Source: a virus (taxonomy: Duplodnaviria > Heunggongvirae > Uroviricota > Caudoviricetes). From it: a DNA stretch of 64,000 bases. The notes beneath the pieces are model-generated. The model ran no database searches and was not told where the DNA came from. It was given only the letters and a program-made list of their open reading frames with translations. Location: the IMG/VR virus record IMGVR_UViG_2541047879_000001; one strand, given 5' to 3'. Positions 1 to 64,000 of this stretch are shown in pieces. Position numbers and translations under genes: made by a program. Each line of letters begins with the position of its first letter. Positions within the stretch are counted from its first letter, which is position 1.

Positions 1-796
1 TCAGTTTGCGGATCAGCGCCTGGTCTGTGCCGAACGCTGCCGAGCCGGGGTTATATGACCAGCCCACATCCGGTGTCATGGTTCTGGTGCCATCTGAATA
101 TGTGGTCACCGGCATTTCTCTGACTTCTCCGGTCTGTTTATCCACGCCAGCCTCAACATTGCGGGTGGAGAGATGATCCTCACCGGATGAAACGGATAAC
201 CCCATTGCATCCAGACGGGCCTGAGACAATGGCCGCACACGGCAGCGACAGTTCCAGCCATTGGGCGGGTAGTGAGTATTCCAGAACGGATCATCATAGC
301 GGAATACCAGCCCGTTAAGGGCGGAATGTGCCGGGCGGGTGCGGCTGTCCATCACCGCCACATACTGCCAGAACGGATGCGTGTCCGTGTTGTTCATCAT
401 CTGCGTGTAACGCCCGGCATTGTAAGCCACACGGGTGTTCACGTTGTAAATCAGCGCCAGACGGCGGGGGCTGCCAAGCTGCACTTCTTCCGCGTTCCCT
501 GCACTGTCCACCACAATCTGCTTTCCCCACCATCCCAGCTTTTGCAGGCGGGGTGTCAGCGTGCGGATAAATGTTTTCTGTGAAATGCCCTCATCAACAG
601 CACGCTGCACTTCCGCCTGTAGTGTGGTCAGTACGTCCAGGCGTGCCACTTTTGCCGCCGTGAATGAACGGGCATGAACATCCGCGTCTGTTTCGAACCA
701 GTTCCAGCTGATATGCTCCCCTTTGGCGCGGAAGTATGCCACCGCCTCTTTTGAGGGAAGCGTGGCGGCATAACCTAAATCAATCCCCTGTGTCAT
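1..796 (-). CDS. Mu F-like head morphogenesis protein (partial, C-terminus beyond window start)
   Basis: Own reverse-strand translation from ATG 796-794: MTQGIDLGYAATLPSKEAVAYFRAKGEH... with ...RPAHSALNG...YPPNGWNCRCRV motif typical of the Mu F / SPP1 gp7 family; frame open to position 1; not in ORF track because it runs off the window. Confidence 0.7.
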   Translation of the reverse strand, partial: MTQGIDLGYAATLPSKEAVAYFRAKGEHISWNWFETDADVHARSFTAAKVARLDVLTTLQAEVQRAVDEGISQKTFIRTLTPRLQKLGWWGKQIVVDSAGNAEEVQLGSPRRLALIYNVNTRVAYNAGRYTQMMNNTDTHPFWQYVAVMDSRTRPAHSALNGLVFRYDDPFWNTHYPPNGWNCRCRVRPLSQARLDAMGLSVSSGEDHLSTRNVEAGVDKQTGEVREMPVTTYSDGTRTMTPDVGWSYNPGSAAFGTDQALIRKL

Positions 797-2378
797 CCAG
801 CATCCCCTTCATTTCCGCAGCGAACATGGCATCACTGAGCAGCGTCATCAGGCGGGAATCATCCATTTCACGATAAAGGGCAGGCAGGTCTGCCAGCGCA
901 TCCGCCAGCCCCCGCGTTCTGATGGCATCAATGACCGGCTCCAGTACCGGGTCGATGGCCTCCTGTAAGCGGCGGGCAGGCACCGCGTCCCCCATATCAT
1001 CCAGTTCATCACGCGGCGTGCTTTTCGCTTCCGGCAGTCTGGCTGACAGCGCCGTCTGCTCTGTTTTTTCCTGTTTTTCCGGTGGTGTTTCCCTGTCGGT
1101 CTGAGCCGGTTCATTGCCACTCTGACGGACACGGAATATGGCTTCACCGGGCGTGGGCTGCGGAATACCGGTCTGCTCCCGTATCCAGGGATCAGAAATA
1201 TCCATCCCCGTACTGAGCTGCATCACCGCACTGGTGATTTTGGTGATATCACCTGGTTCTTTGGTCTGGAAGCAGATACGTGGCAGACGGCGGATATCAA
1301 TAGTGTGCGTGGTGTTCAGGGCGTACAGCGGATACACCAGATCGCGGTTCAGGGTTGCAGCCAGCTGCCGTAAATCAGAATCCCTGATTTCCCGGCGCAC
1401 CTCGTTATGCACCTCACCCAGCGAGCGCGCGCCTTTGTCTCCGGCTTCCGTGGTCAGCGTGCCGCCGAGTATTGCTTTGGAGATGGAACGCTCCCCCCAC
1501 GAAATCATGGTTTCAAATGGATCGGCCTGACCGTTTGCTGCCGCCTGAAATTCCAGCGACATCCCGGCCGGGATGATCCCGCCTGTACGTCGCCCGATAT
1601 CCATCACCGCCCGCATCAGGGCGCTTTTCTGCTCCGGTGTTGCCCCGGACGGGTATTTCCCGACCTTCATCGGCAGTCCGTACACCTCCAGAAATTCGGC
1701 CAGATCGCGCACGGAATAGTTTTTGAAAATGAACGGCCAGATAAGCGTCCTGACAAGCCCCGTTGCGCCACCGTAACCGGTCCGTGAACGTGACTGATGC
1801 ACTATCCAGCCAAAAGGCTGAAACGCCACCCCGGCATGGCTGCCGTCACGCAGCCGCAGTTCGCTCAAATCATCCGGGTTAAGGCAGAAATGCCCGCTGT
1901 CACGCCAGCGGATGGCGCGGATGATGTGCATTTTACCGAGCATCCCGTGCTCAATTTCCATGCAGGAATAGCCCTTCAGGATGGCATCCGTGGCGTCAAA
2001 CAGCATGGCATCAAACCAGTCTGCGGAATGCAGATATTCGTCGAGCATTTCCGCGTCCTTTTTCTCATTCGCGCTGGCGTTCGGTGGCGGCTCAATACTC
2101 CATGGCACCCCCTGAATGGCAAGACGTCGCTTGCCCAGCTCCGCAAAAAGGTGGGTGTCCTTTTCTTCAATGTCAGCCGCCAGATCGGACTGGGCAATCA
2201 GGTCGCCACGTTCAGCCCCCCGAAGGCACTGCGCCGCCCGGTTCGGGGTGATACCCGAGGCGGGATGCTCAACATAACGGCTGGCAATCTGCGGAATATC
2301 CAGCGCGGTACTCTGCATCTCCGGGTCAAAGGAGAGAGGTTTTCCGTCAAGATCAATTATGCGTCCCACTACCAGCAC
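780..2378 (-). CDS. Portal protein (Mu gp29/H-like, DUF935 family)
   Basis: 532-aa ORF; N-terminus GRIIDLDGKP and overall similarity to Mu-like portal proteins; sits between terminase large subunit and F as in Mu. Confidence 0.8.
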   Translation of the reverse strand: MLVVGRIIDLDGKPLSFDPEMQSTALDIPQIASRYVEHPASGITPNRAAQCLRGAERGDLIAQSDLAADIEEKDTHLFAELGKRRLAIQGVPWSIEPPPNASANEKKDAEMLDEYLHSADWFDAMLFDATDAILKGYSCMEIEHGMLGKMHIIRAIRWRDSGHFCLNPDDLSELRLRDGSHAGVAFQPFGWIVHQSRSRTGYGGATGLVRTLIWPFIFKNYSVRDLAEFLEVYGLPMKVGKYPSGATPEQKSALMRAVMDIGRRTGGIIPAGMSLEFQAAANGQADPFETMISWGERSISKAILGGTLTTEAGDKGARSLGEVHNEVRREIRDSDLRQLAATLNRDLVYPLYALNTTHTIDIRRLPRICFQTKEPGDITKITSAVMQLSTGMDISDPWIREQTGIPQPTPGEAIFRVRQSGNEPAQTDRETPPEKQEKTEQTALSARLPEAKSTPRDELDDMGDAVPARRLQEAIDPVLEPVIDAIRTRGLADALADLPALYREMDDSRLMTLLSDAMFAAEMKGMLDDTGD

Positions 2379-4033
2379 CCCCGTTCAAATTCATGATATG
2401 CCTCATCGTCATCACGATAACCGCCCTCCATTGCCCGCGACCGCTCCGGCAGCGCCTGACAGGCTGATTCATCCAGGATGAATCCCTCCATGTATGACGC
2501 CCGGTTTGCCATACAGAGTGCCACGGCAAAATCACCATGGCGGCGGGCGTTCGCAGCCGTTGCGTTCTGGTCCTTCGTGCGCCCCTTGTCGATTTGCGGG
2601 ATACCATTCACCACCTTCACATGGCGCAAATCATCAAGCGTGGTCTGATGGCGGGCGACGAGGATATTCTGATCTTCAAACTCGGCTTTCAGTTTTGGCA
2701 TCCACTCGCCGTACCACTTCGGCGACAACATCACGCAGTCGATGATGTCCGGGCCAAAGGCCAGCAGTGCGGCTTCTGCCAGATAGCCGCCGTTACCGGT
2801 GGCGTCGAACGCCGCACCGACCAGCGCCGGAACGCGGGTCAGGATGTACATCATCACCTGTTCCTGCTGGGCATACGGCAGGTTGCGCAGCTCCACGCGA
2901 AACACCTCGCGCTTTGCCAGGGATTCGGTGATTTCCAGCAGCACAAAGCAGGACAGGTCACCGGTGCGGGCAAAGTCTTCCCCGAAGCTGAAGCGGGAAC
3001 GGGGATTTAATTTCTCTAAAAGCGGTTTTAAATGTTCTTCACACCAGGTTAAAACTTCCGATTCACGCAGCCATGCGGCACGGCTGATGAAGTTGTCCGG
3101 GGCTTCAAACGTCAGAATCGGGATGTCGCGGATCATCGCCATTTCAATAAGCGCGTGAGGAATATAGGCACCGCCGGATTTTTTCGGGATACAGCCGTAT
3201 TCCTCGTCGGCATCCTCACGGGTCGGGGCGTTTTTGTAGAGATCATCACGCCATTTCTGCTCGCTTTCCGGTGACCATTCCTGATCGGTGACGTAACAGA
3301 TACGACGGTACAGCCCGTCCGCAATGGCATCATCCAGGGTTATGCGGTGGACGCTGTAATCCTTGCGCCCCTCGCGGGCTTCCTGAATGTACTGATTAAA
3401 CAGATTATCGACGCCGTTATGCGTGGAGATAATACGCACGCGCGCGCCCCACATAGTGAGCGCCATTGCCGCCTTGAGAAGCTCATCCAGTGACTCGTGG
3501 AACGCGGCTTCATCAATCACCACATCCCCCTGAAGGCCGCGCAGGTTTGACGGACGGGAAGACAGTGCCTGAATTTTGAATCCACTGTTCGGAAAGCGGA
3601 TCATGTAGGTCAGAATTTCTTCTTTTTTATCCCGATCCCAGAAGGTCTGCTCATACACATCAGCATCCGCCAGCTGGTTAAAGGCGCGGGAGAACAGGGC
3701 GCAGGCAGAAATATATTCCAGCGCCATCTCCTGCTTTGATCCCACATAAAACACATTGCGGCCACCACGACGCTTCGGTTTTGCAGCAGTAATGACGTTA
3801 CGCCCGGCTTCCGCCCAGGTAAGACCGGTGCGGCGGGATTTTTCCGCAATGCAGACCTGACTTTCATCCTCAAACCAGCGGGCCTGATAATCCAGAAACA
3901 CCGGCATATCACCGGGCAAATCAAGTCTGTCCGGCACATCCACGCCCAGCAGGGCTTTTTCACCGGACAGATCAATTTTGCGGGGAGGCGTCATTTGTAT
4001 CAGTGAAGGAGACGTTTCTTTGGCTTTGTTCAT
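2369..4033 (-). CDS. Terminase large subunit (Mu gp28-like)
   Basis: 554-aa ORF directly upstream of the portal gene with 10-nt overlap; ATPase/nuclease-sized; Mu gene order. Confidence 0.75.
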   Translation of the reverse strand: MNKAKETSPSLIQMTPPRKIDLSGEKALLGVDVPDRLDLPGDMPVFLDYQARWFEDESQVCIAEKSRRTGLTWAEAGRNVITAAKPKRRGGRNVFYVGSKQEMALEYISACALFSRAFNQLADADVYEQTFWDRDKKEEILTYMIRFPNSGFKIQALSSRPSNLRGLQGDVVIDEAAFHESLDELLKAAMALTMWGARVRIISTHNGVDNLFNQYIQEAREGRKDYSVHRITLDDAIADGLYRRICYVTDQEWSPESEQKWRDDLYKNAPTREDADEEYGCIPKKSGGAYIPHALIEMAMIRDIPILTFEAPDNFISRAAWLRESEVLTWCEEHLKPLLEKLNPRSRFSFGEDFARTGDLSCFVLLEITESLAKREVFRVELRNLPYAQQEQVMMYILTRVPALVGAAFDATGNGGYLAEAALLAFGPDIIDCVMLSPKWYGEWMPKLKAEFEDQNILVARHQTTLDDLRHVKVVNGIPQIDKGRTKDQNATAANARRHGDFAVALCMANRASYMEGFILDESACQALPERSRAMEGGYRDDDEAYHEFERGCW

Positions 4034-4281
4034 CAGGCTTTACCTGTCAGAATGCTTTTGATTCGGAACTCAAGCTCTTCAGTCATCACGTCCACGCCAC
4101 TCAACTCATCAGTGACAGCCTCTGCCAGCAGCGAATGCAGTTGTTCCAGGGATATTTCCCCGGCAATGCTGAGTTCAGTCAACTCACGACACGCTTTTAT
4201 GGTTTCAGGAGGTAACTGTGTTGCAAGACTGAATGCCTTCTGATGAGCACTACTCATCAGTGAGCGGTTATCTGTTACCAC
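4033..4281 (-). CDS. Small phage protein sharing a C-terminal motif with the upstream DUF3486-like protein
   Basis: 82-aa ORF ending ...AVTDELSGVDVMTEELEFRIKSILTGKA, paralogous to the C-terminus of the 193-aa protein at 4292-4873. Confidence 0.5.
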   Translation of the reverse strand: MVTDNRSLMSSAHQKAFSLATQLPPETIKACRELTELSIAGEISLEQLHSLLAEAVTDELSGVDVMTEELEFRIKSILTGKA

Positions 4282-4291
4282 GATTCACCTC

Positions 4292-4873
4292 CTACGCCTT
4301 ACCAAGCAGCATCTGCCTGATACGGAATTCTATCTGCTCGCTCATGCCATCCACGCCGCGCAACTCGTCGGTGACGGCGTTCGCCATCTCTTCAGCAAAT
4401 GCGGCCCGGATTTCTTTTTCACGCTTAATGCTGCGCTCGGCGGCACTTTCCGCACGCTGTGCCGACAGGAGGATGTCCTTAATAAGGCGCATATCCACAT
4501 CGCTGTCGCTGTTCAGGGATTCGGTGGCAGCACGCAGACGGCGGTACATCAGGGCGCGGGACATTTCCAGAATCAGTGCCGTGGTTTCACCGGTCGGCTT
4601 GTCCCCCAGTTCGGCCATCATGGCTTTTGTCTGCTCGCGTAAATCACGCAGGTTACGGGCAATCAGCTCATTACGGGAGGCCTCCCGGCTGATGGCCGCC
4701 GGTGAAAGCTGCTGCTCTTCCGGCAGACCCGCCTCACGGATCAGGCGGTTGATTTCCTCGCGGATCTGGACCTGCGTCAGGCGTTTTTCACGCAGCATTT
4801 CCAGCAGCGGCTTACGGATGCTGTCGGGGAGCAAATCCACCTTGCGTACACGGCCACGCGTTGGCTTATCCAT
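4292..4873 (-). CDS. Mu gp27-like protein (DUF3486-like; putative terminase small subunit)
   Basis: 193-aa ORF immediately upstream of terminase large subunit; N-terminal basic/HTH-like region; Mu synteny. Confidence 0.55.
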   Translation of the reverse strand: MDKPTRGRVRKVDLLPDSIRKPLLEMLREKRLTQVQIREEINRLIREAGLPEEQQLSPAAISREASRNELIARNLRDLREQTKAMMAELGDKPTGETTALILEMSRALMYRRLRAATESLNSDSDVDMRLIKDILLSAQRAESAAERSIKREKEIRAAFAEEMANAVTDELRGVDGMSEQIEFRIRQMLLGKA

Positions 4874-4875
4874 CG

Positions 4876-5166
4876 TTACCCCCTTGCGCGTGGTTTCTTC
4901 ACACCCGGAACGGTGGCGCGGCCTTCCGCCACATCCTGACCCCGGCCGGTCAGTTCAACGATGAAATAACCGTTAACAAGCGTGCGCTTACGCACCAGTC
5001 CCTGCTCGGCAAGCCAGGCAATATGGGTATGCACGGTGTCGCGGGACACGCGGTGGCCGTAATCATCCAGGCAGTCCTGAAGCACGGATTCGCCCAGTTC
5101 GCCGTTGTAATCCGCCAGCGACCGCAGAATGACAAGACGCTGATCTTCAGTAATGAAATCACTCAT
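4876..5166 (-). CDS. Mu gp26-like phage protein
   Basis: 96-aa ORF in operon, position equivalent to Mu gp26. Confidence 0.45.
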   Translation of the reverse strand: MSDFITEDQRLVILRSLADYNGELGESVLQDCLDDYGHRVSRDTVHTHIAWLAEQGLVRKRTLVNGYFIVELTGRGQDVAEGRATVPGVKKPRARG

Positions 5167-5470
5167 TGTGTTTTTTCCTTACAGCCTGCTCCAGCAGCAG
5201 TTCGTTCTGGTGGGAGACGGATTTCAGGGTGGCATTGGTGGCCTTAAGCTCACCGCGCAGGGTGGTGATTTCGATATTGAGTCTGTTCACCTCCTGCTGC
5301 GTGGGCAGGCCGGAAATCCGGCTCTCCACCCGCTCAACCCGGTCGGAGAGTTTTTCAAAGGCCTCGCGGGGGACAAAGGTTTTGCGCATCAGCGCCATAA
5401 AGATCCCCCCGGCCGTGGCCGTTGCCGACAGGATCGGCACGACATAATCTTTAACGATGCTGATCCACAT
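5159..5470 (-). CDS. Small membrane/coiled-coil phage protein (Mu gp25-like)
   Basis: 103-aa ORF with N-terminal hydrophobic segment (ILSATATAGGIFMALM) followed by coiled-coil-like sequence. Confidence 0.45.
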   Translation of the reverse strand: MWISIVKDYVVPILSATATAGGIFMALMRKTFVPREAFEKLSDRVERVESRISGLPTQQEVNRLNIEITTLRGELKATNATLKSVSHQNELLLEQAVRKKHNE

Positions 5471-5678
5471 GACCGGCCTCCATGATGCTCTGGCAGTTCA
5501 CACAACGGATGGCATCCGGCACGGCAACCAGACGGGCGGCCGGAATGTCACCCCCGCAGTCTGCGCATACACGCCTGCCCGGAGTATCCTCCACCCGGCA
5601 CTTACGTGTCAGCCGGTCACAAAGGGCGCGTTCTGTTGCCCGCTCCATGACTGCCTGAGCACAATCTGAATCATCCAT
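5451..5678 (-). CDS. TraR/DksA-family C4 zinc-finger protein
   Basis: CADCGGDIPAARL...CVNC motif; start chosen at ATG 5678 (MDDSDCAQ...) preceded by AAGGA; the track ORF extends to 5744. Confidence 0.6.
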   Translation of the reverse strand: MDDSDCAQAVMERATERALCDRLTRKCRVEDTPGRRVCADCGGDIPAARLVAVPDAIRCVNCQSIMEAGHVDQHR

Positions 5679-5688
5679 ACCTTTTTCC

Positions 5689-6060
5689 TTACTTCGTCTT
5701 TCCTGCCGGAACAGCAGACGTTCCGGCCATATCAGTAAATTCATGCTGTCGCCGTACCTCCAGACGGCGGATGCTGGCCTTGTCCACGTTGCAGTTCTTA
5801 ATCACCGCCAGCAGTTGCAGGTTGTAAGTGACCGATGCGCCAAACGTGAACGGCTGCGGCACAGAAGGGACCAGACAGTCAGCCAGCCATTCAGCGGGGA
5901 TCGGCACCGGCTTCACCGGCACGTATTTCACAGACGGCCCGCCGCACCCGGTCAGCCACATCATCAGGCACAGGAACAGCGGCCGCAGGCACCGTTGCCA
6001 GCGACCGGCGGACAATGCTCTGCTGTTCCTCGCTGTGCTGCATGTTCTGCTGTTTTTCAT
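5689..6060 (-). CDS. Putative o-spanin (Rz1-like outer-membrane lipoprotein)
   Basis: Frame overlapping the 3' end of the i-spanin candidate; basic n-region, hydrophobic core and lipobox LTGC, proline-rich mature part; start uncertain (6060 or 5964). Confidence 0.4.
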   Translation of the reverse strand: MKNSRTCSTARNSRALSAGRWQRCLRPLFLCLMMWLTGCGGPSVKYVPVKPVPIPAEWLADCLVPSVPQPFTFGASVTYNLQLLAVIKNCNVDKASIRRLEVRRQHEFTDMAGTSAVPAGKTK

Positions 6061-6241
6061 TCGTGGCCGCCTTACTGATTTGTGAAATGAGTTGCAGGGT
6101 GCGTTGCTGGTTTGCCAGCACCAGACGGGCTTCGTCCCGTTCACGCACAAGCACATGATTATTGTCCTCAAGGCGCTGCGTCTTCTGGTGCATTCCCCAT
6201 ACCACGGCAGCCAGCACACTCATCACCCCCAGCGCCGCCAT
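5891..6241 (-). CDS. Putative i-spanin (Rz-like)
   Basis: Start at ATG 6241 preceded by GGAGG 4 nt upstream; N-terminal TM segment MAALGVMSVLAAVVW then coiled-coil-like periplasmic region; downstream of endolysin. Confidence 0.45.
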   Translation of the reverse strand: MAALGVMSVLAAVVWGMHQKTQRLEDNNHVLVRERDEARLVLANQQRTLQLISQISKAATNEKQQNMQHSEEQQSIVRRSLATVPAAAVPVPDDVADRVRRAVCEIRAGEAGADPR

Positions 6242-6353
6242 ACAGCCTCCGGCAATCAGGGCTGGTAAGGGATTATTCACCGCAGCCACAGCACACCCCG
6301 CAGCACCACAACAGCACACAGCAGCGCAATCATGAGCGGTCGCCAGAAACGGT

Positions 6354-6854
6354 TCAGACTTTCGGCAAGTCGTAACGACATAACCATTCATCCGCCGAAC
6401 GGCGGGCCTCAAGACCGGGGAGTTTCACCCCCTTTGAATAAATCCAGCGGATATACTGCTTACAGGACGCGGGCATCTGCCCGGCATTGATAAGGCGCAG
6501 GAGCGTGGAGTTGCGAAAGTTCGTTTCACCGGCCCAGAAAATCCAGGAGGCCAACGCCACCGTCTGACCACGGGTAAGCGGCACCTGAACATGACGATCG
6601 ATAGCCGCAAAGGCCCATTTCATGTCCTTTTCCAGCAGCTCCAGACACTCTTCATCAGTTTTTGTCATCCCCGGTTTCACATCCGGGCCGGTATGGCCGT
6701 AACAGATGGTGGGGGTGCCGGTGGGATCAATGTACGTGGTGTTTTCTTTCCCTTCCCAGTAGCCGGTGTAGTGCGTGGCAATGGTGAACGTCCCGGCTCC
6801 GGCCAGAACAAGGGCAATCAGCTTTTTACGCAGGGGTGCGGGGAGTTTTGGCAT
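6354..6854 (-). CDS. SAR endolysin (phage lysozyme, GH24-like)
   Basis: 166 aa; N-terminal signal-anchor-release-like segment LIALVLAGAGTFTIA and catalytic region TICYGHTG resembling phage 21 R-type lysozymes. Confidence 0.8.
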   Translation of the reverse strand: MPKLPAPLRKKLIALVLAGAGTFTIATHYTGYWEGKENTTYIDPTGTPTICYGHTGPDVKPGMTKTDEECLELLEKDMKWAFAAIDRHVQVPLTRGQTVALASWIFWAGETNFRNSTLLRLINAGQMPASCKQYIRWIYSKGVKLPGLEARRSADEWLCRYDLPKV

Positions 6855-6925
6855 TGTTACGCTGTCTCATGGTGTTCTCTGAGTCAGCGTAACCGTGGGA
6901 AAAAGTGGGCAGGATTTGCGGAATA

Positions 6926-7348
6926 TCAGAAAAGCCGGGGCTGCGTGCGTTCCTGATGCAGGCGGCGCTGGTTACGGATAACGGAGTAAATCTGCGTCTC
7001 TGACATCTGGTAGTGGCGGCGCAGGGTTTCAATTTTTTCGCCCTGGCTCCAGCGGGAAAAAATCTCATTATTGCGCAGTTCGGTGAAAAGGGATTCACCG
7101 ACCGGGAGATAATAACCACGCCCGCCCATGTACCCGGCCTGTGCGGCCGCAACTTTACGGGCAAGCATTCCCGCCTGAGCAGGTTCAATCCCCTGACGGT
7201 GCAGTTCAGCACTGATCACATCAACCAGGTCCCGCAGCGTGCCGGGCCAGTTCTTTTTCAGCTCATCATCAGGAATATCATCCAGACGGTCAATCAGCGC
7301 GTGCAGCTGTTCGCTGTCACCAAACATGCTCATCTGTGTTTCAGCCAT
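6926..7348 (-). CDS. Mor/C-family transcriptional activator
   Basis: 140 aa; C-terminal HTH region IETLRRHYQMSETQIYSVIRNQRR resembles Mu Mor/C; located between GemA-like gene and lysis genes. Confidence 0.7.
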   Translation of the reverse strand: MAETQMSMFGDSEQLHALIDRLDDIPDDELKKNWPGTLRDLVDVISAELHRQGIEPAQAGMLARKVAAAQAGYMGGRGYYLPVGESLFTELRNNEIFSRWSQGEKIETLRRHYQMSETQIYSVIRNQRRLHQERTQPRLF

Positions 7349-7418
7349 ACCCGCCTCCGGTCATCATTACACAGGGCAAGTTTAAAATAAAAATCCCGCG
7401 CTGTGGCGGGATTTGGAG

Positions 7419-7931
7419 TTAACGGGGGAATGATTTTTCATACAGCCTGCAAACGCGCTCATAACTTATCACTGTACGCGCTGACATCCCCAGCACATCC
7501 AGCATTTTGCGGCGGTGCCAGCGTTTGAGACGCTCCAGCACATCAGAGGCCAGTGCGGGGTGTTGCTCCAGCCACTGCCAGTTAGCCACACCTTCACCGC
7601 CGTTCTGCGCGGCCGTCTGCGATTTCACCCAGCGGTTAATGGCGTTTTCCCCGCCATCAGCGATAAAGCCCTGCCGGTGCATCACTTTCCAGATGGCGCG
7701 AATTTTGGCGGTCACCGTCCCCGGTTTTAAGGCCCGGTTAACCGGCTTCTGACGCACTTTAAAACCGCGTTTTTTGAAAACATCCAGCACGCGGGATAAC
7801 TCATCCGGTGACATATCCCGGCAACTGGGTTTGCCGGTGGCTGCCAGTAGTACGGATGTGTAGGTCTCATGGTCAAGCTGTAGATCGCGTTTTGCGACAT
7901 GTATTAAGGTAATCAGGGAAGCGCGATTCAT
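7419..7931 (-). CDS. GemA-like protein (Mu gp16 family)
   Basis: 170-aa ORF immediately upstream of the Mor-like gene, Mu synteny. Confidence 0.55.
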   Translation of the reverse strand: MNRASLITLIHVAKRDLQLDHETYTSVLLAATGKPSCRDMSPDELSRVLDVFKKRGFKVRQKPVNRALKPGTVTAKIRAIWKVMHRQGFIADGGENAINRWVKSQTAAQNGGEGVANWQWLEQHPALASDVLERLKRWHRRKMLDVLGMSARTVISYERVCRLYEKSFPR

Positions 7932-7995
7932 TATCGTGTCTCCGTAACAACAGGCGGCATGGCAACGCCGCCCGGATAAAACTAAAGGTATCGAT

Positions 7996-8406
7996 ATGAA
8001 AATAGATTACGATGAAGTATTAAGTATTCTCACAACTTTTCAGGATGCTGAAACACCTTTCCTTACACTACAGGATCTGGGCATGGCTGAGGCAGAAGGA
8101 GAGGAAAAGGATAAAAAAGTTTTTCATCTTATGCTTCTCGCTGATAATGGCTCAATTGTTAATGGTGATATGCAGTCAGAAACACCCAAATATATTGGTT
8201 TCTTTTTCCATTCTCTGGGCGTTGGTTTCAGAAACACGCCCATTATGCTTACCCAGCAGGGGCATGATTTAGCTAACGCCCTGAGAAAAAAACCAATCCT
8301 TGAAAGAATCAAAAAGGAGTTTACAGACGCACCATTTGATCTAATTAAAGAAGTTACCAAATCAATGTTAACCAGGTTCGTCAAAGAACGTATTGGGATT
8401 GACTGA
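7996..8406 (+). CDS. Hypothetical protein (AT-rich, opposite strand to surrounding operon)
   Basis: 136-aa ORF, ATG start; only plus-strand gene inside the minus-strand Mu-like operon; visibly lower GC. Confidence 0.45.
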   Translation: MKIDYDEVLSILTTFQDAETPFLTLQDLGMAEAEGEEKDKKVFHLMLLADNGSIVNGDMQSETPKYIGFFFHSLGVGFRNTPIMLTQQGHDLANALRKKPILERIKKEFTDAPFDLIKEVTKSMLTRFVKERIGID

Positions 8407-8676
8407 ACAACTTAATTCAGCCAGTAATCGCAGGGCGGCGACAGCCGCCTGCTTGTCACTTCTTTTAGCTATTTCCGCAAGAGTATGCACAATCCATAAC
8501 GGACTTAACGCCACGGCTGAATCCAGAATCATGTCATCCATAATAATTTCTGGCATATCCCGCTTGTCACATTCTTTATCCATAAAAGAAACGAATTTCT
8601 CTGCATCTTCCGGTTTCATGCCTCCGGCGATAAGGATTTTGCGATATTCATAAGACGATCTTAATTCAATACTCAT
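8368..8676 (-). CDS. Hypothetical protein
   Basis: 102-aa ORF convergent with and overlapping 7996-8406 by 39 bp. Confidence 0.4.
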   Translation of the reverse strand: MSIELRSSYEYRKILIAGGMKPEDAEKFVSFMDKECDKRDMPEIIMDDMILDSAVALSPLWIVHTLAEIAKRSDKQAAVAALRLLAELSCSVNPNTFFDEPG

Positions 8677-8691
8677 TATTCACCTGCCTGC

Positions 8692-9084
8692 TTAATCTGT
8701 TTCCAGTGCTTTGCTACGGGCTATAGCCTCACATTCAAAAAATACCGACTCCGGCACGCGCTCTTTTAATTCACGAACAAGGAAATCATTAACGCGTTCA
8801 TGACGTCTTATATTTCTTTCCTTTTCCTCCTGGCGCAATACAGCAAGGCGGTATTCAACAGCCCGGCGTTGTTTCTGAAAGACAGCCAGTGCTTTTCTGG
8901 CAGCATTACGCCATGCATCATCGCCACATGGTGCGTATTCAAGCTGAAATTTAATCTCTTCAATAGTTTCTTTGATTTTTGCCAGCAAGCTAAGACAGTC
9001 GCTTATTGTCTCCAGCTTTTCATTATCAATATAACTTCTCACGCATTCACCTCCCGTAATTCCGGTAAAGCCGAAATATGACAC
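8692..9084 (-). CDS. Hypothetical protein
   Basis: 130-aa ORF in accessory block; charged coiled-coil-like C-terminus. Confidence 0.4.
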   Translation of the reverse strand: MSYFGFTGITGGECVRSYIDNEKLETISDCLSLLAKIKETIEEIKFQLEYAPCGDDAWRNAARKALAVFQKQRRAVEYRLAVLRQEEKERNIRRHERVNDFLVRELKERVPESVFFECEAIARSKALETD

Positions 9085-9368
9085 CAGTGCGTCACCTGTC
9101 CGTCTTCATCTTCAAGGCAGGCTCCGGTTTCTTCATCAACAAAAAAGCCTTCATACCCCATATGGCCGATGCGCAGCTCCTGACGGTGACCATACTGAAC
9201 AATCAGCACGACAGCCTCCATATCAGGTGGGAAAGCATCATTCAGTGAATGCCAGGGATAACCGCGTAAATCCCCGAAATAAACACCGGTCAGCGTTCCG
9301 CCACAGAGCGGCATTCCGGCGGCACACACAAGAGGTTCATCTGATTCAACAAATAAGGTCGTTATCAT
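9039..9368 (-). CDS. Hypothetical protein
   Basis: 109-aa ORF, translationally coupled to upstream gene (ATGA overlap at 9365-9368). Confidence 0.4.
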   Translation of the reverse strand: MITTLFVESDEPLVCAAGMPLCGGTLTGVYFGDLRGYPWHSLNDAFPPDMEAVVLIVQYGHRQELRIGHMGYEGFFVDEETGACLEDEDGQVTHWCHISALPELREVNA

Positions 9369-9916
9369 GGCGTTAACTCCCGTAATACAGCGTCCTCGGC
9401 AGTCCGGCGACGGTAATAAACTGCGTGAGCAGAATGTTCAGATATTCCAAACTTTTCGCCAATTTCCCGGAATGACAGACGGCGTGGGTAATCGGAATCA
9501 CGCAGCGCACGTATAAGACGTACATCATCATCAGATATGCGCGTGCCGGGGCGTAACTCTCCGCACTTTGTTAATCCAGCACCAATCATTCCTGCCCGAC
9601 ATCTGACAGAATCTTTATTACGTCCGAGATATTCTCCCATTTGCTGGCAGGTCATTGTTCTGGCATTTTTTCGAATAAACTTATCTTCATCAGGTGTAAA
9701 TCTTGGGTGTTTATATTTCAGTAACTCCGGGTATGAACTGCGCAATACACCAGTCCGGTTATATACAGCCCAGACAGTTCTTTTTATTCTGGCAGCAATA
9801 TCCTTAACCGGGGTGGATGAATAAAGCGCAATCAGTAGCGCATCTTCTTCAGGTGTCCACGCGCGGACATGAGCGGGTGTACGACCTTTTCGCCCCATGT
9901 GTTGTAAAATCATCAT
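9365..9916 (-). CDS. Putative DNA-binding protein with two Myb/SANT-like repeats
   Basis: 183 aa; repeats RAWTPEEDALLIALY...IAARIKRTVWAVYNR and PRFTPDEDKFIRKN...MGEYLGRNKDSVRCR fit the W/F-T-P-E/D-E-D Myb pattern; C-terminal HTH-like segment. Confidence 0.5.
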   Translation of the reverse strand: MMILQHMGRKGRTPAHVRAWTPEEDALLIALYSSTPVKDIAARIKRTVWAVYNRTGVLRSSYPELLKYKHPRFTPDEDKFIRKNARTMTCQQMGEYLGRNKDSVRCRAGMIGAGLTKCGELRPGTRISDDDVRLIRALRDSDYPRRLSFREIGEKFGISEHSAHAVYYRRRTAEDAVLRELTP

Positions 9917-9919
9917 ACA

Positions 9920-10435
9920 TCACCCCCTGACTCGCTTTTCGGCAGCATAAAACTCATCAGACAGAATTTCGGTCATTTTCCGTTTTGCGGAATCATCTTC
10001 GCACTGAAGATAAATCACATTGTCAACGCAGAACCAGTTCACGGGACCATACAATATTGCTGAGAAGTCAATACCCAGCCAGAACAACAGGGCATCGGTT
10101 CTGGCATACGTGACGGGCGAATATTCACGCCACAGACTGTTCAGTTCATCAGAGGCAACACGCAGGGCTTTAGGGATACGTGATGTGCGCGGTGTGCAGC
10201 TCCAGCCATTCGACGCAGTCGGTTTTCGCCATAAGTCGCGATGAAAAGGATATTTGTCCTCCGTAAAACGCAGTCCCTTAAAACAAAAACCACTGATACT
10301 GAATTCAAATACCGACCGGCACGCAACATTCAGCACGGCCTCAAGGCGTTTCGCCTCATCTTTTACCGTCTGGCAGTCCTGCTGGTATTTTTGCCACGCA
10401 GCCAGCGCGGAAGGGTTTGATGTTTTAAAGAACAT
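9920..10435 (-). CDS. Hypothetical protein
   Basis: 171-aa ORF in Mu-like accessory (semi-essential) region. Confidence 0.45.
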   Translation of the reverse strand: MFFKTSNPSALAAWQKYQQDCQTVKDEAKRLEAVLNVACRSVFEFSISGFCFKGLRFTEDKYPFHRDLWRKPTASNGWSCTPRTSRIPKALRVASDELNSLWREYSPVTYARTDALLFWLGIDFSAILYGPVNWFCVDNVIYLQCEDDSAKRKMTEILSDEFYAAEKRVRG

Positions 10436-10968
10436 TACGCCACCTCCGCAGATATCCCGGCAGGCGCTGCTGTCCGGTCAACAATCAGGTAGCGCAGAAC
10501 ACGCGCGGTGATATTCCAGCCGCTTAAACCGCAGATGATGACACCCAGGCGAATGTCGATATACGCCATCACAAACTGGGGCACGCCTTCTTTCATGGCC
10601 TGCTCATCAACTTCAGCCACCACATAAACGGTTTCACAGGTCAGAACGCCCTGAGCAAATTCCCACGCCATCGACGGAATATCATGCCCCTCAATCCATG
10701 GCAGGGATTTTCTGAAGCTGCACCACTGAACATCATCAGCCGCAGATTCCTGTCTGCATTTGCGACGAATCGGCTGCACCGGGCGGGGACGCGGAATATC
10801 ATAAAAACCGTTACATTCCGTCAGCACCCCGGCATCAACCGCATCACGCAGAAAATAAACCATGGAGGATGGCGGCATATTCATTTTTTCAGCCAGTACG
10901 CCGCAGGTCAGACGCCCGTAAATACTCAGCCAGTTTTTAACCCCTTCAAGCACTTTTGCATCAATCAT
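10435..10968 (-). CDS. Hypothetical protein (possible winged-helix N-terminus)
   Basis: 177-aa ORF; start overlaps upstream stop. Confidence 0.45.
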   Translation of the reverse strand: MIDAKVLEGVKNWLSIYGRLTCGVLAEKMNMPPSSMVYFLRDAVDAGVLTECNGFYDIPRPRPVQPIRRKCRQESAADDVQWCSFRKSLPWIEGHDIPSMAWEFAQGVLTCETVYVVAEVDEQAMKEGVPQFVMAYIDIRLGVIICGLSGWNITARVLRYLIVDRTAAPAGISAEVA

Positions 10969-10971
10969 GAA

Positions 10972-11514
10972 TTATTCCTCCGTCAGCGCCACATATTCAG
11001 AATGTTTAATTTCCTGGCATTCTTCAGGAATACATCCGTTTATTTCCCTGCCATAAGCGCCCACTTTAAACACCACGCACAGGGCATCACGGGAGAACGA
11101 AGGGGTCCACCAGGAGTCCGTGTTAAACATGGAGGGGATTCTCATTACCCCCAGCTTTTCACAGAGCCAGACAAGGAAATCAGGACGCTTTCTTAACTCG
11201 CGTTCAGCGGCTTCAATCATTGCGGCAATCGCCGGTCCTTCAGGGCATGACTCATCAGGTCTGGCTATAAAGCACTGTCCGCCACCGATAAAAGCCACAT
11301 CATCGCGCTTACGCCAGCCCGCAGGCAGAGCACCGGCAAAATAAAACTCACTGATTCTGTCCATGGCGAACGGCTTTAAGCGCAATCCGGCAGCGCCTGT
11401 ATTTTTCAGTAATGTCCGAAGAATACTGTTGCGTAGCGGTAAAACAGCCTGTTGATATTTGGTGAAATATTTATTTGTCTGCACACGGTCTAATTTGAAA
11501 TAAAAATATGCCAT
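10972..11514 (-). CDS. Hypothetical protein
   Basis: 180-aa ORF downstream of Gam-like gene. Confidence 0.45.
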   Translation of the reverse strand: MAYFYFKLDRVQTNKYFTKYQQAVLPLRNSILRTLLKNTGAAGLRLKPFAMDRISEFYFAGALPAGWRKRDDVAFIGGGQCFIARPDESCPEGPAIAAMIEAAERELRKRPDFLVWLCEKLGVMRIPSMFNTDSWWTPSFSRDALCVVFKVGAYGREINGCIPEECQEIKHSEYVALTEE

Positions 11515-11611
11515 ATTTCCGATTCCTTATTTTCAGCTTTCAGGCGCAAGCAGTCCCCTGACGCGAGCGCCATAATTAAAATGAAGTGATATTTAAATAA
11601 TTAATGCGGTG

Positions 11612-12142
11612 TTATTTATTCAGTCCGGCATCCTGTTCAAAAGGCTCGACATAAAAACTTTCAGCGCCTTTATTCACCTTTATACCGGCAATGCCTTTCA
11701 CCGCATCCGGCTCCGCCAGGACGGCTTCCTTGTTCACTTCCTCTTTCGTGCGGATGAATCGCTCAAGCCCCATACGGCGCAGCGTGTCAATCACACCTTC
11801 CACATCACGGCTGACGCTGCATGATGGCGTTCCCAGCCGCCATGACACCGTTCCGGTGGTCAGATTGGCAGTTTTGGTTTTGCCGCCGTTCGTCAGCTCA
11901 TCACGGTTGGTTTTACACCAGTCCTGAATCCCTTTAAAAAGCACTTTGATTTGCTTTTTAAGATTTTCAATCTGCGGCGTATAACGGGCGGTGATTTCTG
12001 CCACTTCATCATTCATCGCCGTTTCCAGGCGCAGCGCCTCTCGCTGAATATCGCCCAGGGTGCGGATATCGCGGCTGACTTCTTCGCGGGTCTGCGGTGC
12101 GGCCTCGGCTACAGCCTTTAATTTTGTAACGCGTTTTGCCAT
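11612..12142 (-). CDS. gam: Gam-like host-nuclease inhibitor (Mu Gam family, DNA end-binding)
   Basis: 176 aa; strong similarity to Mu Gam across the whole length (e.g. RLETAMND..., CKTNRDELTNGGKTKTANL, RFIRTKEEVNKEA). Confidence 0.85.
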   Translation of the reverse strand: MAKRVTKLKAVAEAAPQTREEVSRDIRTLGDIQREALRLETAMNDEVAEITARYTPQIENLKKQIKVLFKGIQDWCKTNRDELTNGGKTKTANLTTGTVSWRLGTPSCSVSRDVEGVIDTLRRMGLERFIRTKEEVNKEAVLAEPDAVKGIAGIKVNKGAESFYVEPFEQDAGLNK

Positions 12143-12153
12143 TTTGTTTTTCC

Positions 12154-12474
12154 TTATTGCAATGTATCTGGTGCGTTCTGCAAGGAGCGGCGCTCAATGC
12201 TGCTTTTCACCCCCAGAGCCTGCATGGAACCCTGAAGTTCATCTGTCAGAAACTGAATAATTGTGGGGCTGTGATATTTAAGAATTTGCGCATAAACATC
12301 ACATGGGCCTGTCGGTCTGTTCTCCGTATCACGTTCGATTTTTACAGTGGCAGTAACCCCCTCCGTGATTTCCTGACTATCATTACCGGCTGGCTTTACT
12401 TCATGCATTACGTGGTTAAATTCAAAAATAACGCGTACTTTGCTCATGGAATTACCCCTGCTGATTAAATTCAT
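12154..12474 (-). CDS. Hypothetical small protein (paralogous N-terminus with 12452-12724)
   Basis: 106 aa, starts MSKVRVIFEF. Confidence 0.4.
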   Translation of the reverse strand: MNLISRGNSMSKVRVIFEFNHVMHEVKPAGNDSQEITEGVTATVKIERDTENRPTGPCDVYAQILKYHSPTIIQFLTDELQGSMQALGVKSSIERRSLQNAPDTLQ

Positions 12475-12724
12475 TACCGTTAATAACCCCGGAAGCCATG
12501 CCCCTGTCTTTCATGAATGCACTGGCTTTCATTGCCACAAGCTCTGCGAAGTTTCTGCTTTCCGCGAGCATAACCCCCCCAAAAATCATGGCGGGTCCAT
12601 CACCTTTCTGCTTTATCCCGGTTGAACGTATGTCCAGACTTACCCCCATGCGCACTGTTCCATCAGCGTTTTTATGGATAACGTGCTCCTTATATTCGAA
12701 AATAATGTGTACGACTTTACTCAT
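12452..12724 (-). CDS. Hypothetical small protein
   Basis: 90 aa, starts MSKVVHIIFEY. Confidence 0.4.
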   Translation of the reverse strand: MSKVVHIIFEYKEHVIHKNADGTVRMGVSLDIRSTGIKQKGDGPAMIFGGVMLAESRNFAELVAMKASAFMKDRGMASGVINGNEFNQQG

Positions 12725-13002
12725 CCTCTGGTCCTCGTTCTGTTTGGATAACTGACCCGGCGTCTGACCTCACGGCAGAACCGAATCATGGCATTAAAGG
12801 CTTCTTCCTCCGTCACCGCTTCCGGTATCCCCGGAACCAGTAACTGCTCCTGTTCATCACGTCCATGACGCGCCATAACCTCAATCACATGCCGTACCGT
12901 GGCAGGCTTTCCGGCAACTATCGGCAATGCACCTTCCGGCAGGACGTAACCAAACTCAATAAGACCACTCGACCACGCCCATGCAATGAGATTTTTTTTC
13001 AC
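12721..13002 (-). CDS. Hypothetical small early protein
   Basis: 93-aa ORF, coupled (overlapping stop/start) in early operon. Confidence 0.35.
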   Translation of the reverse strand: MKKNLIAWAWSSGLIEFGYVLPEGALPIVAGKPATVRHVIEVMARHGRDEQEQLLVPGIPEAVTEEEAFNAMIRFCREVRRRVSYPNRTRTRG

Positions 13003-13003
13003 C

Positions 13004-13270
13004 TCACACCTCCCAGTAAACCGTGCAGCCGCTGATGCGGGTGGCCTTCACACGGCGGCGCAGGCCGTTGGTCTGTATGGTGATTTCAATTTCACCGGTT
13101 CCCTGCACGTTGCCTACCGGCGGCGTGGTTTTCAGTGCAAAACGTTGCGGATAGCGCTTACTGCGTTCCAGTACCGCACCGGCAAGTTCGGTCAGACGGC
13201 GCGCGCTGTTCAGGGAGTCGAATAAATTCATTTTGTTACCGCAGGATTGCATATTCATATAACACCTCAT
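13004..13270 (-). CDS. Hypothetical small early protein
   Basis: 88-aa ORF in tightly packed operon. Confidence 0.35.
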   Translation of the reverse strand: MRCYMNMQSCGNKMNLFDSLNSARRLTELAGAVLERSKRYPQRFALKTTPPVGNVQGTGEIEITIQTNGLRRRVKATRISGCTVYWEV

Positions 13271-13498
13271 TTAGCTGACTTGTTTCGCACCAACAGAACG
13301 GCATATTCCGCTGTAAACTTCTGTCGCACCTTCGCGATCAAGTCCGGCAGATATCACCATTCGTGTGCGGTCATTAAATTCAAAAAGTAAATCGCCACAT
13401 TCTTTATTTTCGGCCAGTGAAATCACCTTCACGTTATCGAAATTAACCAGGTAAAAGCGTCCGTAAATATCAGGAATATTAAATACCGCCATAATCAC
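13271..13498 (-). CDS. Hypothetical small early protein
   Basis: 75-aa ORF directly downstream of B-like gene. Confidence 0.35.
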   Translation of the reverse strand: MIMAVFNIPDIYGRFYLVNFDNVKVISLAENKECGDLLFEFNDRTRMVISAGLDREGATEVYSGICRSVGAKQVS

Positions 13499-14436
13499 AC
13501 CTGTGAGAGTAATTCAGGGTTGGTATAAACCTCTTTAAAGGCCGCATTAATATGTTTTTCTGTCAGCGCCGCGCCTTCACCGCTGGCGGTGAGCCACGCC
13601 TGGTTAAGCGTATGTGTCAGAACGCGTAACGCTCCCGGCTTTTCAGCGATAGCCTGCATGACGGCCAGCTCGGCCTCACCACTGATCCCCCACGCCATGG
13701 CAATGGCCAGCACATCCGCCTTTTTGGCCTTGCGAAGTTGTTTTGTACGGGCAAGACGGCTGAACAGGCGCGATAAATCATCAAAGGCGCGGCGTCCACC
13801 TTTAAACAATCCGCGCGGGTTACCAATAAGCACCATCCCGATCCCCGTGGCGTCCTGAATTGCCCGGAGTTGCTCCAGACCGTCAATACCAAGATGATCC
13901 GCCTCATCCACAATCACCAGTCCACGCGTTCCCATCAGGCGACGGCGGATGGCGCGGGATAATGCCCCTTTGTTCGCGCGGGTGTAATCAATCCCCAGCG
14001 CATCGGCCAGCTCCAGCAGACACTCCGTGACGCTGGAGTGCGCGGGTGACAGGGTGATCATCCAGGTGTTTGGTTGCTCCTGGCAGTAATTACGGGCAGT
14101 GGCCGTTTTACCCACACCCGGTACGCCCACAATAACGTTAATACAGCCCATCAGGCGAACCGCCTGAAACAGTGCGCGCAGCTCCTGGACTGTCTGAGTT
14201 TCCACAAACTGCGGCGGTTCCGGCAGTGCGCTTTGTTTATTCCAGTTCTCATACCAGGAGCGCAGGGAAGCAGCCACAGCAGCGTTATCGCCTTTATATT
14301 TTCCCTTACGGAAAGCCGATAATGTGCCGTCGGAAATTCCCGCCTCTCTGGCGATGGCATACTGCGTCAGTACGCCGCCATCAATAAGTTCATCAATGGT
14401 CTTGATTACATCGTTAATATCGGTCATATTATTCAC
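13495..14436 (-). CDS. MuB-like transposition ATPase (target DNA activator B)
   Basis: 313 aa; Walker A GVPGVGKT; near-colinear similarity to Mu B (PEPPQFVETQTV..., GLVIVDEADHLG...). Confidence 0.85.
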   Translation of the reverse strand: MNNMTDINDVIKTIDELIDGGVLTQYAIAREAGISDGTLSAFRKGKYKGDNAAVAASLRSWYENWNKQSALPEPPQFVETQTVQELRALFQAVRLMGCINVIVGVPGVGKTATARNYCQEQPNTWMITLSPAHSSVTECLLELADALGIDYTRANKGALSRAIRRRLMGTRGLVIVDEADHLGIDGLEQLRAIQDATGIGMVLIGNPRGLFKGGRRAFDDLSRLFSRLARTKQLRKAKKADVLAIAMAWGISGEAELAVMQAIAEKPGALRVLTHTLNQAWLTASGEGAALTEKHINAAFKEVYTNPELLSQV

Positions 14437-14509
14437 CTCGCTTGAGACAGCATTCTCCGAGACTGAAACCTCAAATAACCTGAGTCACCCCTCGGGTTAT
14501 TTTTTTATT

Positions 14510-16600
14510 TCAGGCCAGCGGATCACTTTCTTTTAATTTCGCTTCGAGCAACTGCAATCCCCGCTGGAAATTACGCTCGTATTCTTCATCAGGTTCATCG
14601 TCAGCGACCGGTTGCTGAACGGTCACCGTATTACCCACAGGGCGGTATATGTTTTCCAGCCAGGGCTCCTGCGGCTTGTGCTCCAGCACGTTGACAACCT
14701 CATCCTCGGCATCACGGATTTTTTCCTCTGCGCGTTTACGCATGCCTTTAAGGCGCTGCTGCTGTTTGTAGTATTCCGCGCTGACAGGGAAGGCTTCGCG
14801 TTTATTGCCGTCCCATACCGCCTCGCAAATCACGCTGCCATCCGGGCGGCGCACGGTAATTCGTTCGGCATCATGAATGTCATAGCTGATAAGTACCTTA
14901 CGGCCATGCTCGTCACGCAGCTCGGGCGCGTAGTAAATATTATTCAGCCAGCGTATTTCACAGCGTCTTACAGGGCGCTCCACCATCGGCCGGAACATAT
15001 CCCGCAGTTCAACATCGGACAGCCATTCAATTTCCGTGTCCTCTTCCGCCAGGCGTTTTTTTCTGAACTCCGCCGGGCTGTAATGTTTACCGTTCGGCTT
15101 CATGGGTAATTCATCGTGCGGCCGGTTGTTGTACCACTCAACACCGTCACGAATGGCATCAATCAGTTCAGACCAGGACGGTAAATCACGCATCGCTGAC
15201 TGCTGCCGGGCGTTCAGCCGTTTGCCCTGTTGCAGGGCACTGAATGCCGAGCGTAAATCGCGGTTGGTTTTACGTAACGTCTCGCGATCTGCTCCTTTCC
15301 CGAAATAGGTGCGGTATTTACGGGCTATGCGCATCGGTAATGTGCGGTTAAGCCGTTCGATAATGCCCCGTCCCTGCGGATTACCGGCAATCCCTGTCGG
15401 GTGATTAATCCCCAGTCGTGGCAGTATCCCCACAATCTCCTTATCCAGGACGTCGGCGGTTTCCCCGGAGCCATTATCCGAGTAATACAGAAACGGTTTG
15501 CCATGATGGCGAATACCGTGCTGTATGGCACCGGCTACGGCGAAAACATTTTCAGCCAGGTCAAGGCTCCAGCCCACCACAAAGCGCGTGCCACCGTCGA
15601 TAACAAAGGTCACTTCCGGTGCGAATGGCCGCCCGTGAACCGGGTGCGCGCATTTCAGCTTCATGCCGTGACCGTCACCAATCCAGACATAATTCACCGG
15701 CATTCTGGACCAGTCGCGGCGCGTGAATCCCTCAAGCTGACGGTATTCACTGCCAGTTACCCGGCCTTTTTGTTTCACCACTTCCGGCAGTTTCTTCATT
15801 GCGCGGCGAATGGTGTCATAAGAGGGCATGATATCGAGCATATAAGGCTCATCAGCGTGCCGGTGCTGCCATTCAGCAACAAAATCCTCGTAAGCCTCGG
15901 TCATTGGTCGGCCGTTTGACTGGCGATACTGCGCCAGAAATTCGGGCAGCCAGTTAATATCTTCGGCTTTTATTTCCTGGCGTTTACCCGGTGCCAGTAA
16001 AAGCAGGCGTTCAGCGGCGTTCTGTGCCTTGTTAAAGGCCGCAATCCAGCGTTTCAGCGTGATTTCACTCAACGCGCGGCTGTTTCCCTTTTTGGCGTTC
16101 GCCGTCTCAACCATTGCCACAATGCGCTCGTCCAGTTGTGATCGTGCCAGGCTGTTAACGAGGAACCGGATAGCCTTAGCGCAACTAAAGCCGGGTTGTT
16201 GCGCGATTTTCAGCACCTCGCTGACGATCGCTATTCGTGCCTCTGCCACTTTACGTTGGTTTTCAGTCAGGGCATTGAGGCGTTCGACCATCAGTTGGGG
16301 TGATCCGCGATATGCCTCCACCGCATCAACCACGGCAGGTGAGCGTCTGGCCTTTGTCACCACCGGAGCCGGTGATTCATCGGCTTTTTGCGTCATCAGT
16401 TGCAGGGCGTAGCGTTCACGTAATGCCTGCTGCGTCACTTCAGGTAAACAGTCGATGCTGTATTCAGTTGCTTTAGAGCCTGAGCGACGACGGGAACAAC
16501 AGCTTTTCCCTTGTACGTAACGTTGTAATGCCTGGCGAATACCTTTTGTTGTAGCAGGCATTCCGGGCGCGCCAATCAGTTCTTTTGCAATGACATACAT
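14510..16600 (-). CDS. MuA-like DDE transposase
   Basis: 696-aa ORF between ner-like and B-like genes; size and position of Mu transposase A. Confidence 0.85.
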   Translation of the reverse strand: MYVIAKELIGAPGMPATTKGIRQALQRYVQGKSCCSRRRSGSKATEYSIDCLPEVTQQALRERYALQLMTQKADESPAPVVTKARRSPAVVDAVEAYRGSPQLMVERLNALTENQRKVAEARIAIVSEVLKIAQQPGFSCAKAIRFLVNSLARSQLDERIVAMVETANAKKGNSRALSEITLKRWIAAFNKAQNAAERLLLLAPGKRQEIKAEDINWLPEFLAQYRQSNGRPMTEAYEDFVAEWQHRHADEPYMLDIMPSYDTIRRAMKKLPEVVKQKGRVTGSEYRQLEGFTRRDWSRMPVNYVWIGDGHGMKLKCAHPVHGRPFAPEVTFVIDGGTRFVVGWSLDLAENVFAVAGAIQHGIRHHGKPFLYYSDNGSGETADVLDKEIVGILPRLGINHPTGIAGNPQGRGIIERLNRTLPMRIARKYRTYFGKGADRETLRKTNRDLRSAFSALQQGKRLNARQQSAMRDLPSWSELIDAIRDGVEWYNNRPHDELPMKPNGKHYSPAEFRKKRLAEEDTEIEWLSDVELRDMFRPMVERPVRRCEIRWLNNIYYAPELRDEHGRKVLISYDIHDAERITVRRPDGSVICEAVWDGNKREAFPVSAEYYKQQQRLKGMRKRAEEKIRDAEDEVVNVLEHKPQEPWLENIYRPVGNTVTVQQPVADDEPDEEYERNFQRGLQLLEAKLKESDPLA

Positions 16601-16601
16601 A

Positions 16602-16850
16602 TCATGACGCCTTTCTCATATAGCTCTTAACCTGGTATCGACTGGGCCAGATTTCTTCAGGTGATACCCCAAGAGCATCAGCAATTATTTGCTGATACGG
16701 TCGGCAAGGAGTACGTAATACGCTTTTCAGCGAATCCCTGCTGTAACCAGCCTTTAAAGATAAAGAGCGCAGTGATAAGCCAGCCATGTGTAAGCGCGCC
16801 TTGATGATTTCAGGCGGCCAATCGTGATCTGAAACTTCTCTTCTACTCAT
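16602..16850 (-). CDS. ner: Ner-like DNA-binding protein (Ner/Nlp family)
   Basis: 82 aa; C-terminal IIADALGVSPEEIWPSRYQ matches the Ner signature. Confidence 0.8.
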   Translation of the reverse strand: MSRREVSDHDWPPEIIKARLHMAGLSLRSLSLKAGYSRDSLKSVLRTPCRPYQQIIADALGVSPEEIWPSRYQVKSYMRKAS

Positions 16851-17041
16851 ACTTCCTCTATTCTAAAAAGTTACCCGCGCGGATATTCGTGCGGATATCT
16901 GTACGGGTAAATAATGCATCACCAAAAATACCAAATCAAGGTATTTTTGGTATTTTTGGCTAATTTTTGCTTTTATCCTTATTTTTCAATTGGATAAATA
17001 GAAAGAAACCTTTCCTTAGAAAAGCACCAAGAGGTATCTTT
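16851..17041. promoter_or_regulatory. Divergent early/repressor promoter-operator region between ner-like and c-like genes
   Basis: AT-rich 190-bp intergenic region with palindrome CCAAAAATACC (16922-16932) / GGTATTTTTGG (16940-16950) plus an extra direct copy TATTTTTGG. Confidence 0.4.
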
Positions 17042-17572
17042 ATGTCGCAGGGAAAAGAACCTGTTATTGAACGTATTGGAATGCTTACAAAGCGCTACCC
17101 TTCAAGAAGTGCAGCTGCCAGAGCGTGGGGAATCAATATCAACACATTAAACAGCTATTTCAAGGGAGGACAAACACAACCAGCCCCCAGAGAAAGTATC
17201 CTTATACGAATTTCTGAAAGTGAAGGCGTTAGTCTTGAGTGGCTTAAAGAGGGCAAGGGTGAATTACCAAACGATATTGGTATTTATGGTAATTTTGGTT
17301 GTTCTGGTGATAAGGGAGATCAGCTTACACAGATGCTTTCATTCCTTACGAAAGACGAACGAGAACAGTTAACCAATCTCCTTGCTCGCAAAGGTGTAGA
17401 GACGGTTCTGACACTGCTGAATAAAGAAAACCAGGATTTATTACAACTAGAAGGCAGGAAGCGCCTGGCTGCGTTGATGATTGTAGATATGCCAGACGAT
17501 TGCGTCAGAGAGATTTTGGAAAAAACCGAGACAAGTAGGCAATCAAATCCGGTAGAATCTAAAGCGGGTTAG
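17042..17572 (+). CDS. Phage repressor (Mu c-like, HTH DNA-binding)
   Basis: Start at ATG 17042 (MSQGKEP...) with AAGAGG 7 nt upstream; divergent from ner/A/B as in Mu; track ORF starts further upstream at 16967. Confidence 0.6.
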   Translation: MSQGKEPVIERIGMLTKRYPSRSAAARAWGININTLNSYFKGGQTQPAPRESILIRISESEGVSLEWLKEGKGELPNDIGIYGNFGCSGDKGDQLTQMLSFLTKDEREQLTNLLARKGVETVLTLLNKENQDLLQLEGRKRLAALMIVDMPDDCVREILEKTETSRQSNPVESKAG

Positions 17573-17764
17573 TTTGGCGAGGCTGGCCCGTATGTTAGTT
17601 GCCATATAGATTTAATGAAGTTTTAAACGCTTTAAAAAGTTGAGATCGCAGTATCAAAAGTTTTGCCGATTTTAGAATAAACGATTAATTATTGCACAAT
17701 CGATATCAAATAGACTTTAAGCGCTCATCCAGACATCACCTGTTTTATTTCAGTATCTTACAGG

Positions 17765-17822
17765 TGATTTCACCTCCTTTCACTAAAACCCTCGTTGGTA
17801 TCAAATGATTCACCTGGTTACA
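17765..17822. repeat. Prophage left end with transposase-binding-site-like repeats
   Basis: TGATTTCACC (17765-17774) and TGATTCACC (17806-17814), resembling the Mu A-site core TGNTTCAY, within 60 bp of the junction; dbpA reading frame resumes at ~17823. Confidence 0.5.
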
Positions 17823-18330
17823 CGGTAGCGCCCGTGTACTGGTTGCTACTGATGTTGCTGCGCGTGGTCTGGATATTAAATCGCTTGAGCTGGTGGTGAA
17901 CTTTGAGCTGGCGTGGGACCCTGAAGTTCATGTACATCGCATCGGTCGTACAGCTCGTGCAGGAAATAGCGGTCTGGCGATCAGTTTCTGTGCTCCGGAA
18001 GAAGCACAGCGGGCCAATATCATTTCTGACATGTTGCAGATAAAACTTAACTGGCAAACGCCGCCAGCTAATAGTTCCATTGTGCCGCTGGAAGCAGAAA
18101 TGGCAACGTTGTGTATCGATGGCGGGAAAAAAGCCAAAATGCGCCCGGGTGATGTATTAGGTGCACTGACAGGAGATATCGGGCTTGATGGCGCAGATAT
18201 TGGCAAAATCGCCGTGCATCCGGCGCATGTCTATGTCGCGGTCCGTCAGGCTGTTGCTCATAAAGCATGGAAACAGTTACAGGGCGGGAAGATTAAAGGA
18301 AAAACGTGCCGGGTGCGGTTATTAAAATAA
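17823..18330 (+). pseudogene. dbpA: dbpA 3' fragment (ATP-dependent RNA helicase DbpA), disrupted by the Mu-like prophage
   Basis: Translation [46 protein letters not shown]...CRVRLLK equals the DbpA C-terminal ~170 aa; no N-terminal part upstream. Confidence 0.85.
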
Positions 18331-18378
18331 TGAAATGTTGAATTGCCGGGTGCAAGAGTAAACATCTTATTCGGGATT

Positions 18379-18451
18379 GCCGGATGCGACGCTGGCCGCG
18401 TCTTATCCGGCCTCCATAAGAGTAGCCCGATACGCTTGCGCATCGGGCGCT
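18379..18451. repeat. REP-type extragenic palindromes between dbpA and ttcA
   Basis: GCCGGATGCGACGCTGGCCGCGTCTTATCCGGCC followed by a second palindrome GCCCGATACGCTTGCGCATCGGGC. Confidence 0.5.
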
Positions 18452-18458
18452 ATCCTGG

Positions 18459-19394
18459 TTATTTCACTTCAACCACATTCAGTCGTAACTCATCCAACTG
18501 ATTTTCATCTTCTTCTGGCTGCCAGCCCGCCGGTTGTAGTGGGATCTCTTCGCGATCAAACGCCAGATCACCCCCGTTAACCACTTCAGAACCGTGGGTA
18601 ATGCCTTTAAAATCGAACAGGTTGGTATCGCACAGATGCGACGGCACCACATTCTGCATCGCGCTGAACATCGTCTCGATACGCCCTGGATAACGTTTAT
18701 CCCAGTCACGCAACATGTCAGCAATCACCTGACGTTGCAGGTTAGGCTGTGAACCGCACAGGTTGCACGGAATAATCGGGAACGCTTTTGCATCGGCAAA
18801 TCGCTGAATATCTTTCTCGCGGCAGTAGGCCAGCGGACGAATAACGATATGTTTGCCATCATCGCTCATCAGTTTCGGAGGCATACCTTTCATCTTGCCG
18901 CCGTAGAACATATTTAAGAACAACGTTTGCAGGATATCGTCACGATGGTGACCCAACGCGATCTTCGTCGCCCCCAGTTCCGTTGCGGTACGATAAAGGA
19001 TACCGCGACGAAGGCGAGAACACAGTGAGCAAGTGGTTTTGCCCTCTGGAATCTTCTCTTTCACGATACCGTAAGTATTCTCTTCAACAATCTTGTACTC
19101 AACGCCCAGCTTTTCAAGATACTCGGGCAGAACGTGTTCCGGGAAGCCCGGTTGCTTTTGATCGAGGTTAACAGCCACCAGCGAAAAATTGATTGGCGCG
19201 CTTTGCTGCAAATTGCGCAGAATCTCCAGCATGGTATAGCTGTCTTTACCCCCGGAGAGGCAAACCATGATGCGATCGCCTTCTTCAATCATATTGAAGT
19301 CAGCAATGGCTTCGCCCACGTTACGACGCAGACGTTTTTGTAATTTGTTCAGGTTGTATTGTTCTTTCTTTGTAATTTGTTGATTTTCTTGCAT
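18459..19394 (-). CDS. ttcA: tRNA 2-thiocytidine biosynthesis protein TtcA
   Basis: 311 aa, SGGKDS PP-loop and CxxC motifs; full-length match to E. coli TtcA. Confidence 0.9.
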
Positions 19395-19445
19395 TATTTC
19401 AGTTCTCTGGTACTAAATGGGGCAAATTGGGGGCAAACTTTGCAA

Positions 19446-20681
19446 CTACGATAACCGCGCATTCAACATGGCTATCTGTTCGTCGTTCATGTCATCAATC
19501 CACATACCGTAAATTTCATACACCATCTGCGCAGTTTCATGCCCCATTTGGCTGGCTATAAATGCCGGGTTCGCTCCTGCCGTCAACAGCCAGCAGGCAA
19601 AAGTATGCCGCGTATGGTACGGATTACGGCGGCGAATACCAGCACGTTTTACTGCTGCATTCCACCTTGCCCCCAAACTGCTTACCGAGTAATAAGGTTT
19701 TTGTTTTCCGTTACACACCCTGGGCATGAAAACAAAATGCAGTTTTTGCTTTTCGGTTCTGCCGTACTCCCGATGATAAAAGGTGATTTCGCTTTTGCGA
19801 TGATGCCCGGTCAGTTTGTATTGCTCCTTCAGTGCTTCAAGAGCAGGCTGCAGTAGTGTTACTGTTCGGATCCCGGCATTTGTTTTTGGGGGACCGAACA
19901 TATCAAGTATCGTCAGGTTTCTTCTGACATTCACTATTCCCTTTTCGAGATCCACATCCTCCCACGCCAGAGCTGCCAGTTCCCCGTGACGAAGTCCTGA
20001 GTAAACGGCAAATTTCCACAAGTTCTGGCTCTGTCCTTTTTCACTTTCCATTAATGCATTGAATTCTGTTTTAGATAACGGATCAGGCTTTATTCTGTTT
20101 CGCTGTAATTTTTTTACTCCTTCAAATGGTTTGGTTGATATAAATCCCGACTGATACGCAAAACGCAACAGCGAACAGAGCAGGGCGATATAGTTATCAA
20201 CTGTGCGCACGGTTCTTCCTTTTTTGTTGGATCTTGGATTATCCAGGTAAAGCGTTTCTCCATGCAGCAGTTCATTCCGGTAGTTTAAGATATCGCTATA
20301 ACGAATATGTGATATCGGGGTACTTTCACAAATTATTATTCTGAGTGTTTTTAATTGTGATTTCGTTTTCTTCATTGTGTTTGTTGTTAACTCTGTCTCT
20401 TTAATTTTTGTCCAGATATCACAAAGCTCTCCGAACGTTTTTATGACTCTCGTTGTCACCATTTTTGCCCCAGTGCTGGACTGGGGAAAACGTCTTAAAT
20501 ACTCAAATTCACCGGAGTTTATTTCATGAACTATCAGCGCTCTTAAATTTCCGGCCTTTTTAATATTACTGTTTGTAATCTCCCAGCCTTTTAATGTTTC
20601 CCGACATCGTTTTCCTCGAAACATGAACCAGATGCGAATGTATCTACCTCTAATCTCGACACCTGTTGGTAATTTAGACAT
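19446..20681 (-). CDS. intR: Prophage integrase (tyrosine recombinase)
   Basis: 411 aa; C-terminal catalytic region with R...HTRHTFA...Y motifs; adjacent to ttcA as in Rac. Confidence 0.85.
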   Translation of the reverse strand: MSKLPTGVEIRGRYIRIWFMFRGKRCRETLKGWEITNSNIKKAGNLRALIVHEINSGEFEYLRRFPQSSTGAKMVTTRVIKTFGELCDIWTKIKETELTTNTMKKTKSQLKTLRIIICESTPISHIRYSDILNYRNELLHGETLYLDNPRSNKKGRTVRTVDNYIALLCSLLRFAYQSGFISTKPFEGVKKLQRNRIKPDPLSKTEFNALMESEKGQSQNLWKFAVYSGLRHGELAALAWEDVDLEKGIVNVRRNLTILDMFGPPKTNAGIRTVTLLQPALEALKEQYKLTGHHRKSEITFYHREYGRTEKQKLHFVFMPRVCNGKQKPYYSVSSLGARWNAAVKRAGIRRRNPYHTRHTFACWLLTAGANPAFIASQMGHETAQMVYEIYGMWIDDMNDEQIAMLNARLS

Positions 20682-20682
20682 A

Positions 20683-20898
20683 TCATGAGTCTTTGATAAA
20701 CTGATTTATCTTTGGATAGTTGTACCAGATAATCCCTCGTTTGCTGTCTGGCTTACCTAAAGGAGATACTCGTTTGAAGTGGAAGCCCTCCACCCAACAG
20801 TTCTGGCGGTATGCTTCAATTTGTCTGGCCCCCAGACCAGTGCGAAGCATCAGGCCGTATTCAACCATCCACTCTTCATTAAAGATTACTTGTGCCAT
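20683..20898 (-). CDS. Excisionase-like protein (YdaQ/XisR-like)
   Basis: Start chosen at [10 protein letters not shown]...; directly upstream of integrase. Confidence 0.6.
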
Positions 20899-20976
20899 CG
20901 CATCACCTCTGGCAGGCGCCAATGTTAGACTGAAATTGACGCCCGATGTTGATTATTAATAATCAGCTATGAAGTT

Positions 20977-21186
20977 TTAATTTGAATACAATGCAATTCT
21001 CGAGGACTGAAGTTTCTCGCAATTAAAATTTATCAGTTTTACTTTCTGCTCTCTGGAAACGCCTGCTTCTTTTTTACCTGAGAGCATTTTTTCGTATTCT
21101 GATTTCGTTAGTTTAGATTTTGAATATCTTGTCCAGTTAGTAGGAGTGCCACCTTCCTTTTCAATAGTGGCGGTAATTTTATACAT
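20977..21186 (-). CDS. Small Rac protein (YdaC-like)
   Basis: Start chosen at MYKITATIEKEGG...; 69 aa. Confidence 0.4.
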   Translation of the reverse strand: MYKITATIEKEGGTPTNWTRYSKSKLTKSEYEKMLSGKKEAGVSREQKVKLINFNCEKLQSSRIALYSN

Positions 21187-21373
21187 GAACACCTCCATTA
21201 TTATTTCCAGTGGTTCGTTTATTCCATCTTTCGAGTGCTTCTTTTTCACTTCCACCATAACCGGTTCGGGATTCGCATCCGTTACACTTCGCTCGGTAAT
21301 ATCCTGAAATGGCTTTCACCGTTACTGATGGACAACCACAAAATGGACATGGTTTAACATTGTCATATCTCAT
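21179..21373 (-). CDS. ralR: Restriction alleviation protein (RalR/Lar-like)
   Basis: 64 aa from MRYDNVKPCPFCGCPS...CNGCESRTG; zinc-ribbon motifs; upstream of recT. Confidence 0.6.
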   Translation of the reverse strand: MRYDNVKPCPFCGCPSVTVKAISGYYRAKCNGCESRTGYGGSEKEALERWNKRTTGNNNGGVHV

Positions 21374-21429
21374 AATTTTTCTCATAAAAAATATTTCAAG
21401 TTGGCGGTGCATTACACCGCCAGGCTGAA

Positions 21430-22239
21430 TTATTCCTCTGAATTATCGATTACACTGTATTCCCCGGTTAATACAGAGGAATCTGCAGGATCGATTGTCA
21501 GTGGTTCCTTTTCATCCATTGATACTGCACGCTGGATCTCAATTGATACGGGCAGATATTTGAACAGGCGACGAATAGCCGTTTTCTTTGCCATTTCTTC
21601 CCAGTGAGTTACCCACGGCCCGTTATTACCAGCTTTACTCAGGCTGCGCACCAGCTCAATCTGTTTGCGCGTCATAACTTCAAACTGAGTACCTCCGTCT
21701 TTCAGTCTTGCGACAGCATAGACGTGGGTAACCGGGGCATCTTCGTTTTCTCCCGGGCGGTGTATTAACTTTTCATCAAGGCCAAATTCGAAGCTAAACT
21801 CGTCACCTTCACGGACAACACGGGCTGACAGGCTGGCGATTTGACCAGAACGGCGAGCCAGATCAATCATGCCGCGATAGCCAATGATTAGCTGAACGTT
21901 CTTTTTACCGCTCTTTTCGTTTTTATTACCAAAAGGCAGTAAATATGCATGACCGAGGGCGCTACCTGGCTCAAGTCCGAGCTGTGAACACTGTACGATC
22001 GCACTGACAAAACTCATAGTGTCACAGTTTCCTAACGCCGGAACTTTACGAATTTCTGTGGTGGCGATACGGATCATACGTTCAGCCGTCATATGGCGTG
22101 GAAGAGCTGCTGCCAGTTGCTCTTTCATTGATGGCTGGTTAATAAAACTAATCACGTCGCTATTTTTAACTGCTGCTGGTGCACGGTTTCCCTGAGTTTT
22201 TTGCAGATCGGCTTTTGCGATTGGTGGTTGCTTAGTCAT
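21430..22239 (-). CDS. recT: RecT single-strand annealing recombinase
   Basis: 269 aa from [13 protein letters not shown]...; full-length match to E. coli RecT. Confidence 0.85.
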
Positions 22240-24832
22240 TTGCATATTCCTTAGCCCAGCGGGGCAGTGATAATGTCTTAATAGCTGGCCATTCATCGGT
22301 ATTCAGGCAGTCAGACAGGGTTCGCAGATTGCGGTGATATTCCTGTTGACCTGCCAGTTTTGCTTCTTCGCCCATCATGAAAATTTCAACCGGATAACGT
22401 CCGCATTCAATAGTTGTGCTGGCAACCAGAAAAACGAAAGTTGGCTGCACTCCAAACTGTGCTTCATAACCGTCACTGTAGAATGCATCCTGAACGTGAT
22501 AGCGGTAGTCGTAATAAGCGGTTTTGAATCGTTGAATATCCGCCGTAGTTTTCACGTCCATGATCCAGTGAAATTCAGGGATAATTTTGTCCGGACGGCA
22601 CCGACACAAAATTCCTGTTTCAGGATCTTCCCAGTAAATTGATGATTCAGCGTGTCCGGCGCTTTCAACAAGCCATTGCCCCAGCGGCAAAGCCATAACG
22701 CTTTGATACATGAGTTCAATTTTCCGGCCTTCTTCCGCAGTGATAACCGTTTTTCCTGTGCTTGCGCATTCCATCAGAAACGCTTTCTCTTCTTCTTTTC
22801 CGGCGTTTGTACGGCGGTTAAATTCAGGTGCTACGATAAAGCGGTTACTGAATTCTTCCGGTTCAAGTACCCGGCAGTGGAAAGCAGTTCCTAAATCGAG
22901 CGTTTTTGTCTTTGTGGTGTCCACGGGGGCATTTTTACGCCACAAATATAGTGCCGGAGTATCAGCAATGTCATCGAGCTGAGACTTACTGATACCGGGA
23001 CCCGCGTGGTAATTCTCATTCGAAATTCCGTAATAAATACCTGGCTCTATGTCTTCTACGATTACGGGATCTGCGACTTCGCCAGTTTCATCACTGCAAT
23101 CGCGATGCGGATCGCTGCCAGCATTCTCATTGTGCGGATGTTCAGCGCCTTCCATTTCCTCCGGATCATTTTCCTTAGCTTCAACCTGACTCTCTTCAGC
23201 GAATGTTTCCTGGTATGTTGCGTCGCCCATCACCGCACCACAGTCAGGGCAGTTATCCCCGCCAGTCTGGCCGCAGGCATTGCAGGCTATTTCCGGTTCC
23301 TGTTGCACTACTGGCTCAGGTTGATTCATATCTGGGCTGGTTTTTTCCGTTTCTGGCTGGTTCTGGTACACACAATCGCGAGTCTGGATCCCCTTTACCC
23401 ATTTCGGATCGTTCGGGTCGCTAATTCCGTCAACAAATTCACCACGTGATGCAGCAAGCAATTTATCGGCATCGACAGGATTTTTTGATGGAATGTTTTT
23501 CCGGGCTTCATGGAGTTCTGCCCGCAGTTCCTGATATTTCGCATCAACAGAATTTACCTGTGACTGAGCATCCAGCGGCTGCGTGTCCTGATGATGTTCA
23601 GTTGCGTCCGGTTCCATTGTTTCAGCCTCTCCCTGTTCAACTGCCGTTGTTCCAGATGGTTGCGGTTTTTCTTCATCATCCTGTTTTCCTTCTTCTGTTA
23701 CTCGCTGCGGCATCGGGGCAGAGGAGCGACCGCAGGCAATATCCACGATTTCCGGATCAGGGTTGGCATGATCGGTTTCAGTCAGTACTTTGTTCAGATA
23801 TTCAGTGACGTGCGCGGGGATGACCTCGATCCCAATTGGTGCTTCTTTTACGGACGCAACCACGATGGCGCGGGAATAATCCAGCCCGCCAGGCATGGTG
23901 ATGAATTTGTCGCGGAAAACAGAAAAGGGCGGTTTATTTTCAGCGATAATTTCCTCAATGCGTTTAGCGTGTGCCGGATGAAGGTTATAGATGTCCAGAT
24001 CCATTGAACGGGCCAGTACGCCAGTGGCTACGTCGCGCGCCAGTGACGTCAGATCGTGTACGAAACTTTCGCCGCGATCGGTGAGGTTTCCGCCGCCAGC
24101 ATTAGCACCGGAAGCCGTGCGAGTGATGTGTGAAACACGATTACCCTTCATCCACTCTTTTGTCAGCAGTCCTCGATCGGTGTAGTCAGCGTTCAGGTAT
24201 GCTTCGAAAAAAGCAGTTATCAGTCCCAGGTTTGAATTACCAGGATTAGGGAAAACTTTGTCAGTGTCACGAACCAGTTTGTGGAGTTCGCGAATTTCCA
24301 GCGGGTCGAGCAGGCTGGTTTTGTGGGAAACAGCCAGGGCAGTAACAGCCGGTAGTTCTTCAGCCCGAGCAATGTGTAATGCCTGGAGTCCGTCGCGTGA
24401 AACGTGCGTTACCGGTTTTTCGCTGCCGTGTTGAGCAAGCCAACGAATGGGCAGTTCCTGGCCAGAAATTGGGAGTAGCATATTCTCCTCAATCTCAGTC
24501 ATGTCTTCGCCGTTGACGTTGGTATTGCCTTGATAGTGAGCGTTGTCTGGTGCTGCTCCCGGTTTTAGTTCCCATGTCATGGAGTCTTTGCTGAGTTGAT
24601 AGCGTTCACTCCAGGTAAAATCGATCTCACCTTCAGCGGGCAGGTCATTAACGACAGGAAAATTCGTGGCAACAGCTTTAAAATAGCTGCTCAGTTTTTT
24701 ACCTGACTTAACGATCAGGTAGTCCAGAGTGGCACAGGTCGATTCAAAATCGTTGCTTGCCCACAGGACGACGTCAGGTTCACCGGATGATTTTTTCGCT
24801 TTCCGTAACAGGAAGAGTGGTTTTGTGCTCAT
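22232..24832 (-). CDS. recE: RecE exonuclease VIII
   Basis: 866-aa ORF overlapping recT start; length and sequence match RecE. Confidence 0.85.
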
Positions 24833-24933
24833 TGTTTTTTAACCTCAACTCAGATTAAAATTCGTTTTGTTCAGTGAATGATCTTGCCGGATACACACTG
24901 TTCATAGCCTGCGCCATACGCAGGCTATTTCTT

Positions 24934-25209
24934 TCAGATTTCACCTTTTAATTTCATTGCAATTAGAGTTGCCAGAAATTCGGCTTTTTTTTCTGCGGGC
25001 AGATTCTTTCCGATATGCACCAGGCACATTTTTTTGACACCTTCATCAAGTGTTTTTACGTTGCCTGATGGACCATCGATATCAACCACAGTGAATGGGG
25101 TTTCTTTATTTTCTGTTTTAATTACGTAGCCAATGCGCTTTCCTTCCAGATTCACCTCGTGAACAATGTCATCGGTAGTTACAACAGTGGCTTCATAATT
25201 GGTAATCAT
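24934..25209 (-). CDS. racC: RacC-like protein
   Basis: 91 aa from MITNYEATVVTTDD... Confidence 0.5.
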   Translation of the reverse strand: MITNYEATVVTTDDIVHEVNLEGKRIGYVIKTENKETPFTVVDIDGPSGNVKTLDEGVKKMCLVHIGKNLPAEKKAEFLATLIAMKLKGEI

Positions 25210-25453
25210 GTTTTTCTCCTTAATTAAGGTTGAGCGAATACCTGCCATTTCTGGCATAAATTCAGTTTCGAATAGTCAATTAATTAAAGTTCATGTGCCA
25301 TCTGGTCTTTTTCGGCACAAGCTTCACTGCAATATTTTCTCGGTTCGTCTTTTGATAAAATCCCGTGCATGAAGTGAAGCATTCTTTCAATAGCTTTGCT
25401 TTCTTCAACGTCTTTTTTGCAAAGGTGGTAAGCACATTTTATTTTCTTAGTCA

Positions 25454-25675
25454 TCACCATGACTCCGCCTTTACAGGTAAACCATCACGACCGAGGAAGA
25501 CTTTAATCATGCGGTCAGTAATGCATGTTTTTGTGGTCAGGTTACGAATATATAGTTTTCGCTTTTTAATATTGTTTGCCGAGGCAATATATGTCCGGCC
25601 TTCATGAAGAACATAATCGCCAGGAGTCACACACTGACGTGGTATTTCATCAGTTCCGAAGTGATGTGCAATCAT
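25454..25675 (-). CDS. kilR: KilR-like cell-division inhibitor
   Basis: 73 aa from [29 protein letters not shown]... Confidence 0.55.
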
Positions 25676-26116
25676 AATTATCTCCATTTTTACAAATGAA
25701 CTTTGTTGATGCGGTGCCTGGTGCCTCCAGGTGACTGCAACCAGTTAACAATTACAGTCGGCTTTCCCACCCAAACCAATAAGGACTAACATGACTTTTA
25801 ACTGTGCCACGTGCGCTTAGCCGCATTCACCGCATCACAAAATTCACTTTAAAAAGGGCGGACATCAGCCGAACTTCAAGAAAAAAACTGATGCCGCCAG
25901 GACTACACACAGCAATGTCGTTATTTACAACCGGAGGCGCACTCCCACCATTTAAATTTAACAGACAAGACCGACTCTTTATGGATATCGGAAATGCGCC
26001 TTCGTGTTGTGCCCGGTTTTATTTCACCACCTCCGGGCTTCGGTGGTCTCGGCTATACCCCTACAGCGAGAGCTTGTGTTAACATTTCAATACCCTTACA
26101 GTTGAGAGTTATTGAT

Positions 26117-26605
26117 ATGTTGGATGTATTTACTCCATTGTTGAAACTTTTTGCTAACGAGCCACTCGAAAGACTTATGTATACGATTATCATTTTTGGT
26201 CTCACTCTCTGGCTGATACCGAAAGAGTTTACTGTCGCATTCAATGCTTATACTGAAATACCTTGGCTCTTTCAGATTATCGTTTTTGCCTTTTCTTTCG
26301 TGGTCGCCATTTCCTTCTCAAGATTGCGAGCACATATTCAAAAGCATTATTCATTACTACCAGAGCAACGAGTATTGCTTCGTTTATCTGAGAAAGAAAT
26401 CGCTGTATTTAAAGATTTCCTTAAAACAGGAAATCTTATTATCACTTCTCCTTGCCGTAACCCGGTTATGAAAAAATTAGAACGGAAGGGCATCATTCAA
26501 CATCAGAGTGATAGCGCAAACTGTTCTTATTATCTCGTCACCGAAAAATACTCCCATTTTATGAAGTTATTCTGGAACAGCAGGAGTAGACGTTTTAATC
26601 GTTAG
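26117..26605 (+). CDS. sieB: Superinfection exclusion protein B
   Basis: 162 aa from MLDVFTPLLKLFANEPLE...; two hydrophobic segments; the track ORF starts further upstream at 25994. Confidence 0.75.
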   Translation: MLDVFTPLLKLFANEPLERLMYTIIIFGLTLWLIPKEFTVAFNAYTEIPWLFQIIVFAFSFVVAISFSRLRAHIQKHYSLLPEQRVLLRLSEKEIAVFKDFLKTGNLIITSPCRNPVMKKLERKGIIQHQSDSANCSYYLVTEKYSHFMKLFWNSRSRRFNR

Positions 26606-26757
26606 CTTACTGTGTGCTTCTCCAACCATCGGCGCGCACCAGTTTCGGTTTTAAATGTTTTGCTTTTGGTATACGTCATGGCAGTGAACGTTCCATCCTG
26701 GTTGGGGAACACGCCGCACACCAGGGATTCGTTGTTGACGAGGTCGATTTTTTGCAT
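26602..26757 (-). CDS. Small protein (YdaF/YdaG-region, 51 aa)
   Basis: Own translation MQKIDLVNNESLVCGVFPNQDGTFTAMTYTKSKTFKTETGARRWLEKHTVS; below track size cutoff. Confidence 0.3.
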   Translation of the reverse strand: MQKIDLVNNESLVCGVFPNQDGTFTAMTYTKSKTFKTETGARRWLEKHTVS

Positions 26758-26767
26758 TTTGCGAATC

Positions 26768-26902
26768 TCACATCTTGTAGCTACGTATAGCGACTTCTGC
26801 CTGCCAGAGATCCCAGTCGTTGCTGCGTAAAGCCTGCACAGCCTGGTTGTAAGTGATACCGCAACAATCCATCAAATACTGAACTACTTCGTAATGCACC
26901 AT
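26768..26902 (-). CDS. Small protein (YdaG-like, 44 aa)
   Basis: Own translation MVHYEVVQYLMDCCGITYNQAVQALRSNDWDLWQAEVAIRSYKM; below track size cutoff. Confidence 0.35.
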   Translation of the reverse strand: MVHYEVVQYLMDCCGITYNQAVQALRSNDWDLWQAEVAIRSYKM

Positions 26903-26934
26903 CTTATCTATCCCCTTAACGCCGGGTGGCGGAA

Positions 26935-27090
26935 CTAACTGCTGCACTGCAAAATTTGAATCCCGCCGTCATGTTCATACGCCTCGGGCTGGCTACTTAA
27001 CCCCTGACCACTGCCTGGTAACTCGAAGTATTGCCCGGCGTTCTGTGGGGCGGGGTGGGTTGGTAGGTATATAATGTACTTTGTGTTCAT
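26935..27090 (-). CDS. Small protein (51 aa)
   Basis: MNTKYIIYLPTHPAPQNAGQYFELPGSGQGLSS... within 72-aa track ORF. Confidence 0.3.
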   Translation of the reverse strand: MNTKYIIYLPTHPAPQNAGQYFELPGSGQGLSSQPEAYEHDGGIQILQCSS

Positions 27091-27189
27091 CATTGTAAAG
27101 TACTTTAAGTACCTTTTATGTATAAAAAAATGAGACGGGATAAAGTGAAGCACAAACCCGGAGGGGGACGCTACCGGATTTATGCTGGT

Positions 27190-27609
27190 TTAAGAGGCTT
27201 TTTGTTTTTTCTTTCGTGCTAACTCTTCGTAAATTGCATTGTACTTCTGTTTTTTCTCCTCAAGAGTTTTTAAAAGTTCATCTGTCTCACTGTCAGGGAG
27301 CTCGTCCAGAAGGTCAATGATGATTTTTTGTCTTGGATTTAACTCCTGATAGAAACGTATCTGTCCACTTTCTTCTGTATCCTCTCCCAAAAGATAGGTT
27401 GGTGTTGTTCCAATGAGTGTTGCTAATTCCCTTAATTTCTCTCGGCGAGGAATTGTTTCACCATTAAACCATTTGCTAACCGCTTTTGGTGTTAATTTCA
27501 TTCGACGGGCAATTTCTGCCTGCCTTCCATGTTGTTCATAACCAGCGTTTTCACAGGCTAGCGCAAGCCTACTGGCGAACTCTTTACGCGCTTTATCTTC
27601 ATGAACCAT
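27190..27609 (-). CDS. racR: Prophage repressor (RacR-like, CI-type HTH)
   Basis: 139 aa with HTH (RRMKLTPKAVSKWFNGETIP); divergent from ydaS-like gene. Confidence 0.65.
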   Translation of the reverse strand: MVHEDKARKEFASRLALACENAGYEQHGRQAEIARRMKLTPKAVSKWFNGETIPRREKLRELATLIGTTPTYLLGEDTEESGQIRFYQELNPRQKIIIDLLDELPDSETDELLKTLEEKKQKYNAIYEELARKKKQKAS

Positions 27610-27688
27610 AAGTTCAATGATATTCGCTCTTGAATGTACTGTCAGTTCTGTTATAGCATGTACTCAAAGTTCACATTGTGAGGATGAT

Positions 27689-27943
27689 ATGAACCAGAAA
27701 ACACTTGAAGATGTAATCAAAACTGTTCGCGTTTCTGTTGTGGCCGACGTTTGTGGTGTCAGCCAAAGAGCAATCTACAAATGGATGGATAACGGAAAAT
27801 TGCCTCGCACAGAATATACCGGCGAAACAAATTACGCTGAAAAAATCGCTCATGCATCAAACGGATTATTTTCTGCCGATGCAATTTTAACTATTGGCAG
27901 AAATAAAACTACTACGAAAAAGCTGATGGGAGTTGATTCATGA
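27689..27943 (+). CDS. ydaS: Cro-like HTH regulator (YdaS-like)
   Basis: Start at ATG 27689 (MNQKTLEDV...) with HTH DVCGVSQRAIYKWMDNGKLP; divergent from racR. Confidence 0.65.
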   Translation: MNQKTLEDVIKTVRVSVVADVCGVSQRAIYKWMDNGKLPRTEYTGETNYAEKIAHASNGLFSADAILTIGRNKTTTKKLMGVDS

Positions 27944-28362
27944 AAATCAAGCATGAGCACATCGAATCAGTGTTGTTAGCCCTGGCAGCCGAAAAAGGGC
28001 AGGCGTGGGTCGCTAACGCAATTACTGAAGAATATCTGCGCCAGGGGGGCGGCGAATTGCCCCTGGTACCAGGCAAGGACTGGAACAATCAGCAGAATAT
28101 CTATCATCGTTGGTTGAAAGGTGAAACGAATGCGCAAAGGGAAAAAATTCAGAAACTGATCCCTGCGGTTCTGGCAATTCTTCCTCGCGAGCTGCGTCAC
28201 CGACTCTGCATCTTCGATACCCTGGAACGCCGTGCATTACTGGCGGCACAGGATGCACTGAGTACGGCAATTGATGCGCATGATGATGCAGTCCAGGCCG
28301 TTTACCGTAAAGCACATTTCAGCGGCGGCGGTTCTCCTAGCGATTCTGTCGTAGTGCATTGA
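27940..28362 (+). CDS. ydaT: YdaT-like protein (CII-position regulator)
   Basis: 140-aa ORF overlapping ydaS stop (ATGA). Confidence 0.6.
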   Translation: MKIKHEHIESVLLALAAEKGQAWVANAITEEYLRQGGGELPLVPGKDWNNQQNIYHRWLKGETNAQREKIQKLIPAVLAILPRELRHRLCIFDTLERRALLAAQDALSTAIDAHDDAVQAVYRKAHFSGGGSPSDSVVVH

Positions 28363-28406
28363 TTGAAATTAATCGTACCGAACTGTTTTGTTCGGTATCA
28401 GTTAAA

Positions 28407-28827
28407 TGTAACGCTGCGAGCGTTACAAGGTGAAAACAAATGGCTTCAAACTGGATAAAGCTCGAAGTTATTACGCCGGATAAGCCGGAAATATTCAGGC
28501 TTGCTGAGATTCTGAATATTGATCCAGATGCCGCATTAGGGAAAGTCATTCGCTTCTGGGCATGGGCGGATCAACAAATGATAGACGGTAACGCAGAGTG
28601 TAACGCTCGAGGCGTTACAAAAAGTGCAATAGACCGTATCACTTTTATGGCTGGTTTTGCTGATGCGTTAATTCAGGTTGGATGGCTGGTCGAAAGTGAT
28701 GGAGTGCTTTCACTACCAAACTTTGAGCGTCATAACGGAAAAAGCTCGAAAAAACGGGCGGTTACAAACGAGAGAGTTACAAAAATACGCGAACTGAAGC
28801 GAAAAGGTAACGCTGCCAGCGTTACAC
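28407..28827. repeat. Three copies of a 21-bp palindrome TGTAACGC-N5-GCGTTACA (candidate iterons/ori or operator sites)
   Basis: Copies at 28407-28427, 28599-28619 and 28807-28827 plus half-sites GTAACGC (28589) and GTTACA repeats (28761-28783); one copy upstream of and two within the ydaU-like gene. Confidence 0.5.
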
Positions 28828-29228
28828 AAACGGATCAAAAAGCGTTACCAGAGGAAGAGGAAGAGGAAGATATAAATACTGATCTCCCCCTAAATCCCCC
28901 TCGGCAAAAACGAGCGTCTAAACAATTCGAGCCGGAGGCCATTGCTCTGCCCGACTGGTTGCCAGAAACACTCTGGAATGAGTGGGTCCAGTTCAGGCAG
29001 GCATTGCGAAAACCGATTCGAACGGAGCAGGGCGCTAACGGGGCGATACGGGAACTGGAAAAATTCCGCCAGCAGGGTTTTACCCCTGAGCAGGTGATTC
29101 GACACAGCATCGCCAATGAATACCAGGGCTTGTTCGCGCCGAAAAGTGTTCGGCCTGAGACGTTGCTCCGACAGGTTAACACTGTCTCGTTTCCGGACAG
29201 TGCGATCCCGCCAGGCTTCAGGGGGTAA
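28440..29228 (+). CDS. ydaU: Replication protein (YdaU-like, lambda O-position)
   Basis: 262-aa ORF upstream of the DnaC-like gene; contains the palindromic repeats. Confidence 0.6.
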   Translation: MASNWIKLEVITPDKPEIFRLAEILNIDPDAALGKVIRFWAWADQQMIDGNAECNARGVTKSAIDRITFMAGFADALIQVGWLVESDGVLSLPNFERHNGKSSKKRAVTNERVTKIRELKRKGNAASVTQTDQKALPEEEEEEDINTDLPLNPPRQKRASKQFEPEAIALPDWLPETLWNEWVQFRQALRKPIRTEQGANGAIRELEKFRQQGFTPEQVIRHSIANEYQGLFAPKSVRPETLLRQVNTVSFPDSAIPPGFRG

Positions 29229-29234
29229 CTGACC

Positions 29235-29981
29235 ATGAAAAATATTGCGACAGGCGGCGTTCTGGAACGTATCCGCAGACTGGCCCCGCCACATGTAACC
29301 GCGCCATTCAGGACGGTGGCGGAGTGGCGCGAGTGGCAACTTGCAGAAGGCCAGAAACGTTGCGAGGAGATCAATCGCCAGAATCGTCAGTTGCGGGTGG
29401 AAAAAATTCTGAATCGCTCCGGCATCCAGCCGTTGCACCGCAAATGCTCGTTTTCGAATTACCAGGTGCAGAACGACGGCCAGCGATACGCGTTGAGCCA
29501 GGCGAAATCCATCGCCGATGAACTGATGGTCGGGTGTACAAATTTTGCGTTTAGCGGAAAACCTGGTACCGGAAAAAACCATCTGGCGGCGGCTATCGGG
29601 AATCGCCTGCTGAAAAACGGTCAGACAGTGATTGTGGTTACCGTGGCTGATGTTATGAGTGCTCTACACGCCAGCTATGACGACGGGCAATCAGGCGAAA
29701 AATTTTTGCGGGAACTGTGCGAAGTGGATCTGCTGGTTCTTGATGAAATTGGCATTCAGCGCGAGACAAAAAACGAGCAGGTGGTACTGCACCAGATTGT
29801 TGATCGCCGGACAGCGTCGATCCGCAGCGTGGGGATGCTGACAAACCTGAACTATGAGGCCATGAAAACATTGCTCGGCGAGAGGATTATGGATCGGATG
29901 ACCATGAACGGCGGGCGATGGGTGAATTTTAACTGGGAGAGCTGGCGCCCGAATGTTGGTCAGCCAGGAATTGAGAAGTAA
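29235..29981 (+). CDS. ydaV: DnaC/IstB-like AAA+ helicase loader (YdaV-like)
   Basis: 248 aa; Walker A GKPGTGKNHLAAAIG and Walker B LLVLDEIG. Confidence 0.8.
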   Translation: MKNIATGGVLERIRRLAPPHVTAPFRTVAEWREWQLAEGQKRCEEINRQNRQLRVEKILNRSGIQPLHRKCSFSNYQVQNDGQRYALSQAKSIADELMVGCTNFAFSGKPGTGKNHLAAAIGNRLLKNGQTVIVVTVADVMSALHASYDDGQSGEKFLRELCEVDLLVLDEIGIQRETKNEQVVLHQIVDRRTASIRSVGMLTNLNYEAMKTLLGERIMDRMTMNGGRWVNFNWESWRPNVGQPGIEK

Positions 29982-30003
29982 TTTTTACCGGGAGGAAATT
30001 TTA

Positions 30004-30729
30004 ATGGAGACCGTTTTTGACGCACTGAAAGCAATGGGAAAAGCCTCTTCCCAGGAAGTGGCAGCACGTCTGGGAATGACCCGGGATGAGGCGATTAACG
30101 AGCTGTGGAAACTGAAGCGTCGTGGGGAAGCTGATAACAAGGGCCCGATGTGGTGGTTGACTCAAACCGACGAAAACGCATCTGTAGCACAGGCTTCTAA
30201 AGTGACAGCGCAAATGCTGATCGAGGCGATTGAACAGCATGGCCCTAAAGCGGCTGATGAACTTGCACTGATATTCAGAATTACTTCCCGCAGGGTGAAC
30301 TCATCGCTGGCTATGGCCATCAGCAAAGGTCGTCTGATTCGCGTAAATCAGAACGGTAAATTTCGTTACTGCCTGCCGGACGGTAATTTACCAGCAGAGC
30401 CGAAAGTTGTATCGGTAGTGAAAACACCTGGTAAAGGCTTTCCTCAGCCAGCCGGTGTTGCGTTACCAGTACAGGAAGCGGCAACACAGGAAGAAATTAA
30501 AACAGATACTGTGGGGGACATTGTGCAGTCACTACCATCGTTCACTGAAACGCGAGCCAATGACCTGATTATACCATCGCTGCAAATGGCAAACCGCGAA
30601 CTGCGCCGGGCGAAAAGTTATGTCCAGAAGTGGGAGCGAGTCTGCGCCGCGCTGCGTGAGCTGAACAAGCACCAGGATATTGTCCGTCAGATTGTCGATT
30701 CCTCCAGTCGTATTGTGTCGGAAAAGTGA
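30004..30729 (+). CDS. Hypothetical protein (YdaW-position, winged-helix-like N-terminus)
   Basis: Start at ATG 30004 (METVFDALKAMGK...). Confidence 0.5.
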   Translation: METVFDALKAMGKASSQEVAARLGMTRDEAINELWKLKRRGEADNKGPMWWLTQTDENASVAQASKVTAQMLIEAIEQHGPKAADELALIFRITSRRVNSSLAMAISKGRLIRVNQNGKFRYCLPDGNLPAEPKVVSVVKTPGKGFPQPAGVALPVQEAATQEEIKTDTVGDIVQSLPSFTETRANDLIIPSLQMANRELRRAKSYVQKWERVCAALRELNKHQDIVRQIVDSSSRIVSEK

Positions 30730-30745
30730 TTCCTGGGGAGGGCTT

Positions 30746-31168
30746 ATGGCAAAAGTATTTACACAGGAAGAGCGAGAAAAAATTAAAGGGCAGATTGTTG
30801 ATCTTGTACGCCAGAGCGGGCGAGAGACGTTACGACAACTGGAAGCTAAAACGGGGGCGACAAGATATCTGATAAGCGCTCTTGCTAGGGAGTTGGTTGC
30901 GAATGGTGATGTATACAACTCTGGCTATGGGTTATTTCCGTCTGAGCAGGCACGTCAAGACTGGCAAAACGCCCGCAAAAAACTATCGAGGGCAAAGGTG
31001 AAGAAACCAGTTGTGGTTGATCTGGACCTTATTTGGTCATTACCAGACGGAGAAATACGTCGCTACGACAGGCGTCTGAACATAATTTGCCGTGAGTGCC
31101 GGAAGAGTGAAGTTATGCAGCGTGTATTAGCATTCTATCAGGGAAATGTTCGGTATTTATTGAAGTGA
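30746..31168 (+). CDS. Hypothetical protein
   Basis: Start at ATG 30746 (MAKVFTQEEREK...); 140 aa. Confidence 0.45.
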   Translation: MAKVFTQEEREKIKGQIVDLVRQSGRETLRQLEAKTGATRYLISALARELVANGDVYNSGYGLFPSEQARQDWQNARKKLSRAKVKKPVVVDLDLIWSLPDGEIRRYDRRLNIICRECRKSEVMQRVLAFYQGNVRYLLK

Positions 31169-31377
31169 CGAGATTAAAGACCATTAATTCATATGTGAAT
31201 TGACAGTTTCATGGCACAGGATACGGCTAGCGTGGTTGTCTGTTTTGTGCCAGGGGCGGGCCTAACTAAGTTCACACAACATTGATTATTGAAGATTAGG
31301 TCAGAAATAAATAGGTTATTTTGATAATTTAGTTACGTTAGAATGCCGCAGTGTACAAAGTAAAAATGAGGAATAAT

Positions 31378-32739
31378 ATGACTCGGAGTGAAATAAACGT
31401 CTGGGATAAGAGACGAGGCACCAATAGTCATCGTGTGGAGGAGATTCGATCTGAAGCTCAGCACGACCTTTCTCGACTGATTCACTCGTCTGCTTTCAGA
31501 CGATTGCAATCCAAAACACAGGTTCTTGGTCTGGGTGAAAGTGATTTCTACCGCACACGACTGACTCATTCTATGGAAGTCGCACAAATCGGTTCAGGTC
31601 TTCTTGCTAAGCTGAAAATAAAATATAAAGGTAAAGAGCAAGAGCAATTTTTACCAGATAACGATCTTATGCAGGCAGTATGTCTCGCACATGATATTGG
31701 ACATCCTCCATTTGGTCACGGCGGTGAGGTAGCTCTTAACTACTGTATGCAGGATTACGGTGGTTTTGAAGGAAACGGTCAGACACTTCGCATTCTCTCG
31801 AAACTAGATAAGTATACCGTTGAACACGGACTCGATCCTACACGCAGACTTCTGCTAGGCATACTGAAATATCCGGTTAAATACTCGGATCTAGTGGTTA
31901 CAAAAGACAGAATCCCGGCCACTATCGGATCGCCGAACTGGCTCTTTAAGTCATCTGATTTTAAACCTCCAAAATGCTATCTAGATTCAGAATGCGATGT
32001 TGTAGAATTTGCTCTTTCACCATTTACTGAACAGGATCGGAGGCTTTTTACTTCCGTTGAAGATGGTCAAACTAAATCCGATCATAAAAAAGCTTCTTAT
32101 AAAGCTCTCGATACAACCATCATGGATCTTGCCGATGAAATTTCGTATTCGCTGCACGATTTGGAGGATGCTATTTCTCTCGGAATGGTGACACGAGAAA
32201 TGTGGATGGAGCATTTCAGTGAATATGAAACCCTATTTACTAACTGCCATGGAGAAACATTTTCCGCAACATGTGAATCTGTCGCGGATAGCCTTTTTGG
32301 TGAAAGTTACAAGAGAAAAGAGTGCATCGGGATGCTGGTTCACCTGATGATTACAAGCGTTGAGCTTATTACAAAGAATCCAGCATTCGAATGTGGCATG
32401 CTCAAATATAATGCGGTCCTTCCGGAAGCGGTCGAAGCACTACGGTTGAAAATTTTCAAACTGGTCAAAAATAAAGTAATTAAGCATGAAAATGTACAGC
32501 AGCTTGAATTCAAGGGACAAAAGTTGATTGTTGAGCTTTTCGGTGTGCTGGCTAACGATCCGTGTCGGTTTCTACCGGCATCAACGAGGGAAATTTACGA
32601 GCGGCAGACTAGCTTGGACGAGAAGGCTGGTATGCGAGTCATTTGCGACTATGTTTCAGGGATGACTGATGACTATGCAACAAAGCTTTATGAGAAGATC
32701 CTTATTCCACGCAAAGGGTCTATTTTTGACCATCTCTAA
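31378..32739 (+). CDS. HD-domain dGTP triphosphohydrolase-like protein (Dgt family); candidate antiphage dNTP-depletion enzyme
   Basis: N-terminal SSAFRRLQSKTQV...RLTHSMEVAQIG and HD motif VCLAHDIGHPPFGHGGE matching dGTPase family; start at ATG 31378 with GAGGA 5 nt upstream; AT-rich gene in accessory island. Confidence 0.8.
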   Translation: MTRSEINVWDKRRGTNSHRVEEIRSEAQHDLSRLIHSSAFRRLQSKTQVLGLGESDFYRTRLTHSMEVAQIGSGLLAKLKIKYKGKEQEQFLPDNDLMQAVCLAHDIGHPPFGHGGEVALNYCMQDYGGFEGNGQTLRILSKLDKYTVEHGLDPTRRLLLGILKYPVKYSDLVVTKDRIPATIGSPNWLFKSSDFKPPKCYLDSECDVVEFALSPFTEQDRRLFTSVEDGQTKSDHKKASYKALDTTIMDLADEISYSLHDLEDAISLGMVTREMWMEHFSEYETLFTNCHGETFSATCESVADSLFGESYKRKECIGMLVHLMITSVELITKNPAFECGMLKYNAVLPEAVEALRLKIFKLVKNKVIKHENVQQLEFKGQKLIVELFGVLANDPCRFLPASTREIYERQTSLDEKAGMRVICDYVSGMTDDYATKLYEKILIPRKGSIFDHL

Positions 32740-33149
32740 TGCGGCAAGAATGATGCTCTGAGTTCAATTGACCTATAAACATTAACCAAGGCATCTACCA
32801 GGGGGATATCAAATCCCCCCATTCTGAATTTGTTCGTGCAGAATCGGTGAACGTTCTCATCTGAGCGTTAAACGCCAATAATCGTTGATCTACATTGATC
32901 ATTAATACACCTTAATACCATTAGCGTCTTACTCCGTTATGAGAACAAACGCGAACTGACCTGCCCCCAGTATTAGTGACCTTCAGCTACGGTAACTTGT
33001 CCGCTTCGTGCCAGAAGCGGACATCCATAGAGAAATAAGCGATCAGTTCTTAAATTTGTTGTGATTTTTTGATTTTTTTGTATTCGCAAAGGGATTTGTG
33101 TTGGTTGTATAATTACCTAATATTCATACAGTTGAATGGGAGATGTGGG

Positions 33150-34043
33150 ATGAAGTTCTCGTACAGACATGGTTTTGATCCTGAGTATAATAAAAAGCCG
33201 ATACGGGAAGATGCTCCAGAGTGGCTTCGCTCTTTATTTTTTGTAACTGTCCTCGATAATTTTTTGTACATTGATGGTGATAGCCGCATTACGAATGATG
33301 AGAACAAGCCGTTGGGTATTAAGGCTTTGATCGAGCGACTTTGCGCAGAGAATGGTCAAGAAACAGATCATGAGGATTTCGATTCATGGTACTGCTATGA
33401 TGCTTTGAAAGCGCGTTTGCAACATATGCGTTGGTTTCAATTTTATGATGCTGTTGAGATTATCGGAGATCTATTAAGAAAAAGAGATGTAGAAAGAGGC
33501 CATACTTGGGGTAAGAAGGCATTAGAAGACATTACTTTTACATCATATCGTCAGAAATTGAACGAGTTATTCGCATCTCGAAATATTGACTGGAAAATGA
33601 ATTCTGCTGGTAGGTTAGAAACACCACTACCAAATGAATTAGAACAAAAAATCGATGAAACTAACAACTTATTGCAAGACCAGTTTGAACCTGCAAGGAG
33701 GCACTATGTGAAAGCCCGGGCTTTTGCATTAGGTGCGCATAAGGATCCAGAAAATTCCATAAAAGAATCAATAAGTGCAATAGAAAGCATGTGTCGGACT
33801 TATTATCCTTCAGCCTCAACCTTGGGCGATGTATTAAAACTGATGAGAAAAGAAAACACTATCTCACCTATGCTTTTAACGGTGATAGAGAAATTTTACG
33901 CTTATACAAATGCAGAGCCAGCAGTAAGACATGGTAGCAACAAGGTTTCTTCTGTCTTGGAATACGATGCTGAATTCGTGTTGCATATATCAGCAGCATT
34001 TATTAGAACAATAATACAAAGAAAAGCTGTTTTGGATAACTAA
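33150..34043 (+). CDS. Hypothetical protein, possibly Abi-like (helical, contains Rx6H motif RAFALGAH)
   Basis: Start at ATG 33150 (MKFSYRHGFDPEY...) preceded by candidate -10 TATAAT (33108-33113); AT-rich; domain assignment unverified. Confidence 0.5.
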   Translation: MKFSYRHGFDPEYNKKPIREDAPEWLRSLFFVTVLDNFLYIDGDSRITNDENKPLGIKALIERLCAENGQETDHEDFDSWYCYDALKARLQHMRWFQFYDAVEIIGDLLRKRDVERGHTWGKKALEDITFTSYRQKLNELFASRNIDWKMNSAGRLETPLPNELEQKIDETNNLLQDQFEPARRHYVKARAFALGAHKDPENSIKESISAIESMCRTYYPSASTLGDVLKLMRKENTISPMLLTVIEKFYAYTNAEPAVRHGSNKVSSVLEYDAEFVLHISAAFIRTIIQRKAVLDN

Positions 34044-34283
34044 GTCAGACTTACAGCCAACTGACTGTCTCTTATTATTCAAAACATAATAATGTTAGGT
34101 CCGCTTATCGCACATCAGGGACAACCATACTCAAATCTCCCACATTGCAGGAGATTTGAGTGTGAACACGTCACCGTGGAACAAAGACTGTATCATCGGT
34201 CAAAAAAGACCTGGTTATCTAGCAAAAACTTTTAACATACCAACAAACTTAATTTATTTAAATGCTATTAATACAACTAATGT

Positions 34284-35510
34284 TTAAAATATATATTTTA
34301 TATCAACCCAATTTTTAGCATTATTGTCAACTAAAGTAACGCTATGTCCATGACTTGAATTTATAGCATCGATTACTGATTGTGATGGGTGTCCATGTGA
34401 ATGACCATCCGACTGAGCTATAAACAAAACATTATCAAAATCCGCAATTATTTTTTGATTGAAATTTAATTCCGAACCATGATGAGGTAATGTCATCACC
34501 CTTACCGTTTTAATCACTTTTGAATAGAATTCAGCCCATTTATTATAATACAATGATGTATTAAGCTTTGAGTCACCTGTTAATAAAACAGATCTAATTC
34601 CTTTATCTCTATCAAAGAGAAAATGTCGCTCAACCCGACTATTTCTAAAACTAAACCACTCACGAGAAGGCTCATTAACAATTTTCATCTCAGCTTCTTG
34701 ATTATTAATAATCAAGAGATTGATTGATATTACATTATGATCGCCAGCAAGTTTTAAATAACACTCGCGTAATTTCTTTCTTTCCCCCGTGCTAGTTAAT
34801 ATTTTAAGCATTTTTTTCTTACTTAACTCAGTAAAACCATTTTCTATTAACTGCTGACTGAAAATTTCAATTTTCTTACGTGAACGGGGCGGTATCCAAG
34901 AAATAAATGACATTAGTGTATCAGTTTTGTTTTCCCCAATCCTTTTAACCAACCAACGGTTACATTCAACATCTCCTTTGGAGTCAGATATTTTCATTGG
35001 TAAGCTTACAGCGCTATCCTTAATGTTTTCACTATTAAATATAGGAGGGTCAAAATTATCATCAATATCACAGGGGTAAAGCAAAGATATATCTGCCTCA
35101 GGCAACCTTGATTTTATCCATTTGACAGGATCAATGAGAAATTCCATAAAAAGACCTGACGTAGAATTAGAGCATAGCTCCGATGCAATTAAGTAATAGC
35201 TATCATGGATATCTAGGTATGGTAATACAACCTTGCGTATTTTGTTATCTACAAGCTGACATAAATGGTCAAATCCATTTATATGGTCTGAATCCAAATG
35301 AGAGATGTATACCACATCAATATATTTCTCATCAATATTAAAGAGAGATTTAGCCACATCCATCTCCCTACGCAACGCATTTAATTGGTCACTTCCGCAG
35401 TCATACACATAACTGTAAAGCAAACTACCATCCCTTCCCCTCAGTCCGCCTAAACTAAATCCACCCTGGCCAACGGGAAACAATCTTTTATGAAATACTT
35501 CTCCGCTCAT
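34284..35510 (-). CDS. Standalone metallo-beta-lactamase-fold hydrolase (ComEC/Rec2-type MBL domain, putative nuclease)
   Basis: 408 aa; motifs PVGQGG, HLDSDHINGF (HxDxDH-type metal site) and LPHHGS characteristic of the ComEC-type MBL domain; no TM segments; AT-rich. Confidence 0.7.
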   Translation of the reverse strand: MSGEVFHKRLFPVGQGGFSLGGLRGRDGSLLYSYVYDCGSDQLNALRREMDVAKSLFNIDEKYIDVVYISHLDSDHINGFDHLCQLVDNKIRKVVLPYLDIHDSYYLIASELCSNSTSGLFMEFLIDPVKWIKSRLPEADISLLYPCDIDDNFDPPIFNSENIKDSAVSLPMKISDSKGDVECNRWLVKRIGENKTDTLMSFISWIPPRSRKKIEIFSQQLIENGFTELSKKKMLKILTSTGERKKLRECYLKLAGDHNVISINLLIINNQEAEMKIVNEPSREWFSFRNSRVERHFLFDRDKGIRSVLLTGDSKLNTSLYYNKWAEFYSKVIKTVRVMTLPHHGSELNFNQKIIADFDNVLFIAQSDGHSHGHPSQSVIDAINSSHGHSVTLVDNNAKNWVDIKYIF

Positions 35511-36224
35511 ATATCCTTCTTACACCCTAACGTGATCATAAAATTGTCTTAAAGTTAAGTTTAAAGCTAAAAAGTCACAGCTCATTCCAACTCGTGAGCA
35601 ATAGGAATGTATATTCAATCAGTTAGAGGATCAACCCGATTTTCTCTAATGAGATTTCGCAACGCAGTACGAACAGCAGCTACTTCTGCCATCTCATTAA
35701 CAACCACACTGGACTACAATCCCCTAAGTTCTACAGACTGTAACCATATCCTCTTCACAGAAATAATCTGATTAATGCTGAAGGTCATCTTTCTCGACGC
35801 GAATGTATGACATAACAACCTCAGTTAATTATCTTTCGATAGAAAAATACCTTCACAAAAGGTTTAAGCAACCCATCACAAGACAACACGCTAAGCTTGC
35901 CTTGTAAGCGTCCTGCTTAACCGAACAGTTCGCTTTCAGAGGATCTCCGGAGAACAGCTCCGATGCCTTATAAGGCCAATGCTCGCTCCTCGCTCACTGC
36001 GGACCTAAGGTTTGGTCAGCTTGTTCGCACTCTGCCAAAAGCGGGAGTTACTCCCATTCGGTGTTAATCAATGTAGAGCAGATCAATCAACGACAAAGAA
36101 AATGAGAGGCATATCACTACTCATATGAAAATTATTGTAGTAAAGTGAGCCGTAAGTTCATCATTTATAAATCATATAGCATATATGTTATATCAATTTT
36201 AATTTAAATGGCAGAATAATTACC

Positions 36225-36929
36225 ATGGAAAAAATTAAAACTCCTTGTCCATATTGTAAAGGTGAAAAAAATTGCCACATAATAGGCCATAAAAAAAGAG
36301 AATGGAGTGAGGATGATGGGGGCAACTATTTTTGGGCTGAAAGTGAATACAAATTATTAGAGTGTATGGGGTGCGACGGAATATTTACATATATTAAATC
36401 CCGTCACAGTGAAGATTACGACATTGAAAGAGATGAGTCAGGCTATGATTGTATGGTATATAACTATCATATATCAACATATCCCACTCAAGAGCAAGAA
36501 GAGATTAGACCAACTTGGTTTGGTGAGACATTAAACAAAGATCGTCAGCTGTATGTAATAATGAACGAAATGTACATCGCATTTCAAAATAAATCATTCA
36601 TTTTAGCGGCGATTGGACTTAGAACTATTTTTGACAGAACAGTTGAGGTTCTAAATATTCATCCAGGATATACATTAGGCCAGAAGGTTGACATTCTTAA
36701 AGAGGAAGGTTTTATTGGGGAAACAGAAAGGAGCCAACTTAAAATTGTAACCGAAGCTGGCAACTCAGCTGCACACAGGACATGGGCACCGAACGAAACT
36801 GAATTTAAATCGCTTTTGGTAATTATAGAAAATTTTGTAATGCGAACAATACTAAAAAATGAGGATATATTTAAGATTACAGAAAAATTACCTGCGAAAT
36901 ATCCAAGACCTCCCAAAAAGCAAGAATAA
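36225..36929 (+). CDS. Zinc-ribbon / DUF4145-like (HEPN-superfamily-like) protein
   Basis: 234 aa; N-terminal CPYC...CMGC zinc ribbon; C-terminal AAIGLRTIFDRTVE...GNSAAHRTW resembling DUF4145; AT-rich. Confidence 0.6.
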   Translation: MEKIKTPCPYCKGEKNCHIIGHKKREWSEDDGGNYFWAESEYKLLECMGCDGIFTYIKSRHSEDYDIERDESGYDCMVYNYHISTYPTQEQEEIRPTWFGETLNKDRQLYVIMNEMYIAFQNKSFILAAIGLRTIFDRTVEVLNIHPGYTLGQKVDILKEEGFIGETERSQLKIVTEAGNSAAHRTWAPNETEFKSLLVIIENFVMRTILKNEDIFKITEKLPAKYPRPPKKQE

Positions 36930-37367
36930 TGTACGTAAGTGTAAATAGAGCTAAGAGATTATATATTGACTCTGGTTATCTCTATTAGCACATGCTTTTT
37001 GTAATGCCTTAACTGATTATTTAAACTCCTGTCAGCTTTTCGCTCAAAGCGGACTAAAGTGTTGGCTTGTGACTGACTTAGCGCATTTAAGGAAGTGGTG
37101 GTGGTGACGGGGTGTTGTGTCCCATTTCCACAGAATAAATCAGAGAAACTATAGCGGCTGTAATGGCAATCTATGGTCTTGCTATTGCTCTTATGGATCA
37201 CCTTTCTGATTGATTTCATATTGGCGAGGTAACGGGAGTTAAGTAGAATAGCTGCGGGTGCTTGAGGCTGTCTGCCTCGGGCATGAACACCAAAGGCAGA
37301 TAGAGAAAAGCCCCAGTTAACATTACGCGTCCGGCAAGACGCTTAACATTAATCTGAGGCCACATCT

Positions 37368-37616
37368 ATGCTTTGCATACGTAGATTAGCCTCTTACCGA
37401 CCAAAAGGTCAAGGAGAAGCAGGCTATGAAGCAGCAAAAGGCGATGTTAATCACCCTGATCGTCATCTGTTTAACCGTTATAGTGACGGTACTGGTAACG
37501 AGGAAAGACCTCTGCGAGGTACGAATCCGAACCGACCAGACGGAGGTCGCTGTCTTCACAGCTTACGAACTTGGGGAGTAAGAGGACCAGCGGGGAGAAA
37601 TCCCCGCAACCTCTGA
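37368..37616 (+). CDS. mok: mok-like overlapping reading frame of hok locus
   Basis: 82-aa frame starting 58 nt upstream of hok and overlapping it in another frame, as in hok/sok loci. Confidence 0.45.
   Translation: MLCIRRLASYRPKGQGEAGYEAAKGDVNHPDRHLFNRYSDGTGNEERPLRGTNPNRPDGGRCLHSLRTWGVRGPAGRNPRNL
37426..37581 (+). CDS. hok: Hok/Gef-family type I toxin
   Basis: Own translation MKQQKAMLITLIVICLTVIVTVLVTRKDLCEVRIRTDQTEVAVFTAYELGE (51 aa, below track cutoff), near-identical to E. coli Hok proteins; SD AAGGAG upstream; 3' hairpin GCGGGGA-GAAA-TCCCCGC at 37590-37607. Confidence 0.85.
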   Translation: MKQQKAMLITLIVICLTVIVTVLVTRKDLCEVRIRTDQTEVAVFTAYELGE

Positions 37617-38044
37617 TGTATTATGCATCCTCAACGCAGCCACAGTTAACCTGATTGGCGGGTTTACTTCATCTGTAAATATTTTTATAAAAATAATGCC
37701 CACGCACAGCATAAAACAAAAAGTATTACAGATAAAAAAGGAACGTAATGTACAGATTTGTTGTTTTCCATATTTACTCACCTTAATATGATTAACCCTG
37801 ATAGGGCTGTTATTTCAGCGGTTTTCAAATGAGATATTATGGTGATCTGACAAATTTGCATAACATTAAAATTTAATTTGTTTAACCGCTTTTAATAATA
37901 AGCGTTGTTTGTATCCCAGCAATCTGTTGTTTGGTTTTTATTCCATTAAGGTGGGGGCTTTACACTGGAACCAGTTTATTTATACTTTATACGTCAGCCT
38001 GAACAACTGGCATCTGCTGCACTGCGCCATCGAGAGATTGAGAA

Positions 38045-38644
38045 ATGGCGCATATACAACTGGTCAAACAAACTTCTTCTGGTTTACTTCTCCCGGCGAC
38101 GCCGGAGAGTTGCGATTTTCTGCATCAAATCAAAATAGGTGAGTGGATACACGCAGACTTTAAGCGTGTGCGTAACTACGCATTCCACAAGCGTTTTTTC
38201 AAACTCCTGCAACTGGGATTCGATTACTGGACTCCGGTCGGTGGGGCGATCACGCCTCGCGAACGAGAACTGCTGTCTGGTTTCGTTGATTACCTGTGCG
38301 AATCAGTTGGTCGGGAACACACGCCAGCCCTGAGTGATGCCGCAGAGCAATACCTTAACACCGTTGCGACTCGTAGAACCCGGGATACGGCGTTGCTAAA
38401 GTCGTTTGAGGCTTTCCGCGAGTGGGTAACCATTCAGGCCGGATTTTACACCGAGCATATTTATCCGGACGGTAGCCGTGGGCGTCGGGCAAAATCCATC
38501 GCTTTTGCGAATATGGACGAAGTCGAGTTTCAGCAGGTTTATAAATCTGTACTGAATGTGCTGTGGAACTGGATTCTGTTCCGTAAATTCTCCTCTCAGG
38601 AGGAAGTTGAAAATGTGGCCGCACAACTACTGGAGTTTGCGTAA
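38045..38644 (+). CDS. Nin-region protein (DUF1367-like)
   Basis: 199-aa ORF upstream of ybcO-like and Q-like genes; family assignment from memory of similar prophage proteins. Confidence 0.5.
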   Translation: MAHIQLVKQTSSGLLLPATPESCDFLHQIKIGEWIHADFKRVRNYAFHKRFFKLLQLGFDYWTPVGGAITPRERELLSGFVDYLCESVGREHTPALSDAAEQYLNTVATRRTRDTALLKSFEAFREWVTIQAGFYTEHIYPDGSRGRRAKSIAFANMDEVEFQQVYKSVLNVLWNWILFRKFSSQEEVENVAAQLLEFA

Positions 38645-38934
38645 TGGTGAATTTACGTAAAGCGGCTAAAGGCCAGATGTGCCAGATCAGAATCCCTGGC
38701 TACTGCAATCACAATCCCGAAACCTCTGTGCTGGCGCATTACAGGCTGGCGGGGACGTGCGGAACAGCGACAAAACCACACGATATGCAGGCGGCGATAG
38801 CCTGTAGCTCATGCCACGATCTAATCGACGGGCGGGTAAAAACCAGCGATTACACCAAAGAAGAATTGCGCCTGATGCATGCTGAAGGGGTTTTTCGCAC
38901 ACAAGAAATCTGGAGAAAGAAAGGTCATTTATGA
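38644..38934 (+). CDS. YbcO-like putative nuclease (DUF1364)
   Basis: 96 aa; MxxLRKAAKGQMCQIRIPGYCNHNPETSVLAHYRL...ACSSCHD closely resembles DLP12 YbcO. Confidence 0.65.
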   Translation: MVNLRKAAKGQMCQIRIPGYCNHNPETSVLAHYRLAGTCGTATKPHDMQAAIACSSCHDLIDGRVKTSDYTKEELRLMHAEGVFRTQEIWRKKGHL

Positions 38935-39473
38935 TTTACCCAACGAATACAGGAAAAAGCGGAGAACACCTTCGCCTCACCACGCTGGAAAGTGTCTGGA
39001 TTCAGGGAAAACTACGTATGTGGGGGCGCTGGTCGTATATTGGCGGTGGCAGGTCAGGGAATATGTTCAATCAGTTGTTGGCATCCAAAAAACTGACGAA
39101 AACAGCCATTAATGAAGCCCTGCGCAGAATGAAAAAAGCGGGAATAGAGAAAGCTGAGCTGGAAGCGTTTTTGCGAGAGATGATCAACGGCAAGCAAAAG
39201 AGCTGGCTGGCGCATTGTACTGATGCAGAGGCGTTATGTATTGATCGAGTCATAAGTGAGGTGCTGGCAGAGCATCCAGGATTGATTTGCATTCTCCGGC
39301 AACGCTATGAAGGGCGGGGGATGACTAAGCGCAAAATGGCTGAATTGCTAAATGATGCACACCCAGAGTGGTGTTTTAGCACATGCGAAAAACGGATTGC
39401 TAATTGGTTAGCTGTTGCTGAGTATGCCCTATATATTCCCATGCGTGAATCATTTGCTGAGAAAATGGCTTGA
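38931..39473 (+). CDS. Putative late-gene antiterminator Q
   Basis: 180-aa ORF at the Q position (after nin genes, before terminator and lysis cassette); cysteine-containing C-terminal half; assignment mainly positional. Confidence 0.5.
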   Translation: MIYPTNTGKSGEHLRLTTLESVWIQGKLRMWGRWSYIGGGRSGNMFNQLLASKKLTKTAINEALRRMKKAGIEKAELEAFLREMINGKQKSWLAHCTDAEALCIDRVISEVLAEHPGLICILRQRYEGRGMTKRKMAELLNDAHPEWCFSTCEKRIANWLAVAEYALYIPMRESFAEKMA

Positions 39474-39552
39474 TTTCTTACGTATAAACTGCTTCAATTT
39501 TGCTATGCTTCGCAAAGCTGTATCGCGAGGCGGATTGCAGACATGGACATCG

Positions 39553-39581
39553 TAAAAAAACCGCTTAATGCGGTTTTTTTA
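39553..39581 (+). terminator. Intrinsic terminator-like hairpin downstream of Q
   Basis: AAAAAAACCGC-TTAAT-GCGGTTTTTTT: GC stem flanked by A-tract and T-tract. Confidence 0.55.
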
Positions 39582-39902
39582 CGTCAGGAAAGCAGGGGAG
39601 AATGCTGCTAGTTGGGCAACTGGTCTTTCTGCTCCAAATTATAACAGAGACCAGTTATAGTTTCGGTGCTGTGTTTTTTTTACAATATTGTGATAACACA
39701 TTGCTGGCGGGAGTTTTGATATTTCTTGGCAGGGGCTGATGATGCGTTATCCTGATGTCGTCAACTCATATAAAATGAGATGAGAGATCATTGCAGGGTG
39801 GTTTGTAATTCGCTGTTTAGCGGGACAATATGTTGTCTGATACAAGACACCCGACGCCTCAGATTACTATAATAAAGACGAAGCATCCTTTGTATTGACC
39901 AA

Positions 39903-39927
39903 CCGCCTGTTTAGGCGGTTCTTTTTG
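39903..39927 (+). terminator. Intrinsic terminator (candidate tR')
   Basis: CCGCCT-GTTT-AGGCGG followed by TTCTTTTT. Confidence 0.5.
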
Positions 39928-40458
39928 GGCTGGTTTATTGTATGCCAAATGATTATTAAAAAGGTTGTGTTAATAACAAAACCCGAAATAATATGCCTGC
40001 ATATTTTTATCTTGCTTATATTCTGCATATTGTGCATAGCAGGCTCATCCCTGCAATCAAAACTGTATGATGAGTATTTTTTGTTTTCCTTTTTTCCAGT
40101 CATCTGATGATGACCTGCTTCTTTTTAATCCGGATCGACATCAGTTTTTTAAGATAATTCCTGCGAGTTATATGCATAAATACCACAAACTCCGCATTTT
40201 ATGTGGTTGGGAGTTGCCGGGCGCGCAGTGAGTTTGCTAAGAAAACTCCTGCATGGTGAATCCCCCTGTGCGGTGGGGTGATACCATTAACCTTTTCTGT
40301 CGCCGACAGGTATCACGAACATTTTGTTCACCGGGAGGCACCCGGCACCATGCACTTCAATAGATTCTCTCCACATTATGGATATTCTTTCAGAATATCC
40401 CACGCAGACTTTGTGTAAATGTTAACAAATGTGCGTTTTATTTGATCTGATTCGCTGT

Positions 40459-40488
40459 TTGAGCGTCCAAAACAACGGTATATATAAT
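40459..40488 (+). promoter_or_regulatory. Candidate sigma70 promoter of TolA-like moron
   Basis: -35 TTGAGC (40459-40464), 18-bp spacer, -10 TATAAT (40483-40488), ~30 nt before start codon 40518. Confidence 0.45.
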
Positions 40489-40517
40489 CCTTTACTATAT
40501 GACATATGTGAGGAAAA

Positions 40518-40946
40518 ATGGGTTTTCGTAGCGCATCAATTCTTACGTTGATTATTAGTGGGATTATTATCGGGTGCACTGATGCTGTATCGACAAATTA
40601 TCATGACCGTACATCATATTACTCCGATAAAGCAATAGAGACACAGTATGTGAGTTCATCTGAACGTACTTCTGATGTTAGTGAGGATATCCGTCTGTAT
40701 GCCCATCAAATCAAGAGCGCCATCGAAAAACAGTTCGGGGATGCGAGTAAGTATTCAGGAAAAGAGTGTACACTGAGAATGCATATGGCCCCGAATGGCC
40801 TTCTACTGGAGGTTAAAAGAGAAAGTGGAGACCTCGATTTATGTCGTGAAGCGATGAATGCGATAAAGAATGCTGATATACCTGCCCCCCCTTCGCCGGA
40901 AGTATATAAAGTATTTCAAAATGGGGTGCTGGATTTTAAACCCTGA
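40518..40946 (+). CDS. Lipoprotein with TolA C-terminal domain III-like fold
   Basis: 142 aa; signal peptide with lipobox IIGC; C-terminus YAHQIKSAIEKQFGDASKYSGKECTLRMHMAPNGLLLEVKRESGDLDLCREAMNAIKNADIPAPPSPEVYKVFQNGVLDFKP aligns closely with the E. coli TolA C-terminal domain. Confidence 0.7.
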   Translation: MGFRSASILTLIISGIIIGCTDAVSTNYHDRTSYYSDKAIETQYVSSSERTSDVSEDIRLYAHQIKSAIEKQFGDASKYSGKECTLRMHMAPNGLLLEVKRESGDLDLCREAMNAIKNADIPAPPSPEVYKVFQNGVLDFKP

Positions 40947-41096
40947 TATTTATTGTTTTGTAATAAACGGTTTCGGCTTAGGTTTGTTCTGACACAGCTA
41001 CGGCACTGAGCTAAATTTAGCGGATAGTCAGCTCTGAGCCAGTGGCGGACGTAACAACTACTATTGCTGAGATTTTAATGGATTGAGGAGCAAGAA

Positions 41097-41492
41097 GTGG
41101 GATTAAAGAAAATCGTTATGTTGACTTTTTGGGTCGGTTTTGTTGCGGGATGCACACCTTTACACCCTTCAGATTGCCACAAAACTACTGCTACAGGTAG
41201 TTGCAGTTCAGGACGCTGGGATGATCAGGATGAATGGGGGGCGCAAGCGCGGGGAATCAGAGCTGCAATTAATGCCAAACTTGATGAGCCGCATAACTGG
41301 AAAGGGAAAAAATGCAGGTTGCATATGGAATTCTCTCAGGATGGCACGGCGTTAAAAATATCTACCAGTAACGGTGATAAAGCCTATTGCGAAGCGATAA
41401 AGTCCGCAGCTCATAAAGCCAAATTTCCGGCCTTCAACAATCCGGAAGTCTACAGAGATTTTCAGAAATCTGGCTTTGACATGCGAGGTTAG
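41097..41492 (+). CDS. Second TolA domain III-like lipoprotein (divergent paralogue)
   Basis: 131 aa; GTG start with GAGGAG SD; lipobox VAGC; C-terminus KKCRLHMEFSQDGTALKISTSNGDKAYCEAIKSAAHKAKFPAFNNPEVYRDFQKSGFD follows the same pattern. Confidence 0.6.
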   Translation: MGLKKIVMLTFWVGFVAGCTPLHPSDCHKTTATGSCSSGRWDDQDEWGAQARGIRAAINAKLDEPHNWKGKKCRLHMEFSQDGTALKISTSNGDKAYCEAIKSAAHKAKFPAFNNPEVYRDFQKSGFDMRG

Positions 41493-41617
41493 CTCTTCAA
41501 TTACTATATCTCATTCATAGCAAACTGACAGATTTGATGATGTTCTATATACGAAACCTGTGATGTCAAGTCTGAGCTAATACAAATAAACATAATATCA
41601 GAGAAATACATTTTATT

Positions 41618-41641
41618 AGCTCGCTACGGCGAGCTTTTTAT
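41618..41641 (+). terminator. Intrinsic terminator closing the moron, upstream of holin
   Basis: AGCTCGC-TACG-GCGAGCT followed by TTTTTA. Confidence 0.55.
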
Positions 41642-41743
41642 ATTGCATCGTCTCCAGCATATATATCAATTAAGGCTCTGATTGATGTGTCTGAAAGCCT
41701 ACACATAATAACTATGCCATCCGTTCCGTGCGGAGGTGAGGCT

Positions 41744-41959
41744 ATGAAATCCATGGACAAAATTTCAACAGGCATTGCCTACGGCACCTCCGCAGGCAGT
41801 GCTGGCTACTGGTTTTTACAGTTGCTCGATAGAGTAACTCCGTCACAGTGGGCTGCAATCGGTGTGCTGGGTAGTCTGGTATTTGGCCTGCTGACGTACC
41901 TGACAAACCTTTATTTCAAGATTAAAGAAGATAAGCGCAAGGCTGCGAGAGGTGAATAA
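41744..41959 (+). CDS. Class II holin / pinholin (S21-like)
   Basis: 71 aa from [28 protein letters not shown]...; dual-start MKSM motif; two TM segments. Confidence 0.8.
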
Positions 41960-42456
41960 TGCCTCCATCATTACGAAAAGTCGTTGCTGCTGCTATTGGT
42001 GGCGGAGCAATTGCTATAGCATCAGTGTTAATCACTGGCCCAAGTGGTAACGATGGTCTGGAAGGTGTCAGCTACATACCATACAAAGATATTGTTGGTG
42101 TATGGACTGTATGTCACGGGCATACAGGAAAAGACATCATGCTCGGTAAAACGTATACCAAAGCAGAATGCAAAACACTCTTGAATAAAGACCTTGCCAC
42201 GGTCGCCAGACAAATTAACCCGTACATCAAAGTCGATATACCGGAAACAACGCGCGGCGCTCTTTACTCATTCGTTTACAACGTGGGTGCTGGCAATTTC
42301 AGAACATCGACGCTTCTTCGCAAAATAAACCAGGGCGATATCAAAGGCGCATGTGATCAGCTACGTCGCTGGACATATGCTGGCGGTAAGCAATGGAAAG
42401 GTCTCATGACTCGTCGTGAGATTGAGCGTGAAATCTGTTTGTGGGGTCAGCAATGA
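41959..42456 (+). CDS. SAR endolysin (R21-like lysozyme)
   Basis: 165 aa; N-terminal SAR domain [18 protein letters not shown] and catalytic region closely matching phage 21 R. Confidence 0.85.
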
Positions 42457-42917
42457 ACAGAGTAACCGCGATTATCTCCGCTCTGGTTATCTGCATCGTC
42501 GTCTGCCTGTCATGGGGTGTTAATCATTACCGTGATAACGCCATCGCCTACAAAGAACAGCGCGACAAAAATGCCAGAGAACTGAAGCTGGCGAACGCGG
42601 CAATTACTGACATGCAGATGCGTCAGCGTGATGTTGCTGCGCTCGATGCAAAATACACGAAGGAGTTAGCTGATGCGAAAGCTGAAAATGATGTTCTGCG
42701 TGATGATGTTGCCGCTGGTCGTCGTCGGTTGCACATCAAAGCAGTCTGTCAGTCAGTGCGTGAAGCCACCACCGCCTCCGGCGTGGATAATGCAGCCTCC
42801 CCCCGACTGGCAGACACCGCTGAACGGGATTATTTCACCCTCCGGGAACGACTGGTAATGATGCAGGCCCAACTTGAAGGTGCTCAGCAATACATAACCG
42901 AGCAGTGTTTAAAGTAA
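42453..42917 (+). CDS. i-spanin Rz
   Basis: N-terminal TM ([14 protein letters not shown]) and coiled-coil periplasmic domain; contains embedded Rz1 frame. Confidence 0.7.
42673..42858 (+). CDS. o-spanin Rz1 (embedded lipoprotein)
   Basis: 61 aa in +1 frame inside Rz; lipobox VVGC; proline-rich mature peptide [16 protein letters not shown]. Confidence 0.7.
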
Positions 42918-43054
42918 AATCTTAACTACAATATGATTCATTTTGATGATTGTTTCATAAGGAACAGTGAAGTAAGATCTAAGAGGAGTTAAATTTTATA
43001 CAGTATAATCATAATATTGCAGCAAGGTGGTTATAATTGAAAGAATATTTAGAT

Positions 43055-44512
43055 ATGAATACATCTCATGTAAGAGTTGTTACTCATATGTGTGGGTTCC
43101 TGGTTTGGCTCTATAGTCTTTCAATGTTGCCACCAATGGTTGTAGCATTGTTTTATAAAGAAAAAAGCCTGTTCGTTTTCTTTATAACTTTCGTTATATT
43201 TTTTTGCATTGGTGGCGGAGCGTGGTATACAACTAAGAAATCTGGCATTCAATTACGTACCCGTGATGGGTTTATTATAATTGTAATGTTTTGGATTTTG
43301 TTTTCTGTTATTAGTGCATTCCCTTTATGGATTGACTCAGAACTTAATTTAACGTTCATTGATGCTCTGTTTGAAGGGGTTTCTGGAATAACAACAACAG
43401 GAGCAACTGTAATTGATGATGTTAGTTCATTACCTCGGGCATATTTGTACTATCGGTCACAGTTAAATTTTATAGGTGGTTTAGGAGTTATTGTTCTGGC
43501 GGTTGCTGTATTGCCATTATTGGGTATTGGTGGTGCAAAGCTTTATCAGTCAGAAATGCCGGGGCCATTTAAGGATGACAAACTCACTCCCCGCCTGGCC
43601 GATACGTCACGGACACTGTGGATAACTTATTCTTTATTAGGTATTGCTTGTATTGTCTGTTATAGACTTGCAGGAATGCCTTTGTTTGATGCTATTTGTC
43701 ACGGGATTTCCACAGTTTCGCTTGGTGGTTTCTCAACTCATAGCGAGAGTATCGGATATTTTAATAACTATTTGGTTGAGCTGGTGGCTGGTTCTTTTTC
43801 CCTGCTATCGGCTTTCAACTTCACTCTTTGGTATATTGTTATTAGCAGGAAAACGATAAAACCTTTAATCAGAGATATTGAACTTCGTTTCTTTCTGTTA
43901 ATAGCCTTAGGGGTGATCATTGTTACCTCTTTCCAGGTCTGGCATATAGGTATGTATGACTTGCATGGAAGTTTTATTCATTCGTTTTTTCTTGCCAGCT
44001 CCATGCTCACTGATAATGGTTTAGCTACGCAGGATTATGCAAGTTGGCCCACGCACACGATAGTGTTTTTGCTGTTGTCAAGTTTCTTTGGGGGATGTAT
44101 AGGTTCAACTTGTGGTGGAATTAAGTCACTTCGATTTCTTATACTTTTCAAACAAAGCAAACACGAGATAAATCAGCTTTCTCATCCCAGAGCGTTGTTG
44201 AGTGTAAATGTAGGAGGGAAGATAGTTACAGATCGTGTAATGAGGTCTGTATGGAGTTTCTTTTTTCTTTATACTCTCTTCACGGTGTTTTTTATACTGG
44301 TGTTAAATGGTATGGGATATGATTTTCTTACATCATTTGCAACAGTGGCTGCATGTATTAATAATATGGGATTAGGTTTTGGGGCTACTGCATCGTCATT
44401 CGGAGTGCTTAATGACATTGCAAAATGTTTAATGTGCATAGCTATGATTCTTGGTCGCCTTGAAATTTATCCTGTTATTATATTGTTTTCAGGTTTTTTT
44501 TGGCGCTCCTAA
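43055..44512 (+). CDS. trkG: Trk-system potassium uptake protein TrkG
   Basis: 485 aa from MNTSHVRVVTHM...; multi-TM TrkH-family protein matching Rac trkG; AT-rich cargo gene. Confidence 0.85.
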   Translation: MNTSHVRVVTHMCGFLVWLYSLSMLPPMVVALFYKEKSLFVFFITFVIFFCIGGGAWYTTKKSGIQLRTRDGFIIIVMFWILFSVISAFPLWIDSELNLTFIDALFEGVSGITTTGATVIDDVSSLPRAYLYYRSQLNFIGGLGVIVLAVAVLPLLGIGGAKLYQSEMPGPFKDDKLTPRLADTSRTLWITYSLLGIACIVCYRLAGMPLFDAICHGISTVSLGGFSTHSESIGYFNNYLVELVAGSFSLLSAFNFTLWYIVISRKTIKPLIRDIELRFFLLIALGVIIVTSFQVWHIGMYDLHGSFIHSFFLASSMLTDNGLATQDYASWPTHTIVFLLLSSFFGGCIGSTCGGIKSLRFLILFKQSKHEINQLSHPRALLSVNVGGKIVTDRVMRSVWSFFFLYTLFTVFFILVLNGMGYDFLTSFATVAACINNMGLGFGATASSFGVLNDIAKCLMCIAMILGRLEIYPVIILFSGFFWRS

Positions 44513-44649
44513 TATATGGCTGATTTATAATTGTGAGTTTAATATTATGTTGACTCACTCATTGATCCAATACCTAACTTTACCAGCAACCCCTCCGTCC
44601 CCAGTAGCACTGGCTGCTGGGGTGCGTTTTATTCATAAAGCAAGGCTGT

Positions 44650-45441
44650 ATGAGCGAGAAATTAAAGATAGTCTATCGCCCATTACAAGAATTGTCACCG
44701 TATGCGCACAACGCCAGGACGCACAGCCCTGAGCAGGTGGCACAACTGGTAGAAAGTATTAAGCAATTCGGCTGGACTAATCCGGTGCTGATTGACGAAA
44801 AGGGCGAAATTATTGCGGGTCACGGTCGTGTTATGGCGGCTGAAATGCTCAAAATGGATTCTGTTCCGGTCATTGTTCTGTCTGGCCTGACGGATGAGCA
44901 GAAAAAGGCGTACCGCCTGGCAGATAATCGCCTGCCGATGAATGCTGGCTGGGATGAAGATCTGTTGCGGATGGAGCTGTCGGACCTAATCAATGCTGAT
45001 TTTGATGTCTCCCTGACAGGCTTCATCCCGACAGAAATTGATGAACTGTTGACGGATGTTTTGCCCGGTACAGGAAATGAGGAGGAGCCGTATACGACGA
45101 AAATTGATACGCCTGTTTATGAGCCGTCGGGCGGTAAACCGGATATCAGTGAACTGTACGACGATACGAAAACTCAGGAGCTGATCAGCCGGATACGTTC
45201 GGCGTCCCTTGAGCCTGATATTGAGAAATTCCTCCTGTGTGCGGCAGAACGTCACACGGTGTTTAATTTCAGCAGAATTGCGGACTATTACGCTCACGCC
45301 CCCTCTGAAATTCAGTGTTTTTTCGAGGAGTCGGCGCTGGTGATCATTGATTATCAGCAGGCTATTGAAAATGGATTTGTCCGGATGACGCAGCGCATGG
45401 TGGAGATCATGCATGGTGGTGAGGAGGAGGAATATGCGTGA
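44650..45441 (+). CDS. ParB-like nuclease domain protein (intact YnaK-like)
   Basis: 263 aa; N-terminal ParB/sulfiredoxin-like motif ...PVLIDEKGEIIAGHGRVMAA... Confidence 0.7.
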   Translation: MSEKLKIVYRPLQELSPYAHNARTHSPEQVAQLVESIKQFGWTNPVLIDEKGEIIAGHGRVMAAEMLKMDSVPVIVLSGLTDEQKKAYRLADNRLPMNAGWDEDLLRMELSDLINADFDVSLTGFIPTEIDELLTDVLPGTGNEEEPYTTKIDTPVYEPSGGKPDISELYDDTKTQELISRIRSASLEPDIEKFLLCAAERHTVFNFSRIADYYAHAPSEIQCFFEESALVIIDYQQAIENGFVRMTQRMVEIMHGGEEEEYA

Positions 45442-46366
45442 TGATTTTTGCGCCTTTATTCTGACTCACGGGCGACCGGACAAAGTTCTGACTTACCGGA
45501 CGTTGCGTCGTGCTGGCTATACCGGGAAAATTTTTATCGTTGTTGATGATGAAGATAAGACACGGAATCAGTACATGGCTGAATTTGGTGAACAGGTGCT
45601 GGTGTTTTCCAAAGCCGATATCGCCAGTCGTTTTGACGAAGCCGATAATTTCTGTGACCGCCGCTCAATTTTTTACGCCCGTAATGCCTGTTTCGACCTG
45701 GCAAAACTGGTCGGGTGTAAATACTTCATTCAGCTCGATGATGATTATCACGAGTTCCAGTTTCGGGTGGATCGCAACTATGACCAGGCCTATTTTCCGA
45801 TAAGGAAACTGGATGCGATCCTTTCTGAAATGCTGGCGTACTACGAATCAATACCTGCTCTTTCCATCGCTATGTCGCAGGGCGGGGATTTTCTTGGTGA
45901 CAATGGCGGCCATGCTTCGTGGGTGAAACGCAAGGCAATGAACAGCTTTATCTGTTCGGTTGATCGACCGTTCTCATTCATGGGGCGCATTAACGAGGAT
46001 GTGAATACGTACACGAATCTCGGTCGCTGTGGTGAATTGTTTATGACGATCGGTGCTGTCCAGTTAGGGCAGAAACAGACGCAGAAAAACAGCGGCGGAA
46101 TGACCGAGCTGTATCTGGATTCCGGAACCTACGTTAAAAGTTTTTACTCCGTCATGTATGCGCCGTCGTGCGTAAAAATCTCACTGATGGGTGCCAGCCA
46201 TAAACGCATTCACCATCAGGTCACCTGGAACAACGCTGCAGTAAAAATCCTTCACGAAAAATACAGGAAGAAGACACCCTGCATATCAATGGGGGTGACA
46301 AATGATTCCGTATTCGAAAGTCGAGTCTCTGGCAGCGTGCCGGATGACTGCACAACAAATCGCTGA
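45434..46366 (+). CDS. Hypothetical protein (YdaY-position), function unknown
   Basis: Start at ATG 45434 with GGAGGAGG SD; 310 aa; the N-terminal beta-alpha-beta with DDED loosely recalls a GT-A-like fold (unverified). Confidence 0.45.
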   Translation: MRDDFCAFILTHGRPDKVLTYRTLRRAGYTGKIFIVVDDEDKTRNQYMAEFGEQVLVFSKADIASRFDEADNFCDRRSIFYARNACFDLAKLVGCKYFIQLDDDYHEFQFRVDRNYDQAYFPIRKLDAILSEMLAYYESIPALSIAMSQGGDFLGDNGGHASWVKRKAMNSFICSVDRPFSFMGRINEDVNTYTNLGRCGELFMTIGAVQLGQKQTQKNSGGMTELYLDSGTYVKSFYSVMYAPSCVKISLMGASHKRIHHQVTWNNAAVKILHEKYRKKTPCISMGVTNDSVFESRVSGSVPDDCTTNR

Positions 46367-46553
46367 CGTTCTGGATGTTGATCTGAACCGACTGAAAGAA
46401 AATCGGGAAGCAATGACAGATTTTTATGCGGCCATCCGTAAGGGCAGAGCGAAAGGTGAAGCCGAGTTACGAGCGGCATTGTTTAAGCTTGCCAGAAAAG
46501 GGGATGCCTTTGCTCTGCGCGAACTACTCAGGGTGGATAAAAATCAGGACTAA
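46302..46553 (+). CDS. Small hypothetical protein upstream of terminase
   Basis: 83-aa ORF with SD GGGGGTGA; HTH-like segment. Confidence 0.35.
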   Translation: MIPYSKVESLAACRMTAQQIADVLDVDLNRLKENREAMTDFYAAIRKGRAKGEAELRAALFKLARKGDAFALRELLRVDKNQD

Positions 46554-46556
46554 CTG

Positions 46557-47651
46557 ATGAGCAGACCGGACTGGGGGGCGTTGCAGCAGGAGTATATTGC
46601 TGAATACACCCGCTCCGGTATATCTCCGGTGGCATGGTGTGAAGCAAGGGGACTGAATTACGCAACAGCCCGTCGTTACATCAAAAAAACTCCGAAAAAT
46701 GCGCAGACAGAAATGTGCAAAACTGCGCAAAAAAGTGCGCAGAAAAAATCTGCGCAGACTGCACAAAAGCGGAACGAAAAATCTCAGGAAAAAAAGCCAG
46801 TATTCGATGCGGGCCTGAATGAGGGCGACGCGGAGGAATTTTCGTTCTGTCCCGATGAATTCGGCATTTCTGACCAGCAGGCTAAGTTTGCGATGCTTGT
46901 TGCTCAGGGTAAAAAGCCGACAGAGGCGTACCGACTAGCCGGTTATGAGGGGCAAGGTGCGACAGCTAACAGCAACGCCAGTCGTATGCTTAGAAATGCC
47001 AGGGTTTTTCGCGCTATCAGCTACTTCCGCAATCAGTACCAGAAACGCTATACCGCAGACCTGGATTTACTAGTGAGTCAGTTGATGGCTATTGTCCTGG
47101 CCGACCCCAATCAGCTTGCACAATTTCGCCGTGTTAACTGCCGTTATTGCTGGGGCGAGAATCATCTCTACCAGTGGCGCGATATAGCAGAATTCGACAA
47201 GGCAGCGGCGCAGGCTTCCAGAGATGGCAAACCCGAACCGGAATATGGAGGCCTCGGCTTTGTTGATAACGCCATACCCAATCCGGACTGCCCGAAGTGC
47301 TGCGGTGAGGGAACGGGACAGCTTTATATGGCTGATACCACTCTGCTTGATGGGGATGCGCGGCAATTATATGCAGGGGCAAAATTCGGAAAATTCGGCG
47401 TTGAGATCCTGCTGGAGGATAAGGCTGCCGCCCGGCGTGAATTGTTGCGTTTGTTTTCTGCTGGCGGGGCTTTATGTGCAGATAAACGGCTACAGGAACT
47501 GGAAATTGAACGGCGCAGAATGGAAAACCAGAAGCTGCGCAAAGAGATCGAAACGGTGGAAGATAATGAACATCCCCAGCCTGTGGCGATCAATATTAAT
47601 GTGGTTGATGCCAGAGTAAGGAGTGATGAAGATGATCTCTCCGACGCTTAA
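46557..47651 (+). CDS. Putative terminase small subunit
   Basis: 364 aa directly upstream of terminase large subunit; N-terminal HTH-like region, basic linker, C-terminal coiled coil. Confidence 0.55.
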   Translation: MSRPDWGALQQEYIAEYTRSGISPVAWCEARGLNYATARRYIKKTPKNAQTEMCKTAQKSAQKKSAQTAQKRNEKSQEKKPVFDAGLNEGDAEEFSFCPDEFGISDQQAKFAMLVAQGKKPTEAYRLAGYEGQGATANSNASRMLRNARVFRAISYFRNQYQKRYTADLDLLVSQLMAIVLADPNQLAQFRRVNCRYCWGENHLYQWRDIAEFDKAAAQASRDGKPEPEYGGLGFVDNAIPNPDCPKCCGEGTGQLYMADTTLLDGDARQLYAGAKFGKFGVEILLEDKAAARRELLRLFSAGGALCADKRLQELEIERRRMENQKLRKEIETVEDNEHPQPVAININVVDARVRSDEDDLSDA

Positions 47652-48933
47652 TGTGCCTCAGGCGCGATTTCTTTCAATGCCCCATAAATTTAAAGCCTAT
47701 ATTGCTGGTTTTGGCTCGGGCAAAACATGGGTTGGGTGTGGCGGCATATGCAAGGGGATTTGGGAGCATCCAGGTATAAATCAGGGATATTTTGCGCCAA
47801 CGTATCCCCAAATTCGCGATATTTTTTACCCTACAGTGGAAGAAGTTGCTGCTGACTGGGGATTGAACGTAAAAATTAATGAGGGAAATAAAGAGGTTCA
47901 CTTTTATTACGGACGCCAGTATCGGGGAACCACTATCTGCAGATCGATGGAGAAGCCACAAACGATCGTCGGTTTCAAAATTGGTAATGCGTTGGTGGAT
48001 GAACTGGACATTTTGCCGAAGGAAAAAGCCAGAACGGCGTGGCGCAAGATAATTGCACGTATGCGTTATAAGATTGATGGACTTCGCAACGGTATTGACG
48101 TTACAACCACGCCGGAAGGATTCAAATTTGTCTACGAGCAGTTTGTTAAAGCCGTGCGTGAAAAAACAGAGCTGGCCTCACTGTATGGTCTGGTGCAGGC
48201 ATCTACTTTCGATAATGAAAAGAACCTGCCAGCAGATTACATTCCTTCGCTTCTTGAATCATACCCTCCAGAGCTGATTAAAGCCTATCTTCGAGGACAG
48301 TTTACTAACCTGACAAGTGGTACTGTTTACCATCAGTTTGACCGGAAACTGAATAATTGCGAAGAAGTGGAGCAGCCAGGGGAGCCGATTTATATTGGGA
48401 TGGATTTTAACGTTGGAAAGATGGCGGGAATCGTCCATGTGCTGCGTTTGGGGCTTCCATGTGCGGTAACTGAAATCATCAATGCCTACGATACGCCGGA
48501 TATGATCCGCATCATTAAAGAACGCTTCTGGCTGTATGATGGGAATGATTACCGGAAAGTGAGGGAAATTTATATTTATCCAGATGCTTCCGGGGATTCC
48601 AGAAAATCAAGTAACGCAAGTACGACGGATATAGCCCAGCTTAAGCAGGCTGGTTTTAACGTTGTGGTGAACAGCTCGAACCCGCCAGTAAAAGATCGCG
48701 TTAACTCAATGAATGCAATGTTCTGCAATGCCAATGGTGAGCGTCGCTATAAAGTTAATGTGAAGCGTTGCCCGTTATATGCCGAATCTCTGGAGCAACA
48801 GGTCTGGGATGAGAAGGGGGAGCCTGATAAAAAATCTGGCAATGATCACCCGAATGATGCCGGAGGTTATTTCATCGTTAAGCAATTCCCTATTGTCAAA
48901 CCGACCGGAAGAGTCACATCACTTCGGATTTAA
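47626..48933 (+). CDS. Terminase large subunit
   Basis: Walker A GFGSGKT near N-terminus, acidic nuclease motifs downstream; AAGGAG SD; start 47626 or 47632. Confidence 0.75.
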   Translation: MKMISPTLNVPQARFLSMPHKFKAYIAGFGSGKTWVGCGGICKGIWEHPGINQGYFAPTYPQIRDIFYPTVEEVAADWGLNVKINEGNKEVHFYYGRQYRGTTICRSMEKPQTIVGFKIGNALVDELDILPKEKARTAWRKIIARMRYKIDGLRNGIDVTTTPEGFKFVYEQFVKAVREKTELASLYGLVQASTFDNEKNLPADYIPSLLESYPPELIKAYLRGQFTNLTSGTVYHQFDRKLNNCEEVEQPGEPIYIGMDFNVGKMAGIVHVLRLGLPCAVTEIINAYDTPDMIRIIKERFWLYDGNDYRKVREIYIYPDASGDSRKSSNASTTDIAQLKQAGFNVVVNSSNPPVKDRVNSMNAMFCNANGERRYKVNVKRCPLYAESLEQQVWDEKGEPDKKSGNDHPNDAGGYFIVKQFPIVKPTGRVTSLRI

Positions 48934-48935
48934 TT

Positions 48936-50342
48936 ATGGCTGATATATCAACACCCAACCTCGACTATAACGATATGCTGGAGGCGTGGGATATTAACGA
49001 CGCACTGATGGGCGGTACGCTTGAAATGCGCAGGCAGGGGGAAAATTATCTCCCAAAATGGCCTAACGAAGATGAAGACGCTTATAAAAAACGCCTGTCT
49101 GTGGCTACGCTACTTCCTGTGTATGAAGAAAGCATCAAGCAAAATATTGGGCGCATATTTGCAGAGCCGACAGTATTGAGTGAGGAAACGCCGGCAAAAA
49201 TCAGGGAATATGCAGAAAATATCGACATGGAGGGGAGCCGACTGGATGTGTGGGCGCAGCAATTTTTCAGCCTCGCATTTCAGTATGGTGTGGCACATGC
49301 GCTGGTGGACTATCCACGAACGGATATGAAAGAGATTCGTACAAAAGCCGATGAAAACGCGACCGGTGGTCGTCCGTACGTTACGATGCTGAATCCACGC
49401 CAGGTTATTGGATGGAAATCGAAAGTTGAAAAAGGGAAAGTTGTTCTCACTGATTTGCGTATAAAAGAGGTCATCATTATTGATGGTGATGATTTCGGGC
49501 AGAAGAAGGTGGAGCAGATCCGCCATATTATGCCCCGTCGAGTTGAAATTTATCGACGTAGCGAAGGCACTAATGGCGAATCTGTCTGGACGCTTCATGA
49601 GTCATGGAATACCAGCCGTGATGATATTCCTCTGGTAACACTGTACACGAAGAAAACAGGATTTATGCGTGGTACACCGCCATTGCTTAATCTTGGCTTG
49701 CTGAATATCAAGCACTGGCAAAGCCAGAGCGAGCAGGACAATATTCTTCATGTTACCCGCGTTCCATTGCTGGTGGCCTACGGGCTGGACAGGAATGAAG
49801 AACTGACGGTTGGTGCATCCACCGCTACGATTTTTGAGGACAGAACAAAAAATGGCCTCGAATATGTTGAACATAGTGGCGCAGCGATAGAATCTGGCGA
49901 AACATCACTTGAGAAGCTGGAAAATCAGATGCGTCATGCCGGCGCTAAACTTCTGCGTGCTGAAAATACATCCACCAAATCTGTTGATCAGACTAATGAA
50001 GAGCGAATGCAGGAAAACTCGCCGCTTTATACAATGGCGAACTCCCTCGAAGATGCCCTCGATAATATTCTCCAGATAATGGCGGAATGGATCGGAGAGA
50101 GTTGCGGTGGCAATGTGGATGTGCGCACTGAACTGGATGTATCTGCCCAGGTGTTTGACTCATCCTCCGCGCTGGCTGTTCAGTCATTGCGTCAGGGCGG
50201 TGATATACGTCAGATTGATGCGGTTCGGGTGTTGCAGGCGTTGAAATTTATCGATCAGGATTCCCGTCCAGAGGAAGTGATCGATGAATTAAAAAATCAG
50301 AGTGTAATGCTGATGGAAATCAATGATGCAAACCGTGAATGA
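48936..50342 (+). CDS. Portal protein
   Basis: 468-aa ORF immediately after terminase large subunit; packaging-module synteny. Confidence 0.65.
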   Translation: MADISTPNLDYNDMLEAWDINDALMGGTLEMRRQGENYLPKWPNEDEDAYKKRLSVATLLPVYEESIKQNIGRIFAEPTVLSEETPAKIREYAENIDMEGSRLDVWAQQFFSLAFQYGVAHALVDYPRTDMKEIRTKADENATGGRPYVTMLNPRQVIGWKSKVEKGKVVLTDLRIKEVIIIDGDDFGQKKVEQIRHIMPRRVEIYRRSEGTNGESVWTLHESWNTSRDDIPLVTLYTKKTGFMRGTPPLLNLGLLNIKHWQSQSEQDNILHVTRVPLLVAYGLDRNEELTVGASTATIFEDRTKNGLEYVEHSGAAIESGETSLEKLENQMRHAGAKLLRAENTSTKSVDQTNEERMQENSPLYTMANSLEDALDNILQIMAEWIGESCGGNVDVRTELDVSAQVFDSSSALAVQSLRQGGDIRQIDAVRVLQALKFIDQDSRPEEVIDELKNQSVMLMEINDANRE

Positions 50343-51438
50343 ACGGCTGCGTGATGAATCAATTGCTCATGCAGTCTGGATATCCCGCTATAGCACTGGC
50401 GTGGCTGCCAGAATGGTGAAAATACTGAATGACAGCGATGCGGAACTTACTGCTCGCCTGCTGATAGCACTGGACAGCCTCGATCCAGGTAATTTTACCG
50501 TTAAGCGCCTGGAGTCACTTCTGGCGAGCGTCAGAAAGGTTAACCGCACTGCTATTAACAGCATGTTTACCAGTCTCTCCGGAGAGCTGAACGAGCTGGC
50601 AATTTATGAGGCTGGTTATCAGTTAAGTCTGTTTGATTCTATGCTACCTGATTTTGTTGCTGATGTTCACCCTCTGGTTGGTATCTCTCCTGATGCACTT
50701 TATGCCGCTGCAATGGCGCGACCATTCCAGGGACGACTGCTCAGTGAGTGGGCCTCAGATCTTGAGGCGGATCGGCTCAGACGCATAACAAATACAGTGC
50801 GTCAGGGTTTTTTGCTGGGGGATACCAATGAGCAGATCGCAAGAAAAATTCGGGGACATGTCAGTAAGGGATTTCAGGATGGTGCATTGCAGATGAGCCG
50901 GGCTAATGCGGCCAGCATTGCAAAAACAGCGGTTGGACATCTTGCTGCTACTGCCCGTGAGAGTTTTGCCAGCGCGAATAATGATTTGATTAAGGGTAAG
51001 CAATGGTTATCAACGCTTGATAATCGTACTACGCCACAATGTCGAATCAGGGATCGCCTCAAATATACGCTGAATAATAAACCTGTAGGTCACAGCGTGC
51101 CTTATTTGCAGGGGCCGGGAAAAATTCATTTCTGCTGCCGCTCAACGGAAACGTTCATTCTGAAATCAGCGAAGGAACTGGGTATTGATGTTCGCGATAT
51201 TTCCCCGGCTGAGCGGGCCAGCATGGATGGCGTGGTGGCCGGAGATACAACCTACAGGGAATGGTTTTTGCGTCAGCCTTACACCAGACAAAAACAGATT
51301 GTGGGGGAAACCCGAGCAAAGCTGATTCGGGATGGTGGTATGTCGCCAGATGAATTTTACACCGATAAAGGCGAATGGCTGACGCTGAAGCAGCTCCGTG
51401 AGCGTGATGCACAGGTATTCAGAAAAGCAGGGATTTAA
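50323..51438 (+). CDS. Head morphogenesis protein (Mu F / SPP1 gp7-like domain)
   Basis: 371 aa; motif TTPQCRIRDRL...HSVPYLQGPGKIHFCCRS matches the Mu F family signature. Confidence 0.6.
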   Translation: MMQTVNERLRDESIAHAVWISRYSTGVAARMVKILNDSDAELTARLLIALDSLDPGNFTVKRLESLLASVRKVNRTAINSMFTSLSGELNELAIYEAGYQLSLFDSMLPDFVADVHPLVGISPDALYAAAMARPFQGRLLSEWASDLEADRLRRITNTVRQGFLLGDTNEQIARKIRGHVSKGFQDGALQMSRANAASIAKTAVGHLAATARESFASANNDLIKGKQWLSTLDNRTTPQCRIRDRLKYTLNNKPVGHSVPYLQGPGKIHFCCRSTETFILKSAKELGIDVRDISPAERASMDGVVAGDTTYREWFLRQPYTRQKQIVGETRAKLIRDGGMSPDEFYTDKGEWLTLKQLRERDAQVFRKAGI

Positions 51439-51542
51439 ATAAATCATTTATTACAACAGGCTACCTTCGGGTGGCCTTTTTTATTGCTGCGATCCGGATG
51501 GTGAGCAGCGTAACTGTCGGAAGACTTAAACCAGGTACTAAT

Positions 51543-52307
51543 ATGAAACTGAAAACGGTCGAGATTAACGGAAAACAATACGCAGAAATTGATACTGCTG
51601 GCCTGCCAGTTTATGTGCACGACGATGGTAAAGAAATTGGCTTCGATGCACCGCTGGCGACAAAAAAAATTACAGAGCTTAATGGCGAGGCAAAAAATCA
51701 TCGCCTGGCTAAAGAAGCTGCAGAGGAAAAACTGGCTAAGTTTGCCGCTATCGAAGACCCGAAGAAGGCGATCGAGGCACTGGAAATGCTGTCAAAAATC
51801 GACCAGAAAAAGCTGCTCGATGCGGGACAGGTTGACCAGGTTAAGGCAGAAATTACGAAAAATTTTCAGCAGCAATTAGATGAAGAAAAGCAACGCTCTC
51901 AGATGCTGGAGAAGCAGCTTTACGATTCTATGATTGGCGGTAGTTTTGCGGGTTCAAAATATATTGCCGATAAAATTGCGATCCCGGCAGATTTATTACA
52001 AGCCCGCTTCGGGCAGGCATTCAAAGTGGAAGAAGGGAGGATCGTTGCTTATGACGCTTCCGGCAACAAAATTTATTCCCGCGCGAAGCCTGGCGAACTG
52101 GCGCAGTTTGATGAGGCGCTGGAGTTCCTTGTCGAAAATTACCCTCAGAAAGACTACATCCTGAAAGCCAGTGGCAACAATGGCGGCGGCTCCCGTCCGA
52201 CACAGCATGATATTGGTCAGAAAACGATGAAACGCTCTGCTTTTGATGCACTGGATGTTGCAGGTAAGCAAAACGCATTGAAAGACGGTATCACAATCGT
52301 TGATTAA
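51543..52307 (+). CDS. Putative scaffolding/head protein
   Basis: Start at ATG 51543 (MKLKTVEINGK...); charged, coiled-coil-rich; located between morphogenesis and capsid genes. Confidence 0.5.
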   Translation: MKLKTVEINGKQYAEIDTAGLPVYVHDDGKEIGFDAPLATKKITELNGEAKNHRLAKEAAEEKLAKFAAIEDPKKAIEALEMLSKIDQKKLLDAGQVDQVKAEITKNFQQQLDEEKQRSQMLEKQLYDSMIGGSFAGSKYIADKIAIPADLLQARFGQAFKVEEGRIVAYDASGNKIYSRAKPGELAQFDEALEFLVENYPQKDYILKASGNNGGGSRPTQHDIGQKTMKRSAFDALDVAGKQNALKDGITIVD

Positions 52308-52405
52308 CACATTTGTCAGCTTCCGGATGGGAGCTGGTGTCAGGGCTGGATAGCTCATTACTCCATCTATTCACAATTACGCAAATTTTTAAGGAATATT
52401 TAATT

Positions 52406-53545
52406 ATGGCTGGAAATACCCTGACCGGGTTGATCCCGACTATTTATACCGCCCTGGATGTTGTATCCCGTGAGCAGGTAGGTTTTATCCCTGCGGTAGC
52501 AAAAAACGCAAAAGCTGACGCCGCAGCAAAAGATCAGACGGTAACCGCGCCAGTTGCGCCTGAGGCGAAAACCGAAGATATCGTACCGGGGCCGTCAGCT
52601 CCGAATACCGGTGATCAAAATATTGGCACTGTTGATGTAAAAATTACTAAATCCAAAATGGCACCGGTTAAATGGAATGGTGAAGAACAACTGGCTCTTG
52701 GCCCTTCAGGGACTTACAACACCATTCTGGCTGATCAGTTCAAGCAGGCTTTTCGCGCCCTTGCAAACGAGGTTGAGGCTGATCTTGGTGCGTTGTATTT
52801 CGGTGCTTCCCGCGCCGTGGGAACCGCAGGGACAACGCCGTTTGGTGTTAAAGATGATCTTTCTGATGCTGCTCTGGCTCGTCAGGTTCTGGAGGATAAC
52901 GGCGCACCGACAACCGATCTGCAGATGGTGCTTGGCTCCACTGCCATTGCTAATTTGCGCGGAAAACAGTCTGTATTGTTTAAAGTGAATGAATCCGGCA
53001 CTGAACAGCTACTGCGTGAGGGCGTGTTGGGGCGTCTGGAGGGATTCAATATTCACAGTTCGGCAGGTGTGAAACGAGCGCCAAAGGTTGCTGCAACTGG
53101 TTATCTCGTGAATGGAGAGAAAAAAGAAGGCGATGTTCTTATTTCCATTGATACTGGTTCGGGGAGTATTTCTGCAGGTCAGATTGTTACGTTCGCTGGT
53201 GATCCGAATCAGTATGTTGTGGCAGCAGCGACCAGCAATCTGATTACTCTTGCAGCGCCCGGACTGCGTCAGGATCTGGCCGATGATACTGCCATCACAG
53301 TTGTTGGGGCCTTTACGGCAAATATGGCGTTTGATCGCAACGCGTTTCTGCTGGCATCCCGTACTCCGGCAATGCCGGAAGGTGGCGATAATGCTGATGA
53401 TGTAATGAATGTTACGGACCCGATTTCAGGGATTACGTTCCAGATTGCACTGTATCGTCAGTATCGCCAGGTGCGCTATGAAGTTGGACTGGCATGGGGT
53501 GTTTCATCAGTGAAGCCGGCACATGGTTGTCTGATTCTTGGTTAA
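52406..53545 (+). CDS. Putative major capsid protein
   Basis: Start at ATG 52406 with AAGGA SD; 380 aa; followed by strong terminator; position in head module. Confidence 0.55.
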   Translation: MAGNTLTGLIPTIYTALDVVSREQVGFIPAVAKNAKADAAAKDQTVTAPVAPEAKTEDIVPGPSAPNTGDQNIGTVDVKITKSKMAPVKWNGEEQLALGPSGTYNTILADQFKQAFRALANEVEADLGALYFGASRAVGTAGTTPFGVKDDLSDAALARQVLEDNGAPTTDLQMVLGSTAIANLRGKQSVLFKVNESGTEQLLREGVLGRLEGFNIHSSAGVKRAPKVAATGYLVNGEKKEGDVLISIDTGSGSISAGQIVTFAGDPNQYVVAAATSNLITLAAPGLRQDLADDTAITVVGAFTANMAFDRNAFLLASRTPAMPEGGDNADDVMNVTDPISGITFQIALYRQYRQVRYEVGLAWGVSSVKPAHGCLILG

Positions 53546-53553
53546 ACATTCAA

Positions 53554-53576
53554 ACGGGGCTTCGGCCCCATTTTTA
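53554..53576 (+). terminator. Intrinsic terminator after capsid gene
   Basis: GGGGC-TTCG-GCCCC followed by ATTTTT. Confidence 0.6.
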
Positions 53577-53587
53577 ATGGGGGGCAT

Positions 53588-53764
53588 ATGGCCGGATTAA
53601 CTAAAGAGCAAAGAGCACAGCGTGAAGCCGCACAAAAAACGCAAATTGAGTTAGTGGTTATGGTGACCGATTATCAGATGTTTCCCGGCGCACCAACTAT
53701 CGCTAATGTTCATCCTGATGAAGTTGACAACTGGAAGGCTATGGGCTGGAAAACTCAGGAGTAA
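53588..53764 (+). CDS. Small hypothetical head-module protein (58 aa)
   Basis: Own translation MAGLTKEQRAQREAAQKTQIELVVMVTDYQMF...; fills gap between capsid and next gene. Confidence 0.3.
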   Translation: MAGLTKEQRAQREAAQKTQIELVVMVTDYQMFPGAPTIANVHPDEVDNWKAMGWKTQE

Positions 53765-53767
53765 CAC

Positions 53768-54163
53768 ATGATCACTTACGTGACCTGTGATGACGTTGAT
53801 AATGCGTTTGGGAACGCCTGGACGAGTGAGAACGCTAAAAATAAAGCTGTTTTAATGGCTAATGCCTGGCTTAATGGCTTCAACCTGAAAATTAACCCAT
53901 CCCGTATTCCGGAAGAGGTAAAACTTGCGGGAGCATATGCAGCCAGAATTGCCTCATTCGGTAAGTTGTTTCAGCAGAAAAATGATTCTGGCGTTGTTAT
54001 CAGTAAAGCCGTGTCGGCTGACGGGGTCAGTGTATCGAAATCATTTTCTGAGTTGCCAGCAAACAGCACTGCATTGCTTGAACCCGATTTACAGCTTGCG
54101 ATAGCACTGCTGAAACCGTACGGACTTAGTCGCTCACAAGTCAGGGTTGTGAGGGGGGGATAA
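53768..54163 (+). CDS. Putative head-tail connector/head completion protein
   Basis: 131-aa ORF in tightly coupled structural operon. Confidence 0.45.
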   Translation: MITYVTCDDVDNAFGNAWTSENAKNKAVLMANAWLNGFNLKINPSRIPEEVKLAGAYAARIASFGKLFQQKNDSGVVISKAVSADGVSVSKSFSELPANSTALLEPDLQLAIALLKPYGLSRSQVRVVRGG

Positions 54164-54546
54164 TGGGGCTTCGTGAAGAGATTCAGTCAGAGGTTGCCGC
54201 TGCTTTTGATGAGGATTTAACGGACGCCGTGAGTGATTTTTCTGGTTCTTACGTTACGCACCGGCACTGGGATCCTGTGACGGAAACTGGCGGCGAATCC
54301 ACCGCAATCTATACCGGGCGAGGCGTGTTGACACGTTATAAGCTGGGCAGAATTGATGGGATTAATATTTTGCATGGTGACCTTAAATTAACCGCTCTGG
54401 TATGCGAGGTTACGGATAAACCAGCTGTCGACCATATTATTGAGATTTATGATCCTGTATCAAGGCAGTTACAACGATACGAGGTAATTACAGCAAGTGT
54501 AGATCCTTCCGCATCAGTTTACTCTATCCAGTTAAGGAGAGCGTAA
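54163..54546 (+). CDS. Putative head-tail joining protein
   Basis: 127-aa ORF, overlapping stop/start. Confidence 0.45.
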   Translation: MGLREEIQSEVAAAFDEDLTDAVSDFSGSYVTHRHWDPVTETGGESTAIYTGRGVLTRYKLGRIDGINILHGDLKLTALVCEVTDKPAVDHIIEIYDPVSRQLQRYEVITASVDPSASVYSIQLRRA

Positions 54547-54927
54547 ATGGCAAAGGCATGGGATATAGAACCGTCAATATTTGCCGGGATGATTGAGGAA
54601 GATGTAGGGCTGAAGATTCGCTACATCGCTATTCAGATTCTTACTGCTATTGATATTGCTGCTCCGGTTGATACCGGACGTTTCAGAAATAACAACCTGG
54701 TGTCGTTACAGCATCCCGATTTTGGTATATCTGATAACGTGGATCCGAACGGTACGATTGCTGTTCAGCGTGGGATCGGGGTTATTTCGAAAGCTGCAAA
54801 TTACGGAGTTATTTATATCCAGAATAACCTTCCTTATGCAGAGGCTCTTGAAAACGGTCATTCACAACAAGCGCCAACTGGCGTGTATGCCAACGCTTTT
54901 CATGGTGTTTTACAGGCTTACAAATGA
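54547..54927 (+). CDS. Putative tail completion/neck protein
   Basis: 126-aa ORF in operon. Confidence 0.45.
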   Translation: MAKAWDIEPSIFAGMIEEDVGLKIRYIAIQILTAIDIAAPVDTGRFRNNNLVSLQHPDFGISDNVDPNGTIAVQRGIGVISKAANYGVIYIQNNLPYAEALENGHSQQAPTGVYANAFHGVLQAYK

Positions 54928-55316
54928 CGTTTACTGAAATCAGAAATACGGTTATTTCCAGAATGACGGCACAGACGATTATTGATGGAAAAGACGTATT
55001 GTATCCGAACGCGCCAACGTTCGATCCTTCCGGTAAGTTAATCTGGGCGCGGTTAAGTAATATTCCCGGGCAGGCTGGAGTTAATGAAATTGGCGCGGGG
55101 CCGATTGTTTATCGCACGGGGATAATCATTATTCAGTTATTTGTCCCCGCAGGTTCTGGTTCAAAACTCATTACTGAGACAGCCGATAAATTGCGGGAAC
55201 TGTTTGAGTTTCAGGATGACGATCGTCTCAGTTACCAGGCTGTTTCCTCAATAGCCGTTGGCGAAAAGAATGGCTGGTTCCAGCTTAATCTTCAAATTCC
55301 ATATCGCGCGCTCTAG
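54924..55316 (+). CDS. Putative tail terminator/neck protein
   Basis: 130-aa ORF in operon. Confidence 0.45.
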   Translation: MTFTEIRNTVISRMTAQTIIDGKDVLYPNAPTFDPSGKLIWARLSNIPGQAGVNEIGAGPIVYRTGIIIIQLFVPAGSGSKLITETADKLRELFEFQDDDRLSYQAVSSIAVGEKNGWFQLNLQIPYRAL

Positions 55317-55342
55317 CGCAATTAATGACATAGGAGGCTCCT

Positions 55343-56305
55343 GTGAGTTCAGGTGCAAAGGTTATCTCGGCATTTATCCGGGAGACGGTTGCAGGCACTA
55401 CGCCAGCAAGTGGTGACTGGAGTTTATTAAAACGCACAAGCTGGGGAGTAAAACCCACCCAGAATAAAGGCGAAAATAATGAGATTGGTGGCTCCCGGAT
55501 GGCTCAGGGGGCGACGCCTGGCACTGTGGATGTCGGCGGTGATGTTGGTACCAAATTTCGCTGGGGTCAACATGATGATTTTCTTGCATCCTGTTTCGGC
55601 GCGGAATGGTCAGGCGATTCTCTGACAATGGGGAATGAGCGAATAACATTTTCTCTGGCGACCTATGCGTCCGATGTCGGAATTGCCTCTGTCGTCAGAG
55701 GAGCGCAGGTTGGCTCATGGAAAATGCAGATCCCTAACGACGGCGATATTACAGTGACCGTAACCTTTGCCGGACTGGACTGGGAATCAAAGGCCGATGA
55801 TACGAATTTTATCAAAGGCGAACCTGTGGATAGTGCAGGAAAGCTACGTTATTCGTTTAAGGAGGTTTCAGCAGTAAGCCTGAATGGTGTTGCCGGAGGT
55901 AACGGTTTTTGTATCGACAGTTTTGATATTCAGTTCGATAACAAACTCCAGACACAGCGTTGTATCGGGACTGGCTCGCCTTATGCAGGAGCAAATATTC
56001 CGACTACTTTTACACCGTCCGGTACGGTGACGCTTTCATGGTCTAAAGCCGCGTGGGAAATCTGGAGTAAAACACTGACTGGAGAAACAGTTCCGTTCAG
56101 CTTCACGCTTTCGAATGGAGAGGGGGCATACACTTTCAGTTTCCCGAAGGTTCAGGTGTCAGGTGAATGGCCTGATGGGGGTAATAGCGACATTATCCAG
56201 GTTCAATTGAGCATTACCGCAGCAGATGAAGCACCTACGATAACCAGAAAAAAAAATTCCCCGGCTGCCGTGATCGCAAAAGCCAGTGCTGAGGCGATTA
56301 GTTGA
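55343..56305 (+). CDS. Putative major tail (tube) protein
   Basis: 320 aa, GTG start with AGGAGG SD; position before chaperone G/GT and tape measure. Confidence 0.6.
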   Translation: MSSGAKVISAFIRETVAGTTPASGDWSLLKRTSWGVKPTQNKGENNEIGGSRMAQGATPGTVDVGGDVGTKFRWGQHDDFLASCFGAEWSGDSLTMGNERITFSLATYASDVGIASVVRGAQVGSWKMQIPNDGDITVTVTFAGLDWESKADDTNFIKGEPVDSAGKLRYSFKEVSAVSLNGVAGGNGFCIDSFDIQFDNKLQTQRCIGTGSPYAGANIPTTFTPSGTVTLSWSKAAWEIWSKTLTGETVPFSFTLSNGEGAYTFSFPKVQVSGEWPDGGNSDIIQVQLSITAADEAPTITRKKNSPAAVIAKASAEAIS

Positions 56306-56353
56306 TTTTCCGTTATTCCTCCTGTGGTACTGCCCTACAGGGGGACGCATTGA

Positions 56354-56815
56354 ATGAGGTTATGGATGTTTATTCTTAATCAGAAAATTATCATTGGTGG
56401 AGAACGCTGGTTTACGCCAATGAAGGACTTAAAACCTGTAGACGGGTTAAAACTGTTGGTGGCAAGCAGCGATAACGATCAGTATCGCTCCCGTAATGCA
56501 TTAATCCGTCGCCACATTGAGAAAATGGATGCCAGTTTGCACGTCGGAACGAAGGAGTTTGATATTTCAAAGGTTTCCGAGGTGGATTCTGTTGATGATT
56601 TACTCATTGATAATGCCGCTCGTTATCTGCTGAAAGACTGGAAAGGGGTTGGTGAACTGGTTAATGGTGTTGAGGTTGCACTGGAATATACGGCAGAACG
56701 AGGGATCGCGCTGCTTAAGCAGAATCCAGAGTTGTACTGGCAGATCCTTGCAGAAGCAGCCAGCATCGCCCAGGGTAAAGAGCAGCAGAAGCAGGATACG
56801 ATAAAAAAGCCATAG
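56354..56815 (+). CDS. Tail assembly chaperone G
   Basis: ORF ending just after slippery heptamer A AAA AAG; position before tape measure; start uncertain (56354/56366/56420). Confidence 0.55.
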   Translation: MRLWMFILNQKIIIGGERWFTPMKDLKPVDGLKLLVASSDNDQYRSRNALIRRHIEKMDASLHVGTKEFDISKVSEVDSVDDLLIDNAARYLLKDWKGVGELVNGVEVALEYTAERGIALLKQNPELYWQILAEAASIAQGKEQQKQDTIKKP

Positions 56816-57123
56816 CTGCCCAGCGGTGGTTATCGGAGTTCGGGGGAGAAAGGGGGGAAAAGGCAAGATGGAAGCGAGAAAAACTCAGGTTGCCACCGAT
56901 ACCGGAACCAGAAATAGACCCGGTGCTTAAGGAGTTGTTGTACGCCTATTCGGTAATATCCCGTGCCCGACGTTATGCTGGAATGGCTGGGGTGCCTTTG
57001 CCTTTATCTCTGACAGAGATAAATGAATATTTAGCCACTCATCCGGTATTGATTGAGCGCGATGAATTTGAAGCAGTGATCTTTGCACTGGATGACCAGT
57101 ATTTTCAGGAGCAGTGTGTGTAG
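56803..57123 (+). CDS. T segment of tail assembly chaperone GT (reached by -1 frameshift)
   Basis: -1 frame open from 56779 to 57123, overlapping end of G; slippery site A AAA AAG at 56803-56809. Confidence 0.5.
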   Translation, partial: KKAIAAQRWLSEFGGERGEKARWKREKLRLPPIPEPEIDPVLKELLYAYSVISRARRYAGMAGVPLPLSLTEINEYLATHPVLIERDEFEAVIFALDDQYFQEQCV

Positions 57124-57243
57124 TTGTTAATTACGTACACTCTGTTACAGAGATGTGATGGTGTCTTTAATTAAATCGATGATGCTCCTGGAGAAAAGCA
57201 TTGCGTGACCTCGTAATCGCTATATCTACTATTATGTCGCCTG

Positions 57244-57270
57244 AAACCCACTTCGCGGTGGGTTTTTTGT
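57244..57270 (+). terminator. Terminator-like hairpin between GT and tape measure gene
   Basis: AAACCCAC-TTCGCG-GTGGGTTT followed by TTTTGTTG. Confidence 0.45.
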
Positions 57271-57288
57271 TGTCAGGAGTTTTAATAA

Positions 57289-60200
57289 ATGGCAGAGCAA
57301 ACCTCGCGTCTCGCAATAATTATTGATAGCACTGGAGCGAAAAATAATGCTGACAATCTGACCTCCTCATTAGTCAAAATGACGCAGGCTGGGGAAACTG
57401 CTGCAAATAGCGCAGGGAAAGTGACTAAGGCAACAGAAGATGAGAAGAACGCGCTCGCAAAATTAAAAGCAGCTATTGATCCAGTTGGTGCCGCAATTGA
57501 TACTGTCGGTCGACGCTATTCTGAATTAAAGAAATTTTTCGATAAAGGGCTTATTGATAAAGAAGAATATGAATTTCTTGTCCGTAAACTTAATGAAACC
57601 ACAGAGGAATTGAGCGGGGTTGCGCAAGCGCAGAGAGAAGCCGAGAAGGCCGGAAAACTTGCTGCCACCCAGCAGGAAGCGCAGGCTCAGGCCTTTCAAA
57701 GAATGCTGGACAAGATCGACCCTCTGGCTGCGGCGCTAAGAAATCTTGAACAACAGCATGATGAACTTAATGCTGCGTTTGCATCCGGGAAAATAAATGG
57801 TTCTCAGTTTGAGAATTATAGCCGAAAAATACAGGAAACACGGCGAGAGCTTACCGGAGAGGCTCAGGCAGAGCGAGAAGCAGCAAAAGCGCATGATGAA
57901 CAGGTTGTTGCTTTGCAACGTCTGATTGCTCAACTTGATCCTGTCGGAACTGCTTTTAATCGTCTGGTAGAACAACAGAAACAGCTCAATGAAGCAAAAG
58001 CTAAGGGGATGCTTTCTCCTGAAATGTATGAGGAGCTTTCTGGAAAACTTCGTGCTATGCGGAGTGAGCTTGAGGTTACTCAATCACAATTAAGCAAAAC
58101 CGGAATGTCGGCAAAACAAACGGCTTTTGCTATGCGCATGTTGCCTGCACAAATGACGGATATTGTTGTTGGGTTGTCCACTGGTCAGTCGCCATTTATG
58201 GTGTTAATGCAGCAGGGCGGCCAGCTAAAAGATATGTTCGGTGGGATTGGCCCGGCGATCAAAGGTGTAGGTTCTTATGTGCTGGGATTAATTAATCCTT
58301 TTACCCTGGCCGCAGCAGCCGTTGGGGTCTTAGGACTGGCTTACTATAAAGGCTCTCAGGAGCAGGACGAATTTAATAAATCTCTTATTCTTACCGGAAA
58401 TCAGTTGGGGACAACCAGCGGGCAATTGGGCGATATAGCTCAACGTGCCGGGAATGCGGCTGATTCGACAACTGGTGCTGCGGCGGCAGTATTAAATCAG
58501 CTTGTGCGTTCGGGAAAGGTAGCGAGCAGTTCGCTGGAGCAAGTGACGACAGCGATAGTAAAAACGAGCGAAGTAACAGGAATATCAACCGAACAACTGG
58601 TTAATGACTTCAATGAAATTGCAAAGGATCCTGTCAGTGCCATATCAAAACTTAATGATCAGTACCATTTTCTGACACTTGCGACTTATAACCAGATTAA
58701 GGCGCTACAGGATGAAGGGAACCAGCAGGAGGCCGCCCGCATTGCGACAGAAGAATACTCATCCTCAATGATCCAGCGCACCAACCAGATTAAAGAAAAT
58801 CTTGGTTATCTTGAGACTGCATGGAAAGCTGTCGCAGACTCCGCAAAATGGGCATGGGATTCCATGCTGGATATTGGCCGTGAGGCCTCCCTTGATCAAA
58901 AAATCTCAGATGTTCTCCGTCAAATTGATGAAATAGAAAAAAATACCCGACCCGGAGTTTTCGGGTTAGGTGGCATTGGAGATGGCGGAGCTCAAAATAA
59001 AAGGCTGGCACGATTAAAGCAGCAATTGGGCGTACTTCAAGCAGAAAAAATTGCTCAGGACGTACTAAATTCATCAATAAACGATTACAACAAGCGACAA
59101 CAGGAAGGAATTGAACTCAGACAGAGAGCAGATGCCTTTTCAAAACAATATCAGACCCGGGAGCAGCAGAGAGCTAGTGAACTTGCAAAACTGGAAAAGC
59201 TAAAGAATCAGTATTCAAAGGAAGAATATAATAATCTTATCGCTCAAATAAATGAGCGTTATAAAGATCCAAAGCAACCAAAGGCGAAAGGTTATTCTGA
59301 TGATGCAGCCCAACGAATGATTGATCATCTGAATCAACAGAATGCGTTACTAAGTTCACAAGCTGAGTTGACCGTTAAATTAAGTTCCTCTGAACAGGAA
59401 CTGGTTAAGTGGCGTCAGCGGATTGCCGACCTAGAGTCACGACCATCATCGAAATTAACCCAGGATCAGAAATCGCTTCTCTTCCACCGGGAAGAAATAA
59501 CCGCGTTGATGGAGAAAAATGTTGCGATTGAAAAGAATAACAGGCTAATCAAGGAATCCGCCGAAATAACAGCATGGCGTGATTCATTGCAGGCTTCGAT
59601 TGATAATCGTCAGCAGGGGTATGATATTCAGATTGCTGGTTATGGGGTTGGCGATAAAAATCAGCAACGCCAGCAGGAATTACTGCGGATTGAACATGGA
59701 TATAACAATCAGCGTCTGCAACTTGAACGTGACTATGCAGATAAATCCCGTGGAATGTCAGATCATGTTTTTCAAGAGAAAATGCAGGCTCTGAATGATG
59801 CTCTGGAACGGGAAAAAGAAATTGTCAGACAGAAAAACGAGCAACTCGATATTCAGGCAGGAGACTGGGTTAGTGGTGCCTCCCAGGGATTCAATAACTG
59901 GCTGGATGACACTAAGGATATCAGTGAGCAGATAAAATCAACCACGACTCAGATGTTTGATGGGATGACCGATGCGCTGGGTGATTTTGTCACGACAGGC
60001 AAGGCAAATTTTCGTTCTTTCGCTACTTCCGTGATTTCGGATCTTAGTCGAATGGCATTAAAGGCTTCAATTACTGGGATTTTCGACAGCATTAGTAACA
60101 GTTCTTCTGGGGGGATTTTAGGAACTATCGGGAGTGCTATTAGTAAATTTATTCCGAATGCAAAGGGCGGTGTTTATGAGTCTCCGTCATTGAGCACGTA

Positions 60201-60522
60201 TTCGAACGGTATTTATGATTCCCCGCAATTTTTTGCTTTTGCAAAAGGGGCTGGTGTTTTTGGTGAGTCTGGACCGGAAGCCATTATGCCATTAACACGA
60301 ACTTCCGATGGTTCTCTTGGTGTCAGAGCTATTAATAGTAAAAGTGGTAATGGAGGCGGAGATATTACCTATGCCCCTGTATACCAAATCACTATTCAAA
60401 ATGACGGCCAGAATGGAGAGATTGGCCCTCAGGCAATAAAAGCACTTATGGGGATGGTTGATCAGCGGGTGCAGGGCAATCTGTTAAATATGCGACGTGA
60501 TGGGGGAATATTAAGTGGCTAA
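57289..60522 (+). CDS. Tail tape measure protein
   Basis: 1077 aa, long coiled-coil N-terminal half, hydrophobic/Gly-rich C-terminal part; AGGAG SD. Confidence 0.85.
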
Positions 60523-60853
60523 TACGGAAGAATTTCACTGGTTACCAGAGGATGGAATGAAAACAGAAAATAAACCATCGATAAAAACTGTAAGATTTGG
60601 CGATGGTTATGAGCAACGAAGTCCAAATGGACTTAATCATTCTCTGCGCGTTTTCACCTGTGATTTCAAAGTTGAGGCGAATGAACGTGATTCATTTGAA
60701 AAATTTTTAGCCCGGCATGAAGGCTATAAATCTTTTTTTTGGCGCCCGCCGGGTATTAACAGAAAAATCAGAGTGGTGTGTCGAACGTGGTCAGCGACAG
60801 AACATATCACCTATACAGATTTTTCGTGTCAGTTTGACGAAGTGGTGATCTGA
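60515..60853 (+). CDS. Minor tail protein M (lambda M-like)
   Basis: [10 protein letters not shown] and [13 protein letters not shown] match lambda gpM; alternative start ATG 60557. Confidence 0.7.
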
Positions 60854-61551
60854 TGCAGGACATACAACAGGAAACGCTGAATGAATGCATTCGTGCGGAG
60901 CAGTCGGCCAGCGTGGTGCTCTGGGAAATCGACCTGACCGAGGTAGGCGGGGATCGCTACTTTTTCTGTAATGAGCAGAACGAAAAAGGTGAGTCTGTCA
61001 CCTGGCAGAGTCGGCAGTATCAGGCCTATCCCATTCAGGGGAGTGGATTTGAGATGAACGGCAAGGGCAGTGCTGCCCGTCCGACACTGACGGTCTCTAA
61101 CCTGCACGGCATGATCACCGGGATGGCGGAAGATCTGCAGAGTCTGGTCGGCGGAACGGTGGTCCGGCGTAAGGTTTACGCCCGCTTTCTGGATGCGGTG
61201 AACTTCGTCAACGGAAACAGCGAAGCCGATCCGGAGCAGGAGGTGATCAGCCGCTGGCGCATCGAGCAGTGCAGCGAACTGAGCGCGGTCAGTGCCTCTT
61301 TTGTACTGTCCACGCCGACTGAAACGGATGGCGCTGTTTTTCCGGGACGAATCATGCTGGCCAACACCTGCACCTGGACCTATCGCGGCGATGAGTGCGG
61401 TTATAGCGGTCCGGCTGTCGCGGATGAATATGACCAGCCAACGTCCGATATCACGAAGGATAAATGCAGCAAATGCCTGAGTGGCTGTAAGTTCCGCAAT
61501 AATGTCGGCAACTTTGGCGGCTTCCTTTCCATTAACAAACTTTCGCAGTAA
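60853..61551 (+). CDS. Minor tail protein L (lambda L-like)
   Basis: 232 aa, near-identical to lambda gpL ([12 protein letters not shown]...FLSINKLSQ). Confidence 0.8.
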   Translation: MQDIQQETLNECIRAEQSASVVLWEIDLTEVGGDRYFFCNEQNEKGESVTWQSRQYQAYPIQGSGFEMNGKGSAARPTLTVSNLHGMITGMAEDLQSLVGGTVVRRKVYARFLDAVNFVNGNSEADPEQEVISRWRIEQCSELSAVSASFVLSTPTETDGAVFPGRIMLANTCTWTYRGDECGYSGPAVADEYDQPTSDITKDKCSKCLSGCKFRNNVGNFGGFLSINKLSQ

Positions 61552-61556
61552 ATCCC

Positions 61557-62300
61557 ATGACAGAGACAGAATCAGCGATTCTGGCGCACGCCCGGCGATG
61601 TGCGCCAGCGGAGTCGTGCGGCTTCGTGGTGAGAACGCCGGAGGAGGAAAGATATTTTCCCTGCGTGAATATCTCCGGTGAACCGGAGGATTATTTCCGG
61701 ATGTCGCCGGAGGACTGGCTGCAGGCCAAAATGCAGGGTGAGATTGTGGCGCTGGTCCACAGTCACCCCGGTGGTCTGCCCTGGCTGAGTGAGGCCGACC
61801 GGCGGCTGCAGGTGCAGAGTGATTTGCCGTGGTGGCTGGTCTGCCGGGGGGCGATTCACAAATTCCGCTGTGTGCCGCATCTCACCGGGCGGCGCTTTGA
61901 GCACGGGGTGACGGACTGTTACACGCTGTTCCGGGACGCTTACCATCTGGCGGGGATTGAGATGCCGGATTTTCATCGCGAGGATGACTGGTGGCGTCAC
62001 GGTCAGAATCTCTATCTGGATAATCTGGAGGCCACAGGGCTGTATCAGGTGCCGTTGTCAGCGGCGCAGCCGGGCGATGTGCTGCTGTGCTGTTTTGGTT
62101 CATCGGTGCCGAATCATGCCGCTATTTACTGCGGCGACGGCGAGCTGCTGCACCATATTCCTGAACAACTGAGCAAACGAGAGAGGTATACCGACAAATG
62201 GCAGCGACGCACACACTCCCTCTGGCGTCACCGGGCATGGCACGCATCTGCCTTTACGGGGATTTACAACGATTTGGCCGCCGCATCGACCTTCGAGTGA
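61557..62300 (+). CDS. Tail assembly protein K (lambda K-like, JAB/MPN + NlpC/P60)
   Basis: MTETESAILAHARRCAPAESCGFVV... matches lambda gpK. Confidence 0.8.
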   Translation: MTETESAILAHARRCAPAESCGFVVRTPEEERYFPCVNISGEPEDYFRMSPEDWLQAKMQGEIVALVHSHPGGLPWLSEADRRLQVQSDLPWWLVCRGAIHKFRCVPHLTGRRFEHGVTDCYTLFRDAYHLAGIEMPDFHREDDWWRHGQNLYLDNLEATGLYQVPLSAAQPGDVLLCCFGSSVPNHAAIYCGDGELLHHIPEQLSKRERYTDKWQRRTHSLWRHRAWHASAFTGIYNDLAAASTFE

Positions 62301-62869
62301 AAACGGGGTCCGAAGCCATCCGGGCGCTGGCCATGCAGATCCCGGCATTTCGTCAGAAACTGAGCGACGGCTGGTATCAGGTACGGATTGCCGGGCGGGA
62401 CGTCAGCACGTCCGGGTTGACGGCGCAGTTACATGAGACTCTGCCTGATGGCGCTGTGATTCATATTGTTCCCAGAGTCGCCGGGGCCAAGTCAGGTGGC
62501 GTATTCCAGATTGTTCTGGGGGCTGCCGCCATTGCCGGATCATTCTTTACTGCCGGAGCCACCCTTGCAGCATGGGGGGCAGCCATTGGGGCCGGTGGTA
62601 TGACCGGTATCCTGTTTTCTCTCGGTGCCAGTATGGTGCTCGGTGGTGTGGCGCAGATGCTGGCACCGAAAGCCAGGACGCCCACGGCAGCAAGTACAGA
62701 TAACGGCAAACAGAACACCTATTTCTCCTCACTGGATAACATGGTTGCCCAGGGCAATGTTCTGCCCGTTCTGTACGGTGAAATGCGCGTGGGGTCGCGG
62801 GTGGTCTCTCAGGAGATCAGCACGGCAGACGAAGGGGATGGTGGTCAGGTTGTGGTGATTGGTCGCTGA
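62198..62869 (+). CDS. Tail assembly protein I (lambda I-like)
   Basis: 223 aa, near-identical to lambda gpI. Confidence 0.75.
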   Translation: MAATHTLPLASPGMARICLYGDLQRFGRRIDLRVKTGSEAIRALAMQIPAFRQKLSDGWYQVRIAGRDVSTSGLTAQLHETLPDGAVIHIVPRVAGAKSGGVFQIVLGAAAIAGSFFTAGATLAAWGAAIGAGGMTGILFSLGASMVLGGVAQMLAPKARTPTAASTDNGKQNTYFSSLDNMVAQGNVLPVLYGEMRVGSRVVSQEISTADEGDGGQVVVIGR

Positions 62870-62928
62870 TGAAAAACGTTTATGTGAAACCGCCTCCGGG
62901 CGGTTTTGTCGTTTATGGAGCGTGAGGA

Positions 62929-64000
62929 ATGGGTAAAGGCAGCAGTAAGGGGCATACCCCGCGCGAAGCGAAGGACAACCTGAAATCATCCCAGATGCTG
63001 AGCGTGATAGACGCCATCAGTGAAGGGCCGGTTGAAGGTCCGGTGGACGGATTAAAAAGTGTGCTGCTGAACAGTACGCCGGTGCTGGACAGTGAGGGGA
63101 ATACCAACATCTCCGGCGTCACGGTGGTGTTCCGGACCGGTGAGCAGGAGCAGACACCGCCGGAGGGATTTGAATCCTCCGGCTCCGAGACGGTGCTGGG
63201 TACGGAAGTGAAGTACGACACGCCGATTACCCGGACCATCACGTCGGCAAACATCGACCGTCTGCGCTTTACCTTCGGTGTGCAGGCACTGGTGGAAACC
63301 ACCTCAAAGGGGGACCGGAATCCGTCGGAAGTCCGCCTGCTGGTTCAGATACAGCGTAACGGTGGCTGGGTGACGGAAAAAGACATCACCATTAAGGGCA
63401 AAACCACCTCGCAGTATCTGGCCTCGGTGGTGGTGGGTAACCTGCCGCCGCGCCCGTTCAATATACGGATGCGCAGGATGACGCCGGACAGCACCACAGA
63501 CCAGCTGCAGAACAAAACGCTCTGGTCGTCATACACCGAAATCATCGATGTGAAACAGTGCTACCCGAACACGGCACTGGTCGGCGTGCAGGTGGACTCG
63601 GAGCAGTTCGGCAGCCAGCAGGTGAGCCGTAATTATCATCTGCGCGGGCGCATTCTGCAGGTGCCGTCGAACTATAACCCGCAGACGCGGCAATACAGCG
63701 GTATCTGGGACGGAACGTTTAAGCCGGCATACAGCAACAACCCGGCCTGGTGTCTGTGGGATATGCTGACCCACCCGCGCTACGGCATGGGGAAACGTCT
63801 TGGTGCGGCGGATGTGGACAAATGGGCGCTGTATGTCATCGGCCAGCATTGCGATCAGTCGGTGCCGGACGGTTTTGGCGGCACGGAGCCGCGCATCACC
63901 TGTAATGCGTACCTGACCACACAGCGCAAGGCGTGGGATGTGCTCAGTGATTTCTGCTCGGCGATGCGCTGTATGCCGGTATGGAACGGGCAGACGCTGA
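62929..64000 (+). CDS. Tail tip host-specificity protein J (partial, continues beyond window)
   Basis: Own translation MGKGSSKGHTPREAKDNLKSSQMLSVIDAISEGPVEGPVDGLKS... matches lambda gpJ N-terminus; no stop before window end, hence absent from the ORF track. Confidence 0.85.
   Translation, partial: MGKGSSKGHTPREAKDNLKSSQMLSVIDAISEGPVEGPVDGLKSVLLNSTPVLDSEGNTNISGVTVVFRTGEQEQTPPEGFESSGSETVLGTEVKYDTPITRTITSANIDRLRFTFGVQALVETTSKGDRNPSEVRLLVQIQRNGGWVTEKDITIKGKTTSQYLASVVVGNLPPRPFNIRMRRMTPDSTTDQLQNKTLWSSYTEIIDVKQCYPNTALVGVQVDSEQFGSQQVSRNYHLRGRILQVPSNYNPQTRQYSGIWDGTFKPAYSNNPAWCLWDMLTHPRYGMGKRLGAADVDKWALYVIGQHCDQSVPDGFGGTEPRITCNAYLTTQRKAWDVLSDFCSAMRCMPVWNGQTL

Follow-up and report, generated by a model that had tools for sequence, protein, structure and literature searches.

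The region at 37300-37615 of the Caudoviricetes virus record IMGVR_UViG_2541047879_000001 had been proposed, in an initial annotation made by reading the sequence, to be a hok/mok/sok type I toxin-antitoxin locus. This raised the questions of whether such a locus is present and complete, how far it extends, where its antisense RNA gene lies and what its position beside a defence island implies. The window referred to throughout is the whole stretch of 64,000 nucleotides that was analysed.

Judged by sequence comparison, the locus is very probably a hok/mok/sok type I toxin-antitoxin module of the canonical kind (probability about 0.9), located in the accessory region of a lambdoid, Rac-type prophage of E. 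coli that has integrated at ttcA. The copy is real and apparently complete, its elements having been placed by homology and folding. The locus is already known and the biology of the module is textbook; as the toxin gene is already named in public annotation, the find is correct but ordinary. What is added here are the true boundaries (37221 to ~37670), the placement of the sok promoter and RNA and a strand caveat on the Rfam match, with allele-specific 3′ changes and an apparently swapped Sok cassette as minor points. For annotation, this means that the ORF track should carry the 51-aa Hok toxin, the mok frame and the antisense Sok RNA gene.

Coding frames and extent of the unit

The sense-strand features from promoter to terminator position are as follows.

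37221-37249, plus strand: hok/mok promoter, with -35 TTGGCG at 37221-37226, a 17-nt spacer and -10 TAGAAT at 37244-37249
37256-37645, plus strand: predicted full-length mok-hok mRNA, 5′ end from the promoter and the Rfam model start
37356-37359, plus strand: mok Shine-Dalgarno (SD) sequence GAGG, 8 nt upstream of the mok AUG, read from the sequence
37368-37616, plus strand: mok frame, 82 codons, in the +1 frame and covering all of hok
37413-37416, plus strand: hok SD sequence GGAG
37426-37581, plus strand: hok toxin gene, 51 aa, MKQQKAMLITLIVICLTVIVTVLVTRKDLCEVRIRTDQTEVAVFTAYELGE
37564-37567, plus strand: TACG motif at Hok codon Tyr47, read from the sequence
37582-37613, plus strand: 3′ UTR hairpin, core GCGGGGAGAAAUCCCCGC at 37590-37607 (GCGGGGA-GAAA-UCCCCGC)
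37648-37670, plus strand: degenerate hok terminator remnant, AACCTGATTGGCGGGTTTACTTC where relatives have AACCCGCTTCGGCGGGTTTTT (alignments A1 and A4)

The Hok frame was missed by the ORF track because of its 60-aa cutoff. Re-inspection of 37426-37581 (+) found it intact, without premature stop or frameshift, and its 51-aa product matched Pfam HOK_GEF (PF01848) with E = 5.3e-21 and 74.4 bits (cutoff 22) over profile positions 1-42 of 42; NCBIfam Hok-family matches to the product were below the curated cutoffs. The protein has the make-up of the Hok/Gef family, whose toxins of ~50 aa begin with a hydrophobic helix and are conserved in their C-terminal part; the hydrophobic stretch reads AMLITLIVICLTVIVTVLV in the sequence. 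Identity was 90% to K-12 HokD and 42% to R1 Hok. An identical product is listed in RefSeq as WP_021554378.1, 'Hok/Gef family protein'; the RefSeq record annotates hok and neither mok nor sok. In GenBank MN652886 ('phage Rac'), mok and hok are both annotated in the same slot. In K-12 hokC, hokD and hokE, the codon homologous to Tyr47 undergoes TadA A-to-I editing (Tyr to Cys) (PMC5630033, PMC12214031), and the toxin described here may likewise depend partly on mRNA editing at this codon.

Related sequence was present in 4729 of 5426 complete E. coli genomes and also in 102 phage records, and a 521-nt query (37200-37720) was 100% identical in E. coli S40. For comparative analysis, 41 family loci were used, comprising the window, an R1-type plasmid, K-12 hokB, phage and plasmid copies, E. 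coli HKUOPY1 and E62, and chromosomal copies from Escherichia, Shigella, Kluyvera, Pseudocitrobacter, Citrobacter, Photorhabdus and Pantoea. A blastn search in 'distant' mode against plasmids did not reach R1-type loci and returned mostly non-mobilizable plasmids of ~95-100 kb with hokD-labelled genes; the R1-type locus was recovered by tblastn with the R1 Hok protein. K-12 hokA (L006, disrupted by IS150) and L007, which holds only sokE, were unused. Left out or flagged were L019 and L035 (relBE-hokD without leader), L054 (replaced 5′ region), L018 (degenerate leader) and L029 (IS186 after hokC); these five are natural decayed loci, contrasting with the intact copy in the window.

The overlapping mok frame, which had been equated with an 82-aa ORF of the track, was confirmed at 37368-37616 (+), offset by +1 relative to hok. 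It has its own SD sequence, starts with ATG at 37368, reads through the SD and start of hok and stays open to 37616; the ATG was aligned in most of the 41 loci. The mok frame of MN652886 is annotated as 68 codons, and the frame here exceeds that of relatives by 14 codons, the usual stop having been lost (ACC TGA to ACT TGG). In R1, translation of mok has to reach no further than the hok SD (PMC9841398), so the extension should be harmless. The 82-aa Mok had no match in Pfam or NCBIfam, as expected for mok; a reading of it as a distinct protein was rejected on the grounds of this result and of the extension amounting to one lost stop codon.

A sigma-70 consensus scan gave 9/12 matches for the hok promoter. 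Its -10 hexamer (TAGAAT, TATAAT, TAGGAT or similar) was kept before the mRNA start in relatives, whereas the -35 was not conserved across them (alignments A1 and A2). The predicted 3′ end of the mRNA is uncertain and lies beyond fbi, at about 37645-37670. The unit, spanning the hok promoter through fbi and the degenerate terminator remnant, hence occupies 37221 to ~37670. The interval 37300-37615 proposed initially does hold the features named for it, including the conserved 3′ hairpin, which was found at 37590-37607 inside an outer stem at 37582-37613; it is too short at both ends, with the hok promoter (37221-37249), tac (37256-37267) and fbi (37629-37641) lying outside.

The Rfam scan suggested for Sok and hok mRNA elements, run on the whole window, yielded a match to RF01794 'sok' at 37256-37431 (+) with 105.2 bits (gathering score 59, E = 7.7e-23), covering model positions 1-157 of 157 and with the model beginning exactly at the predicted mRNA start, ~37256. 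On the minus strand, RF01794 scored only 14.5 bits (E = 1). Since the match is on the hok-sense strand, it detects the hok mRNA leader and is not direct evidence for Sok, and its use as evidence for the antisense RNA was rejected. A structured leader with the tac hairpin and Sok-target hairpins is what the plus-strand match reveals.

Predicted Sok RNA and mRNA folding switch

The regulatory elements on both strands are listed below.

37256-37267, plus strand: tac (translational activator element), GGGUGCUUGAGG, at the 5′ end of the mRNA
37295-37314, plus strand: ucb region, GGCAGAUAGAGAAAAGCCCC, nearly invariant in alignment A2
37300-37376, minus strand: predicted Sok antisense RNA, 77 nt, ends transferred from RefSeq-annotated K-12 sokC and sokB
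37355-37394, plus strand: Sok-target hairpin holding the mok SD, the mok AUG and dcb, with loop CUUUGCAUA
37383-37412, minus strand: predicted sok promoter, with -35 TTGACC from 37412 to 37407, an 18-nt spacer and -10 TAATCT from 37388 to 37383
37389-37393, plus strand: dcb GCCUC, pairing with the mok SD in the local hairpin
37629-37641, plus strand: fbi (fold-back inhibitory element), CCUCAACGCAGCC, complementary to the mRNA 5′ end

The antisense sok RNA had been expected on the minus strand at ~37330-37420, with a promoter that could not be defined by eye. In a strict sigma-70 scan, the hok promoter was found and the sok promoter was not, because the -10 of the latter matches only 3/6 consensus positions; it was therefore located by homology. 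In this part of the window the minus strand reads CCTTGACC-TTTTGGTCGGTAAGAGGC-TAATCT-ACGTAT-G, and the predicted +1 is the G at 37376. Alignment with hok/sok loci, as had been proposed, revealed the promoter, RNA and tail to be positionally homologous to RefSeq-annotated K-12 sokC and sokB. The predicted Sok RNA, running from 37376 to 37300, overlaps the expected interval, about half of which covers the predicted promoter and not the RNA.

Sok is predicted to consist of a variable 5′ tail, GCAAAGCAUAGAUG, a 23-bp hairpin and a tail, CUUUUCUCUAU, with its 3′ end near 37300 in the U-rich tail ...GGGGCUUUUCUCUAU. The predicted fold has -31.8 kcal/mol (z = -4.9) and leaves free the 5′ tail, the part of Sok that can pair with the mok AUG and target loop by complementarity. 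That loop (CUUUGC), complementary to the Sok 5′ end (GCAAAG...), belongs to a hairpin with a local fold of -13.5 kcal/mol (z = -3.2), corresponding to the third hairpin of the Rfam model.

Across the 41 aligned loci, the sok -35 region reads CTCCTTG(A)CC in most and is degenerate in L018; the spacer motif GTAAGAGGC is retained in nearly all, as are the GGCCUC box and the GGGGCUUU tail of Sok, and positions A2 and T6 of the -10 are retained in the rows listed. Variation is seen in the first ~15 nt of Sok. When 28 distinct Sok sequences were folded with RNAalifold, the hairpin was recovered, with compensatory changes in 4 of 12 pairs (for example AU:18/GC:10 and GC:14/AU:12). In sequence terms, these elements make up a putative cis-encoded antisense Sok gene, its promoter lying between the starts of mok and hok.

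The full-length hok mRNA (37256-37645) was predicted to fold with a minimum free energy (MFE) of -147.9 kcal/mol (z = -7.4). In the MFE structure, the ends of the mRNA pair (37256-37266 with 37630-37641), with one bulged C and one G.G mismatch in the tac/fbi pairing, and ucb (37310-37314) pairs with the mok SD region (37356-37360). Upon in silico truncation at 37612, which removes fbi, tac moved onto ucb (37308-37314) and the mok SD was freed; the nascent 75-nt RNA likewise paired tac with ucb at 37308-37314. A ucb/dcb switch is present as a thermodynamic prediction only, and the predicted change between full-length and truncated mRNA reproduces the published R1 model as described in PMC9841398. 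The 3′ UTR hairpin, whose position is conserved across A2, is presumed to be the stop for 3′ exonucleolytic trimming that would give the active truncated mRNA, as in R1.

Covariation across genera supports tac/fbi end-pairing as a family feature. On A2, 89% of cells were paired, compared with 34-55% when the 3′ partner was slid, and 21 double-sided changes were counted, a value reached by 0/500 shuffles; position 4, for instance, is U-A in 27 loci and C-G in 12. The column-wise count under-scores the distal half because the Photorhabdus and Pantoea loci, without the bulged C, are out of register by one column. Duplexes were therefore also calculated sequence by sequence against shuffled controls, with z-scores that are approximate owing to the mononucleotide shuffles; these calculations placed the duplexes 45-57 nt after the hok stop in nearly all loci.

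From homology and folding, the following course of events is proposed for the prophage copy. The promoter at 37221-37249 would give a stable mRNA that starts at ~37256 and measures roughly 390 nt or more, in which tac is paired with fbi and ucb covers the mok ribosome-binding site, so that the full-length mRNA would neither be translated nor be bound by Sok. With slow trimming of the 3′ end as far as the hairpin at 37590-37607, fbi would be lost, whereupon tac would pair with ucb and expose the mok start and the Sok-target hairpin; mok translation into the hok SD would then allow translation of the 51-aa membrane toxin Hok. Meanwhile, the constitutive minus-strand promoter (37412-37383) would supply an unstable Sok RNA of ~77 nt (37376-37300), whose 5′ tail is expected to base-pair around the mok start and to provoke cleavage of the duplex. 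Toxin would thus appear only once Sok synthesis stops, for example upon DNA loss or host transcription shut-off, and this release could give both addiction to the prophage or island and exclusion of phages that shut off transcription.

Prophage setting, possible defence role and allele-specific changes

The S40 copy lies in a complete Rac-type prophage adjoining ttcA. Comparison of the 40-kb S40 region showed the gene coordinates around the hok locus to correspond to those of the window. The order in the S40 prophage is intR, xisR, ralR, recT/E, kilR, a sieB-like gene, repressor region, replication genes, cargo and hok, followed by DUF1367/DUF1364/DUF1133 (Q-like) genes, lysis genes, trkG and structural genes.

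The defence genes said to adjoin the locus are real. Within 6 kb upstream of hok lie genes for a dGTPase (PADLOC, 481 bits), a PDC-S32/AbiJ_NTD4-like protein, an MBL-fold protein with an LmuA-like C-terminus and a DUF4145 protein; PADLOC-DB v2 gave matches for three of these four neighbours and none for the DUF4145 protein. The slot just upstream of hok carries other cargo or none in other strains, with a DUF262 protein and an AAA ATPase in E62. The role in phage exclusion or island stabilisation suggested initially is plausible. A rival reading, in which the module is functional and its selected role is abortive-infection defence within the prophage's defence hotspot and not prophage addiction, draws on the four upstream genes, on the exchangeable cargo of the slot and on the reduction of T4 plating and burst size by R1 hok/sok (Pecota & Wood 1996, via PMC7438911). 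In the literature, T4 exclusion is reported for R1 hok/sok only. However, a 2026 preprint cataloguing 44,248 Hok homologs (10.1101/2025.08.07.668861) found hok to be enriched in prophages (23% observed versus 5% expected) but not near defence systems (12% versus 9.4%), making adjacency weak evidence for a defence role. No model of PADLOC-DB v2 matched Hok, and related prophages, among them Rac 442/2 and HKUOPY1, carry hok at this position with no defence genes upstream of it; hok and the defence genes may thus be neighbours only because they share a slot for accessory genes. We consider a dedicated defence role possible, if rather unlikely, and find it somewhat more probable that the module stabilises the prophage or accessory region.

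A different question is whether the copy still works. A commoner allele occupies the same genomic context (E. coli A11 type; 421 genomes, 80-90% identity), and compared with it the window copy has a cluster of changes in its 3′ part. The fbi element reads GCAGCC in place of GCACCC, this C to G change causing the G.G mismatch, and the tac/fbi duplex was calculated at -17.4 kcal/mol compared with -21.5 kcal/mol in the nearest relatives, i.e. about 4 kcal/mol weaker. Downstream of it, the terminator is damaged (AACCCGCTTCGGCGGGTTTATTTT to AACCTGATT-GGCGGGTTTACTTC), with the stem changed in its 5′ arm from CCCGC to CCTGA and the T-tract from TTTATTTT to TTTACTTC; a weak hairpin remains, and a terminator scan of 37100-37800 detected no terminator-like site. 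The 3′ module occurs at ≥99% identity in 116 complete E. coli genomes and is therefore not a one-off lesion.

Considering the fbi mismatch, the damaged terminator and the lost mok stop, regulation may be altered. The clustering of these changes, the negative terminator scan and the view that most chromosomal hok loci of K-12 are inactive (PMC12214031) would fit a decaying, regulation-impaired or silent relic that, like K-12 hokA, hokC, hokD and hokE, no longer kills or stabilises. Against this stand the intact hok, mok, both promoters, tac, ucb, dcb and the Sok hairpin and tail; moreover, end-pairing is still the MFE solution, the R1 tac/fbi duplex itself has a mismatch, and neither an IS element nor a rearrangement is present. 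We regard decay as unlikely, and it retains what weight it has mainly because the weaker end-pairing and the missing terminator may change regulation.

Another allele-specific trait concerns the antitoxin. The window and the HKUOPY1 and E62 alleles match near-perfectly in the flanks, the leader and the hok coding region, with 64/64 positions in the 3′ UTR and 75/75 in the downstream region. The exception is 37355-37425, comprising the Sok 5′ end, the mok start and the sok promoter, where identity was 55/71 to HKUOPY1, 51/71 to E62 and 71/71 to the Rac 442/2 phage copy. Given the perfect match to Rac 442/2 amid a HKUOPY1/E62-like backbone, this 71-nt antitoxin-specificity cassette appears to have been swapped as a unit between otherwise different hok loci. 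Such an exchange could reset antitoxin specificity where several hok/sok copies coexist.

The most far-reaching reading concerns both traits, each on its own: the 116-genome sub-lineage with its weakened fbi and without an effective terminator might show hok read-through toward the DUF1367/DUF1364/Q-like late-regulatory genes, or faster activation, and, separately, the exchange of the 71-nt Sok cassette could be a specificity reset. This is put forward as a speculative idea that we judge improbable; if read-through or faster activation were true, toxin release would be tied to the prophage or infection state and not to simple DNA loss. Finally, although a lone 51-aa ORF would be unremarkable in 64 kb, a chance short ORF with fortuitous hairpins is refuted to near certainty by the Pfam (E = 5e-21) and Rfam (E = 8e-23) matches and by the homologous sequence in 4729/5426 E. 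coli genomes.

Comparison with known systems

The canonical module that we favour has a close described counterpart in hok/mok/sok (parB) of R1/IncFII plasmids. The two are alike upstream in the hok promoter, tac, ucb, the Sok-target hairpin with the mok start and dcb, and further on in the sok promoter overlapping the hok SD region, hok, the 3′ hairpin and fbi (A1 and A2); the predicted switch between full-length and truncated mRNA is likewise the same (model in PMC9841398). They differ in that Hok is only 42% identical and that the carrier is a prophage in the window and a plasmid in R1. Sok is predicted at 77 nt in the window versus 60 nt for the homologous segment of the R1-type locus, the greater length being due to a ~20-nt insertion that lengthens the hairpin, and mok has 82 codons versus 70. 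In the window, the tac/fbi pairing is interrupted by a bulged C and by a G.G mismatch, and a clear terminator after fbi is missing.

Rac 442/2 (MN652886) shares the slot between replication-region genes and DUF1367/DUF1364/Q-like genes. Its hok/mok region has 93% nucleotide identity to the window, rising to 71/71 in the 71-nt segment with the Sok 5′ end, mok start and sok promoter; in contrast to the window, its mok ends at the canonical stop (68 codons), its fbi reads GCACCC and its terminator is strong, and it is followed by rem and preceded by other cargo.

Among the K-12 loci, Qin hokD (relF) encodes a Hok with 90% identity and has a homologous 3′ UTR with hairpin, fbi and terminator, but it lies directly after relBE, without tac, ucb, mok or a sok leader, and is regarded as rearranged and inactive (PMC12214031). 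The locus in the window is complete; where RefSeq labels close relatives 'HokD', the name therefore reflects the likeness of the proteins only. K-12 hokC/sokC (gef) and hokB/sokB resemble the window in promoter layout and in a Sok tail of the GGGGCUUUUCUCUAU type; their sokC and sokB RNAs are shorter (57-59 nt) and differ from the window's Sok in the 5′ recognition sequences, and in hokC a downstream IS186 removes fbi.

RalR/RalA of the rac prophage is also a type I toxin-antitoxin system and resides in the same prophage; in the window, Rfam RalA matched at 21002-21180 with 222.5 bits, and ralR is annotated in S40. As described in PMC4041452, the RalR toxin is a DNase, and the RalA antitoxin is an sRNA that acts in trans and has short complementarity. 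RalR/RalA and hok/sok share neither sequence nor mechanism; the Rac-type prophage thus has two unrelated modules of type I toxin-antitoxin beside a variable slot for defence genes.

Mosaic structure of the toxin-antitoxin locus

Comparison with the loci of phage Rac 442/2 and of E. coli HKUOPY1 and E62 (L008, L011, L012) revealed, at the sequence level, that the hok/mok/sok locus of the window is a mosaic, with one stretch following a pattern of its own:

37355-37425: 71-nt segment that holds the 5' end of Sok together with the sok promoter and the mok start

This segment was identical to that of phage Rac 442/2 at all 71 positions, whereas 55/71 positions were shared with the HKUOPY1 allele and 51/71 with the E62 allele, both of which matched the window near-perfectly outside it. 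This pattern suggests that the antitoxin-specificity cassette was exchanged as one unit.

Reading of the leader match and of the TACG motifs

Rfam model RF01794 ('sok antitoxin') matched 37256-37431 on the plus strand, which is the hok-sense strand, with the match ending at the hok AUG, while the minus strand scored 14.5 bits only. We conclude from this strand preference that RF01794 depicts the hok mRNA leader and that its match strand is not to be taken for that of Sok.

Two TACG motifs were found in hok:

37520-37523: second TACG, reading GTA-CGA
37564-37567: TACG at Hok codon Tyr47

At the position equivalent to Tyr47, TadA A-to-I editing converts Tyr to Cys in K-12 hokC, hokD and hokE (PMC5630033, PMC12214031). 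Editing at 37520-37523, if it occurred, would be synonymous.

Flanking regions and other RNA genes

Upstream of hok, 31351-36929 is a slot whose cargo varies:

within 31351-36929: anti-phage dGTPase (PADLOC, 481 bits)
33069-34043: PDC-S32/AbiJ_NTD4-like ORF
34284-35510, minus strand: MBL-fold protein with LmuA-like C-terminus
36225-36929: DUF4145 protein

The equivalent slot of E. coli E62 instead carries DUF262 and an AAA ATPase.

Downstream, an inverted repeat separates hok from the DUF1367 gene:

37671-37733: long A+T-rich inverted repeat, ATCTGTAAATA ... TATTACAGAT

On the plus strand, a run of A comes directly after the repeat. The repeat is kept in the contexts of A11, HKUOPY1 and E62, whereas Rac 442/2 lacks it and has a rem gene in its place.

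The prophage of the window also holds a second type I toxin-antitoxin, RalR/RalA, unrelated to hok/sok, and, in its late-regulatory region, an STnc100 match that lies downstream of the DUF1133/Q-like gene:

21002-21180, plus strand: RalA sRNA (Rfam, 222.5 bits)
~21179-21373, minus strand: ralR, beside RalA; the E. coli S40 record annotates this gene
40221-40407, plus strand: STnc100 sRNA (Rfam, 86.6 bits; gathering score 47)

Comparison with K-12-type hokD

K-12-type hokD (L003 from the K-12 Qin prophage, L019, L035) directly follows relBE and is devoid of the tac/ucb/mok/sok leader, yet retains fbi and a strong terminator. Where RefSeq gives the name 'HokD' to complete hok/sok loci elsewhere, the name reflects nothing beyond similarity of the protein.

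Follow-up and report, generated by a model that had tools for sequence, protein, structure and literature searches.

Two predicted lipoproteins encoded side by side in a Rac prophage of Escherichia coli are free-standing TolA-III domains

Two small genes, here called A and B, separate the Q-like gene from the holin gene in a Rac prophage of Escherichia coli, and they raise the question of what their products are and what they do for the element that carries them. The window analyzed, i.e., the whole stretch of 64,000 nucleotides, is a full-length Rac prophage of E. coli, located at ttcA; the Rac prophage of strain K-12 does not contain this region. In the initial annotation of this DNA, A and B were described as two lipoproteins that mimic the C-terminal domain III of TolA (TolA-III), and the cassette was interpreted as a moron that could interfere with Tol-dependent import of phages or colicins. 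The observation is confirmed by the analysis presented here, and the interpretation as a whole is partly supported. The features of the region are listed in Table 1.

Table 1. Features of the Q-holin region of the Rac prophage (positions in the window)
Feature	Position	Strand	Basis or remarks
Late-promoter-like site, AAGACA-18-TATAAT	39844..39873	+	10/12 consensus matches; 3' of the Q-like gene; outside the cassette
Intrinsic-terminator-like hairpin, 8 bp stem and T run	39901..39920	+	Probably tR' of the late operon
STnc100-family RNA element, directly 5' of gene A	40221..40407	+	Rfam RF02076
Sigma-70 promoter-like site, TTGAGC-18-TATAAT, 5' of gene A	40459..40488	+	10/12 matches, consensus only
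Gene A (lipoprotein, 142 aa)	40518..40946	+	ORF, Pfam, AF2
Gene A, parts			Signal peptide to Cys20; disordered linker, residues 21-50; TolA-III, residues 51-142
Gene B (lipoprotein, 131 aa, GTG start)	41097..41492	+	ORF, Pfam, AF2
Gene B, parts			Signal peptide to Cys19; conserved Cys-containing linker; TolA-III, residues 40-131
Intrinsic-terminator-like hairpin, 7 bp stem and TTTTT, between gene B and holin	41618..41635	+	
P21-type holin (essD), right end of the module	41744..41959	+	PF04971, 2.1e-35

Both open reading frames were found as described, with the lipoboxes IIGC in A and VAGC in B. Gene A shows a GAGGA sequence with the ATG 8 nt downstream, and gene B a GAGGAG sequence with the GTG 6 nt downstream. 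The signal sequences are MGFRSASILTLIISGIIIG-C in A and MGLKKIVMLTFWVGFVAG-C in B; both have a basic n-region, then a hydrophobic stretch, ahead of the lipobox (pattern [LVI][ASTVI][GAS]C), and the codons of its cysteine are located at 40575-40577 (Cys20 of A) and 41151-41153 (Cys19 of B). This cysteine is invariant or nearly so in the family alignments, and it is also common in remote short relatives. At position +2, A and B both have Thr, and their relatives have Thr, Ala or Gly; A and B are probably lipidated and, since neither has Asp at this position, sorted to the outer membrane as predicted by the +2 rule. In the AF2 models of both proteins the TolA-III domain follows a linker of 20-30 residues that is disordered, and in B this linker contains a strongly conserved motif that includes two additional cysteines. 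The sequence GRWDDQDEWG of the B linker resembles the epitope, with Trp and acidic residues, by which colicin E9 binds TolB; a TolB-box mimic was nevertheless dropped as a candidate, given that the spacing differs and that the second aromatic residue falls, in the alignment, where TolA helix 1 starts.

The claim that some 85 C-terminal residues of each protein align with TolA-III is borne out by Pfam, phmmer and gapless alignments, at a level that chance would not produce. Both proteins match PF06519 (TolA C-terminal domain) above its cut-off of 25 bits, A with 82.6 bits (2.4e-23, profile positions 4-96 of 96) and B with 54.6 bits (1.3e-14, profile positions 10-92 of 96). Against the TolA-III chains in the PDB, phmmer gave 5e-28 for A, gapless over 88 residues, and 5e-9 for B, gapless over 79-80 residues. 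Compared with residues 334-421 of E. coli TolA, 52/88 residues are identical in A (59%) and 27/88 in B (31%). The AF2 models, with a domain pLDDT of ~90 for both proteins, superpose on TolA-III at 0.6 Å for A (on 2x9a_B, TM-score 0.96) and 1.1 Å for B (on 3qdp, TM-score 0.92; Foldseek, both scores target-normalized), and they show the TolA-III fold, i.e., helices on a three-stranded sheet plus a C-terminal edge strand. The Cys pair of the domain, a predicted disulfide, is invariant in the family alignments A1, A2 and A3, and Tyr130, Phe133 and Asp139 are invariant in both the A and B lineages. The β3 strand of A reads LDFKP, exactly as in TolA, and that of B reads FDMRG, diverged from TolA. 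At the level of sequence and predicted structure, A and B are confirmed as complete, free-standing TolA-III domains made as predicted lipoproteins.

Neither protein is TolA itself, which has 421 residues as compared with 142 for A and 131 for B. Domain I, the N-terminal transmembrane helix, is absent from both and a lipoprotein signal peptide is present instead; the helical domain II is likewise absent, and only the short disordered linker is seen in the AF2 models. Lacking domains I and II, A and B cannot be coupled to TolQR and cannot exert TolA function. Their location is not the tol-pal operon but the Rac prophage at ttcA. The NCBIfam TolA equivalogs (models of 387 and 362 positions) are matched by A and B over their last ~95 positions only. 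For NF007065 the scores, 107.8 for A and 53.7 for B, are both below the cut-off of 213, and for TIGR02794 the cut-off of 59.45 is passed by A (75.6) and failed by B (47.2). The score of A above this last cut-off explains the 'tolA' label in RefSeq, where PGAP lists gene A as a 'tolA' pseudogene, 'incomplete ... missing N-terminus', and B-type genes are labeled 'TolA'; these labels hide the family from protein-based surveys.

The Q-S position given for the cassette in the initial annotation was verified, with a DUF1133 Q-like gene that has a weak Phage_antitermQ match upstream, and a P21-type holin downstream, whereas what had been proposed on its transcription holds in part. The candidate sigma-70 promoter of the cassette is present; its strength is that of a 10/12 consensus match, and the promoter and terminator calls are consensus matches slightly enriched over shuffles, with 11 promoter-like sites in the region versus 7.2 ± 2.4 expected, and 4 terminator-like sites versus 2.6 ± 1.9. 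Both hairpins said to bracket the cassette exist; however, the upstream one starts 28 nt after the late-promoter-like site, so that the two look like the pR'/tR' pair of the late operon and not like a bracket, and this hairpin is most likely the tR' of the prophage late operon. Since the holin lies 3' of the cassette terminator, a Q-modified polymerase would have to transcribe A and B upon induction. The Q-holin slot suits the proposed lysogen-expressed moron, but the cassette appears to lie inside the late operon and expression of A and B would not necessarily be limited to the lysogen.

The STnc100-family RNA element scores 86.6 bits (E = 5e-18; gathering score, 47), and its position is that of the left boundary of a shared module. 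The A-B-holin block is in fact one traveling module that recurs between unrelated flanks, with left boundaries at 40189, 40230 (the commonest) or 40327 and a right boundary at 41960 in most loci with different flanks. A-type genes were found only in prophages, sometimes without B, and always in the Q-to-holin accessory slot of various lambdoid prophages. In mEp460 the cassette lies behind a different Q. One prophage (L122) has a solo A gene bracketed by three STnc100 elements, with tRNA genes upstream; here the DUF1133 Q-like gene is kept but is followed by other cargo. A related prophage (L119) has a variant of A and then nanS-p, DUF1378, DUF826 and the holin, which is the order that follows stx in Stx phages. 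The cassette is present in some phages, missing from their relatives, and located in the same slot with different flanks, which is one of the features expected of a moron. A reported link between the ciprofloxacin-induced CP-933O 'tail fiber protein' and TolA (PMC11125564) was set aside as evidence that A and B are induced: the holin beside the cassette of mEp460 is annotated 'Phage tail fiber protein', and therefore this link is probably an annotation artefact.

A and B had been called paralogous; both are TolA-III lipoproteins, but the term is overstated, as they are 28-29% identical and belong to separate lineages. A tandem duplication was rejected because A and B (28%) are about as distant as B and TolA (31%), solo A genes occur in other prophages, and there are plasmids with B only, which share positions 41067-41495 of the window. 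The pair is a composite of two old and separate lineages. A recent capture of A from E. coli tolA is also unlikely, considering the 59% identity and a GC content of ~0.43. The cassette region was detected, over at least 80% of the query, in 450 of 5,426 complete E. coli genomes, and identical copies of A come from ~450 E. coli genomes as well as dozens of IMG/VR contigs; the scan of viral contigs, in which nearly all copies were identical, informed on module boundaries and yielded little diversity. B-type genes are located 67 nt downstream of the relaxase gene on IncI-gamma/K/Z plasmids and within psiB-psiA-hok on pO157; in Enterobacter, Citrobacter, Leclercia, Klebsiella, Serratia and other Enterobacterales they occur singly on the chromosome. 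The chromosomal genes have ordinary metabolic genes as neighbors, with no obvious mobile element, and their positions are not syntenic between genera; B-type genes are not confined to mobile elements. The dN/dS values of the A domain (0.12-0.35) and of B versus its plasmid and chromosomal homologues (0.06-0.19) are well below 1, and hence A and B are under purifying selection.

Short lipoproteins with a TolA-III domain form a large family: among the best 148 representatives, 96 have at most 170 residues, and a lipobox is present in at least 61 of those 96. One of the relatives, encoded on a ColRNAI cloacin-type plasmid of Klebsiella (L085), has LTAC as its lipobox and, after a short linker, a TolA-III domain (PF06519, 2.4e-24), 39% identical to A over the domain (tblastn). 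Its gene adjoins one for a TonB C-terminal domain with a signal peptide, with a bacteriocin operon alongside, and the pair represents free tips of both import machines exploited by bacteriocins. In the literature, TolA and 'TolB family' genes on a cloacin-like plasmid are mentioned without a function (PMC10269471), and a Cronobacter prophage 'TolA' is mentioned in passing (PMC2833190). As the initial annotation had anticipated, no functional study of such proteins was found in the full-text literature on TolA with prophages, plasmids, colicins or decoys. In PHROGs, A and B are both placed in phrog_5772, of 'unknown function', and a search of A and B against PADLOC-DB 2.0 matched no known defence or exclusion family.

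We give an even chance to the explanation that A and B are outer-membrane-tethered decoys that confer tolerance to Tol-dependent colicins and filamentous phages. From the gene structure, the fold, the β3 strands, the selection and the contexts described above, we infer ligand binding and a protective phenotype. Each protein would sit on the inner leaflet of the outer membrane on its flexible linker of 20-30 residues, and its free TolA-III would offer the edge strands β3 and β2 to invaders that bind by strand addition, namely filamentous phages, through the N1 domain of g3p, and group A colicins, through their translocation domains. On its way in, N1 or the colicin segment would meet the decoy ahead of the genuine TolA tip and be caught by a partner unable to transmit force, so that entry would be aborted and tolerance would be conferred on the lysogen or, for B, on the host of the plasmid. 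TolAIII has been reported to bind TolB with ~37-43 µM, ColN-T with 1-3 µM and g3p-N1 with ~12 µM, and the β3 substitutions D418P and K420P of TolA abolish binding of ColN-T and g3p-N1 (PMC4339652). A moderate dose of decoy may consequently block invaders with little harm to Tol-Pal, because TolA-TolB has an affinity of ~40 µM as compared with ~1-12 µM for the invaders. By strand augmentation, g3p-N1 and TolB bind on β3 and colicin A on β2 (PMC7391070). Periplasmic pIII-N1 causes tolerance to colicin A and a 4-log drop in fd uptake, which was ascribed to sequestration of TolA (PMC10424213).

In favor of a decoy role we count the complete TolA-III without domains I and II, the conserved residues, the LDFKP strand of A, the intact and selected genes, the Q-holin slot of A, the IncI and pO157 plasmids of B, the Klebsiella TolA-III/TonB pair, and the fact that the class is large. 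The pili of IncI-gamma/K/Z plasmids serve filamentous phages of the If1 type as receptors, and the g3p of these phages makes use of TolA-III (PDB 2x9a). Against it we count the lack of a PADLOC match, a PHROG of unknown function, and the location in the late operon, which is compatible with a role in lysis. In addition, strand addition is largely backbone-mediated and thus a conserved β3 is no proof of unchanged ligand specificity; if the TolB N-terminus were captured as well, a costly leaky tol phenotype would result; and the chromosomal B-type genes among metabolic genes could have a housekeeping role in the envelope. A broader version, in which prophages of Enterobacterales and IncI-complex, F-type and bacteriocin plasmids share a hitherto unrecognized entry-level immunity, is plausible, though we lean slightly against it. 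Lipid-anchored or secreted tips of the two energy-transducing import machines of the host, i.e., TolA-III and on some plasmids also the TonB C-terminal domain, would there imitate a co-receptor and so divert both colicin-type bacteriocins and filamentous phages that depend on pili, and A and B together in Rac would make a decoy set with two specificities.

It could also be considered that A and B modulate Tol-Pal for the benefit of the phage. Free TolA-III made from the late promoter, under Q antitermination and shortly ahead of the holin, would compete with TolA for the TolB N-terminus, mobilization of Pal would cease, and the weakened outer membrane, through vesiculation and leakiness, would aid lysis and release. 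The late-promoter/tR'-like pair (39844-39920) is on one side of the cassette and the holin on the other, so that transcription reaches the holin only across the cassette and its terminator, and A, B and the holin travel as a single module; moreover, TolB and g3p share the β3 site, and tol mutants hypervesiculate (PMC7391070). However, no lysis genes neighbor the plasmid and chromosomal B-type genes, the phage is already equipped with holin, lysozyme and Rz-type genes, the cassette has promoter-like and terminator-like sites of its own, and the weak TolA-TolB affinity would demand large amounts of protein; we consider a lysis role unlikely.

Another explanation that we judge improbable is that of an envelope lipoprotein whose cellular role is unrelated to invaders, for instance an outer-membrane dock for TolB or another periplasmic partner that would stabilize the envelope in certain conditions, carried by mobile elements as a fitness factor like bor and lom of lambda. 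The wide occurrence in Enterobacterales of single chromosomal B-type genes under strong purifying selection agrees with it, and the conserved motif of the B linker with its two extra cysteines suggests more than a passive tether. Nevertheless, accessory and defence genes typically show such non-syntenic chromosomal positions, the occurrence of a relative on a bacteriocin plasmid, where its neighbor is a TonB tip, suggests a connection with import machinery, and A-type genes are confined to prophages. Finally, we give almost no credence to A and B being non-functional tolA remnants captured by the phage, as the PGAP pseudogene call for A might suggest: this status was rejected for A, and the ORFs of both are complete, each with a ribosome-binding site, a signal peptide and a lipobox whose Cys varies little or not at all among the aligned family members (a lipobox is present in at least 61/96 short proteins among the best representatives), dN/dS is well below 1, A is identical across ~450 E. 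coli genomes and dozens of IMG/VR contigs, and the GC content of ~0.43 with 59% identity argues against a recent fragment of a host gene.

The interpretation of A and B as tethered decoys can be compared with known systems. With E. coli TolA-III (PDB 1s62, 3qdp, 1tol, 2x9a) they share the fold, the Cys pair and the C-terminal helix-strand unit; TolA has domains I and II, the TolQR link and the tol-pal operon, whereas A and B have a signal peptide, a short linker and prophage genes. In the laboratory sequestration by g3p-N1/pIII, a free periplasmic copy of a partner likewise titrates the interaction and blocks import (PMC10424213). That effect came from engineered over-expression, whereas A and B are natural, conserved and predicted lipid-anchored products of mobile elements. 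Export of TolA-III to the periplasm is said to have given colicin-tolerant, leaky cells in work by Levengood-Freyermuth, Click and Webster in 1993. Cor, Llp of T5 and TraT of F are small lipoproteins of mobile elements that act at the entry step by binding and masking a receptor (FhuA, OmpA); in contrast, A and B would mimic a co-receptor, and they are not related in sequence to these proteins, the matches of A and B in Pfam, PHROGs and PADLOC being of the TolA/TonB type or none. The stx-type morons occupy the same Q-holin slot, with transcription from the late promoter expected upon induction; the cargo of this cassette, however, is envelope lipoproteins and not a toxin, and the cassette has a promoter-like site of its own. 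The Klebsiella protein resembles A and B in its lipobox, short linker, TolA-III domain and mobile element, and differs from them in its separate lineage, TonB_C partner and neighboring bacteriocin operon.

To our knowledge, imitation of a co-receptor by bacterial mobile elements has not been described previously. If the decoy explanation is true, a common cassette of E. coli prophages would be an unrecognized determinant of colicin tolerance and filamentous-phage resistance that works by imitating a co-receptor instead of masking a receptor. Natural variants of TolA-III would then be available to dissect how one domain is shared by TolB, g3p and colicins, and the finding would bear on how E. 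coli strains compete in the gut, on the use of colicins and phages as antimicrobials, and on the ecology of plasmid-dependent phages.

The products of the two short lipoprotein genes A and B end in a domain that corresponds to domain III of E. coli TolA (TolA-III), as the initial annotation had proposed. Both exceed the 25-bit cut-off of Pfam PF06519 (82.6 bits for A and 54.6 for B), and TolA-III chains were the sole matches of a phmmer search against the PDB (5e-28 for A and 5e-9 for B), in alignments that have no gaps and reach the final residue. The identity to residues 334–421 of TolA is 52/88 for A and 27/88 for B; between A and B it is 25/88. AlphaFold2 models have pLDDT values of about 90 for residues 51–142 of A and 40–131 of B, and below 50 for the N-terminal parts. 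According to Foldseek, A superposes on 2x9a_B (TolA-III in the IF1 g3p complex) at 0.6 Å and B on 3qdp at 1.1 Å, with target-normalised TM-scores of 0.96 and 0.92, respectively. The TolA-III match of both proteins is real. Both Cys residues of the domain are invariant in the two lineages, as are several residues of the core (Tyr130, Phe133 and Asp139, A numbering); the β3 strand reads LDFKP in A, unchanged from TolA, and FDMRG in B. Nevertheless, neither A nor B is a TolA protein: matches to the NCBIfam models for TolA equivalogs are confined to the final ~95 positions of these models, and the membrane-spanning domain I and the helical domain II are absent from these matches and from the AlphaFold2 models.

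Each N-terminus shows a basic n-region followed by a hydrophobic stretch and the lipobox that had been recognized initially (IIG-C20 in A, VAG-C19 in B). The residue at +2 is Thr in both proteins, from which the established +2 rule predicts that A and B, putatively lipidated, are sorted to the outer membrane via Lol. RefSeq starts B at a downstream ATG, whereby the Lys-Lys n-region is lost; the longer start yields a normal signal peptide and is kept in homologues. In the B family, the linker (residues 19–45, window 41151-41230) is nearly as conserved as the domain, with the pattern C-x-PLHPS-x-C-HKTTA-x-GS-C-SSGRWDDQDEWG. This region, predicted to be disordered (pLDDT <50), includes two additional cysteines and a motif of Trp and acidic residues, and might form a disulfide loop or provide a second epitope for binding.

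Comparison with a stretch of identical sequence in E. coli M8 shows that the window represents a complete Rac prophage, inserted at ttcA; the gene order in M8 is intR, recET, sieB, replication genes, hok, DUF1367, YbcO, DUF1133, A, B, essD, rrrD, rzpD and trkG. The cassette was originally described as a self-contained, lysogen-expressed unit between Q and the holin gene. Its position agrees with this description, given that DUF1133 shows a weak Q-antiterminator match and that a P21-type holin, then a lysozyme, follow the cassette. A promoter-like site and a terminator-like hairpin of its own were also found; however, the upstream terminator is read, together with the promoter-like site before it, as tR' and the late promoter. 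Since the holin lies past the cassette terminator, Q-modified polymerase must traverse A and B on induction. From this arrangement, expression in the lytic phase is expected rather than in the lysogen only; lysogen expression is possible if the promoter at 40459 is active. The GC content of the cassette is 0.39–0.46, versus about 0.50 in the phage genes on either side.

Elsewhere in this prophage, the variable region 5' of hok (33069-36929), where strain M8 has a NACHT-domain protein, looks like a defence-gene hotspot. The trkG gene, a known Rac cargo gene, has a very low GC content (0.32–0.41).

Features of the Rac prophage around the cassette (window coordinates)
Feature	Position	Strand	Remarks
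AbiJ_NTD4-like protein	33069-34043		
MBL-fold protein	34284-35510	-	
DUF4145 protein	36225-36929		
hok/sok type I toxin-antitoxin locus	37256-37581		
sok RNA	37256-37431		RF01794, 105 bits
Hok-type ORF	37426-37581		51 aa; overlaps sok RNA
Promoter-like site	39844-39873	+	3' of Q-like gene
Strong hairpin and T run	39901-39920	+	28 nt past promoter-like site
STnc100-family RNA element	40221-40407	+	Rfam RF02076, 86.6 bits; just 5' of A
Promoter-like site of cassette	40459-40488	+	
Gene A	40518-40946	+	Intact, 142 aa; ATG 8 nt 3' of GAGGA
Gene B	41097-41492	+	Intact, 131 aa; GTG 6 nt 3' of GAGGAG
Terminator-like hairpin of cassette	41618-41635	+	Holin lies past it
trkG potassium transporter gene	43037-44512		PF02386, 5e-145; directly 3' of lysis genes

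Contrary to the initial view of A and B as paralogues, the pair is made up of members of two lineages. A-type proteins were found only in E. coli and Shigella; variants of 91% and 66% identity are present in other lambdoid prophages that lack B, always between Q (PF03589 or DUF1133) and the holin. One of them is followed by nanS-p, DUF1378, DUF826 and holin, the order found 3' of stx in Stx phages. B-type proteins form 370 clusters from Citrobacter, Enterobacter, Klebsiella, Raoultella, Serratia, Leclercia and others; in these genera, each gene stands alone among ordinary genes, at positions that are not syntenic. About 600 plasmids of E. coli and Shigella carry B at 87–88% identity, and their homology to the window is limited to 41067-41495, i.e., gene B alone. 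In pO157-type plasmids it lies within the psiB-psiA-hok region, and in IncI-gamma/K/Z plasmids 67 nt past a nikB-type relaxase gene on the same strand (L003 5995-6426; L126 6965-7396), where it may share a transcript with the oriT operon.

A and B occur together in 80 IMG/VR loci. The block shared by loci whose flanks are unrelated (about 40230-41960) comprises the STnc100-family element, A, B and the holin; phage mEp460 has it behind a different Q. The STnc100 element coincides with the commonest left boundary of this module (40230), and may be an sRNA or, as a repeated linker, allow accessory genes to enter the interval between Q and the holin by recombination. In another lambdoid prophage (L122), three copies (4704-4877, 5599-5803 and 5854-6061) bracket a solo A gene, and locus L001 has one at 4891-5081.

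When 1.84 billion representatives were searched with a profile, 570 matches reached E ≤ 1e-3. Among the best 148 of these, 96 are of at most 170 aa, with a lipobox in at least 61 of the 96 and ordinary signal peptides in others; many retain an FKNAxLDFKP-type motif at the C-terminus. Klebsiella plasmids carry two further TolA-III lipoprotein lineages. The first, on IncFII plasmids (e.g., NZ_CP050361.1, L086 6217-7246; 144 aa, lipobox ITAC), is encoded directly 3' of a thioredoxin-fold (DsbC/TraF-like) periplasmic protein. The second is on 10-kb ColRNAI plasmids that also encode a cloacin-type bacteriocin (e.g., NZ_CP031718.1 of K. pneumoniae, L085 5905-6638; 124 aa, lipobox LTAC), and is directly followed by a signal-peptide protein that consists of the TonB C-terminal domain alone (PF03544, 8.9e-11). 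Such free copies of the tips of both import machines, encoded beside a bacteriocin operon, give the strongest hint at function that comes from genomic context. With B as query, tblastn matched about 690 plasmid records at less than 60% identity, most of them from Klebsiella; these include plasmids of the latter kind (10–12 kb) and larger IncFII-type plasmids.

Regarding function, g3p-N1 and the TolB N-terminus each add a strand to β3 of TolA-III, and colicin A adds to β2, at the opposite edge (PMC7391070). A proline at D418 or K420 in β3 abolishes ColN and g3p binding, and TolA-III binds TolB at about 40 µM, ColN-T at 1–3 µM and g3p-N1 at about 12 µM (PMC4339652). Periplasmic g3p-N1 confers colicin A tolerance and 10,000-fold less fd uptake, attributed to TolA sequestration (PMC10424213). 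From these studies we infer each functional step of a decoy mechanism, to which we give an even chance: a TolA-III tethered at the outer membrane and not coupled to TolQR would capture these ligands on their arrival in the periplasm, import would stall, and competition with the low-affinity TolA–TolB contact would be weak. It is unlikely that the proteins instead help lysis or vesiculation by blocking TolA–TolB during late expression. A cellular envelope role unrelated to invaders, as suggested by the B genes on chromosomes and by the very strong conservation of the B linker with its cysteines, is equally unlikely.

That A is a pseudogene is highly improbable, and this label is wrong, because the ORF is complete with export signals, its sequence is identical in hundreds of genomes, and the dN/dS of its domain is 0.12–0.35 against the variants of 91% and 66%; that of B is 0.06–0.19 against plasmid and chromosomal homologues. 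RefSeq/PGAP names A a 'tolA' pseudogene 'missing N-terminus' (L004 20887-21147, window about 40686-40946), since A passes the TIGR02794 cut-off through the domain alone. Due to this label and the later B start, RefSeq protein sets lack the A protein, and the name TolA conceals the family. The PHROG match is 5772, of 'unknown function', and PADLOC gave no matches for A or B. A full-text literature search found no functional work on such proteins, only passing mentions of a 'TolA' gene in a Cronobacter prophage (PMC2833190) and on a cloacin-like plasmid (PMC10269471). Neither the fold nor the family is new, since the domain is already known and annotations exist for the genes; if the decoy reading is true, the novelty would lie in the use, as a natural, mobile, lipid-anchored co-receptor decoy.
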